Positions 1 to 64,000 of a stretch of DNA of 64,000 nt are shown one piece after another. The translations under genes were made by a program, and so were the position numbers. Origin of the DNA: a phage. The DNA is taken from sequence record PZ445447.1; one strand, written 5' to 3'. The notes under the pieces are model-generated. The model made no database searches and had not been told where the DNA came from. It was given only the letters and a program-made list of their open reading frames with translations. The stretch's first letter is position 1; each line of letters starts with the position of its first letter.

Positions 1-2
1 AA

Positions 3-341
3 GAGCTTGCAGAAGTTCTGAATAGTGGATATACTTTGCTATCATGCGCCTGCTCAGACACCTACGTTGTGTGGACACTTATCCGGAAGGAAGAGCCTGC
101 AGGGATCTTGGTGCCAAACCCTAAGATTATTAGTGAGGTGGATGACTATTCCCAGGACGGCCTGCCAGAAGGCTGGGAAGTATGGGAAGGTGGTGAAAAC
201 CCTGCACCAGGTAAGTGGGTAAAATATAAACTACGTAGTGGTGCACAGTACGCTGACTACTCTGATGACCTAGACTGGAGTCATTCTTCACCAGGATCGT
301 CTGCAAGTTCATATGATATCGTTGCTTTTCAGGAAGAATAA
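3..341 (+). CDS. hypothetical protein, 5' end outside window
   Basis: Open frame runs from window edge to TAA at 339-341; no recognisable motifs. Confidence 0.4.
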   Translation, partial: ELAEVLNSGYTLLSCACSDTYVVWTLIRKEEPAGILVPNPKIISEVDDYSQDGLPEGWEVWEGGENPAPGKWVKYKLRSGAQYADYSDDLDWSHSSPGSSASSYDIVAFQEE

Positions 342-353
342 GGAGATAGTGTT

Positions 354-836
354 ATGTCAGATTTTATGTGGAAAGTAGGTTACGCAGCTCCTGAAATGTG
401 TGAGGCTTGCTTTGTGAAAATAGGCCGCGAGGATATCGACAAAGTGATCCTTAAGTTTCGTGATGTGGCTGTGATCGGCAACCGAGTGCTTAAGCACTTA
501 AAGAATCTGAAGCTCACCAAAAAGAAATTCTTCGGGCTTTTCGAAGAGAAAGTTGATGCTTGGACCCATTGCATTCAGGAAGCTAAATCTCACTACAGTG
601 CTATCGTTACCCCAGAACGGGTAGCCAAGATGGAAGGACTCATCAACAGCACAGAGTTTGAGTGTCTGAAAGCTGCACTCGATAGTTATCCGAAATGCCT
701 CAAGCACTTGGACAAGTATGTAGAAAAGGATGGGGAAATGTATCTCACCCTGGACGCATATTATGAGATGCAAGAAATTTTAAATTTAGATTTGACATTG
801 GTATCCACCGAGTATACAATAGGTATCCGGGTTTAA
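354..836 (+). CDS. hypothetical protein
   Basis: ATG preceded by GGAG RBS; 160 aa; followed by hairpin terminator. Confidence 0.6.
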   Translation: MSDFMWKVGYAAPEMCEACFVKIGREDIDKVILKFRDVAVIGNRVLKHLKNLKLTKKKFFGLFEEKVDAWTHCIQEAKSHYSAIVTPERVAKMEGLINSTEFECLKAALDSYPKCLKHLDKYVEKDGEMYLTLDAYYEMQEILNLDLTLVSTEYTIGIRV

Positions 837-842
837 CACTAG

Positions 843-869
843 GCCCTGCCCGAAAGGGTGGGGCTTTTT
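843..869 (+). terminator. rho-independent terminator hairpin
   Basis: GCCCTGCCC-GAAA-GGGTGGGGC stem-loop followed by TTTTT; identical copy at 11629-11656. Confidence 0.7.
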
Positions 870-887
870 GCATTAGGAGACAGCAAA

Positions 888-1652
888 TTGAAATTTATCT
901 ACAAAGAACACTACCACAAAGGTGTTGTGTGGAGCCTATTTGACGGATCTGGTGGTGCAGTCATTGACTGGGCAAAAGCTGGATATCTGTGCCTGTGCTT
1001 TAACGCAGAAGGTGCTGACCACGGCAGTTATGCAGAGGTGATCACCGATCATCCAAATATTCACTATGTAGATTATTGGATTGATCCATGGTTCCCTCAG
1101 GAAACTTTCTGCATGTACCCAGCTCCGGACTTTGTTCTTGCATTTCCTCCGTGCACCCACTTAGCGGTGTCAGGTGCTGCACACTTTAAGAAGAAGCTGG
1201 CTAAGGACCCGTTGATCCAGATTAATGCTGTAAAGGATGCTCGGGTTGCAGAAGAGTTGGGAGAGATTTACGATTGCCCGTGGCATGTAGAGAATCCTGT
1301 GGGTGTTATGTCCACACTGTGGCGCAAACCTGATTACCGTTTTCACCCTTCTGACTATGGCGGGTATTTACCGGAGGATGATGTAAACCCCTGGTTTCCT
1401 GAATTTATAGCTCCACGTGATGCCTATCCAAAAATAACTTGCGGCTGGATAGGTAATGGATTTATAATCCCGGCCACAAAACCTGTCCCGCAAATAGTTG
1501 ACGCGGTTAGCGGGTATTCCATGCAACACGCCAAGCTGGGTGGAAAGAGTGCAAGAACGAAGATGATCCGAAGCCTCACACCACGTGGCTGGGCAAAAGC
1601 CGTATTCTTAGCAAACGAGCCTGTAGTAAGGAGCAGAATTAATGGGAAGTAA
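888..1652 (+). CDS. putative DNA (cytosine-5)-methyltransferase-like protein
   Basis: Motifs LFDGSGG (motif I-like), PPCTHLAVSG (PC motif IV-like), VENPVG (ENV motif VI-like); start moved to in-frame TTG after AGGAGA RBS because the ORF-track start lies inside the terminator. Confidence 0.5.
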   Translation: MKFIYKEHYHKGVVWSLFDGSGGAVIDWAKAGYLCLCFNAEGADHGSYAEVITDHPNIHYVDYWIDPWFPQETFCMYPAPDFVLAFPPCTHLAVSGAAHFKKKLAKDPLIQINAVKDARVAEELGEIYDCPWHVENPVGVMSTLWRKPDYRFHPSDYGGYLPEDDVNPWFPEFIAPRDAYPKITCGWIGNGFIIPATKPVPQIVDAVSGYSMQHAKLGGKSARTKMIRSLTPRGWAKAVFLANEPVVRSRINGK

Positions 1653-3720
1653 ATTTATGGCATCTGCATACAACCGTTTCGGTGAGCCAAACCCGAAAGC
1701 AACTAAGTATAAAAGTGGGGGAAGTGTGAAACGAGACTATCGTGATGAAAAAGAGGTTGAAACTGTAGAGACTGTTTTAGAAAATACTAAAATTGTCCCT
1801 GTTCCACAACAAAATATCGGTCTGATGGCTGCACAATATTTTGGTGTGCGATCAGCATTGTCTCAAGAAGACGGTGTGACAGTTACTGCAACATATTTCC
1901 CATATTACGACCGCTACGGAAATCTGTCAGGTTTCAAAAAGCGTGACTGGACGATTCCTAAAGAGCAAAGGGGCCATTTCTCAGTTGTTGGCATAGTAAA
2001 GGCTAACTCTCAGATGTTTGGGCAAAAGCTGTGTGCATCTTCCAACAACCGTAAGCAAATTAACGTTTGTGAGGGGGAAGGTGATGTTATTGCAGCATGG
2101 CAGGCTGCATATCAGATACAAGTAAAAGGGATTCTCACCAACGCTAAAGCCCCGGCAAAGGTGAAGCAGTGGGCTAAAGAGGTCCAGGACGGGATCGATG
2201 CAGTTATCAACGGTGGTGATCTGGCAGGAAAACCCTGCCTACCTTTTGTTGGAATTAACTGTGGATGTGCAAACGCAGTAGATACTTTTGCAAACAATGA
2301 GAAGTTTATCCGTAGCTATGGAACAGTTGTGCTGGCAATGGATAACGATGCAGCTAACGAGGTAGAGAAGCAAAAACACGTCATTAAAGGTGTCGAGGCC
2401 ACGCACAATATCGCAGCATTTTTGATGGCTGATAACGTTTACCACGTAGAATACCCTGGTGAAGTAAACGACCCTGACGGTGTAAAAGATATCCGAGACA
2501 TGCTGAAGGCTAAAAAGCTGGAAGATATTGTCAACATGTTCCGGCATCCTGTTAAATATGTGCCTGATGCTGTGTCGGATTTAGAAGACTTCTCTATCGA
2601 GTCTTTGCGGAAAAAGACTTCCAACGGGGTAGATATCAGCGCAGAGTTCCCAAAACTGCAAAAAATGCTAAAAGGCTTGCACAAAGGTACACTCGTAATG
2701 CTTACAGGCCCATCAGGTGGCGGTAAAACAACCGTAGCTAAAAAACTGGAACACTGTATTGCAAGATACCTAATGGACCCGACATGCCCGAAGGCTGATG
2801 ACTATGAAGAGGATGATCGTCTATGTATGATCCATCTTGAGGAGGACCCAGAGGAAGCAATTAACTCCTTGTATGCAAACCAGTTAGGGTTTGATGTTAA
2901 AGAGTTTGTTGAAGATCCTAGCCAGTTTTTAACTGATCAAGAACACGCAGAGATTCATCAGTCATGGGCAAAAGCTGGAAAAATCAAAGTGTTCAAACAT
3001 TTCGGGTCTATTCCGGTGGATGAGTTGATTACCAAGCTTAAGCAAATGGTTTGCCTGTACCATTGCCGTTATATTGTGCTGGATCACCTGTCCATGGTAA
3101 TTTCAGGGCTTAATGTTAAGGATGAGCGAAAAGAACTGGACATGGCTATGACCCAACTGGCTGCGTTTTGTAAGCAGTTTAATGTGTTTATCTTGGTGAT
3201 CGCTCACCTCAAACGTACAGAGATTGTGCCTCCTAAGGACAAGGATGGTAACCCGTTACCTTTCTGGTATCCTGTGCGAAAAGAGAATTTGCGAGGATCG
3301 GCTGGGCTTGAACAGTTGAGTTGGGTAGTTATAGGTGTCGAGGCCGAAGAAATGGTGGATCGTTCTCGTGGGCGTGTCCGTCTGGTAGGTCTTAAAAACC
3401 GTCCAGCAAAAACTTTAGGTATTGCTGACACTTTAGTTATGGACCCGCACACAGGTAAGTTCCATGATGCCAGTAACTGGTACTGGGACAAAGAAATGCA
3501 AATGTTTACAGACGGAGAAGGTGGGGAGGTTGTTTGGAGACCTCAGGCTATGTTTGAGGATCAGGAGCATGCAGTTGTAGAAACACCTATGGGCAAGGTT
3601 GTGGCTGATAAGGTTGTAACTCCTACTGTTAAGCCTGTTGACACGCAGGAAGACCTCCAGTACGATGATCCGTCCTCTGACCATGTTCCTGGTTTTGAGG
3701 ATGATGAAACACCTTTTTAA
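1642..3720 (+). CDS. DNA primase-helicase (TOPRIM primase domain plus DnaB/T7 gp4-like helicase)
   Basis: TOPRIM motifs CEGEGD and VLAMDNDAAN; Walker A GPSGGGKTT; Walker B-like IVLDHLS; 692 aa. Confidence 0.8.
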   Translation: MGSKFMASAYNRFGEPNPKATKYKSGGSVKRDYRDEKEVETVETVLENTKIVPVPQQNIGLMAAQYFGVRSALSQEDGVTVTATYFPYYDRYGNLSGFKKRDWTIPKEQRGHFSVVGIVKANSQMFGQKLCASSNNRKQINVCEGEGDVIAAWQAAYQIQVKGILTNAKAPAKVKQWAKEVQDGIDAVINGGDLAGKPCLPFVGINCGCANAVDTFANNEKFIRSYGTVVLAMDNDAANEVEKQKHVIKGVEATHNIAAFLMADNVYHVEYPGEVNDPDGVKDIRDMLKAKKLEDIVNMFRHPVKYVPDAVSDLEDFSIESLRKKTSNGVDISAEFPKLQKMLKGLHKGTLVMLTGPSGGGKTTVAKKLEHCIARYLMDPTCPKADDYEEDDRLCMIHLEEDPEEAINSLYANQLGFDVKEFVEDPSQFLTDQEHAEIHQSWAKAGKIKVFKHFGSIPVDELITKLKQMVCLYHCRYIVLDHLSMVISGLNVKDERKELDMAMTQLAAFCKQFNVFILVIAHLKRTEIVPPKDKDGNPLPFWYPVRKENLRGSAGLEQLSWVVIGVEAEEMVDRSRGRVRLVGLKNRPAKTLGIADTLVMDPHTGKFHDASNWYWDKEMQMFTDGEGGEVVWRPQAMFEDQEHAVVETPMGKVVADKVVTPTVKPVDTQEDLQYDDPSSDHVPGFEDDETPF

Positions 3721-3735
3721 TGTTTAACAAAGAGT

Positions 3736-3764
3736 GGGAGGGGTAGTACAACCGCCTCCCCTTT
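3736..3764 (+). terminator. putative terminator hairpin
   Basis: GGGAGG...CCTCCC stem followed by CTTT, between primase-helicase and polymerase. Confidence 0.45.
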
Positions 3765-3778
3765 AAGGAGAACTGTAT

Positions 3779-6556
3779 ATGAGCATGTGGTCGTTCGATT
3801 TTGAGTCATCCGGTTTGCTGGAAGACCCAGATCTTTATTATCACTGCGGCCTGTTTAAAGAGCTGAATAAGAACCGTTTTATGCTGTTCCTTCCTCTGAA
3901 TGACCGCACACACTACTCCGAGGAGGATATAGAGAAGGCCAAGAACTTTATTCTGGCAAAGAAAACTCTTTATAAGGATTTTGAAGTTCGCATAGCAGAT
4001 TTTTCGGAGTTGGAAGGTTGGCTTACAGGAAATTCTGACTGGTCACCAACAGCTTTGAACTGCCATAACTGCTACAGTTATGACTTTATGCTGATGGAGA
4101 GATTATCCGGTATTCATTTTGATATGTTCCGTGATCCTAAATGCATGGGGACTATCAACGACCACCAGGTTAACCTGTTTGATACGTTGGCGATGAGCAG
4201 AATCTTGTGGCCTGATCGCCCTTTACCAAAAGGTTGTCCGGACTCTGTATTCAACCCGGTTACTAAGAAAATGCAGCCTGTTGGTCCTCACGGCCTTATG
4301 GCATGGGGCTACGCCCTTGGTAACCAGAAAGTTCAAATTGATGACTGGCGCGATCTTCCGTTGTGGAAGTATGTGGATCGTGTATTCGAGGACGTTATCA
4401 TCCAGGAGCTGCTCTGGAAAGAGCTGGTAGCGGAATCAAAAGGTGTATTCTACGGCAAATCTGACATGCAGAACTTTATGTACGATCCAGCCAAAGAGAA
4501 GCCGAAAGGGTTCAAGAAAATCACCTGGAAGAACGCATTACGCCGAGGCATGCTGCAGCACTTCCTGATGGAGCTGCAGGCCCGTCAGGGTGTGTATTTC
4601 GACATAGATGGGGCTATTGCTTTACGTGACCGTTGCGATGCGTGGATGAAAGAGATCGCTGATCGTGTTGAACCTCAACTTCCTTTAAAAGAGTTGTCAA
4701 TGTCTCAGCGACCCAAGTTCCCTGAAAAGCCGTTTAACCAAGATGGGACAATCTCCAATAATGGTTGGAAATGGTTAAAAGATAAGCTTGGCTATCCTGT
4801 AGACATGAGCGCTTTAGAATTCAAAGCCCCGCCTAAGCGAGCATTTACCTCCACAGGAGATGTCAGCAAGATGGGGATAAAATGGTGCGAAGAGATGGGC
4901 TGCAAAGACCCCGACAAGATGGCTGATTTCTTGAGAGGTTATATTAAGGGCACCTCCACACCACAACCTTTACCTAAAGAGCTGATGGATCAGGCAATAA
5001 GTGATCTGCAGCAGAAGCGAATGCCTGACTGCAAGATACCTATGAAAATCAGCAATCAGGACGACATTAAGCGATACCTGATCAGTGCTGGTTGGCTTCC
5101 GACAATGTGGAGAACTAAGGATGTAACTAAGGACAGCAAGAAGAAAGCTCTACCTGATGCAGATGTTGATGCACGAGTATATGCATACATGGACGAGCTT
5201 TTAGAGTCAGAGTATTGTGACCTAATTATCAACTTCTGGAACAAAACTGATGCTAAGTTTCAGACAACAGTGCACAAGTTCCGAAGCTTTCCTAACTCCG
5301 AAAGGATTAAAAAGGAAGTGTTCGGGAAAATACGCAGAAAAGCCAGGGCACTTATTACTTCTCCGCAACTGAAAGATACGTTTGGACACCTATGTCCGAA
5401 TCTTGAAAAATTGAACGGAGAGATGGCTAAAGATATCGTCTTGTGGTTATCATTGCGAAACCGCAGATCGGTCCTTGATCCAATCAAGGAGGATAAGGTT
5501 GATACTGGTCTTCTTAATCACCCACGTTTGAAGATTGACCATAAGCTTCCTGCTAAAAGCTCTGGATTAACAAACACTTCCCGACAGAAACACAGTATTT
5601 GTGCAAACATGCCTAAACCATCTCCTAAAGTGGTTATGGGTAAAGAGATGCGTAGCTTGTGGGGTGTTCCTCCTGGATATTTTGAGATCGGTATTGACGG
5701 GTCCAACTTAGAGCAGCTTATCGGGGCTTGGGGTGCCTTTGAGTTCGACAACGGCTTGTACTATGATGTTGTAAGTAACGGAGACGCACACCAAAACAAT
5801 GCTGAGGCATATACAAAAGTAGCAGGCAGAGAGGTGTCTCGTAACGACGGTAAACCTATCACGTATGGGGTTATGTACGGGGCACAAAAAGATAAAGTTG
5901 CAGATATGCTGGATATCTCCCCAGAGTTGGGGCAAAGGGTGATCGATGCACTTTGGGATGCCAACCCCGGTCTTAAGGGGCGCAAAGAGGATCTGGAGAA
6001 ATTCTGGGAAGCAACAGGTAAGAAGTTTATCTACTCTTTTGATGGTCATGCTATCTGGACCCGATCTAAACACTCTTTACTTAATGCATACCAACAAAAT
6101 GGTGGTGCATCGCTGTGTGACTTAGTTGGGATACTCATGCACCACCAAATGGTGAAGCGTGGGTGGTACGATGAAGGTGTCCGTCGTATTATTTATTACC
6201 ATGATGAGTACCAACTTCAGGTCCCTGACACACCTAAGTATAAGACTGTGTACACCTTCGACACAATTGAAGAATTGGAAGCATTTAAGGCAGAGCAGGA
6301 GGCCAAACTTCATGTGTTCGACGGTCATAAGTACAAAAAGGCACGCAAGGATGAAAACGGAAACGAAGTGGTTGACAGAGACGGAAACACGGTGTACGAT
6401 CCTATCCTGAACGATGACGGAAAGCTTGAACTTATCTGGAGCCCTGTGGGTGAAATGGTGGTGCATTGCTTCTGGCAAGCTTCTAAAATGATGGGCGTTC
6501 CATTCCAGATCACAGGTGAATACTTGTGCGGTCGTAACTGGGGTGATTGTCACTAA
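3779..6556 (+). CDS. DNA polymerase, family A (Pol I/T7-like) with 3'-5' exonuclease domain
   Basis: Exo I FDFES; motif A DGSNLEQL; motif B RNDGKPITYGVMYG; motif C YYHDEYQ; AAGGAGA RBS; 925 aa. Confidence 0.9.
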   Translation: MSMWSFDFESSGLLEDPDLYYHCGLFKELNKNRFMLFLPLNDRTHYSEEDIEKAKNFILAKKTLYKDFEVRIADFSELEGWLTGNSDWSPTALNCHNCYSYDFMLMERLSGIHFDMFRDPKCMGTINDHQVNLFDTLAMSRILWPDRPLPKGCPDSVFNPVTKKMQPVGPHGLMAWGYALGNQKVQIDDWRDLPLWKYVDRVFEDVIIQELLWKELVAESKGVFYGKSDMQNFMYDPAKEKPKGFKKITWKNALRRGMLQHFLMELQARQGVYFDIDGAIALRDRCDAWMKEIADRVEPQLPLKELSMSQRPKFPEKPFNQDGTISNNGWKWLKDKLGYPVDMSALEFKAPPKRAFTSTGDVSKMGIKWCEEMGCKDPDKMADFLRGYIKGTSTPQPLPKELMDQAISDLQQKRMPDCKIPMKISNQDDIKRYLISAGWLPTMWRTKDVTKDSKKKALPDADVDARVYAYMDELLESEYCDLIINFWNKTDAKFQTTVHKFRSFPNSERIKKEVFGKIRRKARALITSPQLKDTFGHLCPNLEKLNGEMAKDIVLWLSLRNRRSVLDPIKEDKVDTGLLNHPRLKIDHKLPAKSSGLTNTSRQKHSICANMPKPSPKVVMGKEMRSLWGVPPGYFEIGIDGSNLEQLIGAWGAFEFDNGLYYDVVSNGDAHQNNAEAYTKVAGREVSRNDGKPITYGVMYGAQKDKVADMLDISPELGQRVIDALWDANPGLKGRKEDLEKFWEATGKKFIYSFDGHAIWTRSKHSLLNAYQQNGGASLCDLVGILMHHQMVKRGWYDEGVRRIIYYHDEYQLQVPDTPKYKTVYTFDTIEELEAFKAEQEAKLHVFDGHKYKKARKDENGNEVVDRDGNTVYDPILNDDGKLELIWSPVGEMVVHCFWQASKMMGVPFQITGEYLCGRNWGDCH

Positions 6557-6605
6557 TGTAAACTATCAGCACAGGGAGGTGCTGTTGAGCAAAGAGGAGA
6601 CTTTT

Positions 6606-6890
6606 ATGGTAGTAGAGCCAACAAAAACATTTACATCCATGACCATTCCTGTTATTATGCAGGTGGAGTGTGTTCAGGTATCTCAAGTGTGGCCTGGCAC
6701 CAAAATCCCAACAGGGCCTGATTTCTTTCAGGTTGGGAAAGTGTACAATGTCTGGAAGGCACCAGATTGTTACCCTTTCATTAAAGATGACCGTGGGATG
6801 CTGTGGTATCTTGGAAATGACTTGACACTGCACCTTGGGAATGCTATTATTGCAGTATTCAGACTTAACAAGAAGGAGACCGATCAATGA
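6606..6890 (+). CDS. hypothetical protein
   Basis: ATG after AAAGAGGAG RBS, in frame within ORF 6516-6890. Confidence 0.6.
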   Translation: MVVEPTKTFTSMTIPVIMQVECVQVSQVWPGTKIPTGPDFFQVGKVYNVWKAPDCYPFIKDDRGMLWYLGNDLTLHLGNAIIAVFRLNKKETDQ

Positions 6891-7114
6891 CGACTTTGGT
6901 TAAAGCTACCTTTGTAGAAGAAAAGATGACAGACCTGTCATTCTTTAAAGAAGGAAAGACCTACGAGGTTTATTACGATAAAGCTCGTGCAAACAAAATG
7001 ATTAAAGACGAGGAAGGGGTTGCCTGGTATATCTCTCACCTGGCAAACGGTGAGTATCATATCTACGGAACCACTTTGCTTGCCAAGTTTGTAGTTGTTG
7101 AAGAGGACCTATGA
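6887..7114 (+). CDS. hypothetical protein
   Basis: ATGA stop/start overlap with upstream gene; AGGAGA RBS. Confidence 0.6.
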   Translation: MTTLVKATFVEEKMTDLSFFKEGKTYEVYYDKARANKMIKDEEGVAWYISHLANGEYHIYGTTLLAKFVVVEEDL

Positions 7115-7305
7115 AAGTAAAGTATCTTGCTGAAGGTATGAATAGGTATTTTACCCTTGGTGAAGAATATTGGCCCTTTACAAACAACGGTGATGTCTAC
7201 GTGAAAGATAATTTCGGCACGCCGTGGTTTCTGCACTCTAATGGGCTGGGATACTCCATTTACTGCGGTGCAGTGAACAACACAACTCTTGCAGAGTTCG
7301 TTTAG
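7111..7305 (+). CDS. hypothetical protein
   Basis: ATGA overlap, translational coupling. Confidence 0.55.
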   Translation: MKVKYLAEGMNRYFTLGEEYWPFTNNGDVYVKDNFGTPWFLHSNGLGYSIYCGAVNNTTLAEFV

Positions 7306-7315
7306 AGGAGGTAGG

Positions 7316-7687
7316 ATGTTAGTAAAAGGTACCCATACAGTCAAACAACGTATTGAAGTTGAGATTGATGATTGTGAGCTGAAGCATATTTTACGGTCAT
7401 GCTCCAACGTTTTGCTCCTTAGTATTCTCCAGGAGCGAGCGGAGAACGAGTTCTTAAATGCACTGGCAGGCCGCCCTGGTGATTTCTGTGTGCGTAAGCG
7501 TGGTGACAACAAGTCATGGCTGTGGGAGATAGACGCAGAATGGGATTACCATAAAAATGAGGGTATAGATGAACCTATTCGTGAATTGACGGACAACGAG
7601 GTTCAGATGTACAATGAAGTTTGTCAGTGGGCAAAAAGTCAACAAACTTATCTTGATCCTTGGTGGATGATCGAAAATAGTCGTTGA
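7316..7687 (+). CDS. hypothetical protein
   Basis: ATG after GAGGAGG RBS; in frame with ORF 7289-7687. Confidence 0.6.
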   Translation: MLVKGTHTVKQRIEVEIDDCELKHILRSCSNVLLLSILQERAENEFLNALAGRPGDFCVRKRGDNKSWLWEIDAEWDYHKNEGIDEPIRELTDNEVQMYNEVCQWAKSQQTYLDPWWMIENSR

Positions 7688-7763
7688 CAGGAAGTAAGAT
7701 TAGATATAAGATGCTTCACACAAACAGAGCGTTGATTGTTTAACACTTAAGGAGACCGCTAAG

Positions 7764-8018
7764 ATGAAAATTACTCTGAAGCCAGAATGCGTTGAAAATG
7801 ACCGAGCTTTTAAAGATTGCACAATCGGTGCAATTTATGAAGCAGAGTTTTGTGAGAACCCTTTGGTAAAAGCCCTTCTGGAAGAAGGAGCTCCTCTATC
7901 ACAGGAAGAGCTTGATGAGTTGGAAAACTCAGCACAGTGCCTTACCTTTAAAGATGATGAAGGAGACTCTGTCTGGTGCACTGTTAATGAAGTAGTTTTT
8001 GTAAAACCTGAACATTAA
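7764..8018 (+). CDS. hypothetical protein, paralog of 8082-8354
   Basis: AAGGAGA RBS; shares AF(K/R)DCT and KDD(E/Q)GD..(W/C)CT motifs with the next gene. Confidence 0.65.
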   Translation: MKITLKPECVENDRAFKDCTIGAIYEAEFCENPLVKALLEEGAPLSQEELDELENSAQCLTFKDDEGDSVWCTVNEVVFVKPEH

Positions 8019-8021
8019 TGC

Positions 8022-8050
8022 TTGACAACAGTCATAGGGCCTACTATAAT
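8022..8050 (+). promoter_or_regulatory. sigma70-type promoter
   Basis: TTGACA, 17 nt spacer, TATAAT; spacer and -10 lie within an inverted repeat ATAGGGCC...GGCCCTAT. Confidence 0.7.
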
Positions 8051-8081
8051 GGCCCTATCAAAACGGAAGGGGACCACAGCA

Positions 8082-8354
8082 ATGACCAAACAATATCAAC
8101 GAATTAAAGCCAAGGTTAAGCCAGACTATCTGGAGAAGGACTCTGCTTTTCGGGACTGCACAGCTGACAAAGTTTACACAGGGGCCGTCCTGTTGAACGA
8201 TGAACTTGAAGTAGATATTCTGGGTAAAGAGGCCACTATTAAGGACGACCAAGGCGATTATGTTTGCTGCACCACACGTGAGCTAGAAATCTTAGAATAC
8301 TTCGGTGAAATCTTCACCTCTCTTGATGATTACTTAGATGATGAGGAAGCGTGA
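8082..8354 (+). CDS. hypothetical protein, paralog of 7764-8018
   Basis: ATG downstream of promoter at 8022; in frame with ORF 8022-8354. Confidence 0.6.
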   Translation: MTKQYQRIKAKVKPDYLEKDSAFRDCTADKVYTGAVLLNDELEVDILGKEATIKDDQGDYVCCTTRELEILEYFGEIFTSLDDYLDDEEA

Positions 8355-8743
8355 TGAAAAATATTTGGGATATCGATATCTTTGAAGCCTCTAAGCTTGA
8401 TGGTGCTGATGGAGTGATTATGGTGTCTGATGGCAAGGCAACACTAACTTCTGGGGATATCATCTATGCCTTGGACGAGCTGGCGCTTCTGAAATCTACC
8501 GGTAACACTTTAGAGGAGCGTCTTCAAGGCTTCGCCTTCAAAGAAGGCACAAATACCGCCATGATGTGCACCACACGGACAGTTCAAGTTGGTAACGGTG
8601 TCTATATGATCATTGCTGTGTGTCCTAAATTCAGCAACGTCAACAAAGATGATGCTGACGCTGTCAACGATGTGGTTGTTCTCTTCGTGGGTGACGCTAT
8701 GGCAGATCTGATGAATGCAGGAGAAGCAGCAAATGAAGACTGA
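8354..8743 (+). CDS. hypothetical protein
   Basis: ATG after GAGGAAG RBS; 129 aa. Confidence 0.6.
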   Translation: MKNIWDIDIFEASKLDGADGVIMVSDGKATLTSGDIIYALDELALLKSTGNTLEERLQGFAFKEGTNTAMMCTTRTVQVGNGVYMIIAVCPKFSNVNKDDADAVNDVVVLFVGDAMADLMNAGEAANED

Positions 8744-9035
8744 AAACATCACCCCCGCAGGGTTCTTAAAAGTATACCGTGAACTGCTATATACTACAGA
8801 GGACAGTGTTCTAGAGTATCCAGAATATCTTTTGCTGTATAAGTATCTGCAGGAGGCTGGTGAAAATCTGCCAGTTAGTGCAGAAGGTGGTCCGAACTGG
8901 ATATACAGCGCATGGAGAAAGGTTGACATTCTCCCCGACCCAGGTAAAGATATGGTAGTTTGGCAGCTTATTAACAACATCGGGATTCCAATCTTTGATG
9001 AAGCTGTTAAAATCTATTTTGAACTTGACGATTAA
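8733..9035 (+). CDS. hypothetical protein
   Basis: ATG after GGAGAA RBS, overlaps upstream stop. Confidence 0.55.
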   Translation: MKTENITPAGFLKVYRELLYTTEDSVLEYPEYLLLYKYLQEAGENLPVSAEGGPNWIYSAWRKVDILPDPGKDMVVWQLINNIGIPIFDEAVKIYFELDD

Positions 9036-9052
9036 TATCAGGAGACCTTAAG

Positions 9053-9298
9053 ATGACTGAAGTAGTTGCTCGCGCAGGACAGAAAGTACGTTGTGTTGAA
9101 GTAGGTTTTGGTGGCAAAGGGTGTCAAAACTTGACTCAAGGTAAGGAATACGCTGTTATTTCTGGTGGTGGCGACGAAAGTATTGTGTTCGAGGGCCACA
9201 TCCTGGATGCTGAAAACTTTGAAATCTTTGACGACGATGGGGATCCGATCACCTGCCTGCTGGACGGGAATTGGGGAACTTTCGAAGTGATTGGCTAA
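9053..9298 (+). CDS. hypothetical protein
   Basis: CAGGAGA RBS; 81 aa. Confidence 0.6.
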   Translation: MTEVVARAGQKVRCVEVGFGGKGCQNLTQGKEYAVISGGGDESIVFEGHILDAENFEIFDDDGDPITCLLDGNWGTFEVIG

Positions 9299-9381
9299 CA
9301 AATACCTATTGTAATTTACAGAAGGGGATGCTAAAATAGTGTCTCCTTCTATGTTGTTCAAATAAAATCGGAGATTCCATA

Positions 9382-9747
9382 ATGGAACAAATGAACGATC
9401 AAGCGTCGGTTGCGATGAACGAGCAAGAACAACCTCAAGAATTTTTCTTAGGGTTAAGTAAAGATCAAGTGTCTCTTTTGCTAGTGCTTTCTTCTTTCAT
9501 GGGAAGACTTCAGGAGCTCACACAACAACCGGAGGCTGAACAATTATTTCAGGCTCTGCGTGAAGAAGAAAAATATCGTCGTTTGGACTATGCCTTAGGT
9601 TGGGTAGCTCAACAACGAGATATGCTGATGGCCCTCTCTGGGACCACAAGTTTTGCAATGGGCCTGTTGGCTCAAGTTCAGGACAAATTAATTCAAGCAG
9701 GGTTTGCACACACGGCAAACACTAACGAAGAACAAGGAGACAAATAA
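9382..9747 (+). CDS. hypothetical protein
   Basis: GGAGA RBS; 121 aa. Confidence 0.6.
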   Translation: MEQMNDQASVAMNEQEQPQEFFLGLSKDQVSLLLVLSSFMGRLQELTQQPEAEQLFQALREEEKYRRLDYALGWVAQQRDMLMALSGTTSFAMGLLAQVQDKLIQAGFAHTANTNEEQGDK

Positions 9748-11018
9748 TGAGCGTTATTCAACAATTCGCTAACCCGATGAATCCGCGTGAAACTGTTTTA
9801 CTGGCTCACGGCATGATTAAACGCGTCAGCATCAAGCCTATCAAAGGTGCTGATCCTACAACAGGTATTAAAACCACTGTGTGGCAAGGTAAGAAAATTG
9901 AGTCCAGCCACACCATCTCTTTACTGATTTCTGAACTGGATTCCTCTGATAACCTGCTTCAAGGTGGTGAAGAAGTCTGGATCAGCATGGGTGATAAACT
10001 GCTTAAACCGGGTCATCAAGACTCTGTCTCTGTTAAGATTGATGACAAGTGGGAAACCGTAACGCCAGGATGGATCGTAAATATCCCTTTGAAGGCAAAC
10101 GAGCATAACGGTAAGACCTACTACAAGGGCTCACTGGCTAAGATGGTTAAGCTGGGTGCAGGAGAGGCTCCAGCAGCGACTCAGCAGCAAAAACAGCAAC
10201 AAGGTGCACAATCACAAGGCCAGAAGCAGAAACCTCAGCAGAATGCCAATCAGGACGTTTTACGCATCTATGGCGATGTGACTCAGATTGTTGGCAACGT
10301 GGTTACTGTTAATGACCACAAGATTGGCGAAGGTGCTATGGTTGTCACTGATGAGCAGCTTAAAGACCTGGTGGTAGGTGGTCGTGTTGCAGCCATTGTT
10401 GACAAAGACACCGGAAACATTATCAGTGGTTTCAAAGCCTACCCACCTAAGGCAGAGAACGGCACTCAAGGCTCTGGTGGCAAGCGTAAATCCTCTTACG
10501 ACCCTATTGGTGTGGAGACGGGGCATAGCATCAATGCGTTGCAGATCATCCTGGATCGCGGGTTTAAGGTGGACGACCCACTAGGCGTGGCTAAAACACT
10601 GCACGTAGTCACCATTGAGCTTAAGAAAGAGTATGCTCAAGCCACCAACCGAACTGAAGATGAGGTAGGTGCCAGTGTCGGTAATGCGGTGTTGAACGCT
10701 TGTCGCCGTATTGACAAGAAAACGAAAGTTGATGATTTTGCAGTGGCAATTACTGCAGAAGCAAAAGATGTCTTGACTAATCTGGCTGAGCCGTTGTACG
10801 ATTGGATCAAGAACGGTGCTGGGTCCACTGACCATCAAGAACCTCAAGCTGCCAAACAGGAAGCTGCTTCACAGCAAAATACTGTAGACGCTCCTCCTGT
10901 AAATGACGAGGAAGATGACCCAATGGATCAGAATCCAGCACAGTATGACTTCTGTGATGACATACCTTTCGCTCCGGTGGGTTTGCAATATGGCAAAAGT
11001 AGAATCCACGCATTGTAA
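9747..11018 (+). CDS. putative single-stranded DNA-binding protein
   Basis: Q-rich flexible linker between two folded regions; acidic tail ending DFCDDIPF (bacterial SSB-tip-like) followed by 15 further residues; ATGA-coupled start. Confidence 0.5.
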
Positions 11019-11613
11019 GAGGTGCATCAAGTGTGGAGAGGTGAAAAACCTCTCCGAGTTCTACAAACATCCAAAGATGTCTGACGGTCATCTTAATAAG
11101 TGCAAAGAGTGTTGCAAGAAGGCCAGCAGGGAGGCTGACCAATTTTCCCACGACTCTTCAGAAAAAGGTGTGATCCGCGTGTTGTACAAGACTCAAAAGT
11201 GCAACAGTAAGAAGAGAGGTCACCCACCTCCGACTTACACCAAAAAAGAGTTTAAGGAGTGGCTATACCTAAACGGTTACAAAGAGTTGTATGATCAATG
11301 GGTAGCCAGCGGATACGACAAAAGGAAAAAGCCTTCTTGTGACAGGATAGATGATTTCAAAGGGTACTCTTTTGATAATATCCGTTTAACGACTTGGGGA
11401 GAAAATAAAGACAAGCAGACAGAGGATATTCTGTTACATAGAAGCACCAGCGGTAGACGGTGCAAAAATGTAAGGAGGTTGGACATGAATGGTAACGTTC
11501 TTAAAGAATGGGTATCCCACAATTCTTGCCGAAGAGAAACAGGGATATGTGTTGATTACTACATTCATGAAAAAATTCCAGCTCCCGATGGATACCTCTA
11601 TGAATACTTCTAA
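10990..11613 (+). CDS. putative HNH-type homing endonuclease
   Basis: N-terminal CxxC..CxxC zinc-binding segment; [18 protein letters not shown] motif; overlaps 3' end of SSB-like gene in another frame. Confidence 0.5.
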
Positions 11614-11628
11614 CATTTAGTTAACATA

Positions 11629-11656
11629 GCCCTGCCCGAAAGGGTGGGGCATTTTT
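11629..11656 (+). terminator. rho-independent terminator hairpin
   Basis: Same GCCCTGCCCGAAAGGGTGGGGC hairpin as 843-869, followed by T-run. Confidence 0.7.
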
Positions 11657-11675
11657 GTATAAGGAGATCTAAAAA

Positions 11676-12092
11676 ATGACATTAGAAGATATCATTGTTA
11701 AACCTGAGAACTATGACCAATACAACCTGTCAACTCAATCTGTAGACCTTGGATGCGCCACGGTCAGTGCGTGGCTGGTTAACGGAAAAGAGCTGGATAA
11801 ATGCTTAGAAGCTCACATGTCTATTAACAAGTTTCTGGATGAAAATACTCACTGGCTTGAGGGTGCAGGCGTATATGCTTCATGGTTGGAGAGTATGGGA
11901 TTCGACTACCAATCTGAAGAGGGGTGGTGGAGCTATTTAGCTATCTGCCCAGAGACGCTGCAATGCTTCATGAAATATTCTGAAGATTTGGAGTACCGGG
12001 CGGTGGTTGATAGTGCTATTGCCCGTTATAGCCGTAAACCTTTTTCCCACGACATTAAAACTGTGGAAGAATTTGTTGAAGTTTTCTGTTGA
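11676..12092 (+). CDS. hypothetical protein
   Basis: AAGGAGA RBS; 138 aa. Confidence 0.6.
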   Translation: MTLEDIIVKPENYDQYNLSTQSVDLGCATVSAWLVNGKELDKCLEAHMSINKFLDENTHWLEGAGVYASWLESMGFDYQSEEGWWSYLAICPETLQCFMKYSEDLEYRAVVDSAIARYSRKPFSHDIKTVEEFVEVFC

Positions 12093-12188
12093 CACAAGTT
12101 GAAAGGTGTGTAATTATAACTTCATAGAACGGGAGGACGTGATGAACGAAGAAAACTGGGATGTATAACTAACAGGAGGCCACTGCCC

Positions 12189-12386
12189 ATGATTTATAGA
12201 ATCCGTGTAAGAGAAGATGCACCAGGCTGTTACTTTGACTGGCGTGGGTGGTGGTTTCTCCACCCGATGGATGGACTCACAGATAGAATGCTGGATGCTG
12301 CCCTTTATACAGATACCGATATAGAATATAATCTCTATCTGAAGGACGGTATAGATAACGGCCTATTTGAAGCAATTCCTGTGTAA
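12189..12386 (+). CDS. hypothetical protein
   Basis: AGGAGG RBS; 65 aa. Confidence 0.55.
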   Translation: MIYRIRVREDAPGCYFDWRGWWFLHPMDGLTDRMLDAALYTDTDIEYNLYLKDGIDNGLFEAIPV

Positions 12387-12454
12387 GAAACTGTGATAGC
12401 CATGTTTTATGATCTTCCTGTAGCACCACCACCTGTTGAACCCGGAGAACTAAG

Positions 12455-12880
12455 ATGATCTATGAAATGCCAAAACTGATTCGTGATGATGCCCAAAACG
12501 CTCACACCATTATTATGGGCAAACGCATGGATATTATTTGTCATAAAGACTTCTGGGAAGGGAGTTACTTCACAGAGTATTTTGGTAAACTGGACAATGG
12601 TCTGCTGATCCAGTTCTACACCGATGCGGAAAACAACATTCACTGGGAGTTCGAAACTGAAGATATCCATAAACTTTTCACCTTCCTTGGTATTAAGGTT
12701 GAGGCCAAGTTTGAAGAAGGTGAGTGCGACGATTGTGGATTCTATGAGGTAACAGATTTCTACCTTCCAAGTGGTAAAAATCTCTACTACGAAAGCCATT
12801 TCGGCAACTCAAATATGCCACAGGGTTGGGATGAGTTTTTGGAAATTGCAGAAGAGGAGCTGGAATACCGTGATTATTGA
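12455..12880 (+). CDS. hypothetical protein
   Basis: GGAGAA RBS; 141 aa. Confidence 0.6.
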   Translation: MIYEMPKLIRDDAQNAHTIIMGKRMDIICHKDFWEGSYFTEYFGKLDNGLLIQFYTDAENNIHWEFETEDIHKLFTFLGIKVEAKFEEGECDDCGFYEVTDFYLPSGKNLYYESHFGNSNMPQGWDEFLEIAEEELEYRDY

Positions 12881-13328
12881 TACTGTAAAGGGAGATCTAA
12901 TCTCCATTTTCAAGAAAGGGTCAGGCCACATGATCCACGGTTGTAACTGCTTTCACACAATGGGTGCAGGTATAGCGAAAGATATTGCCCGTGAGTTCCC
13001 TCAAGCACTGGCAGCCGACAAAGAGACTGCTTATGGTAATCTAGACAAGCTGGGTATGTTTTCTTGTTGGGAGCATTTTGCCAAGGCCAGGGTCGTATAT
13101 GGAATCAACCTGTATACCCAGTTCTACCCAGGGCCCAATGCTGAATACTTCTCAATCATGAAAGGTTTTGAGCGAGTCAACGAGGTATTCAAAGGTATGT
13201 CATTGCCGTTCTACATTCCTAAAATCGGATGCGGTATTGGAGGTCTAAAGTGGGAACATGTAGAAGATGTAATTAATCTTGCAACCACAGATATTGATGT
13301 GGTTGTAGTAGAGTACAAAAAGTGTTGA
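12870..13328 (+). CDS. macro domain protein (ADP-ribose binding/hydrolase fold)
   Basis: Motifs IHGCNCFHTMGAGIAKDIA (NxxN...GxG-like) and IPKIGCGIGGL (FPAISTGVYG-like); GTG start inferred, overlaps upstream stop. Confidence 0.6.
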   Translation: MIIDTVKGDLISIFKKGSGHMIHGCNCFHTMGAGIAKDIAREFPQALAADKETAYGNLDKLGMFSCWEHFAKARVVYGINLYTQFYPGPNAEYFSIMKGFERVNEVFKGMSLPFYIPKIGCGIGGLKWEHVEDVINLATTDIDVVVVEYKKC

Positions 13329-13352
13329 CGACCATCTTCTGAGGTGATATAG
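13324..13352 (+). promoter_or_regulatory. sigma70-type promoter
   Basis: TTGACG, 17 nt spacer, TATAGT. Confidence 0.55.
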
Positions 13353-13579
13353 TTTCCACAACAACTAAGAGAGGAGAGCACTGTGGAGACTAAAATCTTA
13401 ATTCTTGCTGTGGTAGATACAACCGAAGGAGCTATATTCGAATCTGCAGGAGGGTATTTCTACCTACCATACGGAAAAAGAACTTCCGAGCCAAGTAAAG
13501 ATTCAATCCTCAAAGTGTTCCCGTGTGCTTTCTGGCTGGAGATTTTGGTATAAGATTGCAGATGATTTGGGAGAGAATT

Positions 13580-13774
13580 ATGAGAAACAAGAAAGAACTT
13601 TACTCTGGTGAGTGGATCAACGATCAACAGGTGGGAGAGGTAACCTGCTTCCGATGTTTTACCAGGTACAATCTTAAAACTGCACCAAAAAGTGTTCCAA
13701 AGACTGATGGTTATTATATAAAAGAACCTCATTGCCCAAAATGTAAATGCCGATTGTACTGGAGCAATCTGTAA
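13580..13774 (+). CDS. hypothetical zinc-ribbon protein
   Basis: GGGAGAG RBS; CFRC...CPKCKC cysteine pairs; 64 aa. Confidence 0.55.
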   Translation: MRNKKELYSGEWINDQQVGEVTCFRCFTRYNLKTAPKSVPKTDGYYIKEPHCPKCKCRLYWSNL

Positions 13775-13778
13775 GAGG

Positions 13779-13806
13779 TTGACATCTGAAAACTGCAGTG
13801 TATAAT
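13779..13806 (+). promoter_or_regulatory. sigma70-type promoter
   Basis: TTGACA, 16 nt spacer, TATAAT. Confidence 0.65.
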
Positions 13807-13837
13807 ATACGCATAAACTAACAGAGAGCGATGTATT

Positions 13838-14029
13838 ATGGTAATTTTTAACCGGGATGGTATCATAGTTAGACAGCACCCGTTCCTTGAATACTATCAA
13901 ATTGAGCAATGGTGCTACGGGGATTGCAGTCACTCCTATGGGCAAAGTTGGGGATATCGTACAGTTTTTGAATCAACAGACCTTGACAAAGTAAGACAGA
14001 AAGTTTTAGAACTTATTAACAACAAGTGA
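13838..14029 (+). CDS. hypothetical protein
   Basis: Downstream of promoter 13779; 63 aa. Confidence 0.5.
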   Translation: MVIFNRDGIIVRQHPFLEYYQIEQWCYGDCSHSYGQSWGYRTVFESTDLDKVRQKVLELINNK

Positions 14030-14038
14030 GTATGATAT

Positions 14039-14371
14039 ATGGTAACATTAGAAAGACGTAAAGCTATCGCTGCCACACTGGCAGACATCTTTTGGGATTG
14101 TAATTTAAAATCTACCCGAAATTGTGGCGCATCTGTAGATGTATTATTCCCACGGCCTACTATTGTTGCAATGGGCAACCTTCTTGATGTGGTATATGGA
14201 GCATGGGACAAGGAAGGTGGATTCTATATCTGGCAACCTGACTACGGGACTTGGAAAGAGGTTAGTGGTTCTACGGACTTCACTCCTGCAGTGGCTAAAA
14301 TGGATGGCTGGAAAATCTATGTCGGTAACGACATGGAACTGAAAGGCGAAATTGTTTACTGGTTACCTTAA
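14039..14371 (+). CDS. hypothetical protein
   Basis: ORF track; weak RBS. Confidence 0.5.
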   Translation: MVTLERRKAIAATLADIFWDCNLKSTRNCGASVDVLFPRPTIVAMGNLLDVVYGAWDKEGGFYIWQPDYGTWKEVSGSTDFTPAVAKMDGWKIYVGNDMELKGEIVYWLP

Positions 14372-14391
14372 GAAAGTGCAGGGGATAAAGT

Positions 14392-14637
14392 ATGAACAAA
14401 GGGTGGACATTTGTAGACGGCGTTGAAAACATGCCTCTAGGAAAGTATATTGTAGCCATGGCAGATGAGAATGGCAAGGTTGATTTCGGAGCTTGCGAGA
14501 TTGTTCTTGCAGGATCTGGTGACCATGTGCACAAAACTGGGATAATTAACGGTCATTTCTACTTTGATTACAACCCTGTTGTGGCGTATATGGCTATGCC
14601 AGAGTTAGAGCTCCCAAAGGAGGGTGCAGATGTTTAA
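14392..14637 (+). CDS. hypothetical protein
   Basis: AGGGGA RBS; 81 aa. Confidence 0.55.
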   Translation: MNKGWTFVDGVENMPLGKYIVAMADENGKVDFGACEIVLAGSGDHVHKTGIINGHFYFDYNPVVAYMAMPELELPKEGADV

Positions 14638-14827
14638 GCTTAAATCTGCATGGAACATCGCTGTGGGGGATGAGATCCGCATCCCAGGTGGAAAGACCAT
14701 TATGAAGATATCACGTATCGAGTATGAAGGTGATCGTGTATTTCATATCTTTGCAGAAGATGGTCGAGAAATTTATATACAGGCAGGCTCTCACATCTAT
14801 ATTCGTAAGAAAGGGGACGACAAATGA
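14624..14827 (+). CDS. hypothetical protein
   Basis: AGGAGG RBS; 67 aa. Confidence 0.55.
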   Translation: MQMFKLKSAWNIAVGDEIRIPGGKTIMKISRIEYEGDRVFHIFAEDGREIYIQAGSHIYIRKKGDDK

Positions 14828-15156
14828 CAGAGATCATCGTTTCAACTGCAGGGTATGTATTCCTGACAATCATTGCGTTGGCTATTCTGGTGGCGGTGTA
14901 TGGATTTGTTATCCTGCCTATTCTTGAGACATTTAGCTTGTGTCGGTGTTGGAGAAAAGCTTACGGACCACAACCGTGGAAAGACTGGTTTCATTTGGTG
15001 CGTATAGCGTTCTCTTATGCCTATGATCACTCCAGCAGTGCATGCGTAACCGGGTACCATGCCTACAACTGGAACTGGGAAGGGCTTGGGAGATGGACTG
15101 TTACAAAAACTATACCCTTACGGTTGTATAAAGGAAAGAACACACTGGGAGCCTGA
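14824..15156 (+). CDS. hypothetical membrane protein
   Basis: ATGA overlap; N-terminal hydrophobic helix. Confidence 0.55.
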   Translation: MTEIIVSTAGYVFLTIIALAILVAVYGFVILPILETFSLCRCWRKAYGPQPWKDWFHLVRIAFSYAYDHSSSACVTGYHAYNWNWEGLGRWTVTKTIPLRLYKGKNTLGA

Positions 15157-15179
15157 TATTTTAAGTTATCAGATTGCCA

Positions 15180-15660
15180 GAGATCAGGAGGATTTCTAAA
15201 ATGGATTTCCTCCTTTTGATATTTTACCTACCAGGATATTTTAAAATCCTTAGAAAATCAGAAAATGGATCGAAAACTAAAATGGATTTTTCAGAGCAGG
15301 CACGACGAGATGAACCACTCATCCTATCGTCTGCACCATATTCCAGACCACCATTACAGATTTCCCGCACATGCTCACATCCTTCTACTAGAACTTCCCC
15401 CACTTACCCTTGACCTTTTATAGTAATAATCCAACCACTACCTTGAAGTTGTGGCGCAGCTTTCCAAGTACTCGATCTGTTTTTCGTTTCAAAGATTGAA
15501 TTTTCTGAAAATTTTTCTCGATAAATTTCTCAGTACTCGATCTGTTTTTCGTTTTCTGAATCGGATTTTCTGGAAATCGTTCCGGCTCTCGACCTGAAAT
15601 TTTTGGGGACGAAATCGATTTTTCGTTTTCAGAAATGGATTTTTAAAATTTCTATATGGG
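15180..15660. repeat. non-coding direct-repeat tract (iteron-like)
   Basis: GTACTCGATCTGTTTTTCGTTT at 15468 and 15534 plus degenerate copies; four or five AATGGATTTT-type repeats. Confidence 0.6.
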
Positions 15661-15757
15661 AATATTTTAGTGGATACTATTTTATAGGAAATTGTTACGG
15701 AGGGTAATTAGCGTGCTAATTAAATTTATTAAATGCGAGGAGTTCTCATTTAGAATT

Positions 15758-15776
15758 TTGAATGATAATCATTCTC
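15758..15776 (+). promoter_or_regulatory. Fur-box-like operator (copy A)
   Basis: TTGAATGATAATCATTCTC matches Fur consensus GATAATGATAATCATTATC at 15 of 19 (ATGATAATCATT core exact). Confidence 0.5.
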
Positions 15777-15790
15777 GTTTGCAGAATAAC

Positions 15791-15832
15791 GGGCAGGCCC
15801 GGTGATTGTCTCCCGGCCCCTACTGCCCCGGC
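15791..15832. repeat. GC-rich imperfect palindrome element (copy 1 of 3)
   Basis: GGGCAGGCCCGGTGATTGTCTCCCGGCCCC...; related copies at 15926-15970 and inverted at 25152-25199. Confidence 0.55.
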
Positions 15833-15893
15833 TTGTTATTATAGTAACACACAGGACAAAGAAAGCAAGAAGTTTTTGCATAAATTTTTAGAC

Positions 15894-15912
15894 GATAATG
15901 ATAATCGTTCTC
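15894..15912 (+). promoter_or_regulatory. Fur-box-like operator (copy B)
   Basis: GATAATGATAATCGTTCTC matches Fur consensus at 17 of 19. Confidence 0.55.
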
Positions 15913-15925
15913 ATTTCATGCAGCG

Positions 15926-15970
15926 CCCATCCCCGGTGGTTGTCTCCCCCGTCACCGGTGCCTGCCGTCC
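15926..15970. repeat. GC-rich imperfect palindrome element (copy 2 of 3)
   Basis: CCCCGGTGGTTGTCTCCCCCGTCACCGGTGCCTGCCG. Confidence 0.5.
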
Positions 15971-16176
15971 TTTCGATAGGTATATTTTGCCACCTGGCGG
16001 GGCCGCTGTCAACACTTTTCAAAAAAAAAAAAATTTCTAACCTGATGCGCTGACCGCTGCAACCTGGCGGGGCCAGCCTGGCAGGGCCTAACTGACCAGG
16101 TAGGAGAGAATGAAGGCTTGCAAACCTGGTGGGCCTATGCTATAGGATAGGTAACAATTGAAGAGGAGGTACAAAA

Positions 16177-16353
16177 ATGGAAGGTAATATGATCCCCCTG
16201 GAAAATGTAGCTATTAATGACGCTGAGGCTATCGCCCTGGTTGAAAAGGCTATGGCGGGAGCGTTGGAACATAAAGAAGAGTACGAAAAAATGGTGGTTA
16301 ACCTGGCAGGGGCGGCGGCTGGAGAATTCTACCCAAAAAATAATTTTAACTAA
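16177..16353 (+). CDS. hypothetical small protein (58 aa)
   Basis: Not in ORF track (under 60 aa); ATG 7 nt after GAGGAGG RBS; clean 58-codon frame. Confidence 0.5.
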   Translation: MEGNMIPLENVAINDAEAIALVEKAMAGALEHKEEYEKMVVNLAGAAAGEFYPKNNFN

Positions 16354-16438
16354 TGGTTGACAGCTCGGACAGTTCTTGTTATTCTTATCCTCGCAAGGTG
16401 AACAACACCACACCAATTAACAGAGAGGATAAAAAATC

Positions 16439-16636
16439 ATGAACGCCTACGGAATTAAAGTACGTCGCAACACTCGCCAGGTGGTCACCAATCAAGTGAT
16501 TTGCCGGGTGGATGTAACCATCAACAACGGGCAAGGCCTTTATAAATTTCGTCGCGGTCATAGCTATACCCTGCAACAGCTTAACCGTTGCGCCCTGACA
16601 AAAGGTCAGATCAACCACTGGTTTAATAAAAAATAA
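16439..16636 (+). CDS. hypothetical protein
   Basis: AGAGGATAAAAAATCATG RBS context; 65 aa. Confidence 0.55.
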   Translation: MNAYGIKVRRNTRQVVTNQVICRVDVTINNGQGLYKFRRGHSYTLQQLNRCALTKGQINHWFNKK

Positions 16637-16638
16637 TG

Positions 16639-16667
16639 TTGACATATGGTCTGACACAAAATACACT
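16639..16667 (+). promoter_or_regulatory. sigma70-type promoter
   Basis: TTGACA, 17 nt spacer, TACACT. Confidence 0.55.
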
Positions 16668-16699
16668 GAAATCACAAAAGACACTAAGAGGATAAAATC

Positions 16700-17098
16700 A
16701 TGAAAACCACTACCTTTAATTTTGATAATGCGGACTTTTCTTTTTCTGATGTCAAGAACTGCCGCCGTGATCGTGGATTTTACAAGGCTTATAATCTGGT
16801 GGGCCTGGACGATGACAATAATTTGCACGAAGTAGCTGAGATCCGGTATTATGCCGCCGCCAGTGGTAACACTCACTACTGCGTGTTTTGGATTCACGAC
16901 AACAAGAACAATAAGTACGGTTATACTGGCGGCAAGGCGAGCGGTCACGGTTACGATAAAGCTAACGCAGCACTTGAGAGCGCATTAAATGCTATGGGGA
17001 TCACTGCCGACGGCTGGATCTACGAAGAAGAGTTTTTGTCGGCACTTGCTGACCACCTGGGCTATAAAAAGCACATTGTGACATGCGCCCACGAATAA
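16700..17098 (+). CDS. hypothetical protein
   Basis: AAGAGGATAAAATCATG; 132 aa. Confidence 0.6.
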   Translation: MKTTTFNFDNADFSFSDVKNCRRDRGFYKAYNLVGLDDDNNLHEVAEIRYYAAASGNTHYCVFWIHDNKNNKYGYTGGKASGHGYDKANAALESALNAMGITADGWIYEEEFLSALADHLGYKKHIVTCAHE

Positions 17099-17142
17099 AA
17101 ATCATTGACACGCTGCAAAATTTAAGTAAACTAGACACAAAA

Positions 17143-17161
17143 GGCGGGAATGTTTCCCGCC
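17143..17161 (+). promoter_or_regulatory. 5' UTR hairpin (GGCGGGAA..TTCCCGCC family)
   Basis: Perfect 8 bp stem between promoter (TTGACA at about 17104) and RBS; related hairpins at 19689-19707 and 23788-23804. Confidence 0.5.
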
Positions 17162-17181
17162 AGCACAAAGGAAAAAAGATC

Positions 17182-17577
17182 ATGAATAAGAACGTACGCC
17201 GCATCATGAACGAACTGGCAAACGATGAAAAAATTATTGACATGCATTTAGTCAACATTTGCCGCCGTTGTGTAACATATAACAACCGCGCCGCAAAAGC
17301 GCGTGAGATGAACGCAAAAGGCACCTTAAAGCCCTTTCAGGTGGTTGTAAAATCTATAACCAGTGCAGCAGGCCAGGCGCATGACCACAACAACGGGAGC
17401 ACTAATATTGATCCGTCTTACGTAATGAAACGGATCCGGACTTGCAAGAATAAAGAGCAGGTGTATAATGTCATAGACTGGTTGGATTCTATGGGCGATG
17501 TGGTTTACAATAGGTTTTCTGCAGCTATCGAGATCCAGCTTGACAGGTTGGACGGTAAAGTACTGAAAACTTACTAA
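17182..17577 (+). CDS. hypothetical protein
   Basis: Start moved to ATG downstream of promoter, hairpin and AAAGGA RBS; in frame with ORF 17083-17577. Confidence 0.55.
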   Translation: MNKNVRRIMNELANDEKIIDMHLVNICRRCVTYNNRAAKAREMNAKGTLKPFQVVVKSITSAAGQAHDHNNGSTNIDPSYVMKRIRTCKNKEQVYNVIDWLDSMGDVVYNRFSAAIEIQLDRLDGKVLKTY

Positions 17578-17578
17578 G

Positions 17579-17626
17579 ATTATTTTTAGATGGCCTTGAC
17601 TTCAGGGCCATCAATAAAGTAAACTA
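17579..17626 (+). repeat. repeated intergenic cassette (promoter-plus-stem-loop-like), copy 1
   Basis: GATTATTTTTAGATGGCCTTGACTTCAGGGCCATCAATAAAGTAAACT; near-identical copies at 18209-18256 and 21949-21994. Confidence 0.7.
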
Positions 17627-17657
17627 ATCCCAGTTAAGCGAAAAAGGAGGCTTGAAG

Positions 17658-17777
17658 ATGAGCACTGCACGCCAACACACAAAGGTAACGATTATCGTTT
17701 GCATCATTGGTTACATCCTGGCGCAAATGTTGATGGGTAGCGCCAATGATTTCGCAAAATTTTTCTTAGACTTTTAA
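17658..17777 (+). CDS. hypothetical small membrane peptide (39 aa)
   Basis: AAAGGAGG RBS 7 nt upstream; hydrophobic core VTIIVCIIGYILAQMLMG; not in ORF track. Confidence 0.45.
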   Translation: MSTARQHTKVTIIVCIIGYILAQMLMGSANDFAKFFLDF

Positions 17778-17805
17778 TTGACAAGCTAACTTAAATCAGT
17801 ATAAT
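17778..17805 (+). promoter_or_regulatory. sigma70-type promoter
   Basis: TTGACA, 16 nt spacer, TATAAT. Confidence 0.7.
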
Positions 17806-17857
17806 ACTAAGCACATAAACGGGAAAACTTCCCAGAACACCAAAAGGAGAAAACATT

Positions 17858-18208
17858 ATGAATACTTCCATCACTATGACCGCCGAAGAAAAAGCCCTGC
17901 AGATCGCCGCTCTGAAAAAACAGATTGCAGAACTTGAAGACAAGATCGACAATTTTGAAATCGACGAAGACAAGTACGACGATAAATATGATGAATGGTT
18001 AGACGAGATCTACGGCGAAATTATGATCGGAAACATCTCTTTTCTTCCGTCGCGTATCCTCAAGGAGCTAGATCCTATCGCTTACCGCTGCGGATTTAGC
18101 GACTACATCGACAGCCTGGATATTGAGGACGATGAAGAATACCAGGAATTACAGACAGAGTTAGAAGAAGCAAAAGAAGAGCTTGCAGAACTGGAAGAAA
18201 ACGAGTAA
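17858..18208 (+). CDS. hypothetical highly acidic protein
   Basis: AAAGGAGAAAACATTATG leader; many D/E residues; 116 aa. Confidence 0.6.
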   Translation: MNTSITMTAEEKALQIAALKKQIAELEDKIDNFEIDEDKYDDKYDEWLDEIYGEIMIGNISFLPSRILKELDPIAYRCGFSDYIDSLDIEDDEEYQELQTELEEAKEELAELEENE

Positions 18209-18256
18209 GATTATTTTTAGATGGCCTTGACTCCAGGGCCATCAATAAAGTAAACT
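18209..18256 (+). repeat. repeated intergenic cassette, copy 2
   Basis: GATTATTTTTAGATGGCCTTGACTCCAGGGCCATCAATAAAGTAAACT directly after a stop codon. Confidence 0.7.
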
Positions 18257-18297
18257 TTATACTGTTAACACTGAACTAATGCATAGGAGTTAAAACC

Positions 18298-18543
18298 ATG
18301 GCAGCACTAATCACCAAATATTATGCCCCTACCAACACCAAAAGCGCCCGTATCATGGTAAAAGGATTCGGACGTAAAAAGGTGTACACCTGGGATTATG
18401 CCTTAGACACGGAAGACAACTACACCAACGCGATGACCGATTTTATTAATGATCTGAACACGCGGATCTTGACAAATTATAAAATTACCGATATTGCCTA
18501 TATAGGGGAAGGCGGGATCTGTTTTGTCGGTATCGTCAAATAA
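18298..18543 (+). CDS. hypothetical protein
   Basis: ATAGGAGTTAAAACCATG leader (same as gene at 22912); 81 aa. Confidence 0.6.
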   Translation: MAALITKYYAPTNTKSARIMVKGFGRKKVYTWDYALDTEDNYTNAMTDFINDLNTRILTNYKITDIAYIGEGGICFVGIVK

Positions 18544-18554
18544 GCTGTTTTTTC

Positions 18555-18590
18555 GGTGGTCCTGGTAGCAGGGCCATCTATAAAGATAGT
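18555..18590 (+). repeat. degenerate copy of the intergenic cassette
   Basis: GGTGGTCCTGGTAGCAGGGCCATCTATAAAGATAGT shares the GGGCCATC-ATAAAG core. Confidence 0.4.
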
Positions 18591-18618
18591 TTATCAATAC
18601 AATGAAAGGAGAAAGTAC

Positions 18619-18972
18619 ATGATCAGCGGGGCAAGTTTTATTATTGGCGCTATTGCTACGGCTTTAATTGTAAACAAGATCCAATCTAAAAACGAAAAAG
18701 ATAGCAACGCCCTTACAGAATACCCGTTTTGGGTATTCAACGACAATGAAGACTATATTATCAAGTACAAGAATGAGAAGGGCGACCAGGTAACACCGCG
18801 ACCGATCCCGGCTTACAAGATGCAAGAAACACTATACCGCCTAAAGGCTGGAGGCGCAAAAATCGTAGACTTTTGGGGATACGATCACACAGATCAGGAA
18901 GTTATAAAGCGCCGTATCCGGGCTATTCAGGCCAATATTGAAGTTAGCAAGGGGGGAATATATGAAGATTAA
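18619..18972 (+). CDS. hypothetical membrane-anchored protein
   Basis: AAAGGAGAAAGTACATG; N-terminal TM helix; in frame with ORF 18556-18972. Confidence 0.55.
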   Translation: MISGASFIIGAIATALIVNKIQSKNEKDSNALTEYPFWVFNDNEDYIIKYKNEKGDQVTPRPIPAYKMQETLYRLKAGGAKIVDFWGYDHTDQEVIKRRIRAIQANIEVSKGGIYED

Positions 18973-19159
18973 TTTTGAGAAGATTGTAAAGCGATCTCAT
19001 GCTTCCGAAGAGCTGCCGGAACGCCGCCAGCGCAACAATAAACTGAATAAGCCAAAAAGATTTGGGAAGATCTGGCGGAATCATTATGATCGCAAATTAC
19101 CGGGCCTGCTTTTGGAACGTGAACGACAGGCGGAACGATACCGCCACAAAGGCAAATAA
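18962..19159 (+). CDS. hypothetical small basic protein
   Basis: AAGGGGGG RBS; R/K-rich; 65 aa. Confidence 0.5.
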   Translation: MKINFEKIVKRSHASEELPERRQRNNKLNKPKRFGKIWRNHYDRKLPGLLLERERQAERYRHKGK

Positions 19160-19167
19160 CAACCAAC

Positions 19168-19194
19168 GCCCCGCCATTGTGCGGGGCTTTTTAT
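19168..19194 (+). terminator. rho-independent terminator
   Basis: CGCCCCGCC-ATTGT-GCGGGGC then TTTTT. Confidence 0.7.
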
Positions 19195-19340
19195 TTCTAT
19201 CCTACAAATAGCGCCCCTGGTTGGCCCTGTAAGCGCCAAAAAGGCCCCACCTATGCAATCGCCCCCCTTTAACCTGAAAACATCGCTTAGGGCCGTTTTA
19301 TGGCGTTAAAAATATCATTGACAGTGATTTTATTTAAAGC

Positions 19341-19368
19341 TTGACATCTTAAACAGGTTAGCTATACT
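19341..19368 (+). promoter_or_regulatory. sigma70-type promoter
   Basis: TTGACA, 16 nt spacer, TATACT; a second TTGACA lies 25 nt upstream. Confidence 0.6.
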
Positions 19369-19400
19369 AACCACATCAAAGAGAGAAAGGAGTAAACGCC

Positions 19401-19661
19401 ATGCGTAAATTAAAAAATTTTGATAAAGTTGATGTTGTCCTGAATAATTTTTACTACTGCAACAACAAGGCCATTTGGTGGCGTGATAGTTCCACCGATA
19501 AAGTCAAGGCGCGCTTTCTCCAGGGGCACTGGCAAGGCCGCCCAGTGATTAAAATCATGGGGCAATTGGTAGCGTTTAAAAATTGCCGCCGTGTTGATGA
19601 CGTTGAAGAGATCTTGAATATTTTACGCCACAATAATTTAAAAAATAGTGTTGACAAGTAA
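19401..19661 (+). CDS. hypothetical protein
   Basis: GAGAAAGGAG RBS; 86 aa. Confidence 0.6.
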   Translation: MRKLKNFDKVDVVLNNFYYCNNKAIWWRDSSTDKVKARFLQGHWQGRPVIKIMGQLVAFKNCRRVDDVEEILNILRHNNLKNSVDK

Positions 19662-19679
19662 ATCTCAATAAGTATACTT
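19651..19679 (+). promoter_or_regulatory. sigma70-type promoter
   Basis: TTGACA, 17 nt spacer, TATACT; followed by hairpin GGCGGGAAGTTTTCCCGCC. Confidence 0.65.
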
Positions 19680-19735
19680 AAGCACACAGGCGGGAAGTTT
19701 TCCCGCCACTAACAAAGAAAATAGGAGAAAATATC

Positions 19736-20359
19736 ATGACCACCGTTAACATTACCACAGGTTGCAATTTATCTTTCGACGTGCTGACCGACGAACAAAA
19801 AGAAAAAGCTATTGAAATGGTCCGCGAAAGAGAAGAACACAGCGGAGAGGATTTTTTCGCAGAAAGTGTAATTGAATATTATAAAGAACAAGTTTTTCCA
19901 GAGTACGGCCTTGAAGATACCGATGTACATTGGTCCGGCTTTTGGTGTCAAGGCGATGGCGCGTCAATTAGTGCTGAAAATGTAGACTTAGAGAAATTCT
20001 TGCGTAAAGTCAAGGCCCTGACCAAGTTCCGATCAATTCGTCACTTGTTCGGCACAATGCACGATGGCGAACTATCAGCCAGTGTTGAACGCGACAAGTA
20101 CAGCCATTACAGCCATGAAAACACTGTAAGCGGATATATTGATACTACCTGGCTAGATCTGACCGCAAAACAAGAAAATAAAGTAGAAGATCTGGAAGAG
20201 CTGATCACCGAGACGGTACGGGAGCTATCCCGCAAGGTTTATGTAGACCTGGAGGAGGCCTATCTTGAACAGTTTACTACCGAAAACCTGATCGGCCTTA
20301 TTGAAGCCAATGATTGGCGGTTTGATGTGGATGAATATGGAGAAATGAGTTTTTCATAA
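19736..20359 (+). CDS. hypothetical protein
   Basis: AATAGGAGAAAATATCATG leader; 207 aa; no confident family. Confidence 0.6.
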   Translation: MTTVNITTGCNLSFDVLTDEQKEKAIEMVREREEHSGEDFFAESVIEYYKEQVFPEYGLEDTDVHWSGFWCQGDGASISAENVDLEKFLRKVKALTKFRSIRHLFGTMHDGELSASVERDKYSHYSHENTVSGYIDTTWLDLTAKQENKVEDLEELITETVRELSRKVYVDLEEAYLEQFTTENLIGLIEANDWRFDVDEYGEMSFS

Positions 20360-20450
20360 ATAAAGTGTTGCAATAATCTAAAAACCTGCTATATTAAAAC
20401 TTAAGGGGGCGAGATGACTTGCCCCCACACAAAACAAAGAGGAAAACATC

Positions 20451-20831
20451 ATGAAAAACACTACTAAAGCTATTGACACCGTTATGTTTAACCTGGTTAC
20501 ATTCCGTGAAGATATGAAAGATCTTCCACGTGAAACAGTGTGCGACCATATCGAAAACTATCGCAAACTAATCAAAGAGTTGCCTTTAAAACGTGACCAG
20601 TACGCGGCTAACGCTATGCTTAACGCCATGATCAAGAAAATGATTCAGTGCGATTTGACTTTAGCTTATGATTATGCAGGTGGTCGTTTTGCAGTATACA
20701 ATCAGCCCGTGCCTGGTATGAGCACCACAGAAGAATTGCACGCGTTAAATCTAAAACAAGACGTATGGGATAACATGCCCCGCGTGGTGGTGTGGGCAGA
20801 AAGCGGAAAGATTTACGGCGATAATTTTTAA
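20451..20831 (+). CDS. hypothetical protein
   Basis: Promoter, hairpin GGGGGCGAGATGACTTGCCCCC and AAAGAGGAAAACATCATG leader. Confidence 0.6.
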   Translation: MKNTTKAIDTVMFNLVTFREDMKDLPRETVCDHIENYRKLIKELPLKRDQYAANAMLNAMIKKMIQCDLTLAYDYAGGRFAVYNQPVPGMSTTEELHALNLKQDVWDNMPRVVVWAESGKIYGDNF

Positions 20832-20840
20832 TCAGGTAAC

Positions 20841-20866
20841 AGGCGGCATATTTGCCGCCTTATTGT
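20841..20866 (+). terminator. rho-independent terminator
   Basis: AGGCGGCATATTTGCCGCCT then T-rich. Confidence 0.65.
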
Positions 20867-20895
20867 TAAACAGAACTGCAAAAGAGGTACATAGA

Positions 20896-21267
20896 ATGGA
20901 ATTTATTATTTTGGCTGTAGTAGTTGCCTTGTTCAACGCCTGGATCGCTGGCAAGATGGGTAGATCCGCTTTTCTATGGTTTGTTATATCTATTTTCCTG
21001 GGAGTGGTTGCAACTATTGTATTGGTTATCCTTGCAATTGTTGACAAGGGGAATAATAGAAAGGGTAAAGTATTTTCAGACCTGTACGACGCTCAAACGT
21101 TTGTCAACGCCTATTATAGTGATCTTCCAGTCTCCCTACGTTGCAGCCTTGCACAACAGGTTTTCGATGAAGCTAAAACCAGAGATCACGCCCATGAGAT
21201 TTGTTTAACTGAGGCGGATCGCCTATTTGAGAGGAATAGAAAATATGTGGACCAGCCGTTTAAATAA
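20896..21267 (+). CDS. hypothetical membrane protein (two predicted TM helices)
   Basis: AAAGAGG RBS; in frame with ORF 20863-21267. Confidence 0.55.
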   Translation: MEFIILAVVVALFNAWIAGKMGRSAFLWFVISIFLGVVATIVLVILAIVDKGNNRKGKVFSDLYDAQTFVNAYYSDLPVSLRCSLAQQVFDEAKTRDHAHEICLTEADRLFERNRKYVDQPFK

Positions 21268-21377
21268 TGCCACGTTAATTAACCCCTTTAGTGAAGATTT
21301 GAAGCCAGCCGCCTGGCGGGATGGATTCAATAACGAAAGCTTTATTTTCAGGCCTGATCTTAAGGAATTTTATAACA

Positions 21378-21503
21378 ATGGATCGAACAACGACAGAGAT
21401 AATTTTTCTTGTAATGTGCGTGGTGATAATACTCCTGGGGGCCATTGCAAACCACGTCACTGCTAACAGGAGGAAAGGGGGAGACGATGACACCCAAGGA
21501 TAA
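21378..21503 (+). CDS. hypothetical small membrane peptide (41 aa)
   Basis: AAGGA upstream; TM helix IIFLVMCVVIILLGAI with charged tail; the overlapping ORF 21245-21466 is N-rich low complexity. Confidence 0.4.
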   Translation: MDRTTTEIIFLVMCVVIILLGAIANHVTANRRKGGDDDTQG

Positions 21504-21606
21504 GCCCCGCACCGATAAGGCGCGCCGTGTTATGGTATGGCTTGAGATCATCGCCCTTGAAATATTGTTAGGCGTAGGGATGTATTTTATCGCTGTAAGT
21601 AACTGA
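21487..21606 (+). CDS. hypothetical small membrane peptide (39 aa)
   Basis: AGGAGGAAAGGGGGAG RBS; basic N-terminus then TM helix; not in ORF track. Confidence 0.4.
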   Translation: MTPKDKPRTDKARRVMVWLEIIALEILLGVGMYFIAVSN

Positions 21607-21745
21607 TAACGGCCCCGATCCCTGGGGCCTAACTTTTCAAATTTTTTCTCCCTGAGTGTTGCAATCCGATCCAGAATATGGATAATAACAATCAACGGGG
21701 AGACACTCCCCACCGCATAGACAAAGTTCCAAAAGGAGAAACAAA

Positions 21746-21946
21746 ATGAGCAACAATATCCGCGTTATTAACTTCAAAAAAGAAGAAAAAATTGCCGTGC
21801 TGATTGACGGTCAAGAAATCTTTAAAGGTGATTATGAAGATCATCAAACGGCGATTAGTATCACTCGCGTGATTGGTTACCATAATTTTTACCCTCAAGG
21901 CGCTGAGGCAGCAGTAAAACGAATTAAAGAGATTGTAGGCCTGTAA
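21746..21946 (+). CDS. hypothetical protein
   Basis: TTGCAA...TGGATAATAA promoter-like sequence, hairpin GGGGAGACACTCCCC, AAAGGAGAAACAAAATG. Confidence 0.6.
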   Translation: MSNNIRVINFKKEEKIAVLIDGQEIFKGDYEDHQTAISITRVIGYHNFYPQGAEAAVKRIKEIVGL

Positions 21947-21948
21947 AA

Positions 21949-21994
21949 TTTATTTTTAGATGGCCTTGACTCCAGGGCCATCAATAAAGTAAAT
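21949..21994 (+). repeat. repeated intergenic cassette, copy 3
   Basis: TTTATTTTTAGATGGCCTTGACTCCAGGGCCATCAATAAAGTAAAT. Confidence 0.7.
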
Positions 21995-22031
21995 TTAAAC
22001 CCTGTTAAAATAATCAGTGCAAAAAGGAGTA

Positions 22032-22337
22032 ATGATCATGTTTATCCAGGCTAATAATCTTTATTTCTTTGATGGTCAGATCGTAGACGGCGTGGAGGTG
22101 GAAATCACCGGGTGCCCTGGCGGTCAGGTTATGACTTTTCGGAATAATGCCTTTGATGATTCTCATATCGTTATGAGAATGGAAGTTAGTAAGCTGGATG
22201 ACAAGAAAACACTTATCGACTATTCCGTCAAAGATCATCCAGACTACCACATGATCTATGGTGATTTGTGCATTGTTGACCGTGACAAGGTGGGCGGCAT
22301 TGTGATCGCTATTGTGAACGATGTTTTCTCAAACTAA
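22032..22337 (+). CDS. hypothetical protein
   Basis: AAAGGAG RBS; in frame with ORF 22017-22337. Confidence 0.55.
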   Translation: MIMFIQANNLYFFDGQIVDGVEVEITGCPGGQVMTFRNNAFDDSHIVMRMEVSKLDDKKTLIDYSVKDHPDYHMIYGDLCIVDRDKVGGIVIAIVNDVFSN

Positions 22338-22354
22338 TTTCAGCAGGTGATTTT

Positions 22355-22705
22355 ATGAAAGTAAAACTATATTACCTTAATGAGCTTAACCCCCTTGCCC
22401 AGGTCCGCGCCCTGGCTAATACCTTGATTTGTGAGAAATCTGTATATTGTGTTGAGCTTAACGCCATGCGTGAACGTCTCAAAGGTGGTTACTTTGACAT
22501 CCATGCTGCAATCAACGGCCTGAATATGGAATTTATCCGCTTACGTAACAGCCGCCAGAATCTGGCAAGAATGGAACAAGATCCGGCCCACCTTCGTAAG
22601 CTGGTTATTGAAAATCATCTGATGTTTAATGCCGATGGTGATTATTACCATTTTCACCGTAAACGCTGGTACCGTAGCGGCAATATAGGAAAGAATGCAA
22701 AATAA
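22355..22705 (+). CDS. hypothetical protein
   Basis: 116 aa; followed by two hairpins. Confidence 0.55.
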   Translation: MKVKLYYLNELNPLAQVRALANTLICEKSVYCVELNAMRERLKGGYFDIHAAINGLNMEFIRLRNSRQNLARMEQDPAHLRKLVIENHLMFNADGDYYHFHRKRWYRSGNIGKNAK

Positions 22706-22742
22706 GGCCCCTGGCAGGGCCTGCAGCGATATAATCACATAA

Positions 22743-22774
22743 AGGCTATGCGGTTGCATAGCCTTTATTATTTT
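22743..22774 (+). terminator. rho-independent terminator
   Basis: AGGCTATGCGGTTGCATAGCCT then TTATTATTTT. Confidence 0.7.
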
Positions 22775-22911
22775 GGCGTTACAGCGGCCCCCAAGGCGCT
22801 TAAAAAATTTTTAAAGAAGTACTTGCATCAAGTCCTACAATATGGATAATAAAGGGTGTCGGGGGGCGGGGAGGCCTCCAATCATTAACCGGATAGATAG
22901 GAGTTAAAACC

Positions 22912-23196
22912 ATGGCTATTGTTACCGTTGGCGATGTAATAGAAATGGAAGCCAAATACTTAAAAGCTGGTATGCATATCATACGGAATGATCAAGAATT
23001 GTTATTAACCATGGTTGAATATAATCCCGGTCAGGATTATCCAAGCATTGACTACTTTTTCCAGTATGTTGATGAAGAATTAAAAGAGGATGAGGCTTAT
23101 CAGGGTGAATTTTGTAATTTCTTTTGCTCTGATGAGGTTGTAAAAGTTATCTATCAACCTGGCGTACCTTTCCCGCTGCACGCTATCAATAAATAA
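22912..23196 (+). CDS. hypothetical protein
   Basis: ATAGGAGTTAAAACCATG leader; 94 aa. Confidence 0.6.
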   Translation: MAIVTVGDVIEMEAKYLKAGMHIIRNDQELLLTMVEYNPGQDYPSIDYFFQYVDEELKEDEAYQGEFCNFFCSDEVVKVIYQPGVPFPLHAINK

Positions 23197-23252
23197 ACCT
23201 GGCGGGGCCGAAAAGGCCCCCCAATTATGAAAATAAAGAGAGGCAAATCATC

Positions 23253-23486
23253 ATGATGGAACAAATTAAACGCGCCGAGGCTATTAATGGCAACGTGATC
23301 TATTTTGTCAGCAAAAACGAAAAAGGCGTACCCTATGCGGCTGTAATAGTACAGCCTGACGGCGATTATTGGTGCACTGTGTACGGCGCTTATTCTTTTG
23401 GGCGTCCAGTGCATGATAAAATTTTGAAAGTAGCGAACCCTACCGGGAAAAATATTACAGCAGAAAAATTTTTTGAAAATAGTTGA
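23253..23486 (+). CDS. hypothetical protein
   Basis: AAGAGAGG RBS; 77 aa. Confidence 0.55.
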   Translation: MMEQIKRAEAINGNVIYFVSKNEKGVPYAAVIVQPDGDYWCTVYGAYSFGRPVHDKILKVANPTGKNITAEKFFENS

Positions 23487-23510
23487 CATGACCTTATAAG
23501 ACTGTAGAAT
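23483..23510 (+). promoter_or_regulatory. sigma70-type promoter
   Basis: TTGACA, 16 nt spacer, TAGAAT; followed by hairpin GGGGGCAACAAGCCCC. Confidence 0.6.
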
Positions 23511-23561
23511 ATAAATCAAAGGGGGCAACAAGCCCCACCAACCACAAAGAGGATAAAAATC

Positions 23562-23741
23562 ATGGCTATTATTGCAAAGACTGAGATCGTAGGCTTAGAT
23601 TCTATTCTCCTCGCATATGAGGAAGCTATAGAAATGTATGTGGTTTCCTATGGTGAATATATCCGTGAATATAAATCTATTGATCTAGCTTTTGAATGTT
23701 ATATTCGCCAGGTCAATAAAGCATATGATGATTATCGTTAA
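23562..23741 (+). CDS. hypothetical small protein (59 aa)
   Basis: Complete promoter-hairpin-AAAGAGGATAAAAATCATG module; clean 59-codon frame; not in ORF track. Confidence 0.5.
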   Translation: MAIIAKTEIVGLDSILLAYEEAIEMYVVSYGEYIREYKSIDLAFECYIRQVNKAYDDYR

Positions 23742-23747
23742 AATAGT

Positions 23748-23776
23748 TTGACAACAGTCAACAATCTGGTAAAGTG
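23748..23776 (+). promoter_or_regulatory. sigma70-type promoter
   Basis: TTGACAACAGTCA (same -35 context as the promoter at 8022); followed by hairpin GCGGGAATACTTCCCGC. Confidence 0.5.
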
Positions 23777-23823
23777 TACTACATAGCGCGGGAATACTTC
23801 CCGCCATTAATGAGGGTAATTTA

Positions 23824-23961
23824 ATGAAAACTTTCAACGCAACAGCCTCGACAATTGGTTATATTATTACAGTACAGGCCGTGGATCTGGTAGCAGCAGC
23901 AAACAAGATTAAAAAGATGATTCCGCCAGGTAGTGAATTTTCCGTTTGGGAAGTAAAATAA
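23824..23961 (+). CDS. hypothetical small protein (45 aa)
   Basis: ATG after AATGAGGGTAA leader; frame verified codon by codon to TAA at 23959. Confidence 0.4.
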   Translation: MKTFNATASTIGYIITVQAVDLVAAANKIKKMIPPGSEFSVWEVK

Positions 23962-24044
23962 ATCTTGACAATAGTTTATTACTTGATAGACTGTATTTCG
24001 TAGGGCGGGGCAATAAGGCAACGCCCATTAATGAGGGTAGAATC

Positions 24045-24149
24045 ATGTTAGAGAAAATTTTCACGGTTGTAGTAGTTGGCCTGGCATTATCGGTTGGAGT
24101 GGTTGCAACTATGGCTAACATGATCCTATCTTCCCACGGTATCGGTTAA
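24045..24149 (+). CDS. hypothetical small hydrophobic peptide (34 aa)
   Basis: Promoter (TTGACA 23965), hairpin, AATGAGGGTAGAATCATG leader; sequence LEKIFTVVVVGLALSVGVVATMANMIL. Confidence 0.45.
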   Translation: MLEKIFTVVVVGLALSVGVVATMANMILSSHGIG

Positions 24150-24159
24150 GGTGAATCAA

Positions 24160-24375
24160 ATGATCACGAATAAGACAGGTAAAACAGAATTTTTACGCGG
24201 CTTGCAAATAGGTAAGCCTGAGATCTGGCATTGCACTAAAACACCACGTGACGAAATGAAAGACTTCACCGCCACGCTGCAACGGGTAAAGATATCCATC
24301 ACGCAGAAAAAGGCCTTGATAGTGGTGGAAGGTGAGATCCCTCAAACCGTTGTTATAGTTGAGCGTACAGCATAG
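24160..24375 (+). CDS. hypothetical protein
   Basis: AAGGTG RBS; 71 aa. Confidence 0.5.
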   Translation: MITNKTGKTEFLRGLQIGKPEIWHCTKTPRDEMKDFTATLQRVKISITQKKALIVVEGEIPQTVVIVERTA

Positions 24376-24466
24376 TTTAATTTATAGCGATACCTGAAAA
24401 TTAACCAATAAATCATAAACAGGCGGTTACCGCCGCCTTAAACGTAGCAGAAAGAGGCTAGACACA

Positions 24467-24751
24467 ATGAAAAAGATGATCGCAGTAGTTGCCCTGGTTG
24501 TTGGACTTAATGCGCCTGTAATGGCTAAAGAGCTGGCAAAAGAGGTTAATCTAACGGATATCCATGCCGTCAATCAAATCGGGGTTACTTATCGCTTATG
24601 CCTTGCCGCTAAAACTTTTAATGACGGCACAACAGAGTACTACGGATTCGAGGGTATCCGGTGCGGTGAGCTTGCTCGCGACCTTAAGGAAGATCCAGAC
24701 CTGGAAGATCTGCCCATCACCGTAAACGGTAAAGCTTACGTAAACCGTTAA
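24467..24751 (+). CDS. hypothetical secreted protein
   Basis: AAAGAGG RBS; N-terminal signal-peptide-like MKKMIAVVALVVGLNAPVMA. Confidence 0.6.
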   Translation: MKKMIAVVALVVGLNAPVMAKELAKEVNLTDIHAVNQIGVTYRLCLAAKTFNDGTTEYYGFEGIRCGELARDLKEDPDLEDLPITVNGKAYVNR

Positions 24752-24900
24752 CCGTGAAAAAGATAATCATTACCTTGGGGATTGTGGCGGGATCGCTGGC
24801 GCTCTTTCCCCTTATGGTTAGATATGTGCTGATCAGTATTGTCCTGGTGGTCAGTGATCTACTAGAAACGGTTGGCACCTTGTTTTAAAGAGCGATAAAA

Positions 24901-25092
24901 ATGAATGTTGAACAAGTTAGAAAGGTATTGGCGGTACTGCGTTATCATAATCATAGAAAGGTCATAGACGATCCTGATTATGTTGATTCAAGTCTGGAAG
25001 AGGATACACTACAAGCCATAAGTAACATGCAAGAATTGCTAAAGCGCATGACAGAGAAAAACCGACCGGACTACATAGGCGAAAAAATATAA
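24901..25092 (+). CDS. hypothetical protein
   Basis: ORF track; weak RBS; terminator-like hairpin downstream. Confidence 0.45.
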   Translation: MNVEQVRKVLAVLRYHNHRKVIDDPDYVDSSLEEDTLQAISNMQELLKRMTEKNRPDYIGEKI

Positions 25093-25151
25093 TCCTTATT
25101 AACTAGAAAACAGGGCTTGCAATGGTCCTGTTTTTTGTTATACTTATTACA

Positions 25152-25199
25152 CGGCAGGCACCTGGCGACGGGGGGAGACAATCACCGGGCCTGCCTGTC
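25152..25199. repeat. GC-rich imperfect palindrome element (copy 3, inverted)
   Basis: ACGGCAGGCACCTGGCGACGGGGGGAGACAATCACCGGGCCTGCCTGT; reverse complement matches the elements at 15791 and 15926. Confidence 0.55.
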
Positions 25200-25220
25200 A
25201 TATAAGAACTATAAAAACCG

Positions 25221-25249
25221 TTGACATCTGCCAGGTGGTGGGGTAACAT
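25221..25249 (+). promoter_or_regulatory. sigma70-type promoter
   Basis: TTGACA, 17 nt spacer, TAACAT; followed by hairpin GGGCAAAAGTGCCC. Confidence 0.55.
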
Positions 25250-25303
25250 TTATCTTGAAGGGGCAAAAGTGCCCACACAACAACCAGAAGAGAGGAAAAC
25301 ATT

Positions 25304-25576
25304 ATGTCAAGCTGGATTAATCAAGAAGTCGAATCACGTTTTAATGCTATTTGGGATCTCATCGAAAAAGAGGACGGAACATCAAGCCCTTATCTCAATA
25401 ATCTTGAATTCCATTTCGTGGAAGCGATGAACGCAGAACATGATCACGAAGGTGGTGCGGATGAGTTCGCTAAAGGGTATGGCTTCAACAATGCCAACGA
25501 AATGATCGAGGCGGTTGTACTCCAGGCTGAGGAAGATTATCAATTAAAAACGCTTGAATTCTGCCGCCGTAAGTAA
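25304..25576 (+). CDS. hypothetical protein
   Basis: AGAAGAGAGGAAAACATTATG leader; 90 aa. Confidence 0.6.
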   Translation: MSSWINQEVESRFNAIWDLIEKEDGTSSPYLNNLEFHFVEAMNAEHDHEGGADEFAKGYGFNNANEMIEAVVLQAEEDYQLKTLEFCRRK

Positions 25577-25636
25577 TAAGATAATGACACGGGCCAAAAG
25601 GCCCACTAATCAGAACCACACAAAGAGAGAAAGAAA

Positions 25637-25855
25637 ATGACAACCCGTAAAATTAAAGTTGTTTGCATTGAATCGACTGGGGGCGCTTTTGTAGTTGGTC
25701 AGGAATATAATGCGGTTTTAATGGGTACGGATTGGAAGGTTAAAGGCCTTAATGGTTACGAGTACGGCACTACTTGCGGCTTGCGTGGTCGAATCGGATA
25801 CGTGAGTTTAGACAACAAAGAAAAATTTGTTTTCGACACCGTTGTGAGTAAATAG
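25637..25855 (+). CDS. hypothetical protein
   Basis: AAAGAGAGAAAGAAAATG leader; 72 aa. Confidence 0.55.
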   Translation: MTTRKIKVVCIESTGGAFVVGQEYNAVLMGTDWKVKGLNGYEYGTTCGLRGRIGYVSLDNKEKFVFDTVVSK

Positions 25856-25933
25856 CATGAATTGCTAAAGACTGATCTGCGAACTGCTGTATTATCAACT
25901 AATCAAAACGAACCGCATAAAGAGGAAAACATC

Positions 25934-26197
25934 ATGAAACGTCTGGATCAGCTTAAATTAGTTCAGTACATGGCCTACAGAATTCTTGAAGTCCAAAAAG
26001 GTAGCAAAAAAGAGGTTTGCGAGAAAGCTTATAAGATCTTTACTCGCAAAAAAGATGACTGGATGCTACGCCAGACCAAAAAATCCGATATCCTGGGGTA
26101 CCTGGAAGAAGAGATCCGGCTTGAAGAACAAGAAGAGATCCGCCGCAGTGAGGCAGATTATCAGGCAGCTTGGGAAAACTGGATGAGCAACAAATAA
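25934..26197 (+). CDS. hypothetical protein
   Basis: AAAGAGGAAAACATCATG leader; in frame with ORF 25862-26197. Confidence 0.55.
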   Translation: MKRLDQLKLVQYMAYRILEVQKGSKKEVCEKAYKIFTRKKDDWMLRQTKKSDILGYLEEEIRLEEQEEIRRSEADYQAAWENWMSNK

Positions 26198-26263
26198 TAC
26201 AACAAGTTACGGTCAGGGGGGTAATAAAGCCCCTTGATCACATAAAAATTATGCTATCCCTGG

Positions 26264-26292
26264 TTGACAGGGATCGGCAGTTTTGCTATATT
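26264..26292 (+). promoter_or_regulatory. sigma70-type promoter
   Basis: TTGACA, 17 nt spacer, TATATT. Confidence 0.65.
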
Positions 26293-26341
26293 CTTTTTTG
26301 AAGGGGAGTTGTAAGAAAATTAACTAAGAGGTAAAAACACC

Positions 26342-26761
26342 ATGAACATTAAATCTAATAATCCGGCATATAGCTTTGATAACGCTTTTTGTCACGGTCC
26401 GGCGGCGAAAGGATTCGAAATCGATGGTAAACTAATTATTGTCAATGTTGACGGGGAAGAGGTTGCAGTATATCCGGTGGCAGACGTTAAAAGCCGTCTA
26501 CAATGCCGCATGGATGTTACCGCCTATCAGCTTGATCCGGTCCGCATAGTTGCCCTGGTCCTGGAAGAAGAAATTAAAGCCATGCACCATAGCAACAGAT
26601 TTATTGGTGACGCGCAGGATAATATGAAAGTATGCCGCCATAAAGTTAATGAAGTGCTTAAAGAGTACGGCTATAAAGATCTTATGATCAAACGCGAGGA
26701 AAAATTCCGCTACCGTAACGACCTGGCAAATCGGATTTTTGAAATATACGAATCATTATAA
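26342..26761 (+). CDS. hypothetical protein
   Basis: AAGAGGTAAAAACACCATG; 139 aa; last plus-strand gene before the convergent hub. Confidence 0.6.
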   Translation: MNIKSNNPAYSFDNAFCHGPAAKGFEIDGKLIIVNVDGEEVAVYPVADVKSRLQCRMDVTAYQLDPVRIVALVLEEEIKAMHHSNRFIGDAQDNMKVCRHKVNEVLKEYGYKDLMIKREEKFRYRNDLANRIFEIYESL

Positions 26762-26780
26762 TTTTTTAACTGAATTATCA

Positions 26781-26805
26781 AGGGGCTTAGGCCCCTTTCT
26801 TTTTG
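26781..26805 (+). terminator. rho-independent terminator
   Basis: AGGGGC-TTAG-GCCCCT then TTCTTTTTG. Confidence 0.7.
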
Positions 26806-26806
26806 T

Positions 26807-29273
26807 CTGCTCTTCCCCCTACCATAAACGGCCCTACCTGGCAAGTGGAATAATTGACGAGCCATCAATCCCACACACTGTACAAACATACATATAAAAT
26901 AACTATTGCATAATTTTTCATTGTGTGGTAGCAGGGCCATTTTTACACGTTTTTCCTTCCAAAATTGCACGTAATGCAGCATTTGCACAAAATTTAACCT
27001 GATGCATATATTCAATAGCTTGTCAACAACTAAAAATCTTTATAAGTCATACACTTACATAACTACAAAAGCGTTTTCTACGTGAAAAATCGAGTATAAC
27101 TATAGCCGCCAGATCTCAGAATTTACGTACGCTCGCCATTCTATAGCCTGCTAAGCATTTATTCCAACCATAGAATAACGGAATAGTCAATACCTGCATA
27201 AAATAATTATTCGTGTAAACTGCATAACATAAATCGGCCCAGGTGTCAACATTTTTCGTAAACAGTCTGGAATTGTCACGTTAGGTTACCATAAGCAGAG
27301 AAATCTTCAGTCGTCTAATGTTTACTGTACGTTACTATATTAACTGAAATCATTAGATGACTAATAGAAAGATAAGAAATAATTAACAATACAATTATTT
27401 TATCTGTAACAATAAGGCAACTATGCAAACGAATGGCATGGCGCGACGGAGTCGCGACATAATATAAAAGCAGTAACCATCACCCCCGTGATAGTTTGTC
27501 TGCAAACTATTAATCAGATCATAGTTGCCTTGTATTTAGTTAATCATGACATAACAAGCAAGGCAACTATAGATCTGCTAATAGTTGCCCTGCTTTTATA
27601 TTATGTCATGCTAATTATAATCAGTGCGATTATTGTCATGTATAATTATTGTCATGCAAACGAATGGCATGGCTGATTATCGGTGTGTAAACAGTCAATC
27701 ATGTAAATGGTTAGCATGTGAACAATCAGGAATGTAAACAATCCAGTGTGTAAACTAATAGGTGTGTAAAAGTGTCATGTTGTGTCAGTTAGGTCACATT
27801 ATGTCAGACAAGTTTTTCTCCTCTTTGTCAAGTGCTGCATGAAAAATTTACAAGCTTGTATGGTAGCATTTTTGCGGCCCTGTTTACATTCAGGAGTGTA
27901 TGTATAATCCTTGGTGTGTGGGCGTTTAGACGTCTGGACGGTAAGAAGTCTGCAGGTTAATATCTAATCTATCGGCTGCTAACTATATCCCACACAAATA
28001 GTAAGAAATATAATTGTTATGTGCGTAAACAGTAACCCATGTTATCAATCCCTGTATGTATCGCCAGTGGTGCGCATAATGGGTATTATGTTAAATTGCC
28101 CGTAATGATAAAGGTTCTCACAATGATAGGTATTCTCATTCACCCTCACAAAATAGATTGCAAATGTTGTGCCACTGTGTGAACGGCCTCACCTATTAAT
28201 TTGCCTCACTGCCTCGATATTTGAGAATTATTATAAGAATGAGAAGTATTCCCATTTCGTCCGCCTGGCAGCACTCCAGTCGCTACGGCTCATGACAGGG
28301 CAGCACTCCTGTAGGTCAGGTCAAAATCGTGGTAGAATTGGGCCTGTTCAGATATTTCTGGCTGACTCTTCAGGTCTGTGTGGGAAAAGCCAACCTCTCC
28401 GGCGGGGCAGGGGGTCATGACGGGAAAATTGCAGGTCAATTAAAAAATTTACGTGGTGTATGAAGCGCTCTTCAGGTAAGGCAGGTATTAGAGGATGAAA
28501 CCCTCTTCAGGCAATGATATTTGTGGGTGTGATATTTGCTGGAAAGCCAGATATGACGGGACTCCCGGCGGGGATGGGGTAGTACAGACAGGGAAAATAT
28601 GGGGATGTAGTTGGGTAAATTGATCAGGCAGGTAGAGTATGGATTATGTTACAGGTATGTTAAATATGGAGGTTGAATATCTGTAAGATTTGTGTGTAAA
28701 ATCAAAGACTTAAGTGGTGTTGTGGTATTTTCTATAAATAATTCAAGTTTAATAGGTAATATTTGTCTCTATCCACTTTGTGTGGTAAACAGATTCAGAT
28801 GAAATTGGTTTACAAGTGTATACATAATATACAAATTAAAGATACAAGAAACCCCCCTCCCCTTCGGCTACCATTCACCTTTTCCTCTGACTGGTACTTA
28901 AACACTTATTCAGACTCTTCAGGTTATCACCCATATATCATATGGCAGTGACTGGTGTCCTCCGGCCCCTCTTTCGTCACCCGTCCGCTTCGCCATGCTA
29001 ATGCCATAGCCAATGGTTCGGTTGTTCACCCTGTTCACTCAGGTGTATCTCCATACCCCTTCAAACCGAAGAGAACAGAAAACCCGAATTACTCGGTAAA
29101 AGAAAAGAGAAGAACTTAATTTTATCAAGATAGGCAAGAATGTCAAGGCATGACTGCTCACTAAACAAGCAAACAGTCATGTGTGGGAGGTAAGTGATTG
29201 TGGTTGTAGGAAATTTAGTTGAAAGATGTGTTATAGGTGCTTCCAGCACTTTAGCCGGGTAGCTAATTGTGTG
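26807..29273. other. large non-coding, repeat-rich region between convergent gene blocks (candidate origin, packaging or regulatory hub)
   Basis: No ORF with credible RBS; AT-rich; inverted repeats around 27425-27610 (ATAGTTGCC in alternating orientation); five TGTAAA(C) repeats 27680-27770; CTCTTCAGG four times 28366-28930. Confidence 0.5.
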
Positions 29274-29489
29274 TCAGTCCAGCGGTTCATCCTCTACTTC
29301 ACTGAAATCAATGTTCATGGTCTCTTCCCAACCATCGATCTCAGCACAAGAGTGGAGTTCTTTAGGGTTTACTCCCAAAGCCTCAGCAACAGAGTCTATA
29401 TTTAACACCTCTGGCAGGTATGATTCATCGAATTCAAGGTAAATCAGGCCACGAGTGTTGTCAGCTCCACCAAATATCTCTATCTTCAT
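29274..29489 (-). CDS. hypothetical small acidic protein
   Basis: GAGGAG RBS; starts MKIEIFGG like several array members; 71 aa. Confidence 0.55.
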   Translation of the reverse strand: MKIEIFGGADNTRGLIYLEFDESYLPEVLNIDSVAEALGVNPKELHSCAEIDGWEETMNIDFSEVEDEPLD

Positions 29490-29610
29490 AAAATCTCCTC
29501 TGGGAATGAAAGTGTGAACAGGGTTTTATACGTTCTAATGCACAGGAATTATACACGTTTGCCTCTTCAGGCCATGCTTTAGCATGAGGAACCTGTGTGG
29601 GCTCGGTGCT

Positions 29611-29778
29611 TCATAGTCTACCACCTCTGAACTCTTCGTGCTCAGGCATAATAGAGAACCAGATATCTACGATGTCCTCCCACGTCAGGTCATCAGCCTC
29701 AGGATCTATCTGGGACGAAGATGAAGAGTCCTCAGAATCTAAGTTTTCCTCTTTAACTGGCTCAGCCAAGGGACACAT
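29611..29778 (-). CDS. hypothetical small acidic protein (55 aa)
   Basis: ATG 6 nt after AAGGAG RBS; in frame with ORF 29611-29850. Confidence 0.45.
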   Translation of the reverse strand: MCPLAEPVKEENLDSEDSSSSSQIDPEADDLTWEDIVDIWFSIMPEHEEFRGGRL

Positions 29779-29780
29779 GG

Positions 29781-30026
29781 TCACTCCTTTGGATGTCTCT
29801 TCAGATGCATGTGTGTGTTGATCATGTTCCACCCGTGAGTATTCCGGCAACAGCTGCTATGGACGTAATGATCATCAGGATCACCACCAAAACCTCTGAC
29901 AATGTTTTCATTGTGTATCCCATATTCTCCAAATGATGTGTGGATATTATCACTGGAGCGGTAATGTGTCAACAGAAACGCCGCGAGGGTTTGGTTAAAA
30001 TCCGAGCGTATGGTGATTTGGGTCAA
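29781..30026 (-). CDS. hypothetical protein
   Basis: ORF track only; weak RBS. Confidence 0.3.
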   Translation of the reverse strand: MTQITIRSDFNQTLAAFLLTHYRSSDNIHTSFGEYGIHNENIVRGFGGDPDDHYVHSSCCRNTHGWNMINTHMHLKRHPKE

Positions 30027-30130
30027 AACGGACGTGCGTTCTCGCTACGCTCGAAAGAGAGACTTGTTTGTAGAAAGCTCTTAAACGCTCTGTAACGAGA
30101 TTATCTGTCCAAGGTATGCAATCGTGCACC

Positions 30131-30161
30131 AGATAAAGAAAAGGACGCCACAGAGCGTCCT
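30131..30161 (-). terminator. rho-independent terminator (minus strand)
   Basis: AGGACGC-TCTGTG-GCGTCCT hairpin followed on the minus strand by TTTTCTTTATCT. Confidence 0.6.
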
Positions 30162-30185
30162 AGGTGTCTTAAATTTGATATTTTG

Positions 30186-30485
30186 CTATACCCATGAGGG
30201 CTTATCAAGGTTGGAGTAGCTGAAAGGTGTCAAAAGGTGACTGTCAAAATCTCTCAAACTATCCAAATCTTTTTCCTCGTCCTGACACCATCTGTGCCTA
30301 CATTTATTGTTGTAGTGCATAGAATGCATAGCGTTCTGCAACTTAACAGGTACAAGTGATTCAGGAGTAGATAGTATTGTTGGGTATGCCAGAATCACCT
30401 CAAACAGTGGAAACACATCGAAACTAAAGTCTACCTCTGCAGAGGTTGATGGCATATAGGAGTATTTAGCCGCCTTTGTAGACAT
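30186..30485 (-). CDS. hypothetical protein
   Basis: ATG after GAGGTGG RBS. Confidence 0.55.
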   Translation of the reverse strand: MSTKAAKYSYMPSTSAEVDFSFDVFPLFEVILAYPTILSTPESLVPVKLQNAMHSMHYNNKCRHRWCQDEEKDLDSLRDFDSHLLTPFSYSNLDKPSWV

Positions 30486-30493
30486 AATCCACC

Positions 30494-30820
30494 TCACACA
30501 GGTTTGATAATACCTTTACCGAATAATTCTTCGTATCTAATCTTATCCGGATCCCATTCTTGGATAATTTCGAAGACAATATCCAACCCAGGGATAATCA
30601 CTTCTCCAGTGTCAAGTTTGGCAAGAACAAAACCAGAAGGCTGAATGGTTTCCCAGTTGCGCCGATTGGAATAGAAGACCTCGAAAATATCGCCGACCTT
30701 TATCTGTTGATCAAGATGTTCAAGATTCTCTTTCATATAGACGCAGCGGATTTTTCGTGCAGGCCATAGACCACCTGCATCACGTTCATTTAGCTCTTTT
30801 ACAGTAATCGGTATACCCAT
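30494..30820 (-). CDS. hypothetical protein
   Basis: AAGGAGA RBS; 108 aa. Confidence 0.6.
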   Translation of the reverse strand: MGIPITVKELNERDAGGLWPARKIRCVYMKENLEHLDQQIKVGDIFEVFYSNRRNWETIQPSGFVLAKLDTGEVIIPGLDIVFEIIQEWDPDKIRYEELFGKGIIKPV

Positions 30821-30841
30821 CTCAAATCTCCTTCATAGATA

Positions 30842-30875
30842 GTAAAAAGAGGGGCCCAAGCCCCCCTCTTTGTCA
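30842..30875 (-). terminator. hairpin terminator (possibly bidirectional)
   Basis: AGAGGGGCCCAAGCCCCCCTCT with T-runs on both strands. Confidence 0.6.
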
Positions 30876-31181
30876 TTATTCTACAGAGCGTTTGAACAGA
30901 ATGTCTGCCTCAGACATGTGCTCAACCTCTTCTTCGATTTTAGCGCGACGTTTTTCAGCCTCATAGCGAATATCGAACTCGGTAGCCACCAGAGATTTGA
31001 TGAATTTAGGAGAATACAGGTGATCCTGCTTCTCAACGAGAATGATATCCTTAATGGCATCTTTCAGATCTTTAATCTGAAGTTGGAGTTCTACCAGTTC
31101 TTCGATTGTTTTGCGAAGGCGATCACGCTCTGCAGTGTCAGAAGGAAGAGAGGTGAACAGTTCAACTTTAGATTTAGCCAT
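30876..31181 (-). CDS. hypothetical coiled-coil protein
   Basis: AAGGAGA RBS; 101 aa. Confidence 0.6.
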   Translation of the reverse strand: MAKSKVELFTSLPSDTAERDRLRKTIEELVELQLQIKDLKDAIKDIILVEKQDHLYSPKFIKSLVATEFDIRYEAEKRRAKIEEEVEHMSEADILFKRSVE

Positions 31182-31209
31182 AGTAAGAGTCTCCTTATGT
31201 TGTTTTAAA

Positions 31210-31461
31210 TTAACGTTCTACAAAAATACCGTTCAGTTCAATAACCAGGAATTTCTGGTCTTCACTATCGTCTCGTGCCAGCACCTCACAGACGTATCGG
31301 TCATCCCCATCATCATCGCAGTCAAATACAAGACTGAGGACTTTATCATGGTAAACCTTCGCCACTACCGCCTCGTAAGTATTGCCGATTGTGAATCCAA
31401 GATAATCTCCGATGCATTTGACAACAACATGGTCTCCAGCATTTAAGTCAATCTTCGTCAT
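31210..31461 (-). CDS. hypothetical protein
   Basis: ATG after AAGGAGC RBS; acidic DCDDDGDDRY segment. Confidence 0.55.
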   Translation of the reverse strand: MTKIDLNAGDHVVVKCIGDYLGFTIGNTYEAVVAKVYHDKVLSLVFDCDDDGDDRYVCEVLARDDSEDQKFLVIELNGIFVER

Positions 31462-31588
31462 TACTGCGCTCCTTGGGTAATAATACTGTATGTAAAACTT
31501 TAACCAGAGATGTGAATAACGCCCCAAAACACACCGATAGCGCTAAAACAGACAAGGCCATCATTAAAGCTTCAGTAAAATCAGTCAT
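31448..31588 (-). CDS. hypothetical small membrane peptide (46 aa)
   Basis: AAGAGGTGAGGA RBS then ATG; sequence MTDFTEALMMALSVLALSVCFGALF...; not in ORF track. Confidence 0.4.
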   Translation of the reverse strand: MTDFTEALMMALSVLALSVCFGALFTSLVKVLHTVLLPKERSNDED

Positions 31589-31616
31589 TCCTCACCTCTT
31601 GTTAGTCACTATACTA

Positions 31617-31880
31617 TCATTTATCCTTGTCGTCAAGAACTTTTTTAAATCTTTCAGGGATATCTCCCGTTCTTAGATAGTTCATGACCTCGCAAGGTTC
31701 CCACTTGAATTTCTTACAGAGCAGGGCGGCTGAGATTGTTTCATTGCGAAAAGAAAGGATATTAATATCCCACTCTGAGAACCCCAACTTCCGAAGGGTA
31801 GCTACAGAAATCCTCACCGCAACCCAGCAGCAAAAACATGCAACAAACGCCACTGCTACAACCCACATCAGGATGTTCAT
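31617..31880 (-). CDS. hypothetical membrane protein
   Basis: AAGGTG RBS; N-terminal TM helix; 87 aa. Confidence 0.55.
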   Translation of the reverse strand: MNILMWVVAVAFVACFCCWVAVRISVATLRKLGFSEWDINILSFRNETISAALLCKKFKWEPCEVMNYLRTGDIPERFKKVLDDKDK

Positions 31881-31889
31881 ATAAGCACC

Positions 31890-31973
31890 TTACTGAAATA
31901 CAAGACACAGTGTTAAGGTTACTGACCAGCAAATAATTAGCAGGACCATTGCAACCTTGGCAAGATTTATCAT
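31890..31973 (-). CDS. hypothetical small hydrophobic peptide (27 aa)
   Basis: ATGA overlap with upstream stop; AGAGG upstream. Confidence 0.3.
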   Translation of the reverse strand: MINLAKVAMVLLIICWSVTLTLCLVFQ

Positions 31974-32257
31974 AGTGCCTCTAAGATTTCATATCCTTCA
32001 GGTCGAAATACAAGCCACTCCGTGGCTCCGTTTGGTCGATACGCTTTATACAGAACAACCTGGTCTCGGCACATGCACATGGCTACATAGTTTTCATCCA
32101 CACCTGCAGCCTGCATTGCATCTTCTTCTCCGGCAACTGCTTTGCTTACAACTTCCTTGGTAGGCAGGTGTGCGATCAGCTCGTCACCATCATTAATTCC
32201 AAAATGGCTGAGTTCGCCGTTGGTATCTTTAATCTTAATCTTAACCAGATCTTTCAT
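31970..32257 (-). CDS. small acidic protein, paralog array member
   Basis: GGGGGAAG RBS; C-terminal ...PEGYEILEAL. Confidence 0.6.
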   Translation of the reverse strand: MKDLVKIKIKDTNGELSHFGINDGDELIAHLPTKEVVSKAVAGEEDAMQAAGVDENYVAMCMCRDQVVLYKAYRPNGATEWLVFRPEGYEILEAL

Positions 32258-32586
32258 TAGTCTTCCCCCAGGTTCAAAGGTCCTAAGATTTCATATGCCA
32301 GATTAGAAGTTACAAGAGGGTCTTCTGCGTCTTTAGTATTATACCACCCGTGAATAACCAGAGTCCCACTTTGTTTCATGTCCAACTGGAACTCTTCTGC
32401 CGTTTCCTCATCCAGCTCCAAGATTTCCATAAGGTATTTGATGTTAGGGAGGTATGCAGCTGTTACAGTCCCCTCTACCAGACCTTCAGGCCAACCTACA
32501 TCTGGATGACAAGTAGGAACCAGGTTGGTCAGCTTAATGGTGTACGCTTTTTCTGCACGAGCCTTCAGTAACGGGTCAATCTTCAT
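32257..32586 (-). CDS. small acidic protein, paralog array member
   Basis: GAGGAGGA RBS; ends ...YEILGPL. Confidence 0.6.
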   Translation of the reverse strand: MKIDPLLKARAEKAYTIKLTNLVPTCHPDVGWPEGLVEGTVTAAYLPNIKYLMEILELDEETAEEFQLDMKQSGTLVIHGWYNTKDAEDPLVTSNLAYEILGPLNLGED

Positions 32587-32936
32587 TATTCGTCCTCCTC
32601 TTCGGTACCTGCTTCCAGTAATAAGTTAAGAATATCTTCTGCACAAGGTTCATAGAACTCTTGGCCTTCATTATCGATGATTTTGTAGTCATCTCCACGA
32701 ATAATCAGGGGATCACTCTCAAAATTATCGAGACCTTTAACAACGACAACACGATCGATTGCCATCATTGTAAGAACTTTATCGACATCTTCCTCTGCTA
32801 CACCATACTGCAGCAGAATGTCTTTGGTAGGAGGAACAGCATCCACCACAACGCCGTTACCAAAACCTTCTGGAAGTTTAGCTAAAATATCTTCCGGAAC
32901 CACATTCACATCAAAACCGGTAATTTCTACTTTCAT
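32586..32936 (-). CDS. small acidic protein, paralog array member
   Basis: Starts MKVEITGFDV; acidic C-terminus. Confidence 0.6.
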   Translation of the reverse strand: MKVEITGFDVNVVPEDILAKLPEGFGNGVVVDAVPPTKDILLQYGVAEEDVDKVLTMMAIDRVVVVKGLDNFESDPLIIRGDDYKIIDNEGQEFYEPCAEDILNLLLEAGTEEEDE

Positions 32937-33197
32937 TTACAGCACCTCTTCGTCAACTACTTCATAAAAATGGCCTGGGATTGCAATAGCGTTCTCACCT
33001 TCACCTACAAACACAGTTCCGTCAAGAATCAACATCATAAGAATTTCTGTAATATCCTCTTCCGGAACATTGCCAAAACCTTTAATCAGCTCGTAGGTTG
33101 GAATATTTACCTCTAAGATGTCACCATCTTTAGAACGGAAATCAACACCGTCCTGAATCTCTGCCGTTTCAAGGTTTTTCAATTTAATCTTCATCAA
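32937..33197 (-). CDS. small acidic protein, paralog array member (family C)
   Basis: Minus-strand promoter TTGACA, 17 nt spacer, AATAAT upstream; ends ...HFYEVVDEEVL, similar to 34361-34630. Confidence 0.6.
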   Translation of the reverse strand: MMKIKLKNLETAEIQDGVDFRSKDGDILEVNIPTYELIKGFGNVPEEDITEILMMLILDGTVFVGEGENAIAIPGHFYEVVDEEVL

Positions 33198-33273
33198 TCG
33201 GTCCCCTGTCTTGTTAAGATGAAGGTATTATTTCACACAGGGTTGGCGTTGTCAACACCTGTGTGCAAGAAAA

Positions 33274-33669
33274 TTACTGAAACAGTGCGGATAAATTACC
33301 TTCTGGTGGGAACTTATCTGCCAAAAACGGTGTTAGCACAGTAGCCTTCTGAAGATCTGGGGTCCACTCGTTGTTCAGAACATCCCAGTAGTACGCAATG
33401 TTGCTGTGTGGGTGCCGCATTACGAACTTTTTCCCTTCGTAGTCATCTGAAACCTCTACAGAAGAAATAACAACAGAATCTTCAAGGGTTTCTTCATAGA
33501 AGGATCCACCTTCAAATTTCCAACGAGATGCAAGAGCCCCTGCCTTGAACGCTGCAGATAACGGACTGTCGGCAAGAACATACATTTCTTGCACTCTGTC
33601 GCTGCGATCTTTGCTTCTTACGTTGTATACAGTATCTGAGCTATACTTAACACGGTATAGGCTTACCAT
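33274..33669 (-). CDS. hypothetical protein, paralog of 35481-35879 (family B)
   Basis: GAGGAGG RBS; shared VMRHPHSNIAYYWDVLNNEWTPD versus VIVHPDSRVKHYWNARTKTWTPF. Confidence 0.6.
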   Translation of the reverse strand: MVSLYRVKYSSDTVYNVRSKDRSDRVQEMYVLADSPLSAAFKAGALASRWKFEGGSFYEETLEDSVVISSVEVSDDYEGKKFVMRHPHSNIAYYWDVLNNEWTPDLQKATVLTPFLADKFPPEGNLSALFQ

Positions 33670-34001
33670 TACCGCACCTCCTCAATAACTTCCACATCTG
33701 AACCTACCACAAATGCAAAAGGACAGGTTTCATGAAAGATATCCGGATCGCCGCCAAGCTTGCTAACAATTTCTCCACCACTAATAAACACAAGCTCACC
33801 GATATTCATCAGATTGCTGAAATAGTACCCATAATGATTAAAGAATGCAGCAGGGTCAGGTAGACTAGTAGCCTCAAGCACTACATCGGTTGAGGTTACT
33901 TTCTTATCATAACCTCTCGCCTTTTGAGATGCAAGATCTGCAGAATCCTCAGGCGACCGGAGATGCACAGGAATTGTTTCACCAATAAAGCGTACTTTCA
34001 T
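33669..34001 (-). CDS. small protein, paralog array member (family A)
   Basis: ATG (MKVRFIGE) in frame with ORF 33669-34028; ends ...DVEVIEEVR. Confidence 0.55.
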   Translation of the reverse strand: MKVRFIGETIPVHLRSPEDSADLASQKARGYDKKVTSTDVVLEATSLPDPAAFFNHYGYYFSNLMNIGELVFISGGEIVSKLGGDPDIFHETCPFAFVVGSDVEVIEEVR

Positions 34002-34005
34002 ATTA

Positions 34006-34269
34006 TCACCCAACAACCATAGCTTCAAAAGGAGTCATGAACGAATAAACGGCATCATCATCTGCTTCAGGGAATGCTCCCAAAGACTTCATATCTGAGC
34101 CCTTGACAAATACAAGGTTTTGATCAAAGGCTTCTTGGGGGTCAATCCGATACATATTTCGTAAAATATCGCTTACCTCCTCATCAAGAGGTGAGTATGC
34201 TGTGCACGTTTTTCCGATCAAGCTTTGAGAATCAGGGTATCCACCTGAAGTTTTAAAATAAACAATCAT
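34006..34269 (-). CDS. small protein, paralog array member (family A)
   Basis: GAGGTGA RBS; 87 aa. Confidence 0.6.
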   Translation of the reverse strand: MIVYFKTSGGYPDSQSLIGKTCTAYSPLDEEVSDILRNMYRIDPQEAFDQNLVFVKGSDMKSLGAFPEADDDAVYSFMTPFEAMVVG

Positions 34270-34360
34270 ATAGTATCACCTCTGGTAAGAGATTGGGACT
34301 CCTTTCCCACAAATAATTACAAATCTTCCTTAGCGAGGAAGTATGCTAATCCAAGCAGGA

Positions 34361-34630
34361 TTATTCCTCTACAATCTCATACACATCAGGAGTTACAATC
34401 AACTCTTCTCCGTTACCCGGTGCAACAAACACCACCAAACCTTCAGGTGTGTGCTTTTTAGCCATCTCGATAACATCTTCTCGCAGAGCTGGCTCCATAA
34501 GATCAAAACCTTCACCTAGGGCATCACGAACCACCTTCATATAGTCCACTGGTTGTGCTTCAACAATCATGCCTTCAACCAGTCCACAATTTTTGTCTGC
34601 CAGCTCAGTTTGGAATAATTTAATTTTCAT
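34361..34630 (-). CDS. small acidic protein, paralog array member (family C)
   Basis: GAGGAG RBS; ends ...DVYEIVEE. Confidence 0.6.
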   Translation of the reverse strand: MKIKLFQTELADKNCGLVEGMIVEAQPVDYMKVVRDALGEGFDLMEPALREDVIEMAKKHTPEGLVVFVAPGNGEELIVTPDVYEIVEE

Positions 34631-34656
34631 TTAGAGGTCTCCTCAATTATTTGATA

Positions 34657-34758
34657 TTAATAGCCGTAACCTAACACATTAACTACAACTGCGATTGCAA
34701 ACATAATTTCAAAGCATGCAATCTCTACATTTGGGACTAATTTCTTAATCACACCCAT
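34657..34758 (-). CDS. hypothetical small hydrophobic peptide (33 aa)
   Basis: GAGGTG RBS then ATG; not in ORF track. Confidence 0.3.
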   Translation of the reverse strand: MGVIKKLVPNVEIACFEIMFAIAVVVNVLGYGY

Positions 34759-34767
34759 TGTAGCACC

Positions 34768-35088
34768 TCATTCTCCAAAGTCAATCTTTACTTTGCCTTT
34801 CCCCTTACCTTTCTTTCCACCGCATTTAGCCAGCTGACGTGCTGCAACATCTACCATACGGTCAGTTGCCTCGTAAGCATCACTGCCTTTAGCCTTGGCA
34901 ATAACTTCTTTTCCAGAATTGTCAAAAATGAACGCCATAACTTCCTGGTGATCATTTTCAACTTTTACACTCACACGTGCATAGTTAACAGAGGGATGTA
35001 AACGCTCCAGCTTGGACATTTTGCGGGAAATAAAAGATACCATACCTTCTGTGATTTCTACATTGTTGCCAGTGATTTCAATCTGCAT
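34768..35088 (-). CDS. hpf: ribosome hibernation promoting factor / RaiA (YfiA) family protein
   Basis: MQIEITGNNVEITEG...KVENDHQEV...GSDAYEATDRMVDVAARQLAK lines up with E. coli HPF as I recall it (MQLNITGNNVEITEA...KVEKV...GQDMYAAIDGLIDKLARQLTK); own minus-strand promoter. Confidence 0.85.
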   Translation of the reverse strand: MQIEITGNNVEITEGMVSFISRKMSKLERLHPSVNYARVSVKVENDHQEVMAFIFDNSGKEVIAKAKGSDAYEATDRMVDVAARQLAKCGGKKGKGKGKVKIDFGE

Positions 35089-35137
35089 AACGTGTTCCTT
35101 TTAAGGAAGAGGGAATAACTATCTCTCTTTGAAAACA

Positions 35138-35166
35138 ATGATACTAAATCTGAAGCGTTGTGTCAA
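35138..35166 (-). promoter_or_regulatory. sigma70-type promoter for hpf (minus strand)
   Basis: Minus-strand TTGACA, 17 nt spacer, TATCAT. Confidence 0.6.
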
Positions 35167-35172
35167 CAGTTT

Positions 35173-35463
35173 TTACAGCTTGTTGTCGATAGTTTTTAAA
35201 ATATCCACAGCAAGATCTGCCATTTTTCGAACATACTCTGCAAACTCAACAGGATCCTTGATCAAAGAATTCACAGGGTCGTACCCTAGAGCGTTTAAAA
35301 TGGCTGCAGCATCTACAACCTTCTCATCATTTGCGAAGATCTCTCCGTCAAACTTGTAGGTCCATTTTGAGTCAACCTTAGCAGAGCAGGGTTTGTCCAT
35401 GCTTGTTACACCATCGTCTTTAAACTCTCCTGCGTTATCAATATTTAGAATTAAATCCATCAT
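35173..35463 (-). CDS. hypothetical protein
   Basis: GAGGTG RBS; 96 aa. Confidence 0.6.
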   Translation of the reverse strand: MMDLILNIDNAGEFKDDGVTSMDKPCSAKVDSKWTYKFDGEIFANDEKVVDAAAILNALGYDPVNSLIKDPVEFAEYVRKMADLAVDILKTIDNKL

Positions 35464-35480
35464 GGTGACACCTCACTGTT

Positions 35481-35879
35481 TCAGTTTAGCTTTTCTTCAA
35501 CAACCCCATAACTTGGGGCAGAGTCAAGAGCTTTCTGGTTTAAAAGTGGCGTAGCAGAATCTGCAAACGGTGTCCAAGTTTTTGTTCTGGCATTCCAGTA
35601 ATGCTTCACTCTGGAATCTGGATGCACTATAACAAAAACTTTTTCACTTGTCAACACATTAATTTCTTCTACACCCTTGCTGATAATTTCTCCGTCATAG
35701 CCCCCAGTCTGGTATCCTTCGTACCAGGTTCTTGCATAGGCATAGCCAGCCTGCCAGCATGCAGCCTCCTCCGAGGTGGAGACTACGTAGAAGTCTTTCT
35801 CAAATTCTGGAATACGCCCTTGCTTTACGCTCCAAGCCCCGCGAATTTTCATTGTAACTTTAAACAGTTTATTTTTCAC
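35481..35879 (-). CDS. hypothetical protein, paralog of 33274-33669 (family B)
   Basis: 132 aa; HP..YW..TW/TP motif shared. Confidence 0.6.
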   Translation of the reverse strand: MKNKLFKVTMKIRGAWSVKQGRIPEFEKDFYVVSTSEEAACWQAGYAYARTWYEGYQTGGYDGEIISKGVEEINVLTSEKVFVIVHPDSRVKHYWNARTKTWTPFADSATPLLNQKALDSAPSYGVVEEKLN

Positions 35880-35891
35880 AACGGTTACCCA

Positions 35892-36146
35892 TCACAGCTC
35901 TACAATATCTGCATCTGACCCTACCCCAAAGGCATAGTAGGACTCTTCCCCGAAATAATATTCAGGTGCACCAGCGGTGATCAGGTCTGATCCCAAGATA
36001 AACACCACGTTGTGGCCTACATAACTGTGATGTTGCCGCACAGGATCATCCCACGGCAACCCTTCAAAGTATACCGCAGGAACGACCTTTCCATTCAGGA
36101 AGGATTGTCCCAAGTAGACGTTAGAATCAAGAATTTTAACCTTCAT
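35892..36146 (-). CDS. small protein, paralog array member (family A, MKVK-LDS type)
   Basis: GGAGGA RBS; starts MKVKILDSNVYLGQ. Confidence 0.65.
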   Translation of the reverse strand: MKVKILDSNVYLGQSFLNGKVVPAVYFEGLPWDDPVRQHHSYVGHNVVFILGSDLITAGAPEYYFGEESYYAFGVGSDADIVEL

Positions 36147-36360
36147 GATCGTCCTCCACTACCTCTACATCCTCACCTAGGGCAAAGTTATAGGTCCACT
36201 GACTGTCAAAGCATTCCTGAGATGCACCAGCGGCAATAAGATCTGCTCCTTTTATTTTTAAAAGGTCAGGGTAATCTTCGTTATGGACAGCAGTAAACAC
36301 TTTTCCTACTAAAGGCTCCTGACCAATATAGAAGCTTGAATCTAAAACTTTAACTTTCAT
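36136..36360 (-). CDS. small protein, paralog array member (family A)
   Basis: GGAGA RBS; starts MKVKVLDSSFYIGQ; ends ...DVEVVEDD. Confidence 0.65.
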   Translation of the reverse strand: MKVKVLDSSFYIGQEPLVGKVFTAVHNEDYPDLLKIKGADLIAAGASQECFDSQWTYNFALGEDVEVVEDDHEG

Positions 36361-36641
36361 CAACGGTCTCCATCAGGTGGTTGTGGGACGTAAACACTGT
36401 TACGAATATCGTCAGCAGTGTAGTAATAAGTGGTTCCAACCCTGTCTCGGGCTGCAATGTACTCTGCTATACCAATAAGTGCCATTGATTTGGTGGCGTA
36501 TCTTCCCCACTCGTTAGCTCCCCAGTAGAATTTAGACCAGTAAGGAATAAGACCGAACAAATATACCTTTTGACGAACTTCCCAGTAAGTGCCTTTTCCG
36601 ACAAGTTTAAACTCGACTTCACTACTGTTAATCTTTTTCAT
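36360..36641 (-). CDS. hypothetical protein
   Basis: GAGGGAG RBS; W/Y-rich. Confidence 0.55.
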   Translation of the reverse strand: MKKINSSEVEFKLVGKGTYWEVRQKVYLFGLIPYWSKFYWGANEWGRYATKSMALIGIAEYIAARDRVGTTYYYTADDIRNSVYVPQPPDGDR

Positions 36642-36728
36642 TATCAATCTCCCTCTACCGTGGTAGGATTGTCAGTAAGAAATTGAGCATTGGCTGGAGG
36701 CACGTTTTTACATATTTAACAAACATCG

Positions 36729-36914
36729 TCACCCCTCATCGCACGTCTGATATAGCCACTCTATAAAATCTTGATACCATTCGCCCTCTGAGCGCTCCGT
36801 AGGCCAATAATCTTCACCCTCTCGTGCATTAAAATCTGAGTATTCAACTTTCCACTCCTTTACCAGCTCGTGGAGAAGGTTTTCAGCCTGCTCTAAAGAT
36901 TTATTTTTTACCAT
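36729..36914 (-). CDS. hypothetical small acidic protein
   Basis: AAGGAGA RBS; 61 aa. Confidence 0.5.
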   Translation of the reverse strand: MVKNKSLEQAENLLHELVKEWKVEYSDFNAREGEDYWPTERSEGEWYQDFIEWLYQTCDEG

Positions 36915-36997
36915 TGCTGTCTCCTTTTTCAAGATAGTTATACATCAGAACTGCACCACCTAAGATGGCTACCAGTAACAATACCCCAGATAGCATC

Positions 36998-37150
36998 TCA
37001 ATAAACATGGCTTGAAACACTGGAAGGCCTCCCTAAATTAACGCACCATTTTAAATACATGCTCTTTTCCCATAAAGGTGCCTGGCTAAGATCTGCGTAG
37101 AACGCAATCTCTTTAAGAACAGTATAAACAGTTTTAGGTGCGGTCTCCAT
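36998..37150 (-). CDS. hypothetical small protein (51 aa)
   Basis: AAGGAGGG RBS 6 nt before ATG; in frame with ORF 36998-37195. Confidence 0.35.
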   Translation of the reverse strand: METAPKTVYTVLKEIAFYADLSQAPLWEKSMYLKWCVNLGRPSSVSSHVY

Positions 37151-37370
37151 CCCTACCCTCCTTTTTCTCCTTACGGATATTCTTGTAGTAATCAACCAGG
37201 CACATTATCACGATGAAGATAACAACAGGCCAAAAAGGTGCAGCAGTGATGATGGTGATAAAATCATCAAACTTCACCCTTCGTCTGGACACGATGCATA
37301 CACCTGTCAAGAATACCGCTGTTATAACGGACATTACCAGGTAACCTATTAGCACAACATTTATACTCAT
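37134..37370 (-). CDS. hypothetical membrane protein (two TM helices, charged C-terminal tail; holin-like topology)
   Basis: GGGAGGA RBS; 78 aa. Confidence 0.55.
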   Translation of the reverse strand: MSINVVLIGYLVMSVITAVFLTGVCIVSRRRVKFDDFITIITAAPFWPVVIFIVIMCLVDYYKNIRKEKKEGRDGDRT

Positions 37371-37400
37371 TGGTCCTCCCTTTGTAGGTTAAACTGTATA

Positions 37401-37925
37401 CTACAAATGGCAACTGAGGGTGTCAAGAAAATTATCCCGTTCTTTCTCAGAGTTTTCATGGGTGTAGCTGAAAAACATATCGAGAATAACCTTATTGATA
37501 TATTCCAGCTCCTCTGTGTTCAGATGCTTAGCAGGATCTACAATGACATCCCAAATATCATACAGACCACACTCATGATACCCATAACGCCACTCAATTG
37601 TCAAGCTGAGCGGCAAATCTTTACCGTCACAAACAACCTTCCATCTACATATGTTGGTATCTGGTCGTATCTGTGCACGGTACACCTGTACAAAATCCAA
37701 TTTGAATTTGAGGTACTCGTCATACAATTTAAGCACAAAGCTCTCGATTTGTGGAGACACTTTTGCAGCAAACTGTGCGTATTTGTACTTGCACTGGATG
37801 ATCTTTCTGCGTTTTGCAGTTAAATTTTTTGCCGCCAGTTGTTCTTCAGTGTATCTCCACCTACGATCAACAAACGCAACAGGGTCTTTGTCCCCATAGA
37901 GGTCTTCCCAGTTAATCAGAAGCAT
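37401..37925 (-). CDS. hypothetical protein
   Basis: GGAGGAG RBS; 174 aa. Confidence 0.6.
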   Translation of the reverse strand: MLLINWEDLYGDKDPVAFVDRRWRYTEEQLAAKNLTAKRRKIIQCKYKYAQFAAKVSPQIESFVLKLYDEYLKFKLDFVQVYRAQIRPDTNICRWKVVCDGKDLPLSLTIEWRYGYHECGLYDIWDVIVDPAKHLNTEELEYINKVILDMFFSYTHENSEKERDNFLDTLSCHL

Positions 37926-37930
37926 ACCTG

Positions 37931-38164
37931 TCACTCCTCCACAACTTCAAGGCCTTTACCGCCTCGCTCTGGCAGATTACTTAAAGATAGGTAATACATA
38001 TAATCAGGAGAGATCCTGCCAGACTCTGCACCTGCAGCTAGTAAATCCTTCCCTTTAACCAGGACAACATTCTCGTTTGCAGATAGCCGTTTTGCTTCCA
38101 CAATTTTACCAACACAGTCAACCAAGGAAGGGTACCCTAAATCTGTAAGAAATTTAACTTTCAT
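37931..38164 (-). CDS. small protein, paralog array member (family A)
   Basis: AGGAGG RBS; starts MKVKFLTDLGYPSLVD; ends ...GLEVVEE. Confidence 0.65.
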   Translation of the reverse strand: MKVKFLTDLGYPSLVDCVGKIVEAKRLSANENVVLVKGKDLLAAGAESGRISPDYMYYLSLSNLPERGGKGLEVVEE

Positions 38165-38203
38165 GCTACCTCCTGCTTCTACCGTCCCCGGTAAGATAAA
38201 TTA

Positions 38204-38602
38204 TTACTGAACAGAGCGCGGAGCTGGGAAGGATAACTCTTCTAAAGAGAAGATTTCATTCCCCACAATCCATGTTGCAGGATCATCTGGGTTGACTGGA
38301 TAGATAATCATCACCTCGTCAGTGTTACATACCCGCTTTTTACCTGTGGAGTCATCAGCAACCAGCATGCGCGGTTCTTCAGAAATGCACAGGTAGCCTC
38401 CTCGGCCCACTGTTCCTTCCACAGGATCTTGTCCTTTGATCACGATGATTATCTTCTCTCCTGAGGTGATATTACCTTGCACACTCACCGTTTGACCAAC
38501 TTTAGATGTGCCGAACTTGGTGGTTTCAAACATTAAATCTCGAATTACTGTTGCATAGTCTCCAGACACTTTCTTACCTTCTTTAGTGATCTCAATCTTC
38601 AT
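38204..38602 (-). CDS. hypothetical protein
   Basis: 132 aa; starts MKIEITKEG. Confidence 0.55.
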   Translation of the reverse strand: MKIEITKEGKKVSGDYATVIRDLMFETTKFGTSKVGQTVSVQGNITSGEKIIIVIKGQDPVEGTVGRGGYLCISEEPRMLVADDSTGKKRVCNTDEVMIIYPVNPDDPATWIVGNEIFSLEELSFPAPRSVQ

Positions 38603-38838
38603 ACACTGGGCTCCTTAAATGAATCTATGTAATCAATTAAATCCCAAGCATCCCTATGACCTGTCAGAGGGTATACTTCTCCAAGAGGGATCATAGCAAT
38701 AAGTCTATCAAAAACCCAAGCTGGACGCAACATTTTATGGTGATACTCCCACTCACCCTCTACAGATTTTTTCTGAGTAATCAGGATCTCTGTGTAGTGT
38801 TTCGCCTGTCTTGAGTAAATTGAAAATGACTTGTACAT
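38599..38838 (-). CDS. hypothetical protein
   Basis: ATG after AAGGGGGTCA RBS; in frame with ORF 38599-38865. Confidence 0.55.
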   Translation of the reverse strand: MYKSFSIYSRQAKHYTEILITQKKSVEGEWEYHHKMLRPAWVFDRLIAMIPLGEVYPLTGHRDAWDLIDYIDSFKEPSV

Positions 38839-38872
38839 AAATGACCCCCTTGTTGATAACAACAATACACAA

Positions 38873-39157
38873 CTACCAGGTTACTGTCAAGTAGGCAACC
38901 GTGTTATTTTTCTCTGGAGAGATGCCAACAACATCTACCTGCAGACCTCCTGCCCTCAAATCCCCAACAATATGCGGGAAGTAATCTGAGAGATGTGAGG
39001 GTAGATTTATCGAAAATCCGCATCCCAGAAAGCCTGCTAACGCTTTATTTTGTATCTCCCCTACAATCGCATCATAAATGGAGTTAAGCTCGTCAGGGAG
39101 CGTTACAGGACGTTTTAGCGCTAACTGGTGCAACTTGTCCTTAGCACTCATTTTCAT
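38873..39157 (-). CDS. hypothetical protein
   Basis: ATGA overlap with methyltransferase stop; in frame with ORF 38873-39226. Confidence 0.5.
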   Translation of the reverse strand: MKMSAKDKLHQLALKRPVTLPDELNSIYDAIVGEIQNKALAGFLGCGFSINLPSHLSDYFPHIVGDLRAGGLQVDVVGISPEKNNTVAYLTVTW

Positions 39158-39687
39158 TTCAAATCTGCCTCTGGTGGTGCCAACCACATAAATGGCGGCA
39201 AGTCTAGACGGTTTTTCTTGTCCCATACAAAATATGCATATGCCTGACCATCCGTTCTACCATTGGATTGGAATGACGGGCGCTTAGATATTGTGATCAC
39301 AGTGGTAGGTGCATTATCAAGCCACCATTCAAATCTGGCCTTGCTTTCCAGAAAATTAAGACGCAAAAGCATAATAACTACGTCGGCATCTTTCAACGCC
39401 TTGTCTACAAACTCACGAGCCAGACTGTATGGTGGGTTGGTGATAATACAGTCAACATGGTTGTATTCTGTATTCAGATAGTCAACACCTTCTTGGATTT
39501 CTCCCCATGCAGATCCTAACGGCATACGGGAGTAGAACACACCTGAGGCACTATTCCTGCAAGGCTCTAAGTAGGTCCAGTCTTCTGGGAACGGAATAAG
39601 GTCATACAGCCCTTCTGCACACCACTCCGGTGTTACATACTCATCGTAGGCGTTACGTTGTTCATCAGGTTTTCTAGCACAAGTCAT
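39154..39687 (-). CDS. DNA adenine (N6) methyltransferase, phage Dam-like
   Basis: Catalytic motif IV ITNPPYS; GGAGA RBS; 177 aa. Confidence 0.65.
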   Translation of the reverse strand: MTCARKPDEQRNAYDEYVTPEWCAEGLYDLIPFPEDWTYLEPCRNSASGVFYSRMPLGSAWGEIQEGVDYLNTEYNHVDCIITNPPYSLAREFVDKALKDADVVIMLLRLNFLESKARFEWWLDNAPTTVITISKRPSFQSNGRTDGQAYAYFVWDKKNRLDLPPFMWLAPPEADLK

Positions 39688-39738
39688 GCAAATCTCCAGA
39701 TCATAAAAGCCCTCCGAAGAGGGCTTTAGAATTAATGT

Positions 39739-40788
39739 TTAAGCTTCTTCGACAATTCCTGCACCCAGGATTTTTTCATTGAGCTCTTTTGCTGTTTTAA
39801 TAATATTGTCCACCAGACGCTTGCGCGTCTTATCTTTCACCTTAACCTCTTCACCGCCGTTCAGAGTAGTCTTCAATTGAGACAGAATATCCTGAAGTTC
39901 AACGACAGAGAATCTCTGCAGATCTTCTGAAGTAATCTCACTCAGGGCAATTCTGACAGTCTCGCCACTTTCCATCTGCAGATTCAGGAACACAGTGTGA
40001 ACATCACCTTTCGAACCACCCGCTTTTGCAGATTCAACAGCATGAACTAACTCATCTAAAGATGTGCACTGGTGAATCTCCGGAAGACCTGCTTCACCTA
40101 ACACGCCTTCTTCATCACCTTTTGCCAAAAGCTTTTTCGGTTTTTGTCCGTTCTGGATGCGTTGTATGTTGCCTTCATCCAGAATAATAGCTCCAGTGCG
40201 TGCTGCCAGCTCTTCTCCGTCCAACCACACTTCGCCACCAGCTGTGATGGATGCGATCTCATCTTCTGTCAGCACCCCACCGTAGTATTTTTCGATCAGG
40301 CGTTCAAAACGTTTTTTCCAGTAGCTGACCTGAGTATTCATGTTCACACCGTTACCATAAGTGCCACCTTGATAGTAGTGGAACATAAACTCTGTGTCCG
40401 GAGCCACAGTACGTTCTTTACAACCAAGCCATAAGATTGTTCCAGCAGAGCAGCACATCCCTTCAGCATGTGCAACAACGCTTGCCTGAGACTCGCGGAA
40501 TGCCTGCAGATAAGCCATTGCAATGTGCACGCAACCCCCAGGACTATTGATGATCACCCGAATGCTTTCTTCCGGCTGAGCCATACGGATCGTCTGCAGA
40601 CGAGACATATGATCTTGTAAGTCTTCCAAATCGTCGATATAAAGAACGTGGTCAACAACAGGTGTTGGGTAGCTGTATGTTTCCATAATACCACCCGGCA
40701 TACCAAACATTTTATTACTCATAGGTTCGAAACCGTTCTGTTTTTCTTTCATGCCGTGTACCATGGTGCTGCGAGGTGTTAAATTCAT
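39739..40788 (-). CDS. ClpP/S14-like serine peptidase with C-terminal extension
   Basis: INSPGGCVHIAMAY (ClpP INSPGG-like) and GMCCSAGTIL (catalytic Ser region); about 150 aa extra C-terminal helical domain. Confidence 0.65.
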   Translation of the reverse strand: MNLTPRSTMVHGMKEKQNGFEPMSNKMFGMPGGIMETYSYPTPVVDHVLYIDDLEDLQDHMSRLQTIRMAQPEESIRVIINSPGGCVHIAMAYLQAFRESQASVVAHAEGMCCSAGTILWLGCKERTVAPDTEFMFHYYQGGTYGNGVNMNTQVSYWKKRFERLIEKYYGGVLTEDEIASITAGGEVWLDGEELAARTGAIILDEGNIQRIQNGQKPKKLLAKGDEEGVLGEAGLPEIHQCTSLDELVHAVESAKAGGSKGDVHTVFLNLQMESGETVRIALSEITSEDLQRFSVVELQDILSQLKTTLNGGEEVKVKDKTRKRLVDNIIKTAKELNEKILGAGIVEEA

Positions 40789-40848
40789 GAGAAATCCTTA
40801 ATATTGGAAGTTGAAAGCTATTTATTTAAACCTGATTCACATTTACCT

Positions 40849-41160
40849 TTATTTAGCAATCACTAGGGAATACTTACGATTGTCAGAAGCATCACAGCTC
40901 AATGATTGCCAGTCTACCACATACCACGTATCATTGTCAACAATTACTTTATCGCCTGTTCTGTAGCAGGTGCTGCTTTCAATAATCCGAGACTCGATAA
41001 AGAATCTGTGTCGGCGCTCACGTAGCAACGCTAAGTTGATTATATTACCACCACTGTCCTTGATCCACACATTCTTGGATCCTTTATTTGCCAAAATTGT
41101 CTCGCCGTTATAGACAAACAGGCAGTATATTTTATTCAGTCTCTCTTGTATTGTAGCCAT
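40849..41160 (-). CDS. hypothetical protein
   Basis: AGGAGA RBS; own promoter 41191-41219. Confidence 0.6.
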   Translation of the reverse strand: MATIQERLNKIYCLFVYNGETILANKGSKNVWIKDSGGNIINLALLRERRHRFFIESRIIESSTCYRTGDKVIVDNDTWYVVDWQSLSCDASDNRKYSLVIAK

Positions 41161-41190
41161 ACTATCTCCTTCTACTTGTCTTGTCCGATA

Positions 41191-41219
41191 ATAATATCTA
41201 AATCTTACCTGTTTGTCAA
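41191..41219 (-). promoter_or_regulatory. sigma70-type promoter (minus strand)
   Basis: Minus-strand TTGACA, 17 nt spacer, TATTAT. Confidence 0.65.
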
Positions 41220-41263
41220 CAACTGTTTTAGATATTTAAGGGTGGAATAACCACCCTTCTGTA

Positions 41264-42052
41264 TTACTCGGAAACAGGGGTCCAAATATGATTTGCACGA
41301 TCCTCGATAAGATTGAGTGCAATCTGACGACCCAACCCGGAACGAACGACATCATCTGGACTATCAAAGCTGATCATTCCAACCTCAGGATCTGGATGGC
41401 GAGTAAAGAAATCCGTCACCCATGCAAGGCCAGATTTACCAGGGATGTCACGTTGGCTATTATCACCCATAATTACAAGGGTGGCTTGATCAGAGATCCT
41501 TGTGATAATTGACAACATTTCTTCAGGGTTAGTTTGCTGTGCCTCGTCAATCAGGACAAAGCATCGCTCATCGAAACTACGACCACGAATGCTTTCAACT
41601 TCACAAATCTCGATACGACTGTTCTGACCGTCTCCCAGCATTGCGGCAAAAGCACCTTTGCCAACACGGAGACAAATCGTGTCCATCATGCTTCGAAGAT
41701 AGGGCCACAGTTTCTGCATTGCATTTCCAGGTTTAAATCCTGAAGTCTTTCCTGTCTGAACGTAAGGGCGTGCAACAATGATCTTATCAATCTCGTTCTT
41801 ACGCAGAAGATCACCTGCATATGCAGATGCCATGAACGTCTTACCAGACCCAAACACACCGTTTACAATAATAATCTTACGTGACCCTAGATAATCAAGA
41901 TACTTTTGCTGCTTCTTGTTCATTGGTCGGAGAGCTGGAGCGGTGTGCTCTCTTTCGTCAGCAAATTTCTCAGCAGCCTTACGCAGGCGATCAGATTTTC
42001 TAGCCTCTCTAGCTTCATCACGCATGCGTTTTGTTTCTTTAGCTCGACCCAT
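41264..42052 (-). CDS. phoH: PhoH-like ATPase
   Basis: Walker A GVFGSGKTF; LIDEAQ; GDNSQRD; AAAGGAG RBS. Confidence 0.85.
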   Translation of the reverse strand: MGRAKETKRMRDEAREARKSDRLRKAAEKFADEREHTAPALRPMNKKQQKYLDYLGSRKIIIVNGVFGSGKTFMASAYAGDLLRKNEIDKIIVARPYVQTGKTSGFKPGNAMQKLWPYLRSMMDTICLRVGKGAFAAMLGDGQNSRIEICEVESIRGRSFDERCFVLIDEAQQTNPEEMLSIITRISDQATLVIMGDNSQRDIPGKSGLAWVTDFFTRHPDPEVGMISFDSPDDVVRSGLGRQIALNLIEDRANHIWTPVSE

Positions 42053-42090
42053 GTTGGGACTCCTTTCAGATTGAGATGTGCCAAGTACTT

Positions 42091-42441
42091 TTACTGCAAC
42101 AGTTTTTCAATAGCCGCTTCCATGCTGCTTGCAACAGCCTGAACTCGGATATTCATCTCTTCTTGGTGGATCAGCTCCTTAAGCTCTTTAATGGTAAATT
42201 CTTTAGAGAAACCTTCCACCATAATCTTGTGTAAGGCTTCTTGCGTGTCTACTTGCAAGAACTTTTCCAGTTTGTTGGCAGAGGCTTCTAAATCAGCCCG
42301 AATGCGAGGGTCATCTGTGCGATTCAGCATTAGGCGTAAGCCATCAAGATTAGTAGAAATAGCGTCTGCATGTTGAGTAACTAACCGTGGCAAAATGAGA
42401 TCTACAAACTTATTAGCCAAATCGATACGTTCTTGTGTCAC
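42091..42441 (-). CDS. hypothetical protein
   Basis: GTG start after AGAGGGGGTG; 116 aa. Confidence 0.5.
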   Translation of the reverse strand: MTQERIDLANKFVDLILPRLVTQHADAISTNLDGLRLMLNRTDDPRIRADLEASANKLEKFLQVDTQEALHKIMVEGFSKEFTIKELKELIHQEEMNIRVQAVASSMEAAIEKLLQ

Positions 42442-42551
42442 TGTTGCACCCCCTCTTCATCCTCATGATGTTTCTTTTCACGCTTGTGTTTTTTCTTGAG
42501 CTCAAGCGCAATTTCTTTTTTGTACGCCTTCTTCAAGGCTTTTTTAGCCAT
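42438..42551 (-). CDS. hypothetical small lysine-rich protein (37 aa)
   Basis: GAGGAGGTG RBS then ATG; MAKKALKKAYKKEIALELKKKHKREKKHHEDEEGVQQ; promoter 42583-42612 upstream. Confidence 0.45.
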   Translation of the reverse strand: MAKKALKKAYKKEIALELKKKHKREKKHHEDEEGVQQ

Positions 42552-42582
42552 TTGGCACCTCCTCTGCTTTCATTTTACGATA

Positions 42583-42612
42583 ATTATACCTATCTGAACA
42601 AAGCTTTGTCAA
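42583..42612 (-). promoter_or_regulatory. sigma70-type promoter (minus strand)
   Basis: Minus-strand TTGACA, 18 nt spacer, TATAAT. Confidence 0.65.
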
Positions 42613-42615
42613 CAG

Positions 42616-43089
42616 CTAGTCTACCTGGACCCAACCGCCTGATACTTTTTTAAACATTCTTTGGTTATCGCTGCCTCGGAACGGTTTCTTGGTTGGTAAA
42701 TCTTTTACATACTTACCGTCAATGATGATATCAGCCAGTTTAAGAACATCACTAGAGATATGGTCAAATGTGAACCCAGTATATACAAGAATAGTTTTCT
42801 TGTCACCAAATTTTTCCTTAATTTTCTCCATCAGGCTAATAATATCTGGCTCATTATAGTATGCTAAGGGTTCTCCACCCAGCAGAGAGATACCGCACAC
42901 AGACGGGTTATCTAAATCTGACAAGATTTTTTGCAAGTCTTCTTCAGTAAACTCTCTCCCCTTATCTTTTGACCAAAATGCCTGATTAAAGCAACCAGGG
43001 CAAGCGTGTGGGCACCCAGATACCCATAAGGCAGTTCTAATACCTGGCCCTTCGGTGTAAGATATTTCTGTGTATCCGGCAATATTCAT
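42616..43089 (-). CDS. nrdG: anaerobic ribonucleotide reductase activating protein (radical SAM)
   Basis: CPHACPGC cysteine motif; 157 aa; downstream of nrdD. Confidence 0.8.
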   Translation of the reverse strand: MNIAGYTEISYTEGPGIRTALWVSGCPHACPGCFNQAFWSKDKGREFTEEDLQKILSDLDNPSVCGISLLGGEPLAYYNEPDIISLMEKIKEKFGDKKTILVYTGFTFDHISSDVLKLADIIIDGKYVKDLPTKKPFRGSDNQRMFKKVSGGWVQVD

Positions 43090-43202
43090 AGATACTCCGC
43101 ATCACATTTAGGGCAATGCCAAATAAAATCGTCCAGTGCCTTGCACCAACGAAGATTGCAACGACAACCACACTTGCAAATTTTATAAATACCTGTAGAC
43201 AT
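43086..43202 (-). CDS. hypothetical small cysteine-rich (zinc-ribbon-like) protein (38 aa)
   Basis: AGGAGG RBS; CKCGCRC...CPKC; ATGA-coupled to nrdG; not in ORF track. Confidence 0.45.
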   Translation of the reverse strand: MSTGIYKICKCGCRCNLRWCKALDDFIWHCPKCDAEYL

Positions 43203-43265
43203 ACTGTACCTCCTAGCTCACTGTATGTCAATAATATGCCACATCCTTGTGGCTTTTGTCAAGTA

Positions 43266-44471
43266 TCAGCAACCACAACTTCCGTAGTGCTTAACCCGTT
43301 CTATAACTTCCGCTTGCTTACCTTTATTGTAAGGACGGGAGTTTGGACTAGACAGGTACCCGGATACACGTCTGATCACACTGATCGTTCCCTCTTCATG
43401 GTTTCCACACTCTGGGCATACGAATCCCTTAGCTGTTGCACTGAACTCACCAGAGAAACCACACTTAAGACATTTATCCACAGGCTGGTTGATACCAAAA
43501 TACATAATGTGTTTATATCCGAAATCAACAAGAGCTTCCAAAGCATCTAAGTTGTTTTTCAGATTTGGTGTCTCTACGTATCCGATGTTGCCACCAGAGG
43601 ATATCATAGCAAAACCTTCTTCATACTCCCACTTATCAAAAGGAGAGCTATTGATCCATACTGGCTGATGGAAACTGTTGGTGAGATATTCATGCTCGTG
43701 CTTCAACACTTCAGGATATTCACGATCCAGACAGGTTGCAGCTTTATAGCATAGACTCTCAGAAGGGGTGCCGTACAAACTAAACGCTAGTCTACTTTTC
43801 TTCTTGTATCGCTCACAAGCATCTCTCATGTGCTGAAGTATTCCAAGAGCTAAAGCCTTGTCACCCTCTCTGCCCAAAATCTGACAGGTTTCATACACAC
43901 CAATATACCCAATACTGATGGAAGCGTACCCGTCATAGAAGAGTTTATCAATACTCTCTTCAGGATCCAGGCGAGCAAGAGCGCCTTCACACCACATGAT
44001 AGGGTTCTGCCCTGCCTTAGTGCCTTTCAGACGGTTAACCCTTACAAGGTGAGCTTCATATGCCAAATCCAGATACTCGTCAAGAACGGAAAAGAAATCA
44101 ACACCTTCCGTCTTAGCTTTTGCCGCAATCATTGGCAGGTTAAGACTAACAACACCCAAGTTGAATCTGCCGAGGTATTTCTCCTCACCTGTTTCCAAGT
44201 CATTGTATTTGCTAAGAAAACTCCGGCAACCCATGCTCGTTACTTTACCATCTGTCGAGCCTGTCACTTTACGATTTAGTGGAACAGAAACAAAGTCAGG
44301 ATAAATCCGCTCTGCAGAGCATTCCAGAGCTAATCGTTTCAAATCATAGTTAGGATCTCCAGGGTTCATGTTGACACCCTCTTCTAGGAAGAACAACACT
44401 TTAGGGAACACAGGTGTGATACGTTCTTCACCAAGACCCATTTTGTGGACTTTCAAGTAGTTTTTGGTAAT
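43266..44471 (-). CDS. nrdD: anaerobic ribonucleoside-triphosphate reductase, exon 2 (C-terminal part)
   Basis: C-terminal CxxC pairs and glycyl-radical-like RVSGYL; exon start placed right after intron terminal G (inferred). Confidence 0.7.
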   Translation of the reverse strand: MTKNYLKVHKMGLGEERITPVFPKVLFFLEEGVNMNPGDPNYDLKRLALECSAERIYPDFVSVPLNRKVTGSTDGKVTSMGCRSFLSKYNDLETGEEKYLGRFNLGVVSLNLPMIAAKAKTEGVDFFSVLDEYLDLAYEAHLVRVNRLKGTKAGQNPIMWCEGALARLDPEESIDKLFYDGYASISIGYIGVYETCQILGREGDKALALGILQHMRDACERYKKKSRLAFSLYGTPSESLCYKAATCLDREYPEVLKHEHEYLTNSFHQPVWINSSPFDKWEYEEGFAMISSGGNIGYVETPNLKNNLDALEALVDFGYKHIMYFGINQPVDKCLKCGFSGEFSATAKGFVCPECGNHEEGTISVIRRVSGYLSSPNSRPYNKGKQAEVIERVKHYGSCGC

Positions 44472-45325
44472 CATTCTACCAAAGACTGAGGTGTCCAGAC
44501 CTAAACTTAATGTGATGAATGGAGTCTGCTGTCTCCTCCCTGTGTTTCCACAGGGCCAGACTATCTCTTACTCTACTTCAATAAGATAATAACCCTTTAT
44601 TGTGAGATGCTTACCTTCGGCATTTCCTTCGATAGCCCTATGAACGTTACCTACGTTCAAATTTAAGGCTTTTGCACAGGCATAGAGTGAAGGATATTCA
44701 CCCACCAAGGTTTTACCTTTGTATGCCTGCACTTTCCTATAGCACTTACCTGGACAAAGTCCTGTTCGGAAAGCATGTCTCTTATTATCTTCCGGCAAAA
44801 CCCACTCTAGGTTAGACGGATGATCATTCAATGTATTGCCATCTTTATGATTCACTTCCCAGTTTTCAGGGTCTACTGGGACATCTGGCAAACAATACAA
44901 GGCAACAACCCTTGAGGTTTGGATTCGAATCTTTTTGCCTTTGTGGTTGAAAGAGTACATATAACGGCGTTTAACATGCTTGTTACCTTTTCCATAACCT
45001 CCCCACAATATTGGGTGCAGCATTCCACGTTTTCCGTATACGTTTCCAACCTCATCAATCACATAGTTTGATTCTTCACCATTAAGAATGATCTTTTTCA
45101 TAGAGCCTCTCCATTTCGAAGTTAGCATTTCAACTAACCCCTACACTACTTGGTTCAGAAATGTTTGTCAAGCATCTCTGCCTTTCGTTAGTCGTTACAA
45201 CCGTTCCAACTCCTGTAAGAACTAGTCACGGGATTGGCATAGCTTTCGCCTTAGCGTTCCCCGTTAGCCGGATTTACCGACCCCTCTTATGAGGTTAGGA
45301 GAGTTTTACAACGGCCAGTTTGTTA
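44472..45325 (-). mobile_element. group I intron interrupting nrdD, carrying an HNH homing endonuclease ORF
   Basis: Begins UAA right after exon 1; contains AACGGGGAAC and CAAUCCCGUGACUA elements resembling the T4 td/nrdD intron core as I recall it; ends AAUG before exon 2. Confidence 0.7.
44568..45128 (-). CDS. HNH homing endonuclease (intron-encoded)
   Basis: NHKDGNTLNDHPSNLEWV HNH motif; same strand as nrdD. Confidence 0.8.
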   Translation of the reverse strand: MLTSKWRGSMKKIILNGEESNYVIDEVGNVYGKRGMLHPILWGGYGKGNKHVKRRYMYSFNHKGKKIRIQTSRVVALYCLPDVPVDPENWEVNHKDGNTLNDHPSNLEWVLPEDNKRHAFRTGLCPGKCYRKVQAYKGKTLVGEYPSLYACAKALNLNVGNVHRAIEGNAEGKHLTIKGYYLIEVE

Positions 45326-46186
45326 ACCGTTGACAGAAGTTAACGTATTGATTTGATAGAGCAAAGTCTGCATGCTGTCAAATACGTCTTTATCTGTCAT
45401 TTGCATTGCAACAGTCTCAGCATCTGGCAACCAATGTTCCTGGCAAAATTTAAGGTTCTTCTCATAGGTCGCTTCAGCATACTGTGCCAGATAATGATCA
45501 ATATGGCTCATAGTCTGACCACCATATTGAGCACTAGCTACTGCACTAGAGATTTGGCTAAGGATTGTTGTTGCAACCCCTATTGACTTCGGCTTACTGA
45601 CATGGGCGTTACCAATGTTGAATCCGTTTTCCAACATATCTGGATAATTTACCAAACAACAGTTTGTTAACGGACTGATCAAGTAGTCAAGATCATGCAC
45701 ATGGATGAAGCCCCTATTGTGCTCTTCTGAGACACGGTCTGGCAGGATCTGTGTTGATGCAAGGTGTTTGCTAAGGATGCCTGCAAGCAGGTCACGATGA
45801 GTGTGTACATGATTGGTAGGCTTATTTGCGTTTTCTTTTGTAAATTCATCACAAGTTCGATCCAAGAAGCCACTAATATCTGCAAGCAGTTTTCCACCTG
45901 CCTCTCTGTTATTATCTCTTGTCTGTCTATACTGGATGTATTCTCTGGCTGCACATTTTAAACCCATATCCATAAGAGCGTCTTCAACAAGGATATGGAT
46001 ATTTTTTACAGAGATCGTGCACTGATCGGTTGGTAGATTGTTAGCAACAACTTCATTAACCGCGCAGGCGATCCGGTAAGCTTCTTCTTCAGTATGTCCA
46101 GACTCAAGTAAGGCGGACTCTGCCGCCTTGATCACCTTAATTCCGTTATAGAACTCTTCTCTACCGTCCCGTTTTACAACTTTCAC
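45326..46186 (-). CDS. nrdD: anaerobic ribonucleoside-triphosphate reductase, exon 1 (N-terminal part)
   Basis: ATP-cone-like N-terminus MKVVKRDGREEFYNGIKV; ORF ends ...TSVNG with stop at intron start. Confidence 0.7.
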
Positions 46187-46461
46187 TTTTTCTCTCCAAA
46201 ACCATTCTTAACAAAAGAGATGAAATCGTCGGCACCGCCTATATGGACACTTTCAAGAGCGCTTTCTAAAAAGATCTGCGGCAACGTTCTGGGGACGATT
46301 GGACTACACTTCTCAATAAGCTCTTCTTTTGTGTAGCCCTCTCCAAGTGTCTTATATACAAAAGGTATACCTTTGCTGACTGCAAATTCTTTTGCTCTGA
46401 CACAATGTGGGCAGTTATCCTTACCGTAGATGATGATGAAAAAAGATTTTTCGCAGCTCAT
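46183..46461 (-). CDS. glutaredoxin/NrdH-like redoxin
   Basis: CPHC active site; 92 aa; adjacent to nrdB/nrdA. Confidence 0.7.
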   Translation of the reverse strand: MSCEKSFFIIIYGKDNCPHCVRAKEFAVSKGIPFVYKTLGEGYTKEELIEKCSPIVPRTLPQIFLESALESVHIGGADDFISFVKNGFGEKK

Positions 46462-46464
46462 ATA

Positions 46465-47553
46465 TTAAAACTCCCAAATTTCTTCTTCAGCGTCGTTAAC
46501 AGTTGTGTTGACGCGGTAGTCAGTGTTCGACATTTCTTGGTTTGCCGTCTGTTGCAATGAAGGTTTCATCCACACCTGCATAAACGGTAGCGGGTCCTTT
46601 GTTGGCGGCACAAAGTCTTTGTCGATGTCGTAGTAATCATAAATCGGTGAGCAGTTATAGTCAACCCATTCTTTAAGCAACGGTGAGTTAAGACCTATAA
46701 TCGCTCTTCCTTCGCTGAAAATATAGTCACTCCAACCGTACTCTTTGGTTCGTACTTCATCAAGAATCTCTTTTAACTCCCCCTTTATCTCAAGGAAGCT
46801 TTTCTCCCATGCGGGATCATTAAGCAGGATATCAATGATGGCAAAATCACCTTTCGAATGCAGCATTTCGTCAAGCATGATTTTTTGAACAAGCTGCGCC
46901 ACCTGAACAAAGATACCCTGTTCAGCTACTGCGAAAGTGCATGCAAAACTTGCAATAAACTCAATACTTTCCAGGGCTAAAAGTGCAAAAAGCGCTCTAA
47001 GAATGCATTTCCGCACAATATCTTCTTCAACACTAGAAGGATCCAGTCGGTATTTTGCACCAATAACCTCAAGCTCTTGCATGTATTTGACAATAACGCC
47101 AGATCTGCTCAGAACGTTTTGGTTTTCCTGAATCTCTTCTATAATCTCACGGGCATTTGGGAGGCATTGTCTAACAATCTCTGAGTAAGTTAGTGCGTGA
47201 AGAACTTCAATCTCTGACTGTTTCATCAATAGAGTGAAAAGCTCACTATTAGTGATGAATGGTGAAAAGAGGCAGATGATCGATCTTGCCGCAACGCTAT
47301 CAGCCTCCCATTGCCACATCAAGGTCTGCACCATCACGTCATAAGTTGACTTGGAGCATGTTACAAAATCTGAAATAGATTGCGACAAATCCACTTCATC
47401 CTCTGCCCAATCTTGCTCTTTTTGTTTTTTGTATAGTTCAAACAGTTGTGGATATTTTTTGTTGATAGAGTCATACATACCCATTTGCTGTCCTAGAAAC
47501 AGCGGATAGTCACCAGTTTTATGAGCGGTGTTCTCAGCATTAAATACAGCCAT
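46465..47553 (-). CDS. nrdB: ribonucleotide reductase small subunit (class I, beta)
   Basis: Di-iron ExxH motifs (EIEVLHALTYSE, DEMLHSKG); C-terminal acidic tail EEEIWEF. Confidence 0.85.
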   Translation of the reverse strand: MAVFNAENTAHKTGDYPLFLGQQMGMYDSINKKYPQLFELYKKQKEQDWAEDEVDLSQSISDFVTCSKSTYDVMVQTLMWQWEADSVAARSIICLFSPFITNSELFTLLMKQSEIEVLHALTYSEIVRQCLPNAREIIEEIQENQNVLSRSGVIVKYMQELEVIGAKYRLDPSSVEEDIVRKCILRALFALLALESIEFIASFACTFAVAEQGIFVQVAQLVQKIMLDEMLHSKGDFAIIDILLNDPAWEKSFLEIKGELKEILDEVRTKEYGWSDYIFSEGRAIIGLNSPLLKEWVDYNCSPIYDYYDIDKDFVPPTKDPLPFMQVWMKPSLQQTANQEMSNTDYRVNTTVNDAEEEIWEF

Positions 47554-47592
47554 TATTCTAACCTCTAAAATGGGGCCGAAGCCCCTTTAAAA

Positions 47593-49908
47593 TTATAGTG
47601 CACAACTTTCGCAATACGGATCTTCAACCGAACTATCTGCAATCAAAGGGTAGTTCTTTCTGGTTTCATCTTCAGCCTGTTTCTTGGCATGAAGTTCCTC
47701 TGCCAATGAGTCACCAGCACCAACCCTGGAGTTTAAATAATACCATGTCTTCATCCCGAATTTAGTGGCACGGATAAGGTACCCTAGCTGCTCCTTCATT
47801 GAAATTTTACCATCTTTCAACTTGGTGTAATCTATGTATAAATCCGCGCTGATTGCCTGACCTGTAAATTTTTGAATCACAGCATACATATCGATCATGT
47901 CGTTAGTATCAACGTCCCAAGCCGAGGTGTAATACTCTTTCAACTCATCATAGTCAGGAACGATAAACAGCACCTGCCCTTGTGGCGACTTTTTAAAGAT
48001 AATGTGCTCACGGACAGGATAAACCCCGTTAGTGGTGTTTGTTGCCAGCGAAGAGCTTTCATTAGGCATATATGCTTCAAGAACGCTATTACGTAGCCCA
48101 CCATTCTCAATGATTTCTTTACGTAACCCTTCCCAATCCTGTTTAAGAGAAGGATCTTTCACCACGCTATCGACCTCTTTGTTATAGGTGTCGATTGGTA
48201 ACCAACCTTCTGGATATTTTGTTTTATGCATCCACTCGCAGACACCACGCTCTTTTGCCAACCGTAAACTTGCCTTATGCAAGCTGTAGCTGTGAAGTTC
48301 TGCAAGATCGTGAACGAGCTGTTTACTTTCAGGAGACCCGTAAGTAACCTTGTGGCTGGCAATAAAATGTGCAACATTGGTAAGGCCAACCCCGATGGAT
48401 CTGCGTTTTTTAACTGTGCTTTCCATATTTTCATACGGATATGTCATGATTTCCATAACATTGTCAATCATAAGCACCGTATAGTATGCAACATCCTCAT
48501 ACTCCTCTGGAGTAACCCTCCCAGCTACAAGAGATGACAGGAAGCACAATGCAACCTCTCCATCATCAGCATCGTACTTGAAGATATTACGCATATCTGA
48601 ATAGCCTTTTGTCGGGAGGGCTATTTCTGCACACAGGTTGCTTGAATAGATCACATCTTTAAAAGGTGTATGTCTATTCATCTCATCTGTCCAGTATACG
48701 TACAGCCTTCCCACCTCAGTGCGCTGCGTGATCAGTTCAACAGCAAGATCTCTAGCTCGGATCCATGTTTTAGGAATACTGTCATCTTTAGCAATACGAT
48801 CAACCTCTGCATCAAACTCCTCCATAGACATGGTGAAGATACCCTCATGCAGTTGAGGCGCGTGCTTATAAGAAACAAGCATCCAATCTAAATTCTTAGC
48901 CACACGGTTGATAAACGACCTATTAATACCGATGGAGTAGTCCATGGTGTTGATTCTTTTTGAAGCAACAGTCATAGGGTTTCTCAAACGGATTAGCTCA
49001 TCAATCTGCGGGTCCAGTGCAAGGAATGATACTGTTGCAGAACCACCACGTGATTGTTGTCTGTTCTCCTTAACCCCAGCATCAATACCTCGATAATATG
49101 GAATCTTACCCATATGTTTAATAGTGTTACCACGAACACCATCGCCTGCAGATCTTGAGGATAAGTAGTAGCCGATACCTGCTTGGTTAACCGTCATTGT
49201 GTACGCAACTTCACGTGCCACACCAATAGATTTTGCTGTATCGTCAGCTTTTATTACACAACAAGATGCATACCCTGTCTTACCTGTGCGCAGCCCGTTT
49301 AAGTACGGTGTTGGGGCATTGATCTTTAAGTCGGACAGATAAGTGTATAATTTTACAACATCGTTGATACGACGTTCTTTCGGCATATTCTTCATGACAG
49401 CCATTGCTATCCCCATAAACATCATCTGGGGAGATTCAAACAAGGTGTCTTTAAGAGTATCCTTGATCCCGTATTTGTCGCGAAACTGTTTAAGGACTGC
49501 ATAGCCATAACCGAGATCTTTACTGTGGTCAATAACAGCGTCTAAAGTGTTTAGCTCGGTAAAGCTATAACCCATATCCTCCCAATAACCTTTCTCAACC
49601 ATGTCATTGTAAAATGATGGTAAGGAAGGGATCTTTGTAAACCCTCCAAAAGCCTCTTTATAGATCTGACCAATAAGAACACGACCAGCCATACGGGAAT
49701 GTGCTTCGTCTTTACGGCTAACACAAGAGTCTATAATAGCTTGGTTAACTTCTTTGGTTGTACATCCATCATACAACCGCTTGTAGGCATCCAGTGCAAT
49801 ATGTGACCAATTGCCGTTACCATCGTCACCGAAAATAGCTGCCTTATTTAAACGTTCTGGATCGAATGCCACTTCACATCCGTTGCTTTTAATTACCTTG
49901 GTGATCAA
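47593..49908 (-). CDS. nrdA: ribonucleotide reductase large subunit (class I, alpha)
   Basis: ATP-cone N-terminus; NLCAEIALPT active-site motif; C-terminal CESCAL; 771 aa. Confidence 0.9.
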   Translation of the reverse strand: MITKVIKSNGCEVAFDPERLNKAAIFGDDGNGNWSHIALDAYKRLYDGCTTKEVNQAIIDSCVSRKDEAHSRMAGRVLIGQIYKEAFGGFTKIPSLPSFYNDMVEKGYWEDMGYSFTELNTLDAVIDHSKDLGYGYAVLKQFRDKYGIKDTLKDTLFESPQMMFMGIAMAVMKNMPKERRINDVVKLYTYLSDLKINAPTPYLNGLRTGKTGYASCCVIKADDTAKSIGVAREVAYTMTVNQAGIGYYLSSRSAGDGVRGNTIKHMGKIPYYRGIDAGVKENRQQSRGGSATVSFLALDPQIDELIRLRNPMTVASKRINTMDYSIGINRSFINRVAKNLDWMLVSYKHAPQLHEGIFTMSMEEFDAEVDRIAKDDSIPKTWIRARDLAVELITQRTEVGRLYVYWTDEMNRHTPFKDVIYSSNLCAEIALPTKGYSDMRNIFKYDADDGEVALCFLSSLVAGRVTPEEYEDVAYYTVLMIDNVMEIMTYPYENMESTVKKRRSIGVGLTNVAHFIASHKVTYGSPESKQLVHDLAELHSYSLHKASLRLAKERGVCEWMHKTKYPEGWLPIDTYNKEVDSVVKDPSLKQDWEGLRKEIIENGGLRNSVLEAYMPNESSSLATNTTNGVYPVREHIIFKKSPQGQVLFIVPDYDELKEYYTSAWDVDTNDMIDMYAVIQKFTGQAISADLYIDYTKLKDGKISMKEQLGYLIRATKFGMKTWYYLNSRVGAGDSLAEELHAKKQAEDETRKNYPLIADSSVEDPYCESCAL

Positions 49909-50135
49909 TTTGCTTCCTCCACTTCACTAACGTATTTATCAAGGCAGGTATCAGTATCTTGCTGGATAAAAGTATCCTCTTCTACAGAGATATTTATAAT
50001 TTTACCTGTATACTCGTCATAATAGACATCATCATACATTTTAATATCGTTTGTCAGGCCATTGAACCAAAGCCAACCAACATACTCTGCCCGACTTGCA
50101 AAACCAAGATCCTTCCACTTGGAGTTATGACTCAT
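49905..50135 (-). CDS. hypothetical protein
   Basis: ATG after AAGGTGGTG RBS; in frame with ORF 49905-50213. Confidence 0.45.
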   Translation of the reverse strand: MSHNSKWKDLGFASRAEYVGWLWFNGLTNDIKMYDDVYYDEYTGKIINISVEEDTFIQQDTDTCLDKYVSEVEEAN

Positions 50136-50145
50136 CTTCACCACC

Positions 50146-50646
50146 TTAGCTTTCAATACCGAATAATTTTTCCAGGCGATGCAGATCTTCAAAATTGAAA
50201 GGTTCATCAACAATATGAATATCTTCAGCCTTTTCAGATTGTTTTGTATACTTTCTTACATTAACACGATCCTCTACAGGGATATCATACGGGAGATCTT
50301 GAACAAGCATTGCCTCACCAGGTGCTTTATCTACATCTAAAATATCTACACCGTTATACATTTGTGGGTATCTAAAGTCTGCACGCATGACACCAGCAAA
50401 TACATCTGCCTTTCGATAATGTGTTGGCTTATTTTTGCATCGAACGTTTTTTCCACGAAGAACATCAATACTTTTTAAATCAAACCCTACGGCAAAGAGT
50501 GCAGCTCGGAGACCGTTTCGTGTGCGAACGTTAAACCCGGGGACGGTAGATAGAAAATCTAAAGTAACTGAAATAAATGTCTTTTTAGGAATCATAACAT
50601 TACTCATATCTGTCTCCATTTCTGGCTCACCAACAAAGTGAGCCAT
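50146..50646 (-). CDS. hypothetical protein
   Basis: 166 aa between nrdA and ThyX-like gene; no confident motifs. Confidence 0.5.
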   Translation of the reverse strand: MAHFVGEPEMETDMSNVMIPKKTFISVTLDFLSTVPGFNVRTRNGLRAALFAVGFDLKSIDVLRGKNVRCKNKPTHYRKADVFAGVMRADFRYPQMYNGVDILDVDKAPGEAMLVQDLPYDIPVEDRVNVRKYTKQSEKAEDIHIVDEPFNFEDLHRLEKLFGIES

Positions 50647-50705
50647 TATTATAGATTATCTAATACTATTAGTCAACACAAAAGTTACCTATCGCTGTGA
50701 TAGGA

Positions 50706-51689
50706 TTAACCTTTCACGAAGTGGTTATTAAGCAGTTGTCTGTGCTGAACCCACCCACAAAAGTTGGCAGACCAGAATTTACCATCACGGTCTTGATGGG
50801 TTACACCTTCCTGCCAAGTACTGATGTCTTGTGTGATTTCACATGAAGACAGGTAGTAGTTTAAACGTTCCATTGCGTTATCGTGATCCATAGGTGTTGC
50901 CTGGTGCTCGTAAGGGCTTGCATGAATACGATCCCCACCAATCAATTTTTTAGCCACACTATCTGCCTTTTCAAACGTGCTGTCAATATTTCGATAAGAT
51001 ACTTGTGCACAGCAACTAGCACTGATAGACAGAGCTTCTTTAGTATCGAGAATGCAGAGCTTTCCTTCTGTGTCACGTACAGCGTAGTTAAACTCCCCGT
51101 CCAAATAAACGTGCTCTACATATGGAGTGTGCCATTGACCCGGTTTAAGGATTTCAGGAGTGCTATTCACAAGAGCCTCCCACATACAATTAGCTAACAT
51201 CTGAATCGTAGGATCCGCATCGTGCCAGCAACGGAGGTGGAAAAAATTATTCCACTCGGTGCTTGTTACAACTGTTTTCATGCGCTGAAAAGGCTCCACT
51301 AAGCGGTTACATACTTGCTTATGGTAACCAGCAAGGGCAAACTTCTCTGCATGCCAAGCGGCGTTTTTTGCAGCTTCTTTCCAAAACTCTTCCGGAGTTA
51401 GCTCCATATCAGTGTACTCTACACGGATCTTTTGATCGTGTTCCCCACCATCTTCCATTCCTCGCTTATTTACACCGAAGCGAACTGGCATTGCCGGATT
51501 CTCCACAATCTGTTGCAGCATCTTTCCGACAGGCACTGCACGGGAAGACATGGCGTTTCGGCTGAACACTCGGTGCGTCATAAGCTCTGAGTGAATAATT
51601 CGAGGATACTCTAGCTCAAAAGTGGTGATGCGCTTACCTTTCTCGGAAATGCTGTCAGCAATGATCTTTGCAGTGCACAGTTTTAGCAT
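50706..51689 (-). CDS. flavin-dependent thymidylate synthase (ThyX)-like protein
   Basis: LMTHRVFSRNAMSSR resembles ThyX RHR-x7-S signature (T in place of first R); 327 aa. Confidence 0.5.
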   Translation of the reverse strand: MLKLCTAKIIADSISEKGKRITTFELEYPRIIHSELMTHRVFSRNAMSSRAVPVGKMLQQIVENPAMPVRFGVNKRGMEDGGEHDQKIRVEYTDMELTPEEFWKEAAKNAAWHAEKFALAGYHKQVCNRLVEPFQRMKTVVTSTEWNNFFHLRCWHDADPTIQMLANCMWEALVNSTPEILKPGQWHTPYVEHVYLDGEFNYAVRDTEGKLCILDTKEALSISASCCAQVSYRNIDSTFEKADSVAKKLIGGDRIHASPYEHQATPMDHDNAMERLNYYLSSCEITQDISTWQEGVTHQDRDGKFWSANFCGWVQHRQLLNNHFVKG

Positions 51690-51889
51690 TATTTAGCTCT
51701 CCTTGTTTTAATTTTGGAAATTTCGTCTGGGTTTATGTTGGCCTTAAATGCAAGGTATCTGTTGAACATATCGGAGCACATGTCTTGGGTGATCCTGGAG
51801 GCATACACCAGCTTACCTCCCAGATCATACACCTCTAGCCAGTCACCGTATCTGACTACAGGATCGCCACCTTTAGAACATCTGCCCAT
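51689..51889 (-). CDS. hypothetical protein
   Basis: ORF track; 66 aa; coupled to downstream gene. Confidence 0.45.
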   Translation of the reverse strand: MGRCSKGGDPVVRYGDWLEVYDLGGKLVYASRITQDMCSDMFNRYLAFKANINPDEISKIKTRRAK

Positions 51890-51890
51890 T

Positions 51891-52484
51891 TCAAATACCT
51901 TCTAAAAACTTTCCTATTTTATACCAGCTATTAGCGGTATAGTCAACACTGACCTTTAACTCCTCAAATTGCTCATAAGGCGTATCTTTTAGGATTTTAA
52001 TAACTTCAGGGCGTGAAGCGAATTGGTTCAGGTATTCATGCCTGTCGTCAATTATAACATCTACAGCCACATTTCCCTTGAAATGCGTGGCGTAGAAGCC
52101 GTGACCCTGGGTGTGATCGTCCAGATCCATAAAATCACTAGTCCAACGCTTTAAGAACCTTGATTTAGATGCAAGGTGACCTTTCTTGCATACCGAGATA
52201 AATGCAAGCTTGTGACCACGAGCCACCAAATCTTTCATAACCTCAATAGCCCCCTCTTCAGGCTTAAGAAAGTCGTAGAGGAACGGGTCACTCCAGAAAT
52301 CAAAAGGCCCTATGATGTTTTCTTTGGGGCGATCAGGCCAATACTTTGACAGATCGTAATACATCAGCCCATTAGAAGGTTTAGCGACTGTCTTACTGGC
52401 TGGACCATATAAACGCTCCAACCACTCCCACCATGCTGTTCCTGAATCTACCAGTGTCAAATCTACATCAATACCGATTAACAT
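51891..52484 (-). CDS. HAD-family phosphatase, putative 5'-deoxynucleotidase
   Basis: HAD motif I IDVDLTLVDSG; 197 aa. Confidence 0.6.
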   Translation of the reverse strand: MLIGIDVDLTLVDSGTAWWEWLERLYGPASKTVAKPSNGLMYYDLSKYWPDRPKENIIGPFDFWSDPFLYDFLKPEEGAIEVMKDLVARGHKLAFISVCKKGHLASKSRFLKRWTSDFMDLDDHTQGHGFYATHFKGNVAVDVIIDDRHEYLNQFASRPEVIKILKDTPYEQFEELKVSVDYTANSWYKIGKFLEGI

Positions 52485-53095
52485 TCTTCTTGGGCCTCTT
52501 TAGAATCAATATACTTGCACACAATCTCCGATGCACATTCCCAAGGTGCACCTTCAGGGTTTACAACATCGAACTCAATTCCTTTTATTCCGTTCTTTTC
52601 CAGACTTAGATAGGTTCTGGAATCATTTCCCCAGTCATATCCGACACGGTGAATACGGAACAACAACAGATCTCCACCTGTGCTGTACGCGTACTCGCTA
52701 AGGCATGCCAGCTCCTCTTTGAATCCACCATCGGAGTAAACAACAACCCCTTTACCTTTAGGGAAATCTTTCTTCAAAGATGCGACTGCGGCTTTACCGA
52801 AAGCATCTTCACCAAAGATAGGTTTAATCAGATTTTCACTACAATGGATCATCCATTCTCGCGGAGAAACATGCTTGCCGTCTATCATTAAGAAAGGGCA
52901 AGGCTCTTCTTTGTAGTGGCGGTCATAAAGTGCATTCCAGATTTGAGGAGTTACGCCAGCTGCCTTAATTGCCACACTGAAGAGCATCTCCTTAACCTCA
53001 CGGTGGTGTGAGTTAGGAATAGCTTCCAACAAGAGATCTGCAATGTGATCCTTACCACTGCTGGGTGGGGCGTTAAGAACAATAATATCCATCAA
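52478..53095 (-). CDS. deoxynucleoside monophosphate kinase (T4 gp1-like)
   Basis: P-loop NAPPSSGKDHIADLL resembles T4 dNMP kinase N-terminus as I recall it. Confidence 0.6.
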   Translation of the reverse strand: MMDIIVLNAPPSSGKDHIADLLLEAIPNSHHREVKEMLFSVAIKAAGVTPQIWNALYDRHYKEEPCPFLMIDGKHVSPREWMIHCSENLIKPIFGEDAFGKAAVASLKKDFPKGKGVVVYSDGGFKEELACLSEYAYSTGGDLLLFRIHRVGYDWGNDSRTYLSLEKNGIKGIEFDVVNPEGAPWECASEIVCKYIDSKEAQEEC

Positions 53096-53295
53096 AAACC
53101 TCCGTGGTATTCTTCAACTGCATCAATAATACTTTTACACTTATCTACCAGCTCGTTAGCCACTACAGCATCGTCTTCCCAAACAGCTTCCTCGATCTGA
53201 TCAAGTAATGATCGCATCTTACCCATCATTTCTGGGATAAAGTCTTCTGAAAAGCTGTCTGGAATTGTTAACTTTAGTGTCATTGCGGTCTCCAA
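53092..53295 (-). CDS. hypothetical small acidic protein
   Basis: ORF track; 67 aa. Confidence 0.5.
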   Translation of the reverse strand: METAMTLKLTIPDSFSEDFIPEMMGKMRSLLDQIEEAVWEDDAVVANELVDKCKSIIDAVEEYHGGF

Positions 53296-53310
53296 TCATA
53301 CTATGCGTTA

Positions 53311-53769
53311 TTAGAAGTTTGTTTTTACACGTCCCTTTTCATCAACCTCGTTGTTGGCTAGAAGCGTTACAAAGTCTGTGAAACGGACATGAAGAACTCT
53401 TTTCTTATCAAGGTATCCTAAAGCCACCCCTGAGAAATTTAGCATCAAAGGGGCTAAAGAAGCTCTGGCACTGAAATGCTGTTGTTCTACCCTTCCAACA
53501 CCCTTAGTGTAGGATGGGTTAAGATTGTAAGTTCTGAATCCCAGTTTTGTTGGAGCTTTAGAATTAAAAACAACTTTATAGCGTTTCTTACTCAACTTAT
53601 GCTCCAGGATAAGCATTCCCTTATCACCCTTGATGAGTTGAAAATCTGTAAAGTGTTCTTTTAAGACAAAAGGTAGTGCCAGCCCCATCGCCTGCCCCCT
53701 TTGTACCGCTGTCTCACCAAAAGCTTTTGCATCAGTAAGTTCTTTGGTCAAGTCTATGCTTTTGATCAT
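53311..53769 (-). CDS. hypothetical protein
   Basis: ORF track; 152 aa. Confidence 0.5.
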   Translation of the reverse strand: MIKSIDLTKELTDAKAFGETAVQRGQAMGLALPFVLKEHFTDFQLIKGDKGMLILEHKLSKKRYKVVFNSKAPTKLGFRTYNLNPSYTKGVGRVEQQHFSARASLAPLMLNFSGVALGYLDKKRVLHVRFTDFVTLLANNEVDEKGRVKTNF

Positions 53770-54550
53770 ACCTAGTCTCCAAAATGTATTGTAGTTCTTT
53801 CTTACCTATACTCTTCATTCCAGCAGTCTTACCTGCTTCTTCTTGAAAAGAAGAATAGCATTCAGCAAACACTCTGTCAACACCGTCGACTAAAGATTTT
53901 ATGAAATATGTCGATTCTTCAGATTTTGGATCATCATCCCCCAATACTTTTCCAGCATTATACCCAACACGTCTTACACAGAAGTCGTAGTCATCTGGAG
54001 TGCTAAAAGAAAATAACTTATTCTCTCCAATCTCTACAGGATCCCTGTTGCACGCCTTTTTCTCCCAAATTTGGAAAACACACGGCACGTCATAAGGTTT
54101 GCCATTAAGTAGAAACGAGTTCTTAGGGCACCTTTCACTGTAGACAAGGTGCATCGACATGTCCAGTTTGTTTGCAAAAAATATTTTTTCAAATGTCCGT
54201 GGCAAGATGAAGGCTATAGCCCCTCCAAGCTCTAGCAATGATGCACAATGGTTAAAGAATTTGCAAGCTAAAGATGAATTCTTGCCAAATGGTGGGTTAC
54301 CTATGAAGACATCTGCCTTGGGATGCACCTCCAAGAAGTTTGCCTGAATGCACGGTGCTGGTCCTTCAAATTCAGGATCTGGTACTAGATCGTAAGACAG
54401 TATCTCTGAAAATAGTTTTGAAAAAGAACCCCTTCCAGCAGAAGGCTCAACGTATGCACAATTTCCATACTTATCTTTTACTTTACCAACAAGATATTCT
54501 GCATACTCAGGGTTTGTGTAATATTTGTCGTTGGACTCTTTCTTGCTCAA
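53732..54550 (-). CDS. DNA methyltransferase (N6-adenine or N4-cytosine type)
   Basis: Motif I VEPSAGRGSF and motif IV FIGNPPFG; TTG start after GGAGG RBS (no in-frame ATG before the motifs). Confidence 0.6.
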   Translation of the reverse strand: MSKKESNDKYYTNPEYAEYLVGKVKDKYGNCAYVEPSAGRGSFSKLFSEILSYDLVPDPEFEGPAPCIQANFLEVHPKADVFIGNPPFGKNSSLACKFFNHCASLLELGGAIAFILPRTFEKIFFANKLDMSMHLVYSERCPKNSFLLNGKPYDVPCVFQIWEKKACNRDPVEIGENKLFSFSTPDDYDFCVRRVGYNAGKVLGDDDPKSEESTYFIKSLVDGVDRVFAECYSSFQEEAGKTAGMKSIGKKELQYILETRYDQKHRLDQRTY

Positions 54551-54560
54551 AGTGCCTCCA

Positions 54561-54587
54561 AAAGGAAAAGGGAGGCGCAAGCCTCCC
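54561..54587 (-). terminator. rho-independent terminator (minus strand)
   Basis: GGGAGGC-TTGC-GCCTCCC followed on the minus strand by TTTTCCTTTT. Confidence 0.65.
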
Positions 54588-54596
54588 TATACTTGA

Positions 54597-55586
54597 TTAG
54601 ATTATCTGAATCAGGGTGTTTTTCATTTCTTCTCTGGTACGGATGTTGTTACGGTCACGAACAACAGATCCACAACCTTCGCAGCGATATGTTTTAAATG
54701 CACTCAGTTGAGTATACGCCAAAGCTTCTTCCTCGTGAAGGTGTTCTCCACCACAGCGTGGGCAACGAACTTTTGGCTCCTCATCCTGGTAGTACAATGA
54801 CATGTTGGGGTGCTGCTTAGCAAACGGGCGTGCCAGCAAATACAGGCCTTCCAGAGATAGGATATCACCAACATTGTACTCCCGCATCTGTTTAAACGCC
54901 TCAAGATCACCATGAACACACTTGATCCACATTTCAAATGTGTGGTCAATCAGTTTCTGTCGGGCAAGTTGGAAGTATTTGCATGCATACTCCAAAGTGT
55001 TTGCATTCAAACGGAATGCCTTCTTGATCATTTTAAGGGTGTCAACCTCTTTGTATGGGCTTGTTGGCGGCAACCCGTGAAATGCAAATCGTTGGTTTGC
55101 CCACCCACAGTCAAAACCTGAATTGTGGGCTACTGCGACATCACATTTATCCAGATAATACCACAAGTCCTGAATCAATTCGAGGTCATTGTGAATATCC
55201 TCATCCCACATTTTGTAATCTGGAAGAGCGCAGTCAACCACACTAGGACTGTCTAACCACTTACCTGCGAAAGTTAGCATATAGGGCATAATTTCAATAC
55301 CGCAGGTTTGAATGTTGGTCTTATAGTGCCCAAAGAACCAGCCGTTTGTTGGTGATGTTTCTGTATCATACACCCAAACTTTAGCTCCTTTGTGTTCTTC
55401 AAGGAAGCGCTCCGTTGCTTCTCCTACAATCTCTGACATATTCTCTTGTGCACGTTTAAGCTGTAGTCGGATCCAACTCTCACGTGACTCACGGCCTAAA
55501 AATTCACGAGCAATTTGTCTATTAGTGTATCCCTGCTGCTTTAGTGTTAAAATTTGCTCAAGAGTTAACTTTGTCATCATCGTCAA
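54597..55586 (-). CDS. putative 3'-5' exonuclease (DEDD family) with N-terminal HTH and C-terminal zinc ribbon
   Basis: VWVYDTET (Exo I-like), VAHNSGFD (Exo II-like), C-terminal CPRCGG...CEGCG. Confidence 0.5.
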   Translation of the reverse strand: MTMMTKLTLEQILTLKQQGYTNRQIAREFLGRESRESWIRLQLKRAQENMSEIVGEATERFLEEHKGAKVWVYDTETSPTNGWFFGHYKTNIQTCGIEIMPYMLTFAGKWLDSPSVVDCALPDYKMWDEDIHNDLELIQDLWYYLDKCDVAVAHNSGFDCGWANQRFAFHGLPPTSPYKEVDTLKMIKKAFRLNANTLEYACKYFQLARQKLIDHTFEMWIKCVHGDLEAFKQMREYNVGDILSLEGLYLLARPFAKQHPNMSLYYQDEEPKVRCPRCGGEHLHEEEALAYTQLSAFKTYRCEGCGSVVRDRNNIRTREEMKNTLIQII

Positions 55587-55592
55587 AATTCC

Positions 55593-55814
55593 TTAGTAAA
55601 ACTGAAGAATGTCTTTTAAAGCGAAGTCACGATATTCGCCCTTGTCTACATCAAAGGCATGCATCAACCACTGCTCTTCTTTATGATACTCTGTAGAGCC
55701 AAACCATAAATTAGGCTCAGTAACGCAGCGATCTGCAACAACACCTTTACAGTTACGGTATTTCATCCTGATCAGGACTGAGTCGCAAGGATTGAATACC
55801 TTTTTCATCCCCAT
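55593..55814 (-). CDS. hypothetical protein
   Basis: GAGGAGAGAG RBS; 73 aa. Confidence 0.55.
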   Translation of the reverse strand: MGMKKVFNPCDSVLIRMKYRNCKGVVADRCVTEPNLWFGSTEYHKEEQWLMHAFDVDKGEYRDFALKDILQFY

Positions 55815-56358
55815 AGAAATCTCTCTCCTCAGTTTTCTTTATAAACTCCTGCATGTAGAACTCAATAGCCTCATGCTTGGTGCACTCCGGATTAATGACA
55901 AGATTGAGATCTGATTCTGCTCGTGCAATGATCGTAGCTTTAGAGCATCTCCTCAAGAACTTTGTCATATCATCTCTGTAGTTTTTGTGGAGCGGGAAGT
56001 CGCTGTAGTCTTTCTCCAAATAGTCAGCCATCCGGCGCAACGCCTCTGATAAACTGCAATCTGTATACTCGTTACAGTATTTCATCCAGTATTTAAGCAC
56101 ATACCCCTCAAAGGTATTAGTGCATTGAGACAAAACACCCCTGCAACGACCAGTCAGATGATCATGATCTAAACAAGGCTTACGAAGTGGCTCGCACAAG
56201 ATTGGATCAAGACCATCCTGCTCCTCTGACAATTCTTTTCGAAAGTTGGCTATGTCCTTAGAATCTTTTAACCACCCGTTATGAACGGGAGCTTTGACAG
56301 CTTTCTTTCTTATTTTACGCTTTGCGATAATCCCTCCAGATGCGCCCTGCCTATCCAA
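55753..56358 (-). CDS. recombination endonuclease VII-like (T4 gp49 family) Holliday junction resolvase
   Basis: CEPLRKPCLDHDHLTGRCRGVLSQCTN matches Endo VII zinc/His-Me finger signature; start uncertain (TTG). Confidence 0.65.
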   Translation of the reverse strand: MDRQGASGGIIAKRKIRKKAVKAPVHNGWLKDSKDIANFRKELSEEQDGLDPILCEPLRKPCLDHDHLTGRCRGVLSQCTNTFEGYVLKYWMKYCNEYTDCSLSEALRRMADYLEKDYSDFPLHKNYRDDMTKFLRRCSKATIIARAESDLNLVINPECTKHEAIEFYMQEFIKKTEERDFYGDEKGIQSLRLSPDQDEIP

Positions 56359-56939
56359 TAAGCATCTGCAAGATCGGCCTTACCTTGTACCAAATTGATC
56401 CCATCTAGGAACCCAGGTTCAGATACTTCGCAGGCCTTAACCATCAACTTTTTATCCATCGTAACAGGTTTCTTCACAGTATGCTCTTTACCTGTCCTTT
56501 TGTCAAGCTTTTTCTTCTCCTCAAAAGCAAGTTCCTCAGGAAGATGACTACGAGCAAACTTTTTGGCAGTTGTTGGTGTCACTGTGTGGACCTTAAACAG
56601 GCCGTCATTTTCACAATCAGCTAAAGCATCCCAAAGCATAACTTCGAGACCGTAAAACAACCCAGCCAGTTCACGTGTGGCATCCCCGCGTGATCCAAAG
56701 GAAAGCCCTTCCATAACCACGGTGTCAACGTGGTGCGTGTGGATATAATATCTGACCTGTTTGCAGATCCAGTCAATACGCTCAGCAGCTGTTGCAAAAG
56801 AAACCGTCCCTGGTTTCTTCTCTTTTGCAGATGAGCTTTGAGTTCGTAACACAACCTTGTGAACAGGCTTTCCATCGTCCCATACAACGCAAGCTGTGTG
56901 TGTCAACGACTGGTCTATGGATAATAGACGCTCTCTCAT
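56310..56939 (-). CDS. RuvC-like Holliday junction resolvase
   Basis: LSIDQSLTHTACVV (IDPG-like N-terminus), VVMEGLSFG, C-terminal ADLADAYWIG. Confidence 0.55.
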   Translation of the reverse strand: MRERLLSIDQSLTHTACVVWDDGKPVHKVVLRTQSSSAKEKKPGTVSFATAAERIDWICKQVRYYIHTHHVDTVVMEGLSFGSRGDATRELAGLFYGLEVMLWDALADCENDGLFKVHTVTPTTAKKFARSHLPEELAFEEKKKLDKRTGKEHTVKKPVTMDKKLMVKACEVSEPGFLDGINLVQGKADLADAYWIGRAHLEGLSQSVK

Positions 56940-57271
56940 GCTTCCTCATCCTCCTCTCCTTCATCAGGAGCATAAGCCTTATCTTTGAACAGGACGAGAG
57001 AGCAAAGCTTAACATCTGTTTCCACACTGGTGAACATGCATAACCGCTCACCCTCAATCAGCTCACAATCCTCTTTTAAAACAGCAGACCATACACGGTC
57101 ATCTGCGTAATCATCCGTGTACAGGATGTATGAAATAGTGTCATCTTCATACAACCGCCACATACCTGTGGCAACAATAAATGTATTTTTTGTTTTAATG
57201 GTCCCTGTTGTATGATCATCCTCAAAAACAGCTTCCATAATTGCATTATCTACAGAATTTTTAGTCATCAA
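56936..57271 (-). CDS. hypothetical protein
   Basis: ORF track; 111 aa. Confidence 0.5.
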   Translation of the reverse strand: MMTKNSVDNAIMEAVFEDDHTTGTIKTKNTFIVATGMWRLYEDDTISYILYTDDYADDRVWSAVLKEDCELIEGERLCMFTSVETDVKLCSLVLFKDKAYAPDEGEEDEEA

Positions 57272-58407
57272 ATTGCTCCAACATTTCTAAGAACGTTAAC
57301 AAGTTTTGTTTGATCATTGAATGTTCGCTTCATATACAAACAGTCAAAAATTATACTCATCCATTGACCTACGGAAATTCTACGATCAACACCATTGAAG
57401 TCAGTATACTTAACAACACCTTTCGGGAACCACTTCTTGTACTGATCAATAATAGCCACCCACATCTCCTTTGGAGTGCTGCACTGAGACAGTAGGTAGA
57501 ATGCTGAGGCATCCCCGAACTTACCCTTACCGATAAGTCCTTGATACGGCTTGATATTGTCAGCAGAGTCACCACACAGCATTTGGTATCCGAAGAACAG
57601 CATTCCGTAACCACCAACCTCTCCATTAGGCTTCATGAAGATGTTTCCCATACCGTTATCGATCAGCATAGGGGTTTCCCTTACAAAATCTCCCTTATCG
57701 TTTCGCATGGGATCGAACACAAGCCCCGGTAGTGTTCTTTGGTCCTTATCAATAGAGATAATAAACTTGTTGAACTTACCTGTTTTTTGGTAGTGGTTCC
57801 AACCTTCAAATTGCTGGATAGCTAACCAGTCGTCAGCCTCGATACCGTTGATCACTTGAGCATTATACTGCTTTTGGAGATACTGTCTTGCATCTCCAAG
57901 CAGCAGTGGTCGAAGAGTATTGTTACGGTTGGCTTTGTATCTTTCCGGCATGGGAAGATCTAGTCTGAAATTACCTGTGCCTCCAAGTACCCCCACGCAC
58001 CGATCTTCCGGAATACCGAGATAATTAAGGACTGCATTAGCTTTACACTTAATTGTGTGCAAGCAGTTCTCTACAGGATCAGGGGTTTGGATATCCAAGA
58101 CATCGAAATCTTCTCGTGTCCACGGAATAAACTCCTTGCCAGCCTTTTTACATGCAGCTTCACGGTTGGTATTCTCAGCTTTTAACCAACCACCAACGGT
58201 GTTCTTCTGCCGCCCCCAGAACTCTGTCCGTGTTTTAAACATCTTCTTACGTCCGGAGGCTTTGTGTGTTACCTCAATTGTCCTTTTTTCACAACTTGCT
58301 GCAGCTTGATATGCAACCTGATCGAAGTCATAATAAACTATAGCGTCAGGTTCAAGAAGATCAGCCAGACAATCTATGGACTCAATAAGTGGATATTCTC
58401 TACTCAA
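57268..58407 (-). CDS. 5'-3' exonuclease / flap endonuclease (FEN, RNase H-like)
   Basis: ERYKANRNN, GIEADDWLAI and ISIDKDQRTL motifs. Confidence 0.8.
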   Translation of the reverse strand: MSREYPLIESIDCLADLLEPDAIVYYDFDQVAYQAAASCEKRTIEVTHKASGRKKMFKTRTEFWGRQKNTVGGWLKAENTNREAACKKAGKEFIPWTREDFDVLDIQTPDPVENCLHTIKCKANAVLNYLGIPEDRCVGVLGGTGNFRLDLPMPERYKANRNNTLRPLLLGDARQYLQKQYNAQVINGIEADDWLAIQQFEGWNHYQKTGKFNKFIISIDKDQRTLPGLVFDPMRNDKGDFVRETPMLIDNGMGNIFMKPNGEVGGYGMLFFGYQMLCGDSADNIKPYQGLIGKGKFGDASAFYLLSQCSTPKEMWVAIIDQYKKWFPKGVVKYTDFNGVDRRISVGQWMSIIFDCLYMKRTFNDQTKLVNVLRNVGAI

Positions 58408-58708
58408 AGACCCTCCTGTTAGTTATTCTGCAAGATGGTTGGATGCTGTAATGGAATGCATCATCACTTTCTGCAATAAGTGACTCAACATCCCAATACT
58501 TTTCAAAAAGGAACGGATTAGAACCCCAGTGATGAGTTATTTTCATCAAGGAGTCTGGTATCAGATAACCAGAGATCTTAACTACATCGCCAGGTTGAAT
58601 TGTGTTTTCATGAAGGTTGCTTGCCTTCTTCAGGATCATACCTTTATGATTCTCGTTTGCATACAACTGGACAATATCTTTATCTTCAATAATAAAAATT
58701 TTAAGCAT
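58400..58708 (-). CDS. hypothetical protein
   Basis: Minus-strand TTGACA, 17 nt spacer, TATTAT promoter upstream; 102 aa. Confidence 0.55.
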   Translation of the reverse strand: MLKIFIIEDKDIVQLYANENHKGMILKKASNLHENTIQPGDVVKISGYLIPDSLMKITHHWGSNPFLFEKYWDVESLIAESDDAFHYSIQPSCRITNRRVFE

Positions 58709-58767
58709 ATCTAGTTCTCCTGGTTTATAAATATCTGAACGATAATATCAGATTAATAACACTTTTG

Positions 58768-59061
58768 TCAAGACTTTTTAGTCTTTCTTGGAGAGCTTTT
58801 TGTTGATCTTTTCCTTTTGTGGTAGATTCCAAGTGCAGCGTTTTCTTGGGCGCACGTTTTAACAGTTCTCAGACAAGAACTTTCAGCTTTAGGCAGGTTT
58901 AACTCCCACCAACCAAGCCAGTAAAGTTCTGATTCAGACAACTGCTCAGATTCAGCCTTCCGATACAAGGCTTGCATACCTCTGATGATATCGTCCAGAG
59001 GTGTATCGAATACAAAAGCTGTCTTATCGAATTTCTCTTTTACAGGTCTCTTAGCCATCAA
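58768..59061 (-). CDS. hypothetical protein
   Basis: ORF track; basic C-terminal tail. Confidence 0.5.
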   Translation of the reverse strand: MMAKRPVKEKFDKTAFVFDTPLDDIIRGMQALYRKAESEQLSESELYWLGWWELNLPKAESSCLRTVKTCAQENAALGIYHKRKRSTKSSPRKTKKS

Positions 59062-59515
59062 GGTAACCCTCTATCCACGAAAAGTCAGTCTTCCATTCTG
59101 GAACTTTACTAAGCTCACGCCACTCTGCAAAGCAGTCTCGGTAATACGCCTCTGCCATACTCTTGGTGATCTTATTCACCTTAGCCAACTGATTAACTGC
59201 CTGAGCATACTTTCCACGGATATTTGCTAACCCAGGATGCACCGATGTGTGACAATCCGGGCACAGTGCTATCAGTCCGACAAGCCGGATCACTCCCTCT
59301 TCGAAAGTGTAAAGTTCATGACACTCCACTGGGTGTTTGCTGCCTTTACCGCCGCACACCTCACAAGTGTAGTTGGCTTCTCTATAGCACTTCTTACGTA
59401 TCTTATCCCACTCACTCTTCTTCACAGCGTTTCGGAGGTTATTATACCAAGCTGTTTCTGGGATCAGTTGCACAATAAGCCTGCGTTCAGACTTCATTAA
59501 ACGTCCGTCTTCCAC
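59051..59515 (-). CDS. hypothetical zinc-binding protein (possible HNH-like nuclease)
   Basis: CEVCGG...HPVECHE...CPDCH; GTG start after GAGGGAG. Confidence 0.4.
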   Translation of the reverse strand: MEDGRLMKSERRLIVQLIPETAWYNNLRNAVKKSEWDKIRKKCYREANYTCEVCGGKGSKHPVECHELYTFEEGVIRLVGLIALCPDCHTSVHPGLANIRGKYAQAVNQLAKVNKITKSMAEAYYRDCFAEWRELSKVPEWKTDFSWIEGYLDG

Positions 59516-59525
59516 GTGTTCTCCC

Positions 59526-59732
59526 TCATTCAAAGAAATGGGTGCGAGGGCAGGAACCTGCCTCACCTTGTTTCACAAGCTCGTAGAGCTCACCTTGACT
59601 TGTCTCATAAAGGCAAATACGTTTACCATTGTCCCGATATACATCGACAAGATACGCTGTTTCACCTGCAAACACGACACCACAGGACAGACATGCTACC
59701 ATGAACAAAATTGCCAACAGAAAATCTTTCAT
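59526..59732 (-). CDS. putative small lipoprotein (spanin or exclusion-like)
   Basis: AGGAGGG RBS; signal peptide with lipobox-like ...FMVACLSCG; 68 aa; directly downstream of endolysin. Confidence 0.55.
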   Translation of the reverse strand: MKDFLLAILFMVACLSCGVVFAGETAYLVDVYRDNGKRICLYETSQGELYELVKQGEAGSCPRTHFFE

Positions 59733-59795
59733 GGTTAAGCCCTCCTAAACATTTTATGAGGTAACAATACCACGTCCGTGTGGTTATGTCAATGA

Positions 59796-60266
59796 TCAAT
59801 CAAGGACAACACCGCCTGCCTTTTTAAACACCTCGATCAACTTCTCGATCTTCTGTTCATGCTGACCATATCCAGCACCAGGTAACGAAGCCCAGCGGGA
59901 ACGGCATTTATGGATAGCCTCGTGGATACGCCCTTCGTCAATGTCGGCGAGAGCCTTGCACTCACGGATCAGTTGCAACGCAATCTTGTCCTGACTGGCG
60001 GGGCCAAAATCTGGCAATCCTAACTGTTCCATGTAGTGTTTAGCAAACTTCTCCAAAACCTGGTAACGACCAGCAGCGGAGGAGGTAAGTTTAGCATTTA
60101 GCTTAACGTACACACCTGGATGCTTGCTGTAATCGCTAAACAGCTTGCCACCAACTATGACATCGTATCCCCGATCCTTAGTGGGTTGCCTACCATTATC
60201 TGTGCCTTCCGAATATGCGATCATGTCCAAGAAAGCTTTTCGTTGAACATTTTTATCAAGTTTCAT
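59796..60266 (-). CDS. endolysin, phage lambda R-like lytic transglycosylase
   Basis: QRKAFLDMIAYSEGTDNGRQ...GYDVIVGG...AGRYQ...WASLPGAGYGQHEQK matches lambda R nearly end to end as I recall it. Confidence 0.9.
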   Translation of the reverse strand: MKLDKNVQRKAFLDMIAYSEGTDNGRQPTKDRGYDVIVGGKLFSDYSKHPGVYVKLNAKLTSSAAGRYQVLEKFAKHYMEQLGLPDFGPASQDKIALQLIRECKALADIDEGRIHEAIHKCRSRWASLPGAGYGQHEQKIEKLIEVFKKAGGVVLD

Positions 60267-60389
60267 TTTTCATACTCTCCAGTTTACTCATAACTAACAC
60301 GATCAACAACACTACACAGTGTGGTTATGTAGGTGCCGATTGAAAACCATCATTCAATTGGCTACCGTTACCTACTGAACCTTCCTACA

Positions 60390-61673
60390 TCATTCAAGCA
60401 CCTCCCAAGTGTCTGGGTTAACATTTCGGACGCAGATACCGACAGGGAATTGGTAGTTGTTGTCTTCTGTCCTTGCTTGGTATTTGAAGGTGACAAACTT
60501 GCCGATCATTTCCTGCATCCTGTCATAGCTACGCTCCTCGTGCGTGCCTTTCATCTTCATTTTAACAACAACACCTTCCTTGTCAACACAGATAAGAACA
60601 CCTTCATCATTCTTATCTTTCTCAACGTCAATAACTTTCACCTCTGCGTCGTTGAACTTTTTCCATTTCAATGCTTCAGATGTTCGCTGACCATACTCAT
60701 ATTTACCGCAGAAATTACGCATGATAGTACCTTCATATCCTTCGGACATGAATATACCAACAGATTCTTCGCAATGATCAACTGTGTACGCAAGCTCCGC
60801 GTCAACAACCTTGATATGATCAAGCATCAGAGTGGTAACGGTATCCTCTGCATCCATAAGATCCTTGCAGCGTCCAGACTCTGTTTCTGGATCCCACCAC
60901 ACCTTGTCGCTAGGAATATCAAAAATGTGATACTCCAGATCGTAGCTACAGTATCCACCGTAACGCAAATCATCACGAACAGGCTCAACATCGACAGGAA
61001 TATCTACCTTGTTGAAGTTTTTGTATGTTGATAAGCCTGCCTTAATTGCTGCATGACGGCGTTTTTTATCTGCCTCATAGTCTTTATCGATCTCGGCCTG
61101 AATCTCTTCCTGTGTGCGCCACCGTTTAGCAAGAGACACTATTTTCTGCAAAGGAAGACCATGAATGTATAGTTCCCCATCAAGTTGTTTAATCCCAGTG
61201 GTAGAATGGAAAGAACGAAGTTGCTCTAAAAGCTTTCCTTGAATAGGGTAGGACTTATTACCACGGGAAATAAATTTAGGCTCACCATTTTGGAAAACAA
61301 CAAGCAGACGAAGGCCATCTAACTTACGCAAGATCCAGCAAGGTAATTTAAGTGCCTTGCCACGCTTCAGGTAGTCATGCACCAGCATAGGTAAAAGATC
61401 AACACCCTGCTCGCAATCTTCCATGTTTTCAACATACCCCAGACGGACTTGTTTTTCCCACTTGCTGATAGCCTCAAGCTCGGCCTGTTGCTCAGCTGTA
61501 GTCTCGTTGGCACGACCTACGTTTTTAGGTGTACATACCGTCTCTTTGTACTGCAATTTACCGTCAAGCTTGCCAAACTCTACGATAACCTTTTCGCCAT
61601 CAGTGAATACTTTCCACTGTTGGTAGCTGCCATCTTTGTTCAGTGCGTACAGTGTTGTTTTGATTTGATGCAT
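60390..61673 (-). CDS. ATP-dependent DNA ligase
   Basis: Nucleotidyltransferase motif I KLDGLR; 427 aa. Confidence 0.7.
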   Translation of the reverse strand: MHQIKTTLYALNKDGSYQQWKVFTDGEKVIVEFGKLDGKLQYKETVCTPKNVGRANETTAEQQAELEAISKWEKQVRLGYVENMEDCEQGVDLLPMLVHDYLKRGKALKLPCWILRKLDGLRLLVVFQNGEPKFISRGNKSYPIQGKLLEQLRSFHSTTGIKQLDGELYIHGLPLQKIVSLAKRWRTQEEIQAEIDKDYEADKKRRHAAIKAGLSTYKNFNKVDIPVDVEPVRDDLRYGGYCSYDLEYHIFDIPSDKVWWDPETESGRCKDLMDAEDTVTTLMLDHIKVVDAELAYTVDHCEESVGIFMSEGYEGTIMRNFCGKYEYGQRTSEALKWKKFNDAEVKVIDVEKDKNDEGVLICVDKEGVVVKMKMKGTHEERSYDRMQEMIGKFVTFKYQARTEDNNYQFPVGICVRNVNPDTWEVLE

Positions 61674-61942
61674 TACTCGGCCTCTTCCTTAAAAATTTTA
61701 AACATCTCTTCTTTACTCATTACCAACCAGTCTCCCATAAAGTCAACTAACCAATCTCCCTGGTACAAAACCAAGTTGCCAAACGGCTCAACAAGCTCAC
61801 ACATGCGACGAATATCTCTGGTCCGAACAGGTGACGATGTAAACACACCTGTATCAATCCACCGTTGCAGATCAGATACTGATGAAGAGCTTCCATCAAA
61901 CTGGTGTGCTTCTACAGGTTTAGCAAGATTAAATAACGGCAT
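61673..61942 (-). CDS. hypothetical protein
   Basis: ORF track; 89 aa. Confidence 0.5.
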   Translation of the reverse strand: MPLFNLAKPVEAHQFDGSSSSVSDLQRWIDTGVFTSSPVRTRDIRRMCELVEPFGNLVLYQGDWLVDFMGDWLVMSKEEMFKIFKEEAE

Positions 61943-62237
61943 TGCAGTCCTCCTTCTGTAGTAGGTCTTTTATAGGATAAACAAGTAAGTGTGGATCGGA
62001 ATAACGTATAGTCCTATTCTGCCACACTATGAACTTTATTACAACCAAATTTACAATATCTTTATCACCATGTAGCCCAACACACACATTTGTCCATATT
62101 TTGTGGTTGAAGATCTTGCTATCGATGTAGATTTTAGTGTCAAACTTATCTTCCATTCTACCTATAAGTTTGATCAGCTCCTTCATCTGGTCGCCAAACA
62201 CAGCATCTTTTTCAAGATCTCTGGAATGCTTGTACAT
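61929..62237 (-). CDS. hypothetical protein
   Basis: ORF track; 102 aa. Confidence 0.5.
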   Translation of the reverse strand: MYKHSRDLEKDAVFGDQMKELIKLIGRMEDKFDTKIYIDSKIFNHKIWTNVCVGLHGDKDIVNLVVIKFIVWQNRTIRYSDPHLLVYPIKDLLQKEDCNAVI

Positions 62238-62299
62238 AACTAACTACCTCACTGCATACTTTCCATAATAAGTAAAGCCGGGTAATCCCGGCTATGTTG

Positions 62300-63013
62300 T
62301 TAAATATACTCTGTTACATCCTTGAAGCTCGAAGGCTTCATAATCTTACCTTTACTGTCAAGGAATATAATAACTTTATTACCGTTGTAGAACTCCTCTT
62401 TAGCAACGAAACCTTCGTAGCGACCACCAAAACGACGCTCAAGATCTTCAATCTCTAACTCTATGAGCAATTCAGTAGACATATCTGCACTGGCACCGTG
62501 AGAATATCGTAGATGGTTGATCCGTGCAAACTTGCTGTCATTAGATTTGAGAACCTTCCGCATCATCCCACACACATCGCCGCGAAGCTGGAACAGCAAA
62601 GCTGTTGACAACTCCGCTAAGCGGTAAGCTGACGCTCTTTGCTTGGATGTGTTTTTCGCAGCGATCAGTGTATCATAGAACTCACCGATCTTGAACTTAA
62701 GACCTCGTGGATTATCAAACAGGTTTGACCACTTTTCGTGATTATCATTAACAAGATAAGCGGCATAACTTGTGACAACGTGAAGATCGCAGGCCTCTTT
62801 TAGCAGGTGATCTCCACCATCACCTTTCTCCAGCTCTTCCAAAACCTCATTGAACTCTTCCTCAATGAAGCTAAGCTGTAATTCGAATGGTGTGTATGAT
62901 TTTTTCACTTTAGCTGCCACACGGTTCCAGTTTTCCACCCAGTTGGCAGACCAAAGGTAGTTTTCAGGCTGAGACAGTTTTTCCAGGTTGTCGATCAGTT
63001 TAGTATTCAGCAT
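62300..63013 (-). CDS. hypothetical protein
   Basis: 237 aa; EE-rich helical N-terminal segment; no confident family. Confidence 0.55.
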   Translation of the reverse strand: MLNTKLIDNLEKLSQPENYLWSANWVENWNRVAAKVKKSYTPFELQLSFIEEEFNEVLEELEKGDGGDHLLKEACDLHVVTSYAAYLVNDNHEKWSNLFDNPRGLKFKIGEFYDTLIAAKNTSKQRASAYRLAELSTALLFQLRGDVCGMMRKVLKSNDSKFARINHLRYSHGASADMSTELLIELEIEDLERRFGGRYEGFVAKEEFYNGNKVIIFLDSKGKIMKPSSFKDVTEYI

Positions 63014-63026
63014 TAAAGGTCTCCTT

Positions 63027-63788
63027 TTAAAGTTCCATAAAGTTTTCTACGGTCTCAATGAATGTTTTATCAGAGAAAGCGTCAACCGCCCCGTTAAACC
63101 AAACCGGGATGCCGCGATCCTCGTACTGGTAAATATCACTACGTGAAATGCCATTCTCCTCTAGATGCTGTGAGTCGTATTTGTTAACGATCAGCAGTTT
63201 GGTGCCCTTATTGCAGGCAGGGAATAGCTCCCAGTTAAAATTGATAACTGTGTTGGAACACCCTACAAGGATAACCATATCATTGCTTGTAAGAGAAGTC
63301 AACAGGTCATACATGTCTGTATACTTCGGAGCTACTTCTCCGAAGAACACCACATTAGGTTTAACCCAGGTATACTTTCCTGCATCTACCTCAGAGTATC
63401 CAATGTCCTTAATGACGTCACTTCCTTCATCGTCCTCATAGACTATTTCTGGCAAATACCCGTGAACATGTAAAATATCTTCATGTTTTACACCAGCACG
63501 CTCCAGCAAATCATCTACATTGGTGGTAAGGTTGATCACACGACCAGACCAGCGGGAATACCACTCAGCGATCCGAAGATGTGCAAGGTTAGGCTCAACA
63601 CCGCCTAGAGCTACACGACGTGCATTGTAAAAGTCATGCACCTTGTAGTAGTTCTTGGCAAAGGTGTGGATGTTGCACACCTCATCGATGCTGAAATTCT
63701 CCCACATTGCAGTGCTACCAGATCGGAAAGTGGGAATACCAGATTCAGCGCTCAAACCAGCACCGGAGATAATAATCAGTCGTCGCAT
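63027..63788 (-). CDS. SIR2-family (sirtuin-like) protein lacking zinc ribbon
   Basis: GAGLSAESGIPTFRSG, TTNVDDL, catalytic-His HVHG, VVFFGE; no CxxC pairs. Confidence 0.75.
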   Translation of the reverse strand: MRRLIIISGAGLSAESGIPTFRSGSTAMWENFSIDEVCNIHTFAKNYYKVHDFYNARRVALGGVEPNLAHLRIAEWYSRWSGRVINLTTNVDDLLERAGVKHEDILHVHGYLPEIVYEDDEGSDVIKDIGYSEVDAGKYTWVKPNVVFFGEVAPKYTDMYDLLTSLTSNDMVILVGCSNTVINFNWELFPACNKGTKLLIVNKYDSQHLEENGISRSDIYQYEDRGIPVWFNGAVDAFSDKTFIETVENFMEL

Positions 63789-63796
63789 AAGTGTCC

Positions 63797-64000
63797 TCAG
63801 TAGATGTTTTGTTTAATCTCTATTCCAAACTTTTTAAACGAGTCAGCTGCAAGCATGAATTTACGAGCCGCTGATGGGTTAGAAGTATGCACGAAAATCT
63901 TCACGTTGTCAACTACAGGGGGCTCACCAAATACAAATTTTTCCTCCAACATAGATAGGCAATCGTACCCTTCGAACAACTCTCCAAGGTCGTTGTCCAT
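63797..64000 (-). CDS. hypothetical protein (ATG at window edge; may be complete or 5'-truncated)
   Basis: Open frame reaches the last base of the window. Confidence 0.35.
   Translation of the reverse strand: MDNDLGELFEGYDCLSMLEEKFVFGEPPVVDNVKIFVHTSNPSAARKFMLAADSFKKFGIEIKQNIY

Follow-up and report, generated by a model that had tools for sequence, protein, structure and literature searches.

A zinc-ligand-free sirtuin in an RNA-repair gene cassette of Escherichia phage MaxBurger, a candidate for an NAD-dependent step of RNA repair

Phage MaxBurger encodes a virus-specific sirtuin that has lost its zinc ligands, keeps an intact active site, and lies within a tightly packed group of RNA-end-processing genes. 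The reading that we favor, at a probability of about 0.4, is that this sirtuin carries out an NAD-dependent RNA-repair step in a phage cassette for mending RNA (tRNA) breaks. Stated more broadly, the enzyme probably spends NAD on mending RNA or deacylating proteins and probably does not deplete the cell of it. The stretch of phage DNA analyzed (sequence record PZ445447.1, 64,000 nucleotides, hereafter the window) matches Escherichia phage MaxBurger (Vequintavirus, the rV5 genus) at 100% identity, and the annotation of that phage already names the gene a sirtuin.

The sirtuin gene and its predicted fold

The sirtuin gene (bas54_0207 of phage MaxBurger; 63027..63788, minus strand) appears in the ORF list as a single open reading frame with an ATG start, 6 nt upstream of which stands GAGGA, and it encodes a single-domain protein of 253 amino acids with a class III-like SIR2 domain. 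It is a genuine SIR2-family gene: Pfam SIR2 (PF02146) matched residues 9-181 (E 5.5e-27; 95.3 bits against a cutoff of 24), and PHROG 2162, “Sir2,” matched at E 3e-109. A motif script located GAGLS (residues 9-13), GIPTFR (17-22), FYNARR (53-58), TTNVD (88-92), HG (109-110), FGE (149-151), and GCS (176-178), and alignment put His109 in register with the catalytic histidine of E. coli CobB and SIRT5. Among 56 homologues with 50-98% identity, S16, G17, F21, R22, N90, D92, H109, F149, E151, S178, and N202 were invariant, as were Y54 and R57. A first-pass annotation had described a phage SIR2-family protein with all core motifs and the catalytic histidine; both the Pfam match and the alignment bear this out, and the catalytic and NAD-binding residues, whose conservation it proposed to check, are conserved. 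The AF2 model (pLDDT 90.3, pTM 0.89) contains the Rossmann and small-domain fold, and Foldseek matched it to CobB, Sir2Af1, and SIRT5 at E values of 1e-18 to 1e-14. Judged by its sequence, the protein is a putatively active NAD+-dependent sirtuin-fold enzyme in which the NAD pocket and catalytic His109 are intact.

Affiliation with class III deacylases

By sequence profile and by fold, the phage sirtuin is nearest the class III deacylases (E. coli CobB, Sir2Af, and SIRT5). Clade-profile scores were 105.7 bits for CobB, 86.7 for Sir2Af2, 84.6 for Sir2Af1, and 75 for SIRT5, followed by 61 for Sir2Tm, 45 for SIRT2, and 41 for SIRT1, the class III placement being this ranking of scores and not a tree. 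The class III YxxR motif is present, with F53-Y54-N-A-R57-R58 aligning to the FYNARR of CobB. In class III sirtuins the tyrosine and arginine of this motif bind the anionic acyl carboxylate; Y54 and R57 could hold a phosphate just as well.

E. coli CobB (PDB 1S5P and 6RXJ), the best profile match, shares with the phage protein its fold (Foldseek E 1.8e-18; TM 0.75/0.84), the GAGxSxxSGIxTFR and FYNARR (Y/R) motifs, xNxD, the HG of the catalytic histidine, and the FGE loop. However, the two are only 32% identical over 184 amino acids. The phage protein lacks the four zinc cysteines (a YEDD first knuckle and a shortened second), has TTN for TQN and GCSNTVINF for GTSGHVYPA, has a longer C-terminal region, is virus encoded, and misses the NCBIfam cutoffs for CobB and NAD-dependent deacylases (NF001753, 122.4 versus 243; NF040867, 102.7 versus 320). 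Recent capture of a host cobB was rejected on account of the 32% identity and the wide occurrence of the clade in phages.

The defense SIR2 NADases (ThsA, DSR1/2, SIR2-HerA, and SIR2-APAZ) likewise have a SIR2-superfamily Rossmann core and no Cys4 zinc ribbon, but the phage sirtuin differs from them in profile, fold ranking, and domain partners, and its gene belongs to a lytic phage rather than to a host defense island. It had no match to Pfam SIR2_2 and matched none of the PADLOC defense SIR2 models, the one PADLOC match being to PDC-S65 at chance level (E 0.011), and no defense SIR2 appeared among the top 50 Foldseek matches of the model; on these grounds a defense-type NADase was rejected. 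No sensor or partner (SLOG, HerA, pAgo/APAZ, or TIR) is fused or adjacent to the sirtuin, its neighbors being RNA-repair enzymes, and neither Pfam matches nor annotations placed a macrodomain within ~9 kb, so that linkage of the SirTM type is absent.

Loss of the zinc ligands

The only cysteines found by script in the sirtuin are C38, C177, and C192; there is no CxxC, nor is there one in any of the 120 closest homologues. To this extent the earlier description of a protein without the zinc-binding module stands, but the model argues that the module was not deleted. The segment from the catalytic histidine to FGE is of much the same length in zinc-less relatives (~43 residues) and zinc-bearing ones (~46), and in the phage sirtuin ribbon strands are predicted there at 110-118, 124-128, and 142-146 with a pLDDT of ~95. 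In the alignment with CobB, YEDD occupies the position of the first CxxC, and the second knuckle is ~6 residues shorter. The zinc beta-ribbon thus appears to persist, with the cysteine ligands alone gone.

Among 147 cluster representatives, 95 have at least three cysteines in the ribbon region and 47 have at most one. Threonine replaces the canonical glutamine of TQN(I/V)D in 34 of the 47 zinc-less relatives versus 10 of the 95 zinc-bearing ones, and the phage sirtuin has T89 at this position. Because zinc-bearing relatives at 40-50% identity carry the same signature as the phage sirtuin, we interpret the zinc loss as a late change inside the CobB-like lineage and not as a mark of membership in an NADase family. 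The first-pass annotation had taken the missing zinc to indicate an NAD-consuming or ADP-ribosylating type; besides the shared signature, the match to PF02146 instead of SIR2_2, the absence of a PADLOC match, the best matches to CobB, Sir2Af1/2, and SIRT5, and the retained YxxR all speak against this, and nothing here points to the manipulation of NAD pools that it also suggested. Zinc loss in phage sirtuins of the KVP40 type was reported in 2016 by Skliros et al., who modeled the zinc-less protein and argued that deacetylase function is retained, with salt bridges substituting for zinc (PMC5107563).

A tightly packed gene cassette

The two genes flanking the sirtuin, which had been described as possible partners of unknown function, can be assigned functions, and they remain plausible partners, in RNA repair. 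Upstream, with its stop codon 8 nt from the sirtuin start, lies the gene for a cREC protein (63797..64000, minus strand), of which the window holds the C-terminal 67 of 116 amino acids; the rest of the gene lies beyond the window and reaches window-equivalent position 64147. Pfam PF20274 (cREC, cyclic-phosphate-processing receiver) matched the fragment at E 2.6e-6 and the full protein at E 9.8e-15, and the REC-like Asp, Thr/Ser, and Lys positions are conserved. Downstream, starting 13 nt after the sirtuin stop, is the gene for a MazG-like protein of 237 amino acids (62300..63013, minus strand), an all-alpha NTP pyrophosphohydrolase-like protein. Its identity comes from a PHROG match (PHROG 671, “nucleotide pyrophosphohydrolase,” E 5.7e-22) together with weak Pfam and fold evidence: PRA-PH matched at E 0.089, precomputed PF01503 matches are present on 3 of 16 homologues, and an EExxE...D motif is conserved. 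A search of PDB sequences returned nothing for this protein. Its model is a helical bundle (pLDDT 73) whose best Foldseek matches, dimeric dUTPases (probability 0.84, E ~1), are consistent with an all-alpha NTP pyrophosphatase fold without being significant.

The MazG-like stop is directly followed by a hairpin that resembles a terminator, AGCCGGGATTACCCGGCT, with a T-rich tail after it (62276..62293, minus strand), and in the related phage EdH4 a “terminator” feature is annotated in the corresponding stretch. The hairpin likely marks the 3′ end of a unit in which the genes for a T4 Rnl1-like RNA ligase, cREC, the sirtuin, and the MazG-like protein follow one another with spacers of -4, 8, and 13 nt. 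Just past the window end, Pfam identified the RNA ligase (PF09511, T4 Rnl1 type), a P-loop kinase, and Metallophos; the 5′ polynucleotide kinase, which is divergently transcribed, and the metallophosphoesterase adjoin the unit, and a tRNA gene cluster lies beyond. A sigma-70 scan found no convincing promoter upstream of the RNA ligase.

On the other side of the hairpin, two small ORFs of 89 and 102 amino acids (PHROGs 14585 and 7684; 61673..62237, minus strand) accompany the cassette in several lineages, and an ATP-dependent DNA ligase gene (60390..61673, minus strand) does so in nine sirtuin lineages. In Mydo-like phages the DNA ligase gene and the sirtuin stop share 1 nt; the DNA ligase is a doubtful member of the functional unit.

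Distribution and linkage among phages

Relatives of the sirtuin were found in 976 phage records and, outside phages, at only two loci in a search that took one genome from each of 185,579 species; the clade is essentially viral. This set of cassette genes remains linked to the sirtuin, though in rearranged order, in eight sirtuin lineages with 43-95% identity. The T5-like phages have an unrelated backbone. In T5 the sirtuin T5.102, a homologue 58% identical to that of MaxBurger and also missing the zinc ligands, has the gene for a HAD_SAK_2 phosphatase (“Swiss-army-knife RNA repair”) 320 nt downstream, an arrangement seen at 28 loci, but no ligase, kinase, or cREC gene is nearby. The Sir2/CobB proteins of KVP40 and phiSt2 (~43% identity) are zinc-ligand-free as well, but no recognizable repair gene adjoins the sirtuin of KVP40. 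In Stephanstirmvirinae-type phages the repair cassette lacks a sirtuin, which is encoded ~31-33 kb away. At three sirtuin-less loci, neither KptA/Tpt1 nor any other enzyme was found replacing the sirtuin beside cREC, Pfam being uninformative there. In the ~150-kb phages and KVP40, the only Pfam families among the sirtuin neighbors were DUF7275/7277, metallophosphoesterase, and topoisomerase, which neither favor nor contradict a link to RNA repair.

The MaxBurger arrangement corresponds to the type 2 sirtuin neighborhood of Escherichia phage V5 and Proteus phage Mydo published in 2022 by Iyer, Burroughs, Anantharaman, and Aravind (PMC9503650, section 3.7.3). That neighborhood combines a sirtuin with a T4-like RNA ligase, cREC, a nucleotide kinase, a MazG-family pyrophosphatase, and a calcineurin-like phosphoesterase, without a macrodomain; we see no substantive difference from the locus described here. 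For its sirtuin those authors predict a KptA/Tpt1-like removal of RNA 2′-phosphate, a function published as a prediction only (PMC9503650). The gene, the zinc loss, and the neighborhood are therefore already known, and the finding is not new. The literature that we found on phage sirtuins consists of comparative-genomic or modeling papers, with no experimental test among them.

A possible role in RNA repair

What the analysis shows is the fold, the intact active site, the loss of the zinc ligands, the viral distribution, and the linkage of the genes; the mechanism that we propose follows Iyer et al. (2022), its RNA substrate and all of its chemical steps being inferred. A host anticodon nuclease would leave 2′,3′-cyclic phosphate and 5′-OH ends; cREC or the phosphoesterase would open the cyclic phosphate, the kinase would phosphorylate the 5′ end, and the ligase would seal the break. 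The sirtuin would then use NAD+ to strip the residual 2′-phosphate in the manner of Tpt1/KptA, a phosphate oxygen attacking C1″ of NAD+ and expelling nicotinamide, and the by-product would be degraded by cREC and the MazG-like pyrophosphatase. By established mechanism, sirtuins and Tpt1 follow parallel routes, with attack on C1″ followed by attack of the 2″-OH to give a 1″,2″-cyclic species (PMC11417386). Tpt1/KptA, which acts downstream of a cyclic phosphodiesterase, a kinase, and a ligase, is the proposed functional analogue, but it has an ART-type fold without sequence or structural similarity to the sirtuin, so that the relation is one of functional analogy; for the sirtuin, Pfam returned SIR2 and the fold search returned sirtuins, with no homology to the KptA/Tpt1 fold in either.

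In favor of a role in RNA repair are the confident fold, the invariance of the active site and of Y54/R57, the tight packing of the genes, the linkage, the viral clade, the published prediction, and the parallel chemistry of sirtuins and Tpt1. On the other side, we know of no sirtuin biochemically demonstrated to act on RNA, and the closest characterized relatives are all protein lysine deacylases. Since the model superposes on CobB (TM 0.75-0.84), the protein may have kept a narrow tunnel for acyl-lysine, which would be a poor fit for a nucleotide 2′-phosphate. The sirtuin is also unlinked in the Stephanstirmvirinae-type phages and has no adjacent repair gene in KVP40-like phages. Since early nucleic-acid-metabolism genes of phages cluster anyway, adjacency is weaker evidence in phages than in bacteria. 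Healing of the T4 type, by a kinase and a phosphatase (here the metallophosphoesterase), leaves no 2′-phosphate, and E. coli has its own KptA. We view as less likely than not the most specific form of the proposal, a first sirtuin acting on nucleic acid, as an NAD+-dependent RNA 2′-phosphotransferase convergent with Tpt1/KptA that works with cREC and the MazG-like protein in phage tRNA repair against host anticodon nucleases. The idea has been in print since the 2022 prediction, and novelty would lie in its demonstration.

Nearly as likely as a role in RNA repair is that the phage protein is a CobB-like protein lysine deacylase (a deacetylase or, given YxxR, a desuccinylase/demalonylase) that resets host or phage protein acylation during infection; in one variant it would prevent acylation from blocking the catalytic lysine of the RNA and DNA ligases next to it, which are adenylate-forming enzymes, much as CobB reactivates acetyl-CoA synthetase. 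The deacylases CobB, Sir2Af1/2, and SIRT5 lead the sequence, profile, and fold searches, there is no variation in the catalytic histidine, the FGE loop, the NAD pocket, or YxxR, and sirtuin zinc is generally structural, not catalytic, with the ribbon here predicted to persist. Retained function has been argued for the KVP40 type, in some phages the sirtuin is not linked to the repair cassette, and in Mydo-like phages it abuts the DNA ligase gene. Nevertheless, its scores fall far below the NCBIfam CobB cutoffs and its identity to host CobB is low, the host already provides CobB, the clade is virus specific, two unrelated phage backbones have the gene beside those for enzymes that process RNA ends, and the genes nearby include neither an acyltransferase nor an obvious protein target.

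We consider improbable the idea of the first-pass annotation that this zinc-less SIR2 hydrolyzes NAD or ADP-ribosylates proteins and in this way lowers or diverts the NAD of the host or alters host proteins. The zinc ligands are missing as in the defense SIR2 NADases, the Q-to-T change at an NAD-pocket position is concentrated in zinc-less relatives, and some sirtuins ADP-ribosylate proteins (PMC9503650), but no defense SIR2 matched in the PADLOC and Pfam profile searches or stood among the top 50 fold matches, no macrodomain, SLOG, HerA, or Argonaute partner is adjacent, and NAD depletion would hurt a lytic phage; phages are known to rebuild NAD and not to destroy it (PMC13464706). More improbable still is another NAD- or ADP-ribose-linked nucleic-acid substrate in place of the 2′-phosphate, such as NAD-capped or ADP-ribosylated RNA or the N-acylated aminoacyl-tRNA produced by GNAT toxins. 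It would accord with the linkage to RNA-repair and tRNA genes and with the co-encoded cREC and pyrophosphatase, whose predicted substrates are derivatives of ADP-ribose (PMC9503650, PMC7824862), but it is pure inference, with no substrate singled out by the analysis and no sirtuin precedent. The VxP peptide-staple proline was considered as a way to tell peptide from RNA substrates and dropped, being variable among zinc-bearing and zinc-less relatives alike.

If the sirtuin does act in RNA repair, sirtuin chemistry would reach from protein lysines to RNA phosphates, phages would hold a second, convergent route to 2′-phosphate removal, and the enzyme would bear on phage escape from tRNA-cleaving defenses; if it is a plain deacylase, phages would have in it a means of resetting acylation on host proteins or their own. 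The protein, small and apparently soluble, is found in model phages that have been studied closely (T5, rV5, and the BASEL collection), which places the choice within reach of the bench.

Sequence and motifs of the sirtuin

The sirtuin ORF (63027..63788, minus strand) encodes 253 amino acids and starts at an ATG with a Shine-Dalgarno sequence, GAGGA, 6 nt to its 5' side. Residues 9 to 181 match the Pfam SIR2 family (PF02146; E 5.5e-27, score 95 bits, cutoff 24), and the protein matches PHROG 2162, "Sir2" (E 3e-109). Over 61600-64000 the sequence matches that of Escherichia phage MaxBurger (BASEL Bas54, an rV5-like Vequintavirus; MZ501093) at 100% identity; in that phage the gene, bas54_0207, is annotated as "sirtuin domain NAD-dependent deacetylase." Relatives were found by tblastn in 976 of 50,697 phage records, including T5-like, rV5-like, Mydo-like, Stephanstirmvirinae, KVP40-like, and jumbo phages; the majority are annotated as Sir2-like.

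The first-pass annotation had reported the core sirtuin motifs, catalytic histidine included, and no CxxC pairs, and both observations hold. We located GAGLS (residues 9-13), GIPTFR (17-22), TTNVD (88-92), HG (109-110), FGE (149-151), and GCS (176-178), and His109 aligns with the catalytic histidine of CobB and SIRT5. The catalytic and NAD-pocket positions S16, G17, F21, R22, N90, D92, H109, G110, F149, E151, S178, and N202 are invariant in an alignment of 56 sequences at 50 to 98% identity. The protein has three cysteines only (38, 177, and 192), none of them in a CxxC, and CxxC is also absent from all 120 of its closest database homologues.

Over the region, between 18 and 25 GenBank records named "Campylobacter phage" (host Campylobacter jejuni; MG065652, MG065672, MG065645, and others) share 93 to 96% identity with this rV5-like phage of E. 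coli; further records so named match phi92-like phages. The Campylobacter host label on these records looks doubtful.

Loss of the zinc ligands

A search of about 15 billion proteins, reduced to one representative per 50%-identity cluster, returned 5594 relatives at E<=1e-3, of which 76 reached E<=1e-30. His109 and F149 were aligned in 147 of the best 150 of these 5594; between His109 and the FGE loop, 95 of the 147 carry at least three cysteines, typically as CxxC...CxxC, and 47 carry at most one, the segment being similar in length in the two groups (46 amino acids zinc-bearing, 43 zinc-less). Within the same best 150, the nearest relatives of the query are zinc-less without exception, and zinc-bearing proteins sharing its signature (W29, EVC38, and FGExAPxY) appear from about 50% identity down and outnumber the zinc-less ones below about 45%. 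Threonine replaces glutamine in the TQN(I/V)D motif in 34/47 zinc-less representatives versus 10/95 zinc-bearing ones from this set. The AlphaFold2 model of the query (pLDDT 90.3, pTM 0.89) has strands at the ribbon location (110-118, 124-128, and 142-146; pLDDT about 95). The ligands are thus lost, and the ribbon is predicted to have been kept. Zinc loss in the KVP40 and phiSt2 homologues was described in 2016, with salt bridges proposed as a substitute (PMC5107563).

Placement among sirtuins

When the PDB was searched with the single sequence, the top matches were E. coli CobB, SIRT5, and Sir2Af1/2 (about 74 to 78 bits), followed by Sir2Tm (54), SIRT2 (48), and SIRT3 (41). A clade profile gave CobB 105.7 bits, Sir2Af2 86.7, Sir2Af1 84.6, SIRT5 75, Sir2Tm 61, SIRT2 45, and SIRT1 41, and Foldseek likewise ranked CobB first for the model (E 1.8e-18, TM 0.75/0.84), with Sir2Af1 and SIRT5 next. 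This closest match differs at the zinc site: where CobB has its first CxxC the phage protein has YEDD, and its second knuckle is about 6 residues shorter. Identity to the host CobB is 32% across 184 amino acids, and the query scores well under the cutoffs of the NCBIfam CobB models. FYNARR supplies the YxxR motif of class III, and its Y54 and R57 are invariant.

The first-pass annotation took the zinc-less state to indicate an NAD-consuming or ADP-ribosylating type. The matches point elsewhere: PADLOC defense models gave zero real matches, and none of the top 50 Foldseek hits was a defense SIR2. A motif-based scan of 185,579 prokaryotic species, one genome each, yielded two loci only, one of them on a 43-kb contig of a metagenome-assembled genome with co-directional genes. 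Because of the PDB, profile, and fold rankings, the YxxR motif, the absent PADLOC match, and the rarity of prokaryotic loci, the query is predicted to belong to a virus-specific, zinc-ligand-less branch of CobB-like sirtuins, outside the NADase-type SIR2 families.

The RNA repair cassette

The two flanking genes, previously described as of unknown function, are recognizable. The edge ORF (63797-64000) supplies the C-terminal 67 of the 116 amino acids of a cREC, a cyclic-phosphate-processing receiver domain (PF20274, E 9.8e-15 for the full protein), with the REC-like acidic, Thr/Ser, and Lys positions conserved; 5' of it, overlapping by 4 nt, lies a T4 Rnl1-type RNA ligase (PF09511). On the 3' side of the sirtuin, 62300-63013 encodes a MazG-like protein (PHROG 671, E 5.7e-22) with a weak PRA-PH match, a conserved EExxE...D motif, and a helical-bundle model for which dimeric dUTPases were the best, not significant, fold matches. 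Spacers along the ligase, cREC, sirtuin, and MazG-like genes are minus 4, 8, and 13 nt, and a GC-rich hairpin (62276-62293) and its T-rich tail follow the last of the four. Past the window end, and transcribed divergently, lie genes for a polynucleotide kinase of the P-loop type, a phosphoesterase of the calcineurin-like type, and an HTH protein, along with six tRNA genes. Together these genes make up a cassette for healing and sealing RNA ends, of the type that phages deploy against anticodon nucleases, a role established for T4 Pnkp/Rnl1.

Between the MazG-like gene and a DNA ligase gene lie two small ORFs of unknown function (61673-62237; PHROGs 14585 and 7684), which travel with the repair cassette in about 6 to 7 sirtuin lineages.

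Conservation of the linkage

We compared 78 viral loci encoding relatives, which form 31 sirtuin lineages at 85% identity. Eight rV5- and Mydo-like lineages (43 to 95% identity to the query) keep the ligase, cREC, kinase, phosphoesterase, MazG-like protein, and an ATP-dependent DNA ligase with the sirtuin in rearranged order; the Mydo-like order is PE..Rnl-cREC-PNK-SIR2-DNA ligase..MazG, with a 1-nt overlap between sirtuin stop and DNA ligase start. T5-like phages have an unrelated backbone; in them the sirtuin T5.102 is followed, 320 nt downstream, by T5.105, a match to Pfam HAD_SAK_2, "HAD domain in Swiss Army Knife RNA repair proteins" (E 4e-20; 7589-8095 of locus L080), and this pairing is kept in 28 loci. 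Stephanstirmvirinae-type phages of about 150 kb carry this same cassette, as cREC-PE-Rnl-PNK-DNA ligase-MazG, without the sirtuin (loci L089, L091, and L092), which lies about 31 to 33 kb away on the same contigs (L035, L034, and L032). No repair gene adjoining the sirtuin was found in KVP40-like phages. The link thus recurs on two backbones and at genome level in a third, and is not obligate.

The label "Sir2 (NAD-dependent deacetylase)," which PHROG 18062 carries and RefSeq gives to the T5.105 product, conflicts with the HAD_SAK_2 match and looks like a carry-over from the adjoining T5.102. In phage JohannJBalmer (locus L100), the sirtuin start overlaps an upstream 184-amino-acid ORF annotated as "putative aminoacyl-tRNA synthetase" (4459-5013), which has a paralogue 3.4 kb upstream (1013-1585) with a metallophosphoesterase in between; neither paralogue has a significant Pfam match. 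KVP40-like phages (L063, 5099-5860) and unrelated phages of about 150 kb (L033, 4712-5716) alike encode a DUF7275/DUF7277 protein 2 to 3 kb upstream of the sirtuin.

Possible functions of the sirtuin

Iyer, Burroughs, Anantharaman, and Aravind (Viruses 2022; PMC9503650, section 3.7.3) described exactly this sirtuin neighborhood, together with the T5/SP15 type with its Swiss-army-knife HAD phosphatase, and proposed that the sirtuin removes RNA 2'-phosphates as KptA does; cREC was defined in the same authors' 2021 jumbo-phage paper (PMC7824862). Skliros et al. (2016; PMC5107563) suggested a different role, in which phage Sir2/CobB removes acetyl groups from proteins of the host, acetyl-CoA synthetase being one example. 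With this literature and the GenBank annotation, the gene, its zinc-less state, and its neighborhood were already known; our literature search turned up neither biochemical nor genetic tests of these two proposals.

We tentatively favor an NAD+-dependent RNA repair step, most specifically 2'-phosphate removal, at a probability of about 40%. Alignment and model show a sirtuin fold with NAD pocket, catalytic histidine, and Y/R pair intact, Y54/R57 being the predicted anion-binding pair. The established sirtuin mechanism begins with attack of the acyl oxygen on C1'', after which the 2'-OH, activated by the histidine, closes to a 1',2'-cyclic intermediate; 2'-phosphate chemistry is plausible because the sirtuin and KptA/Tpt1 reactions run parallel. 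The sirtuin would take off the RNA 2'-phosphate using NAD+, while opening cyclic phosphates and clearing away the ADP-ribose by-product would fall to cREC and the MazG-like pyrophosphatase, a role paralleled by the Nudix-cREC fusions of jumbo phages (PMC9503650). However, the cassette works without an adjoining sirtuin in some phages, no 2'-phosphate would remain after healing by the metallophosphoesterase route, and the host has its own KptA.

Also against the RNA repair step, all characterized close relatives are protein deacylases, and a narrow lysine tunnel may persist, since the model superposes well on CobB. A conventional lysine deacylase is a candidate only slightly less likely than the RNA repair step; by analogy with CobB and acetyl-CoA synthetase, it might protect the catalytic lysine of the neighboring ligases. 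The NADase or ADP-ribosyltransferase suggested by the first-pass annotation is improbable: the missing zinc site was correctly observed, but its loss is no signal of an NADase-type SIR2, and the neighbors are recognizable RNA repair enzymes.

Other features of the window

About 2.5 kb (26762-29273), in which MZ501093 has no annotated gene and the longest ORF is at most 101 amino acids, forms a convergent meeting point between the ends of a plus-strand and a minus-strand block. It contains no tRNA and no Rfam match at E<0.1. Short repeats are scattered through it, including four copies of a GTGTGTAAAC-type motif, and there is a perfect 18-nt inverted repeat (27456-27473/27590-27607). The gene nrdD (anaerobic ribonucleotide reductase; about 43266-45973) is annotated as two joined pieces, and because a homing-endonuclease ORF occupies the gap, the gap is an intron-type insertion.
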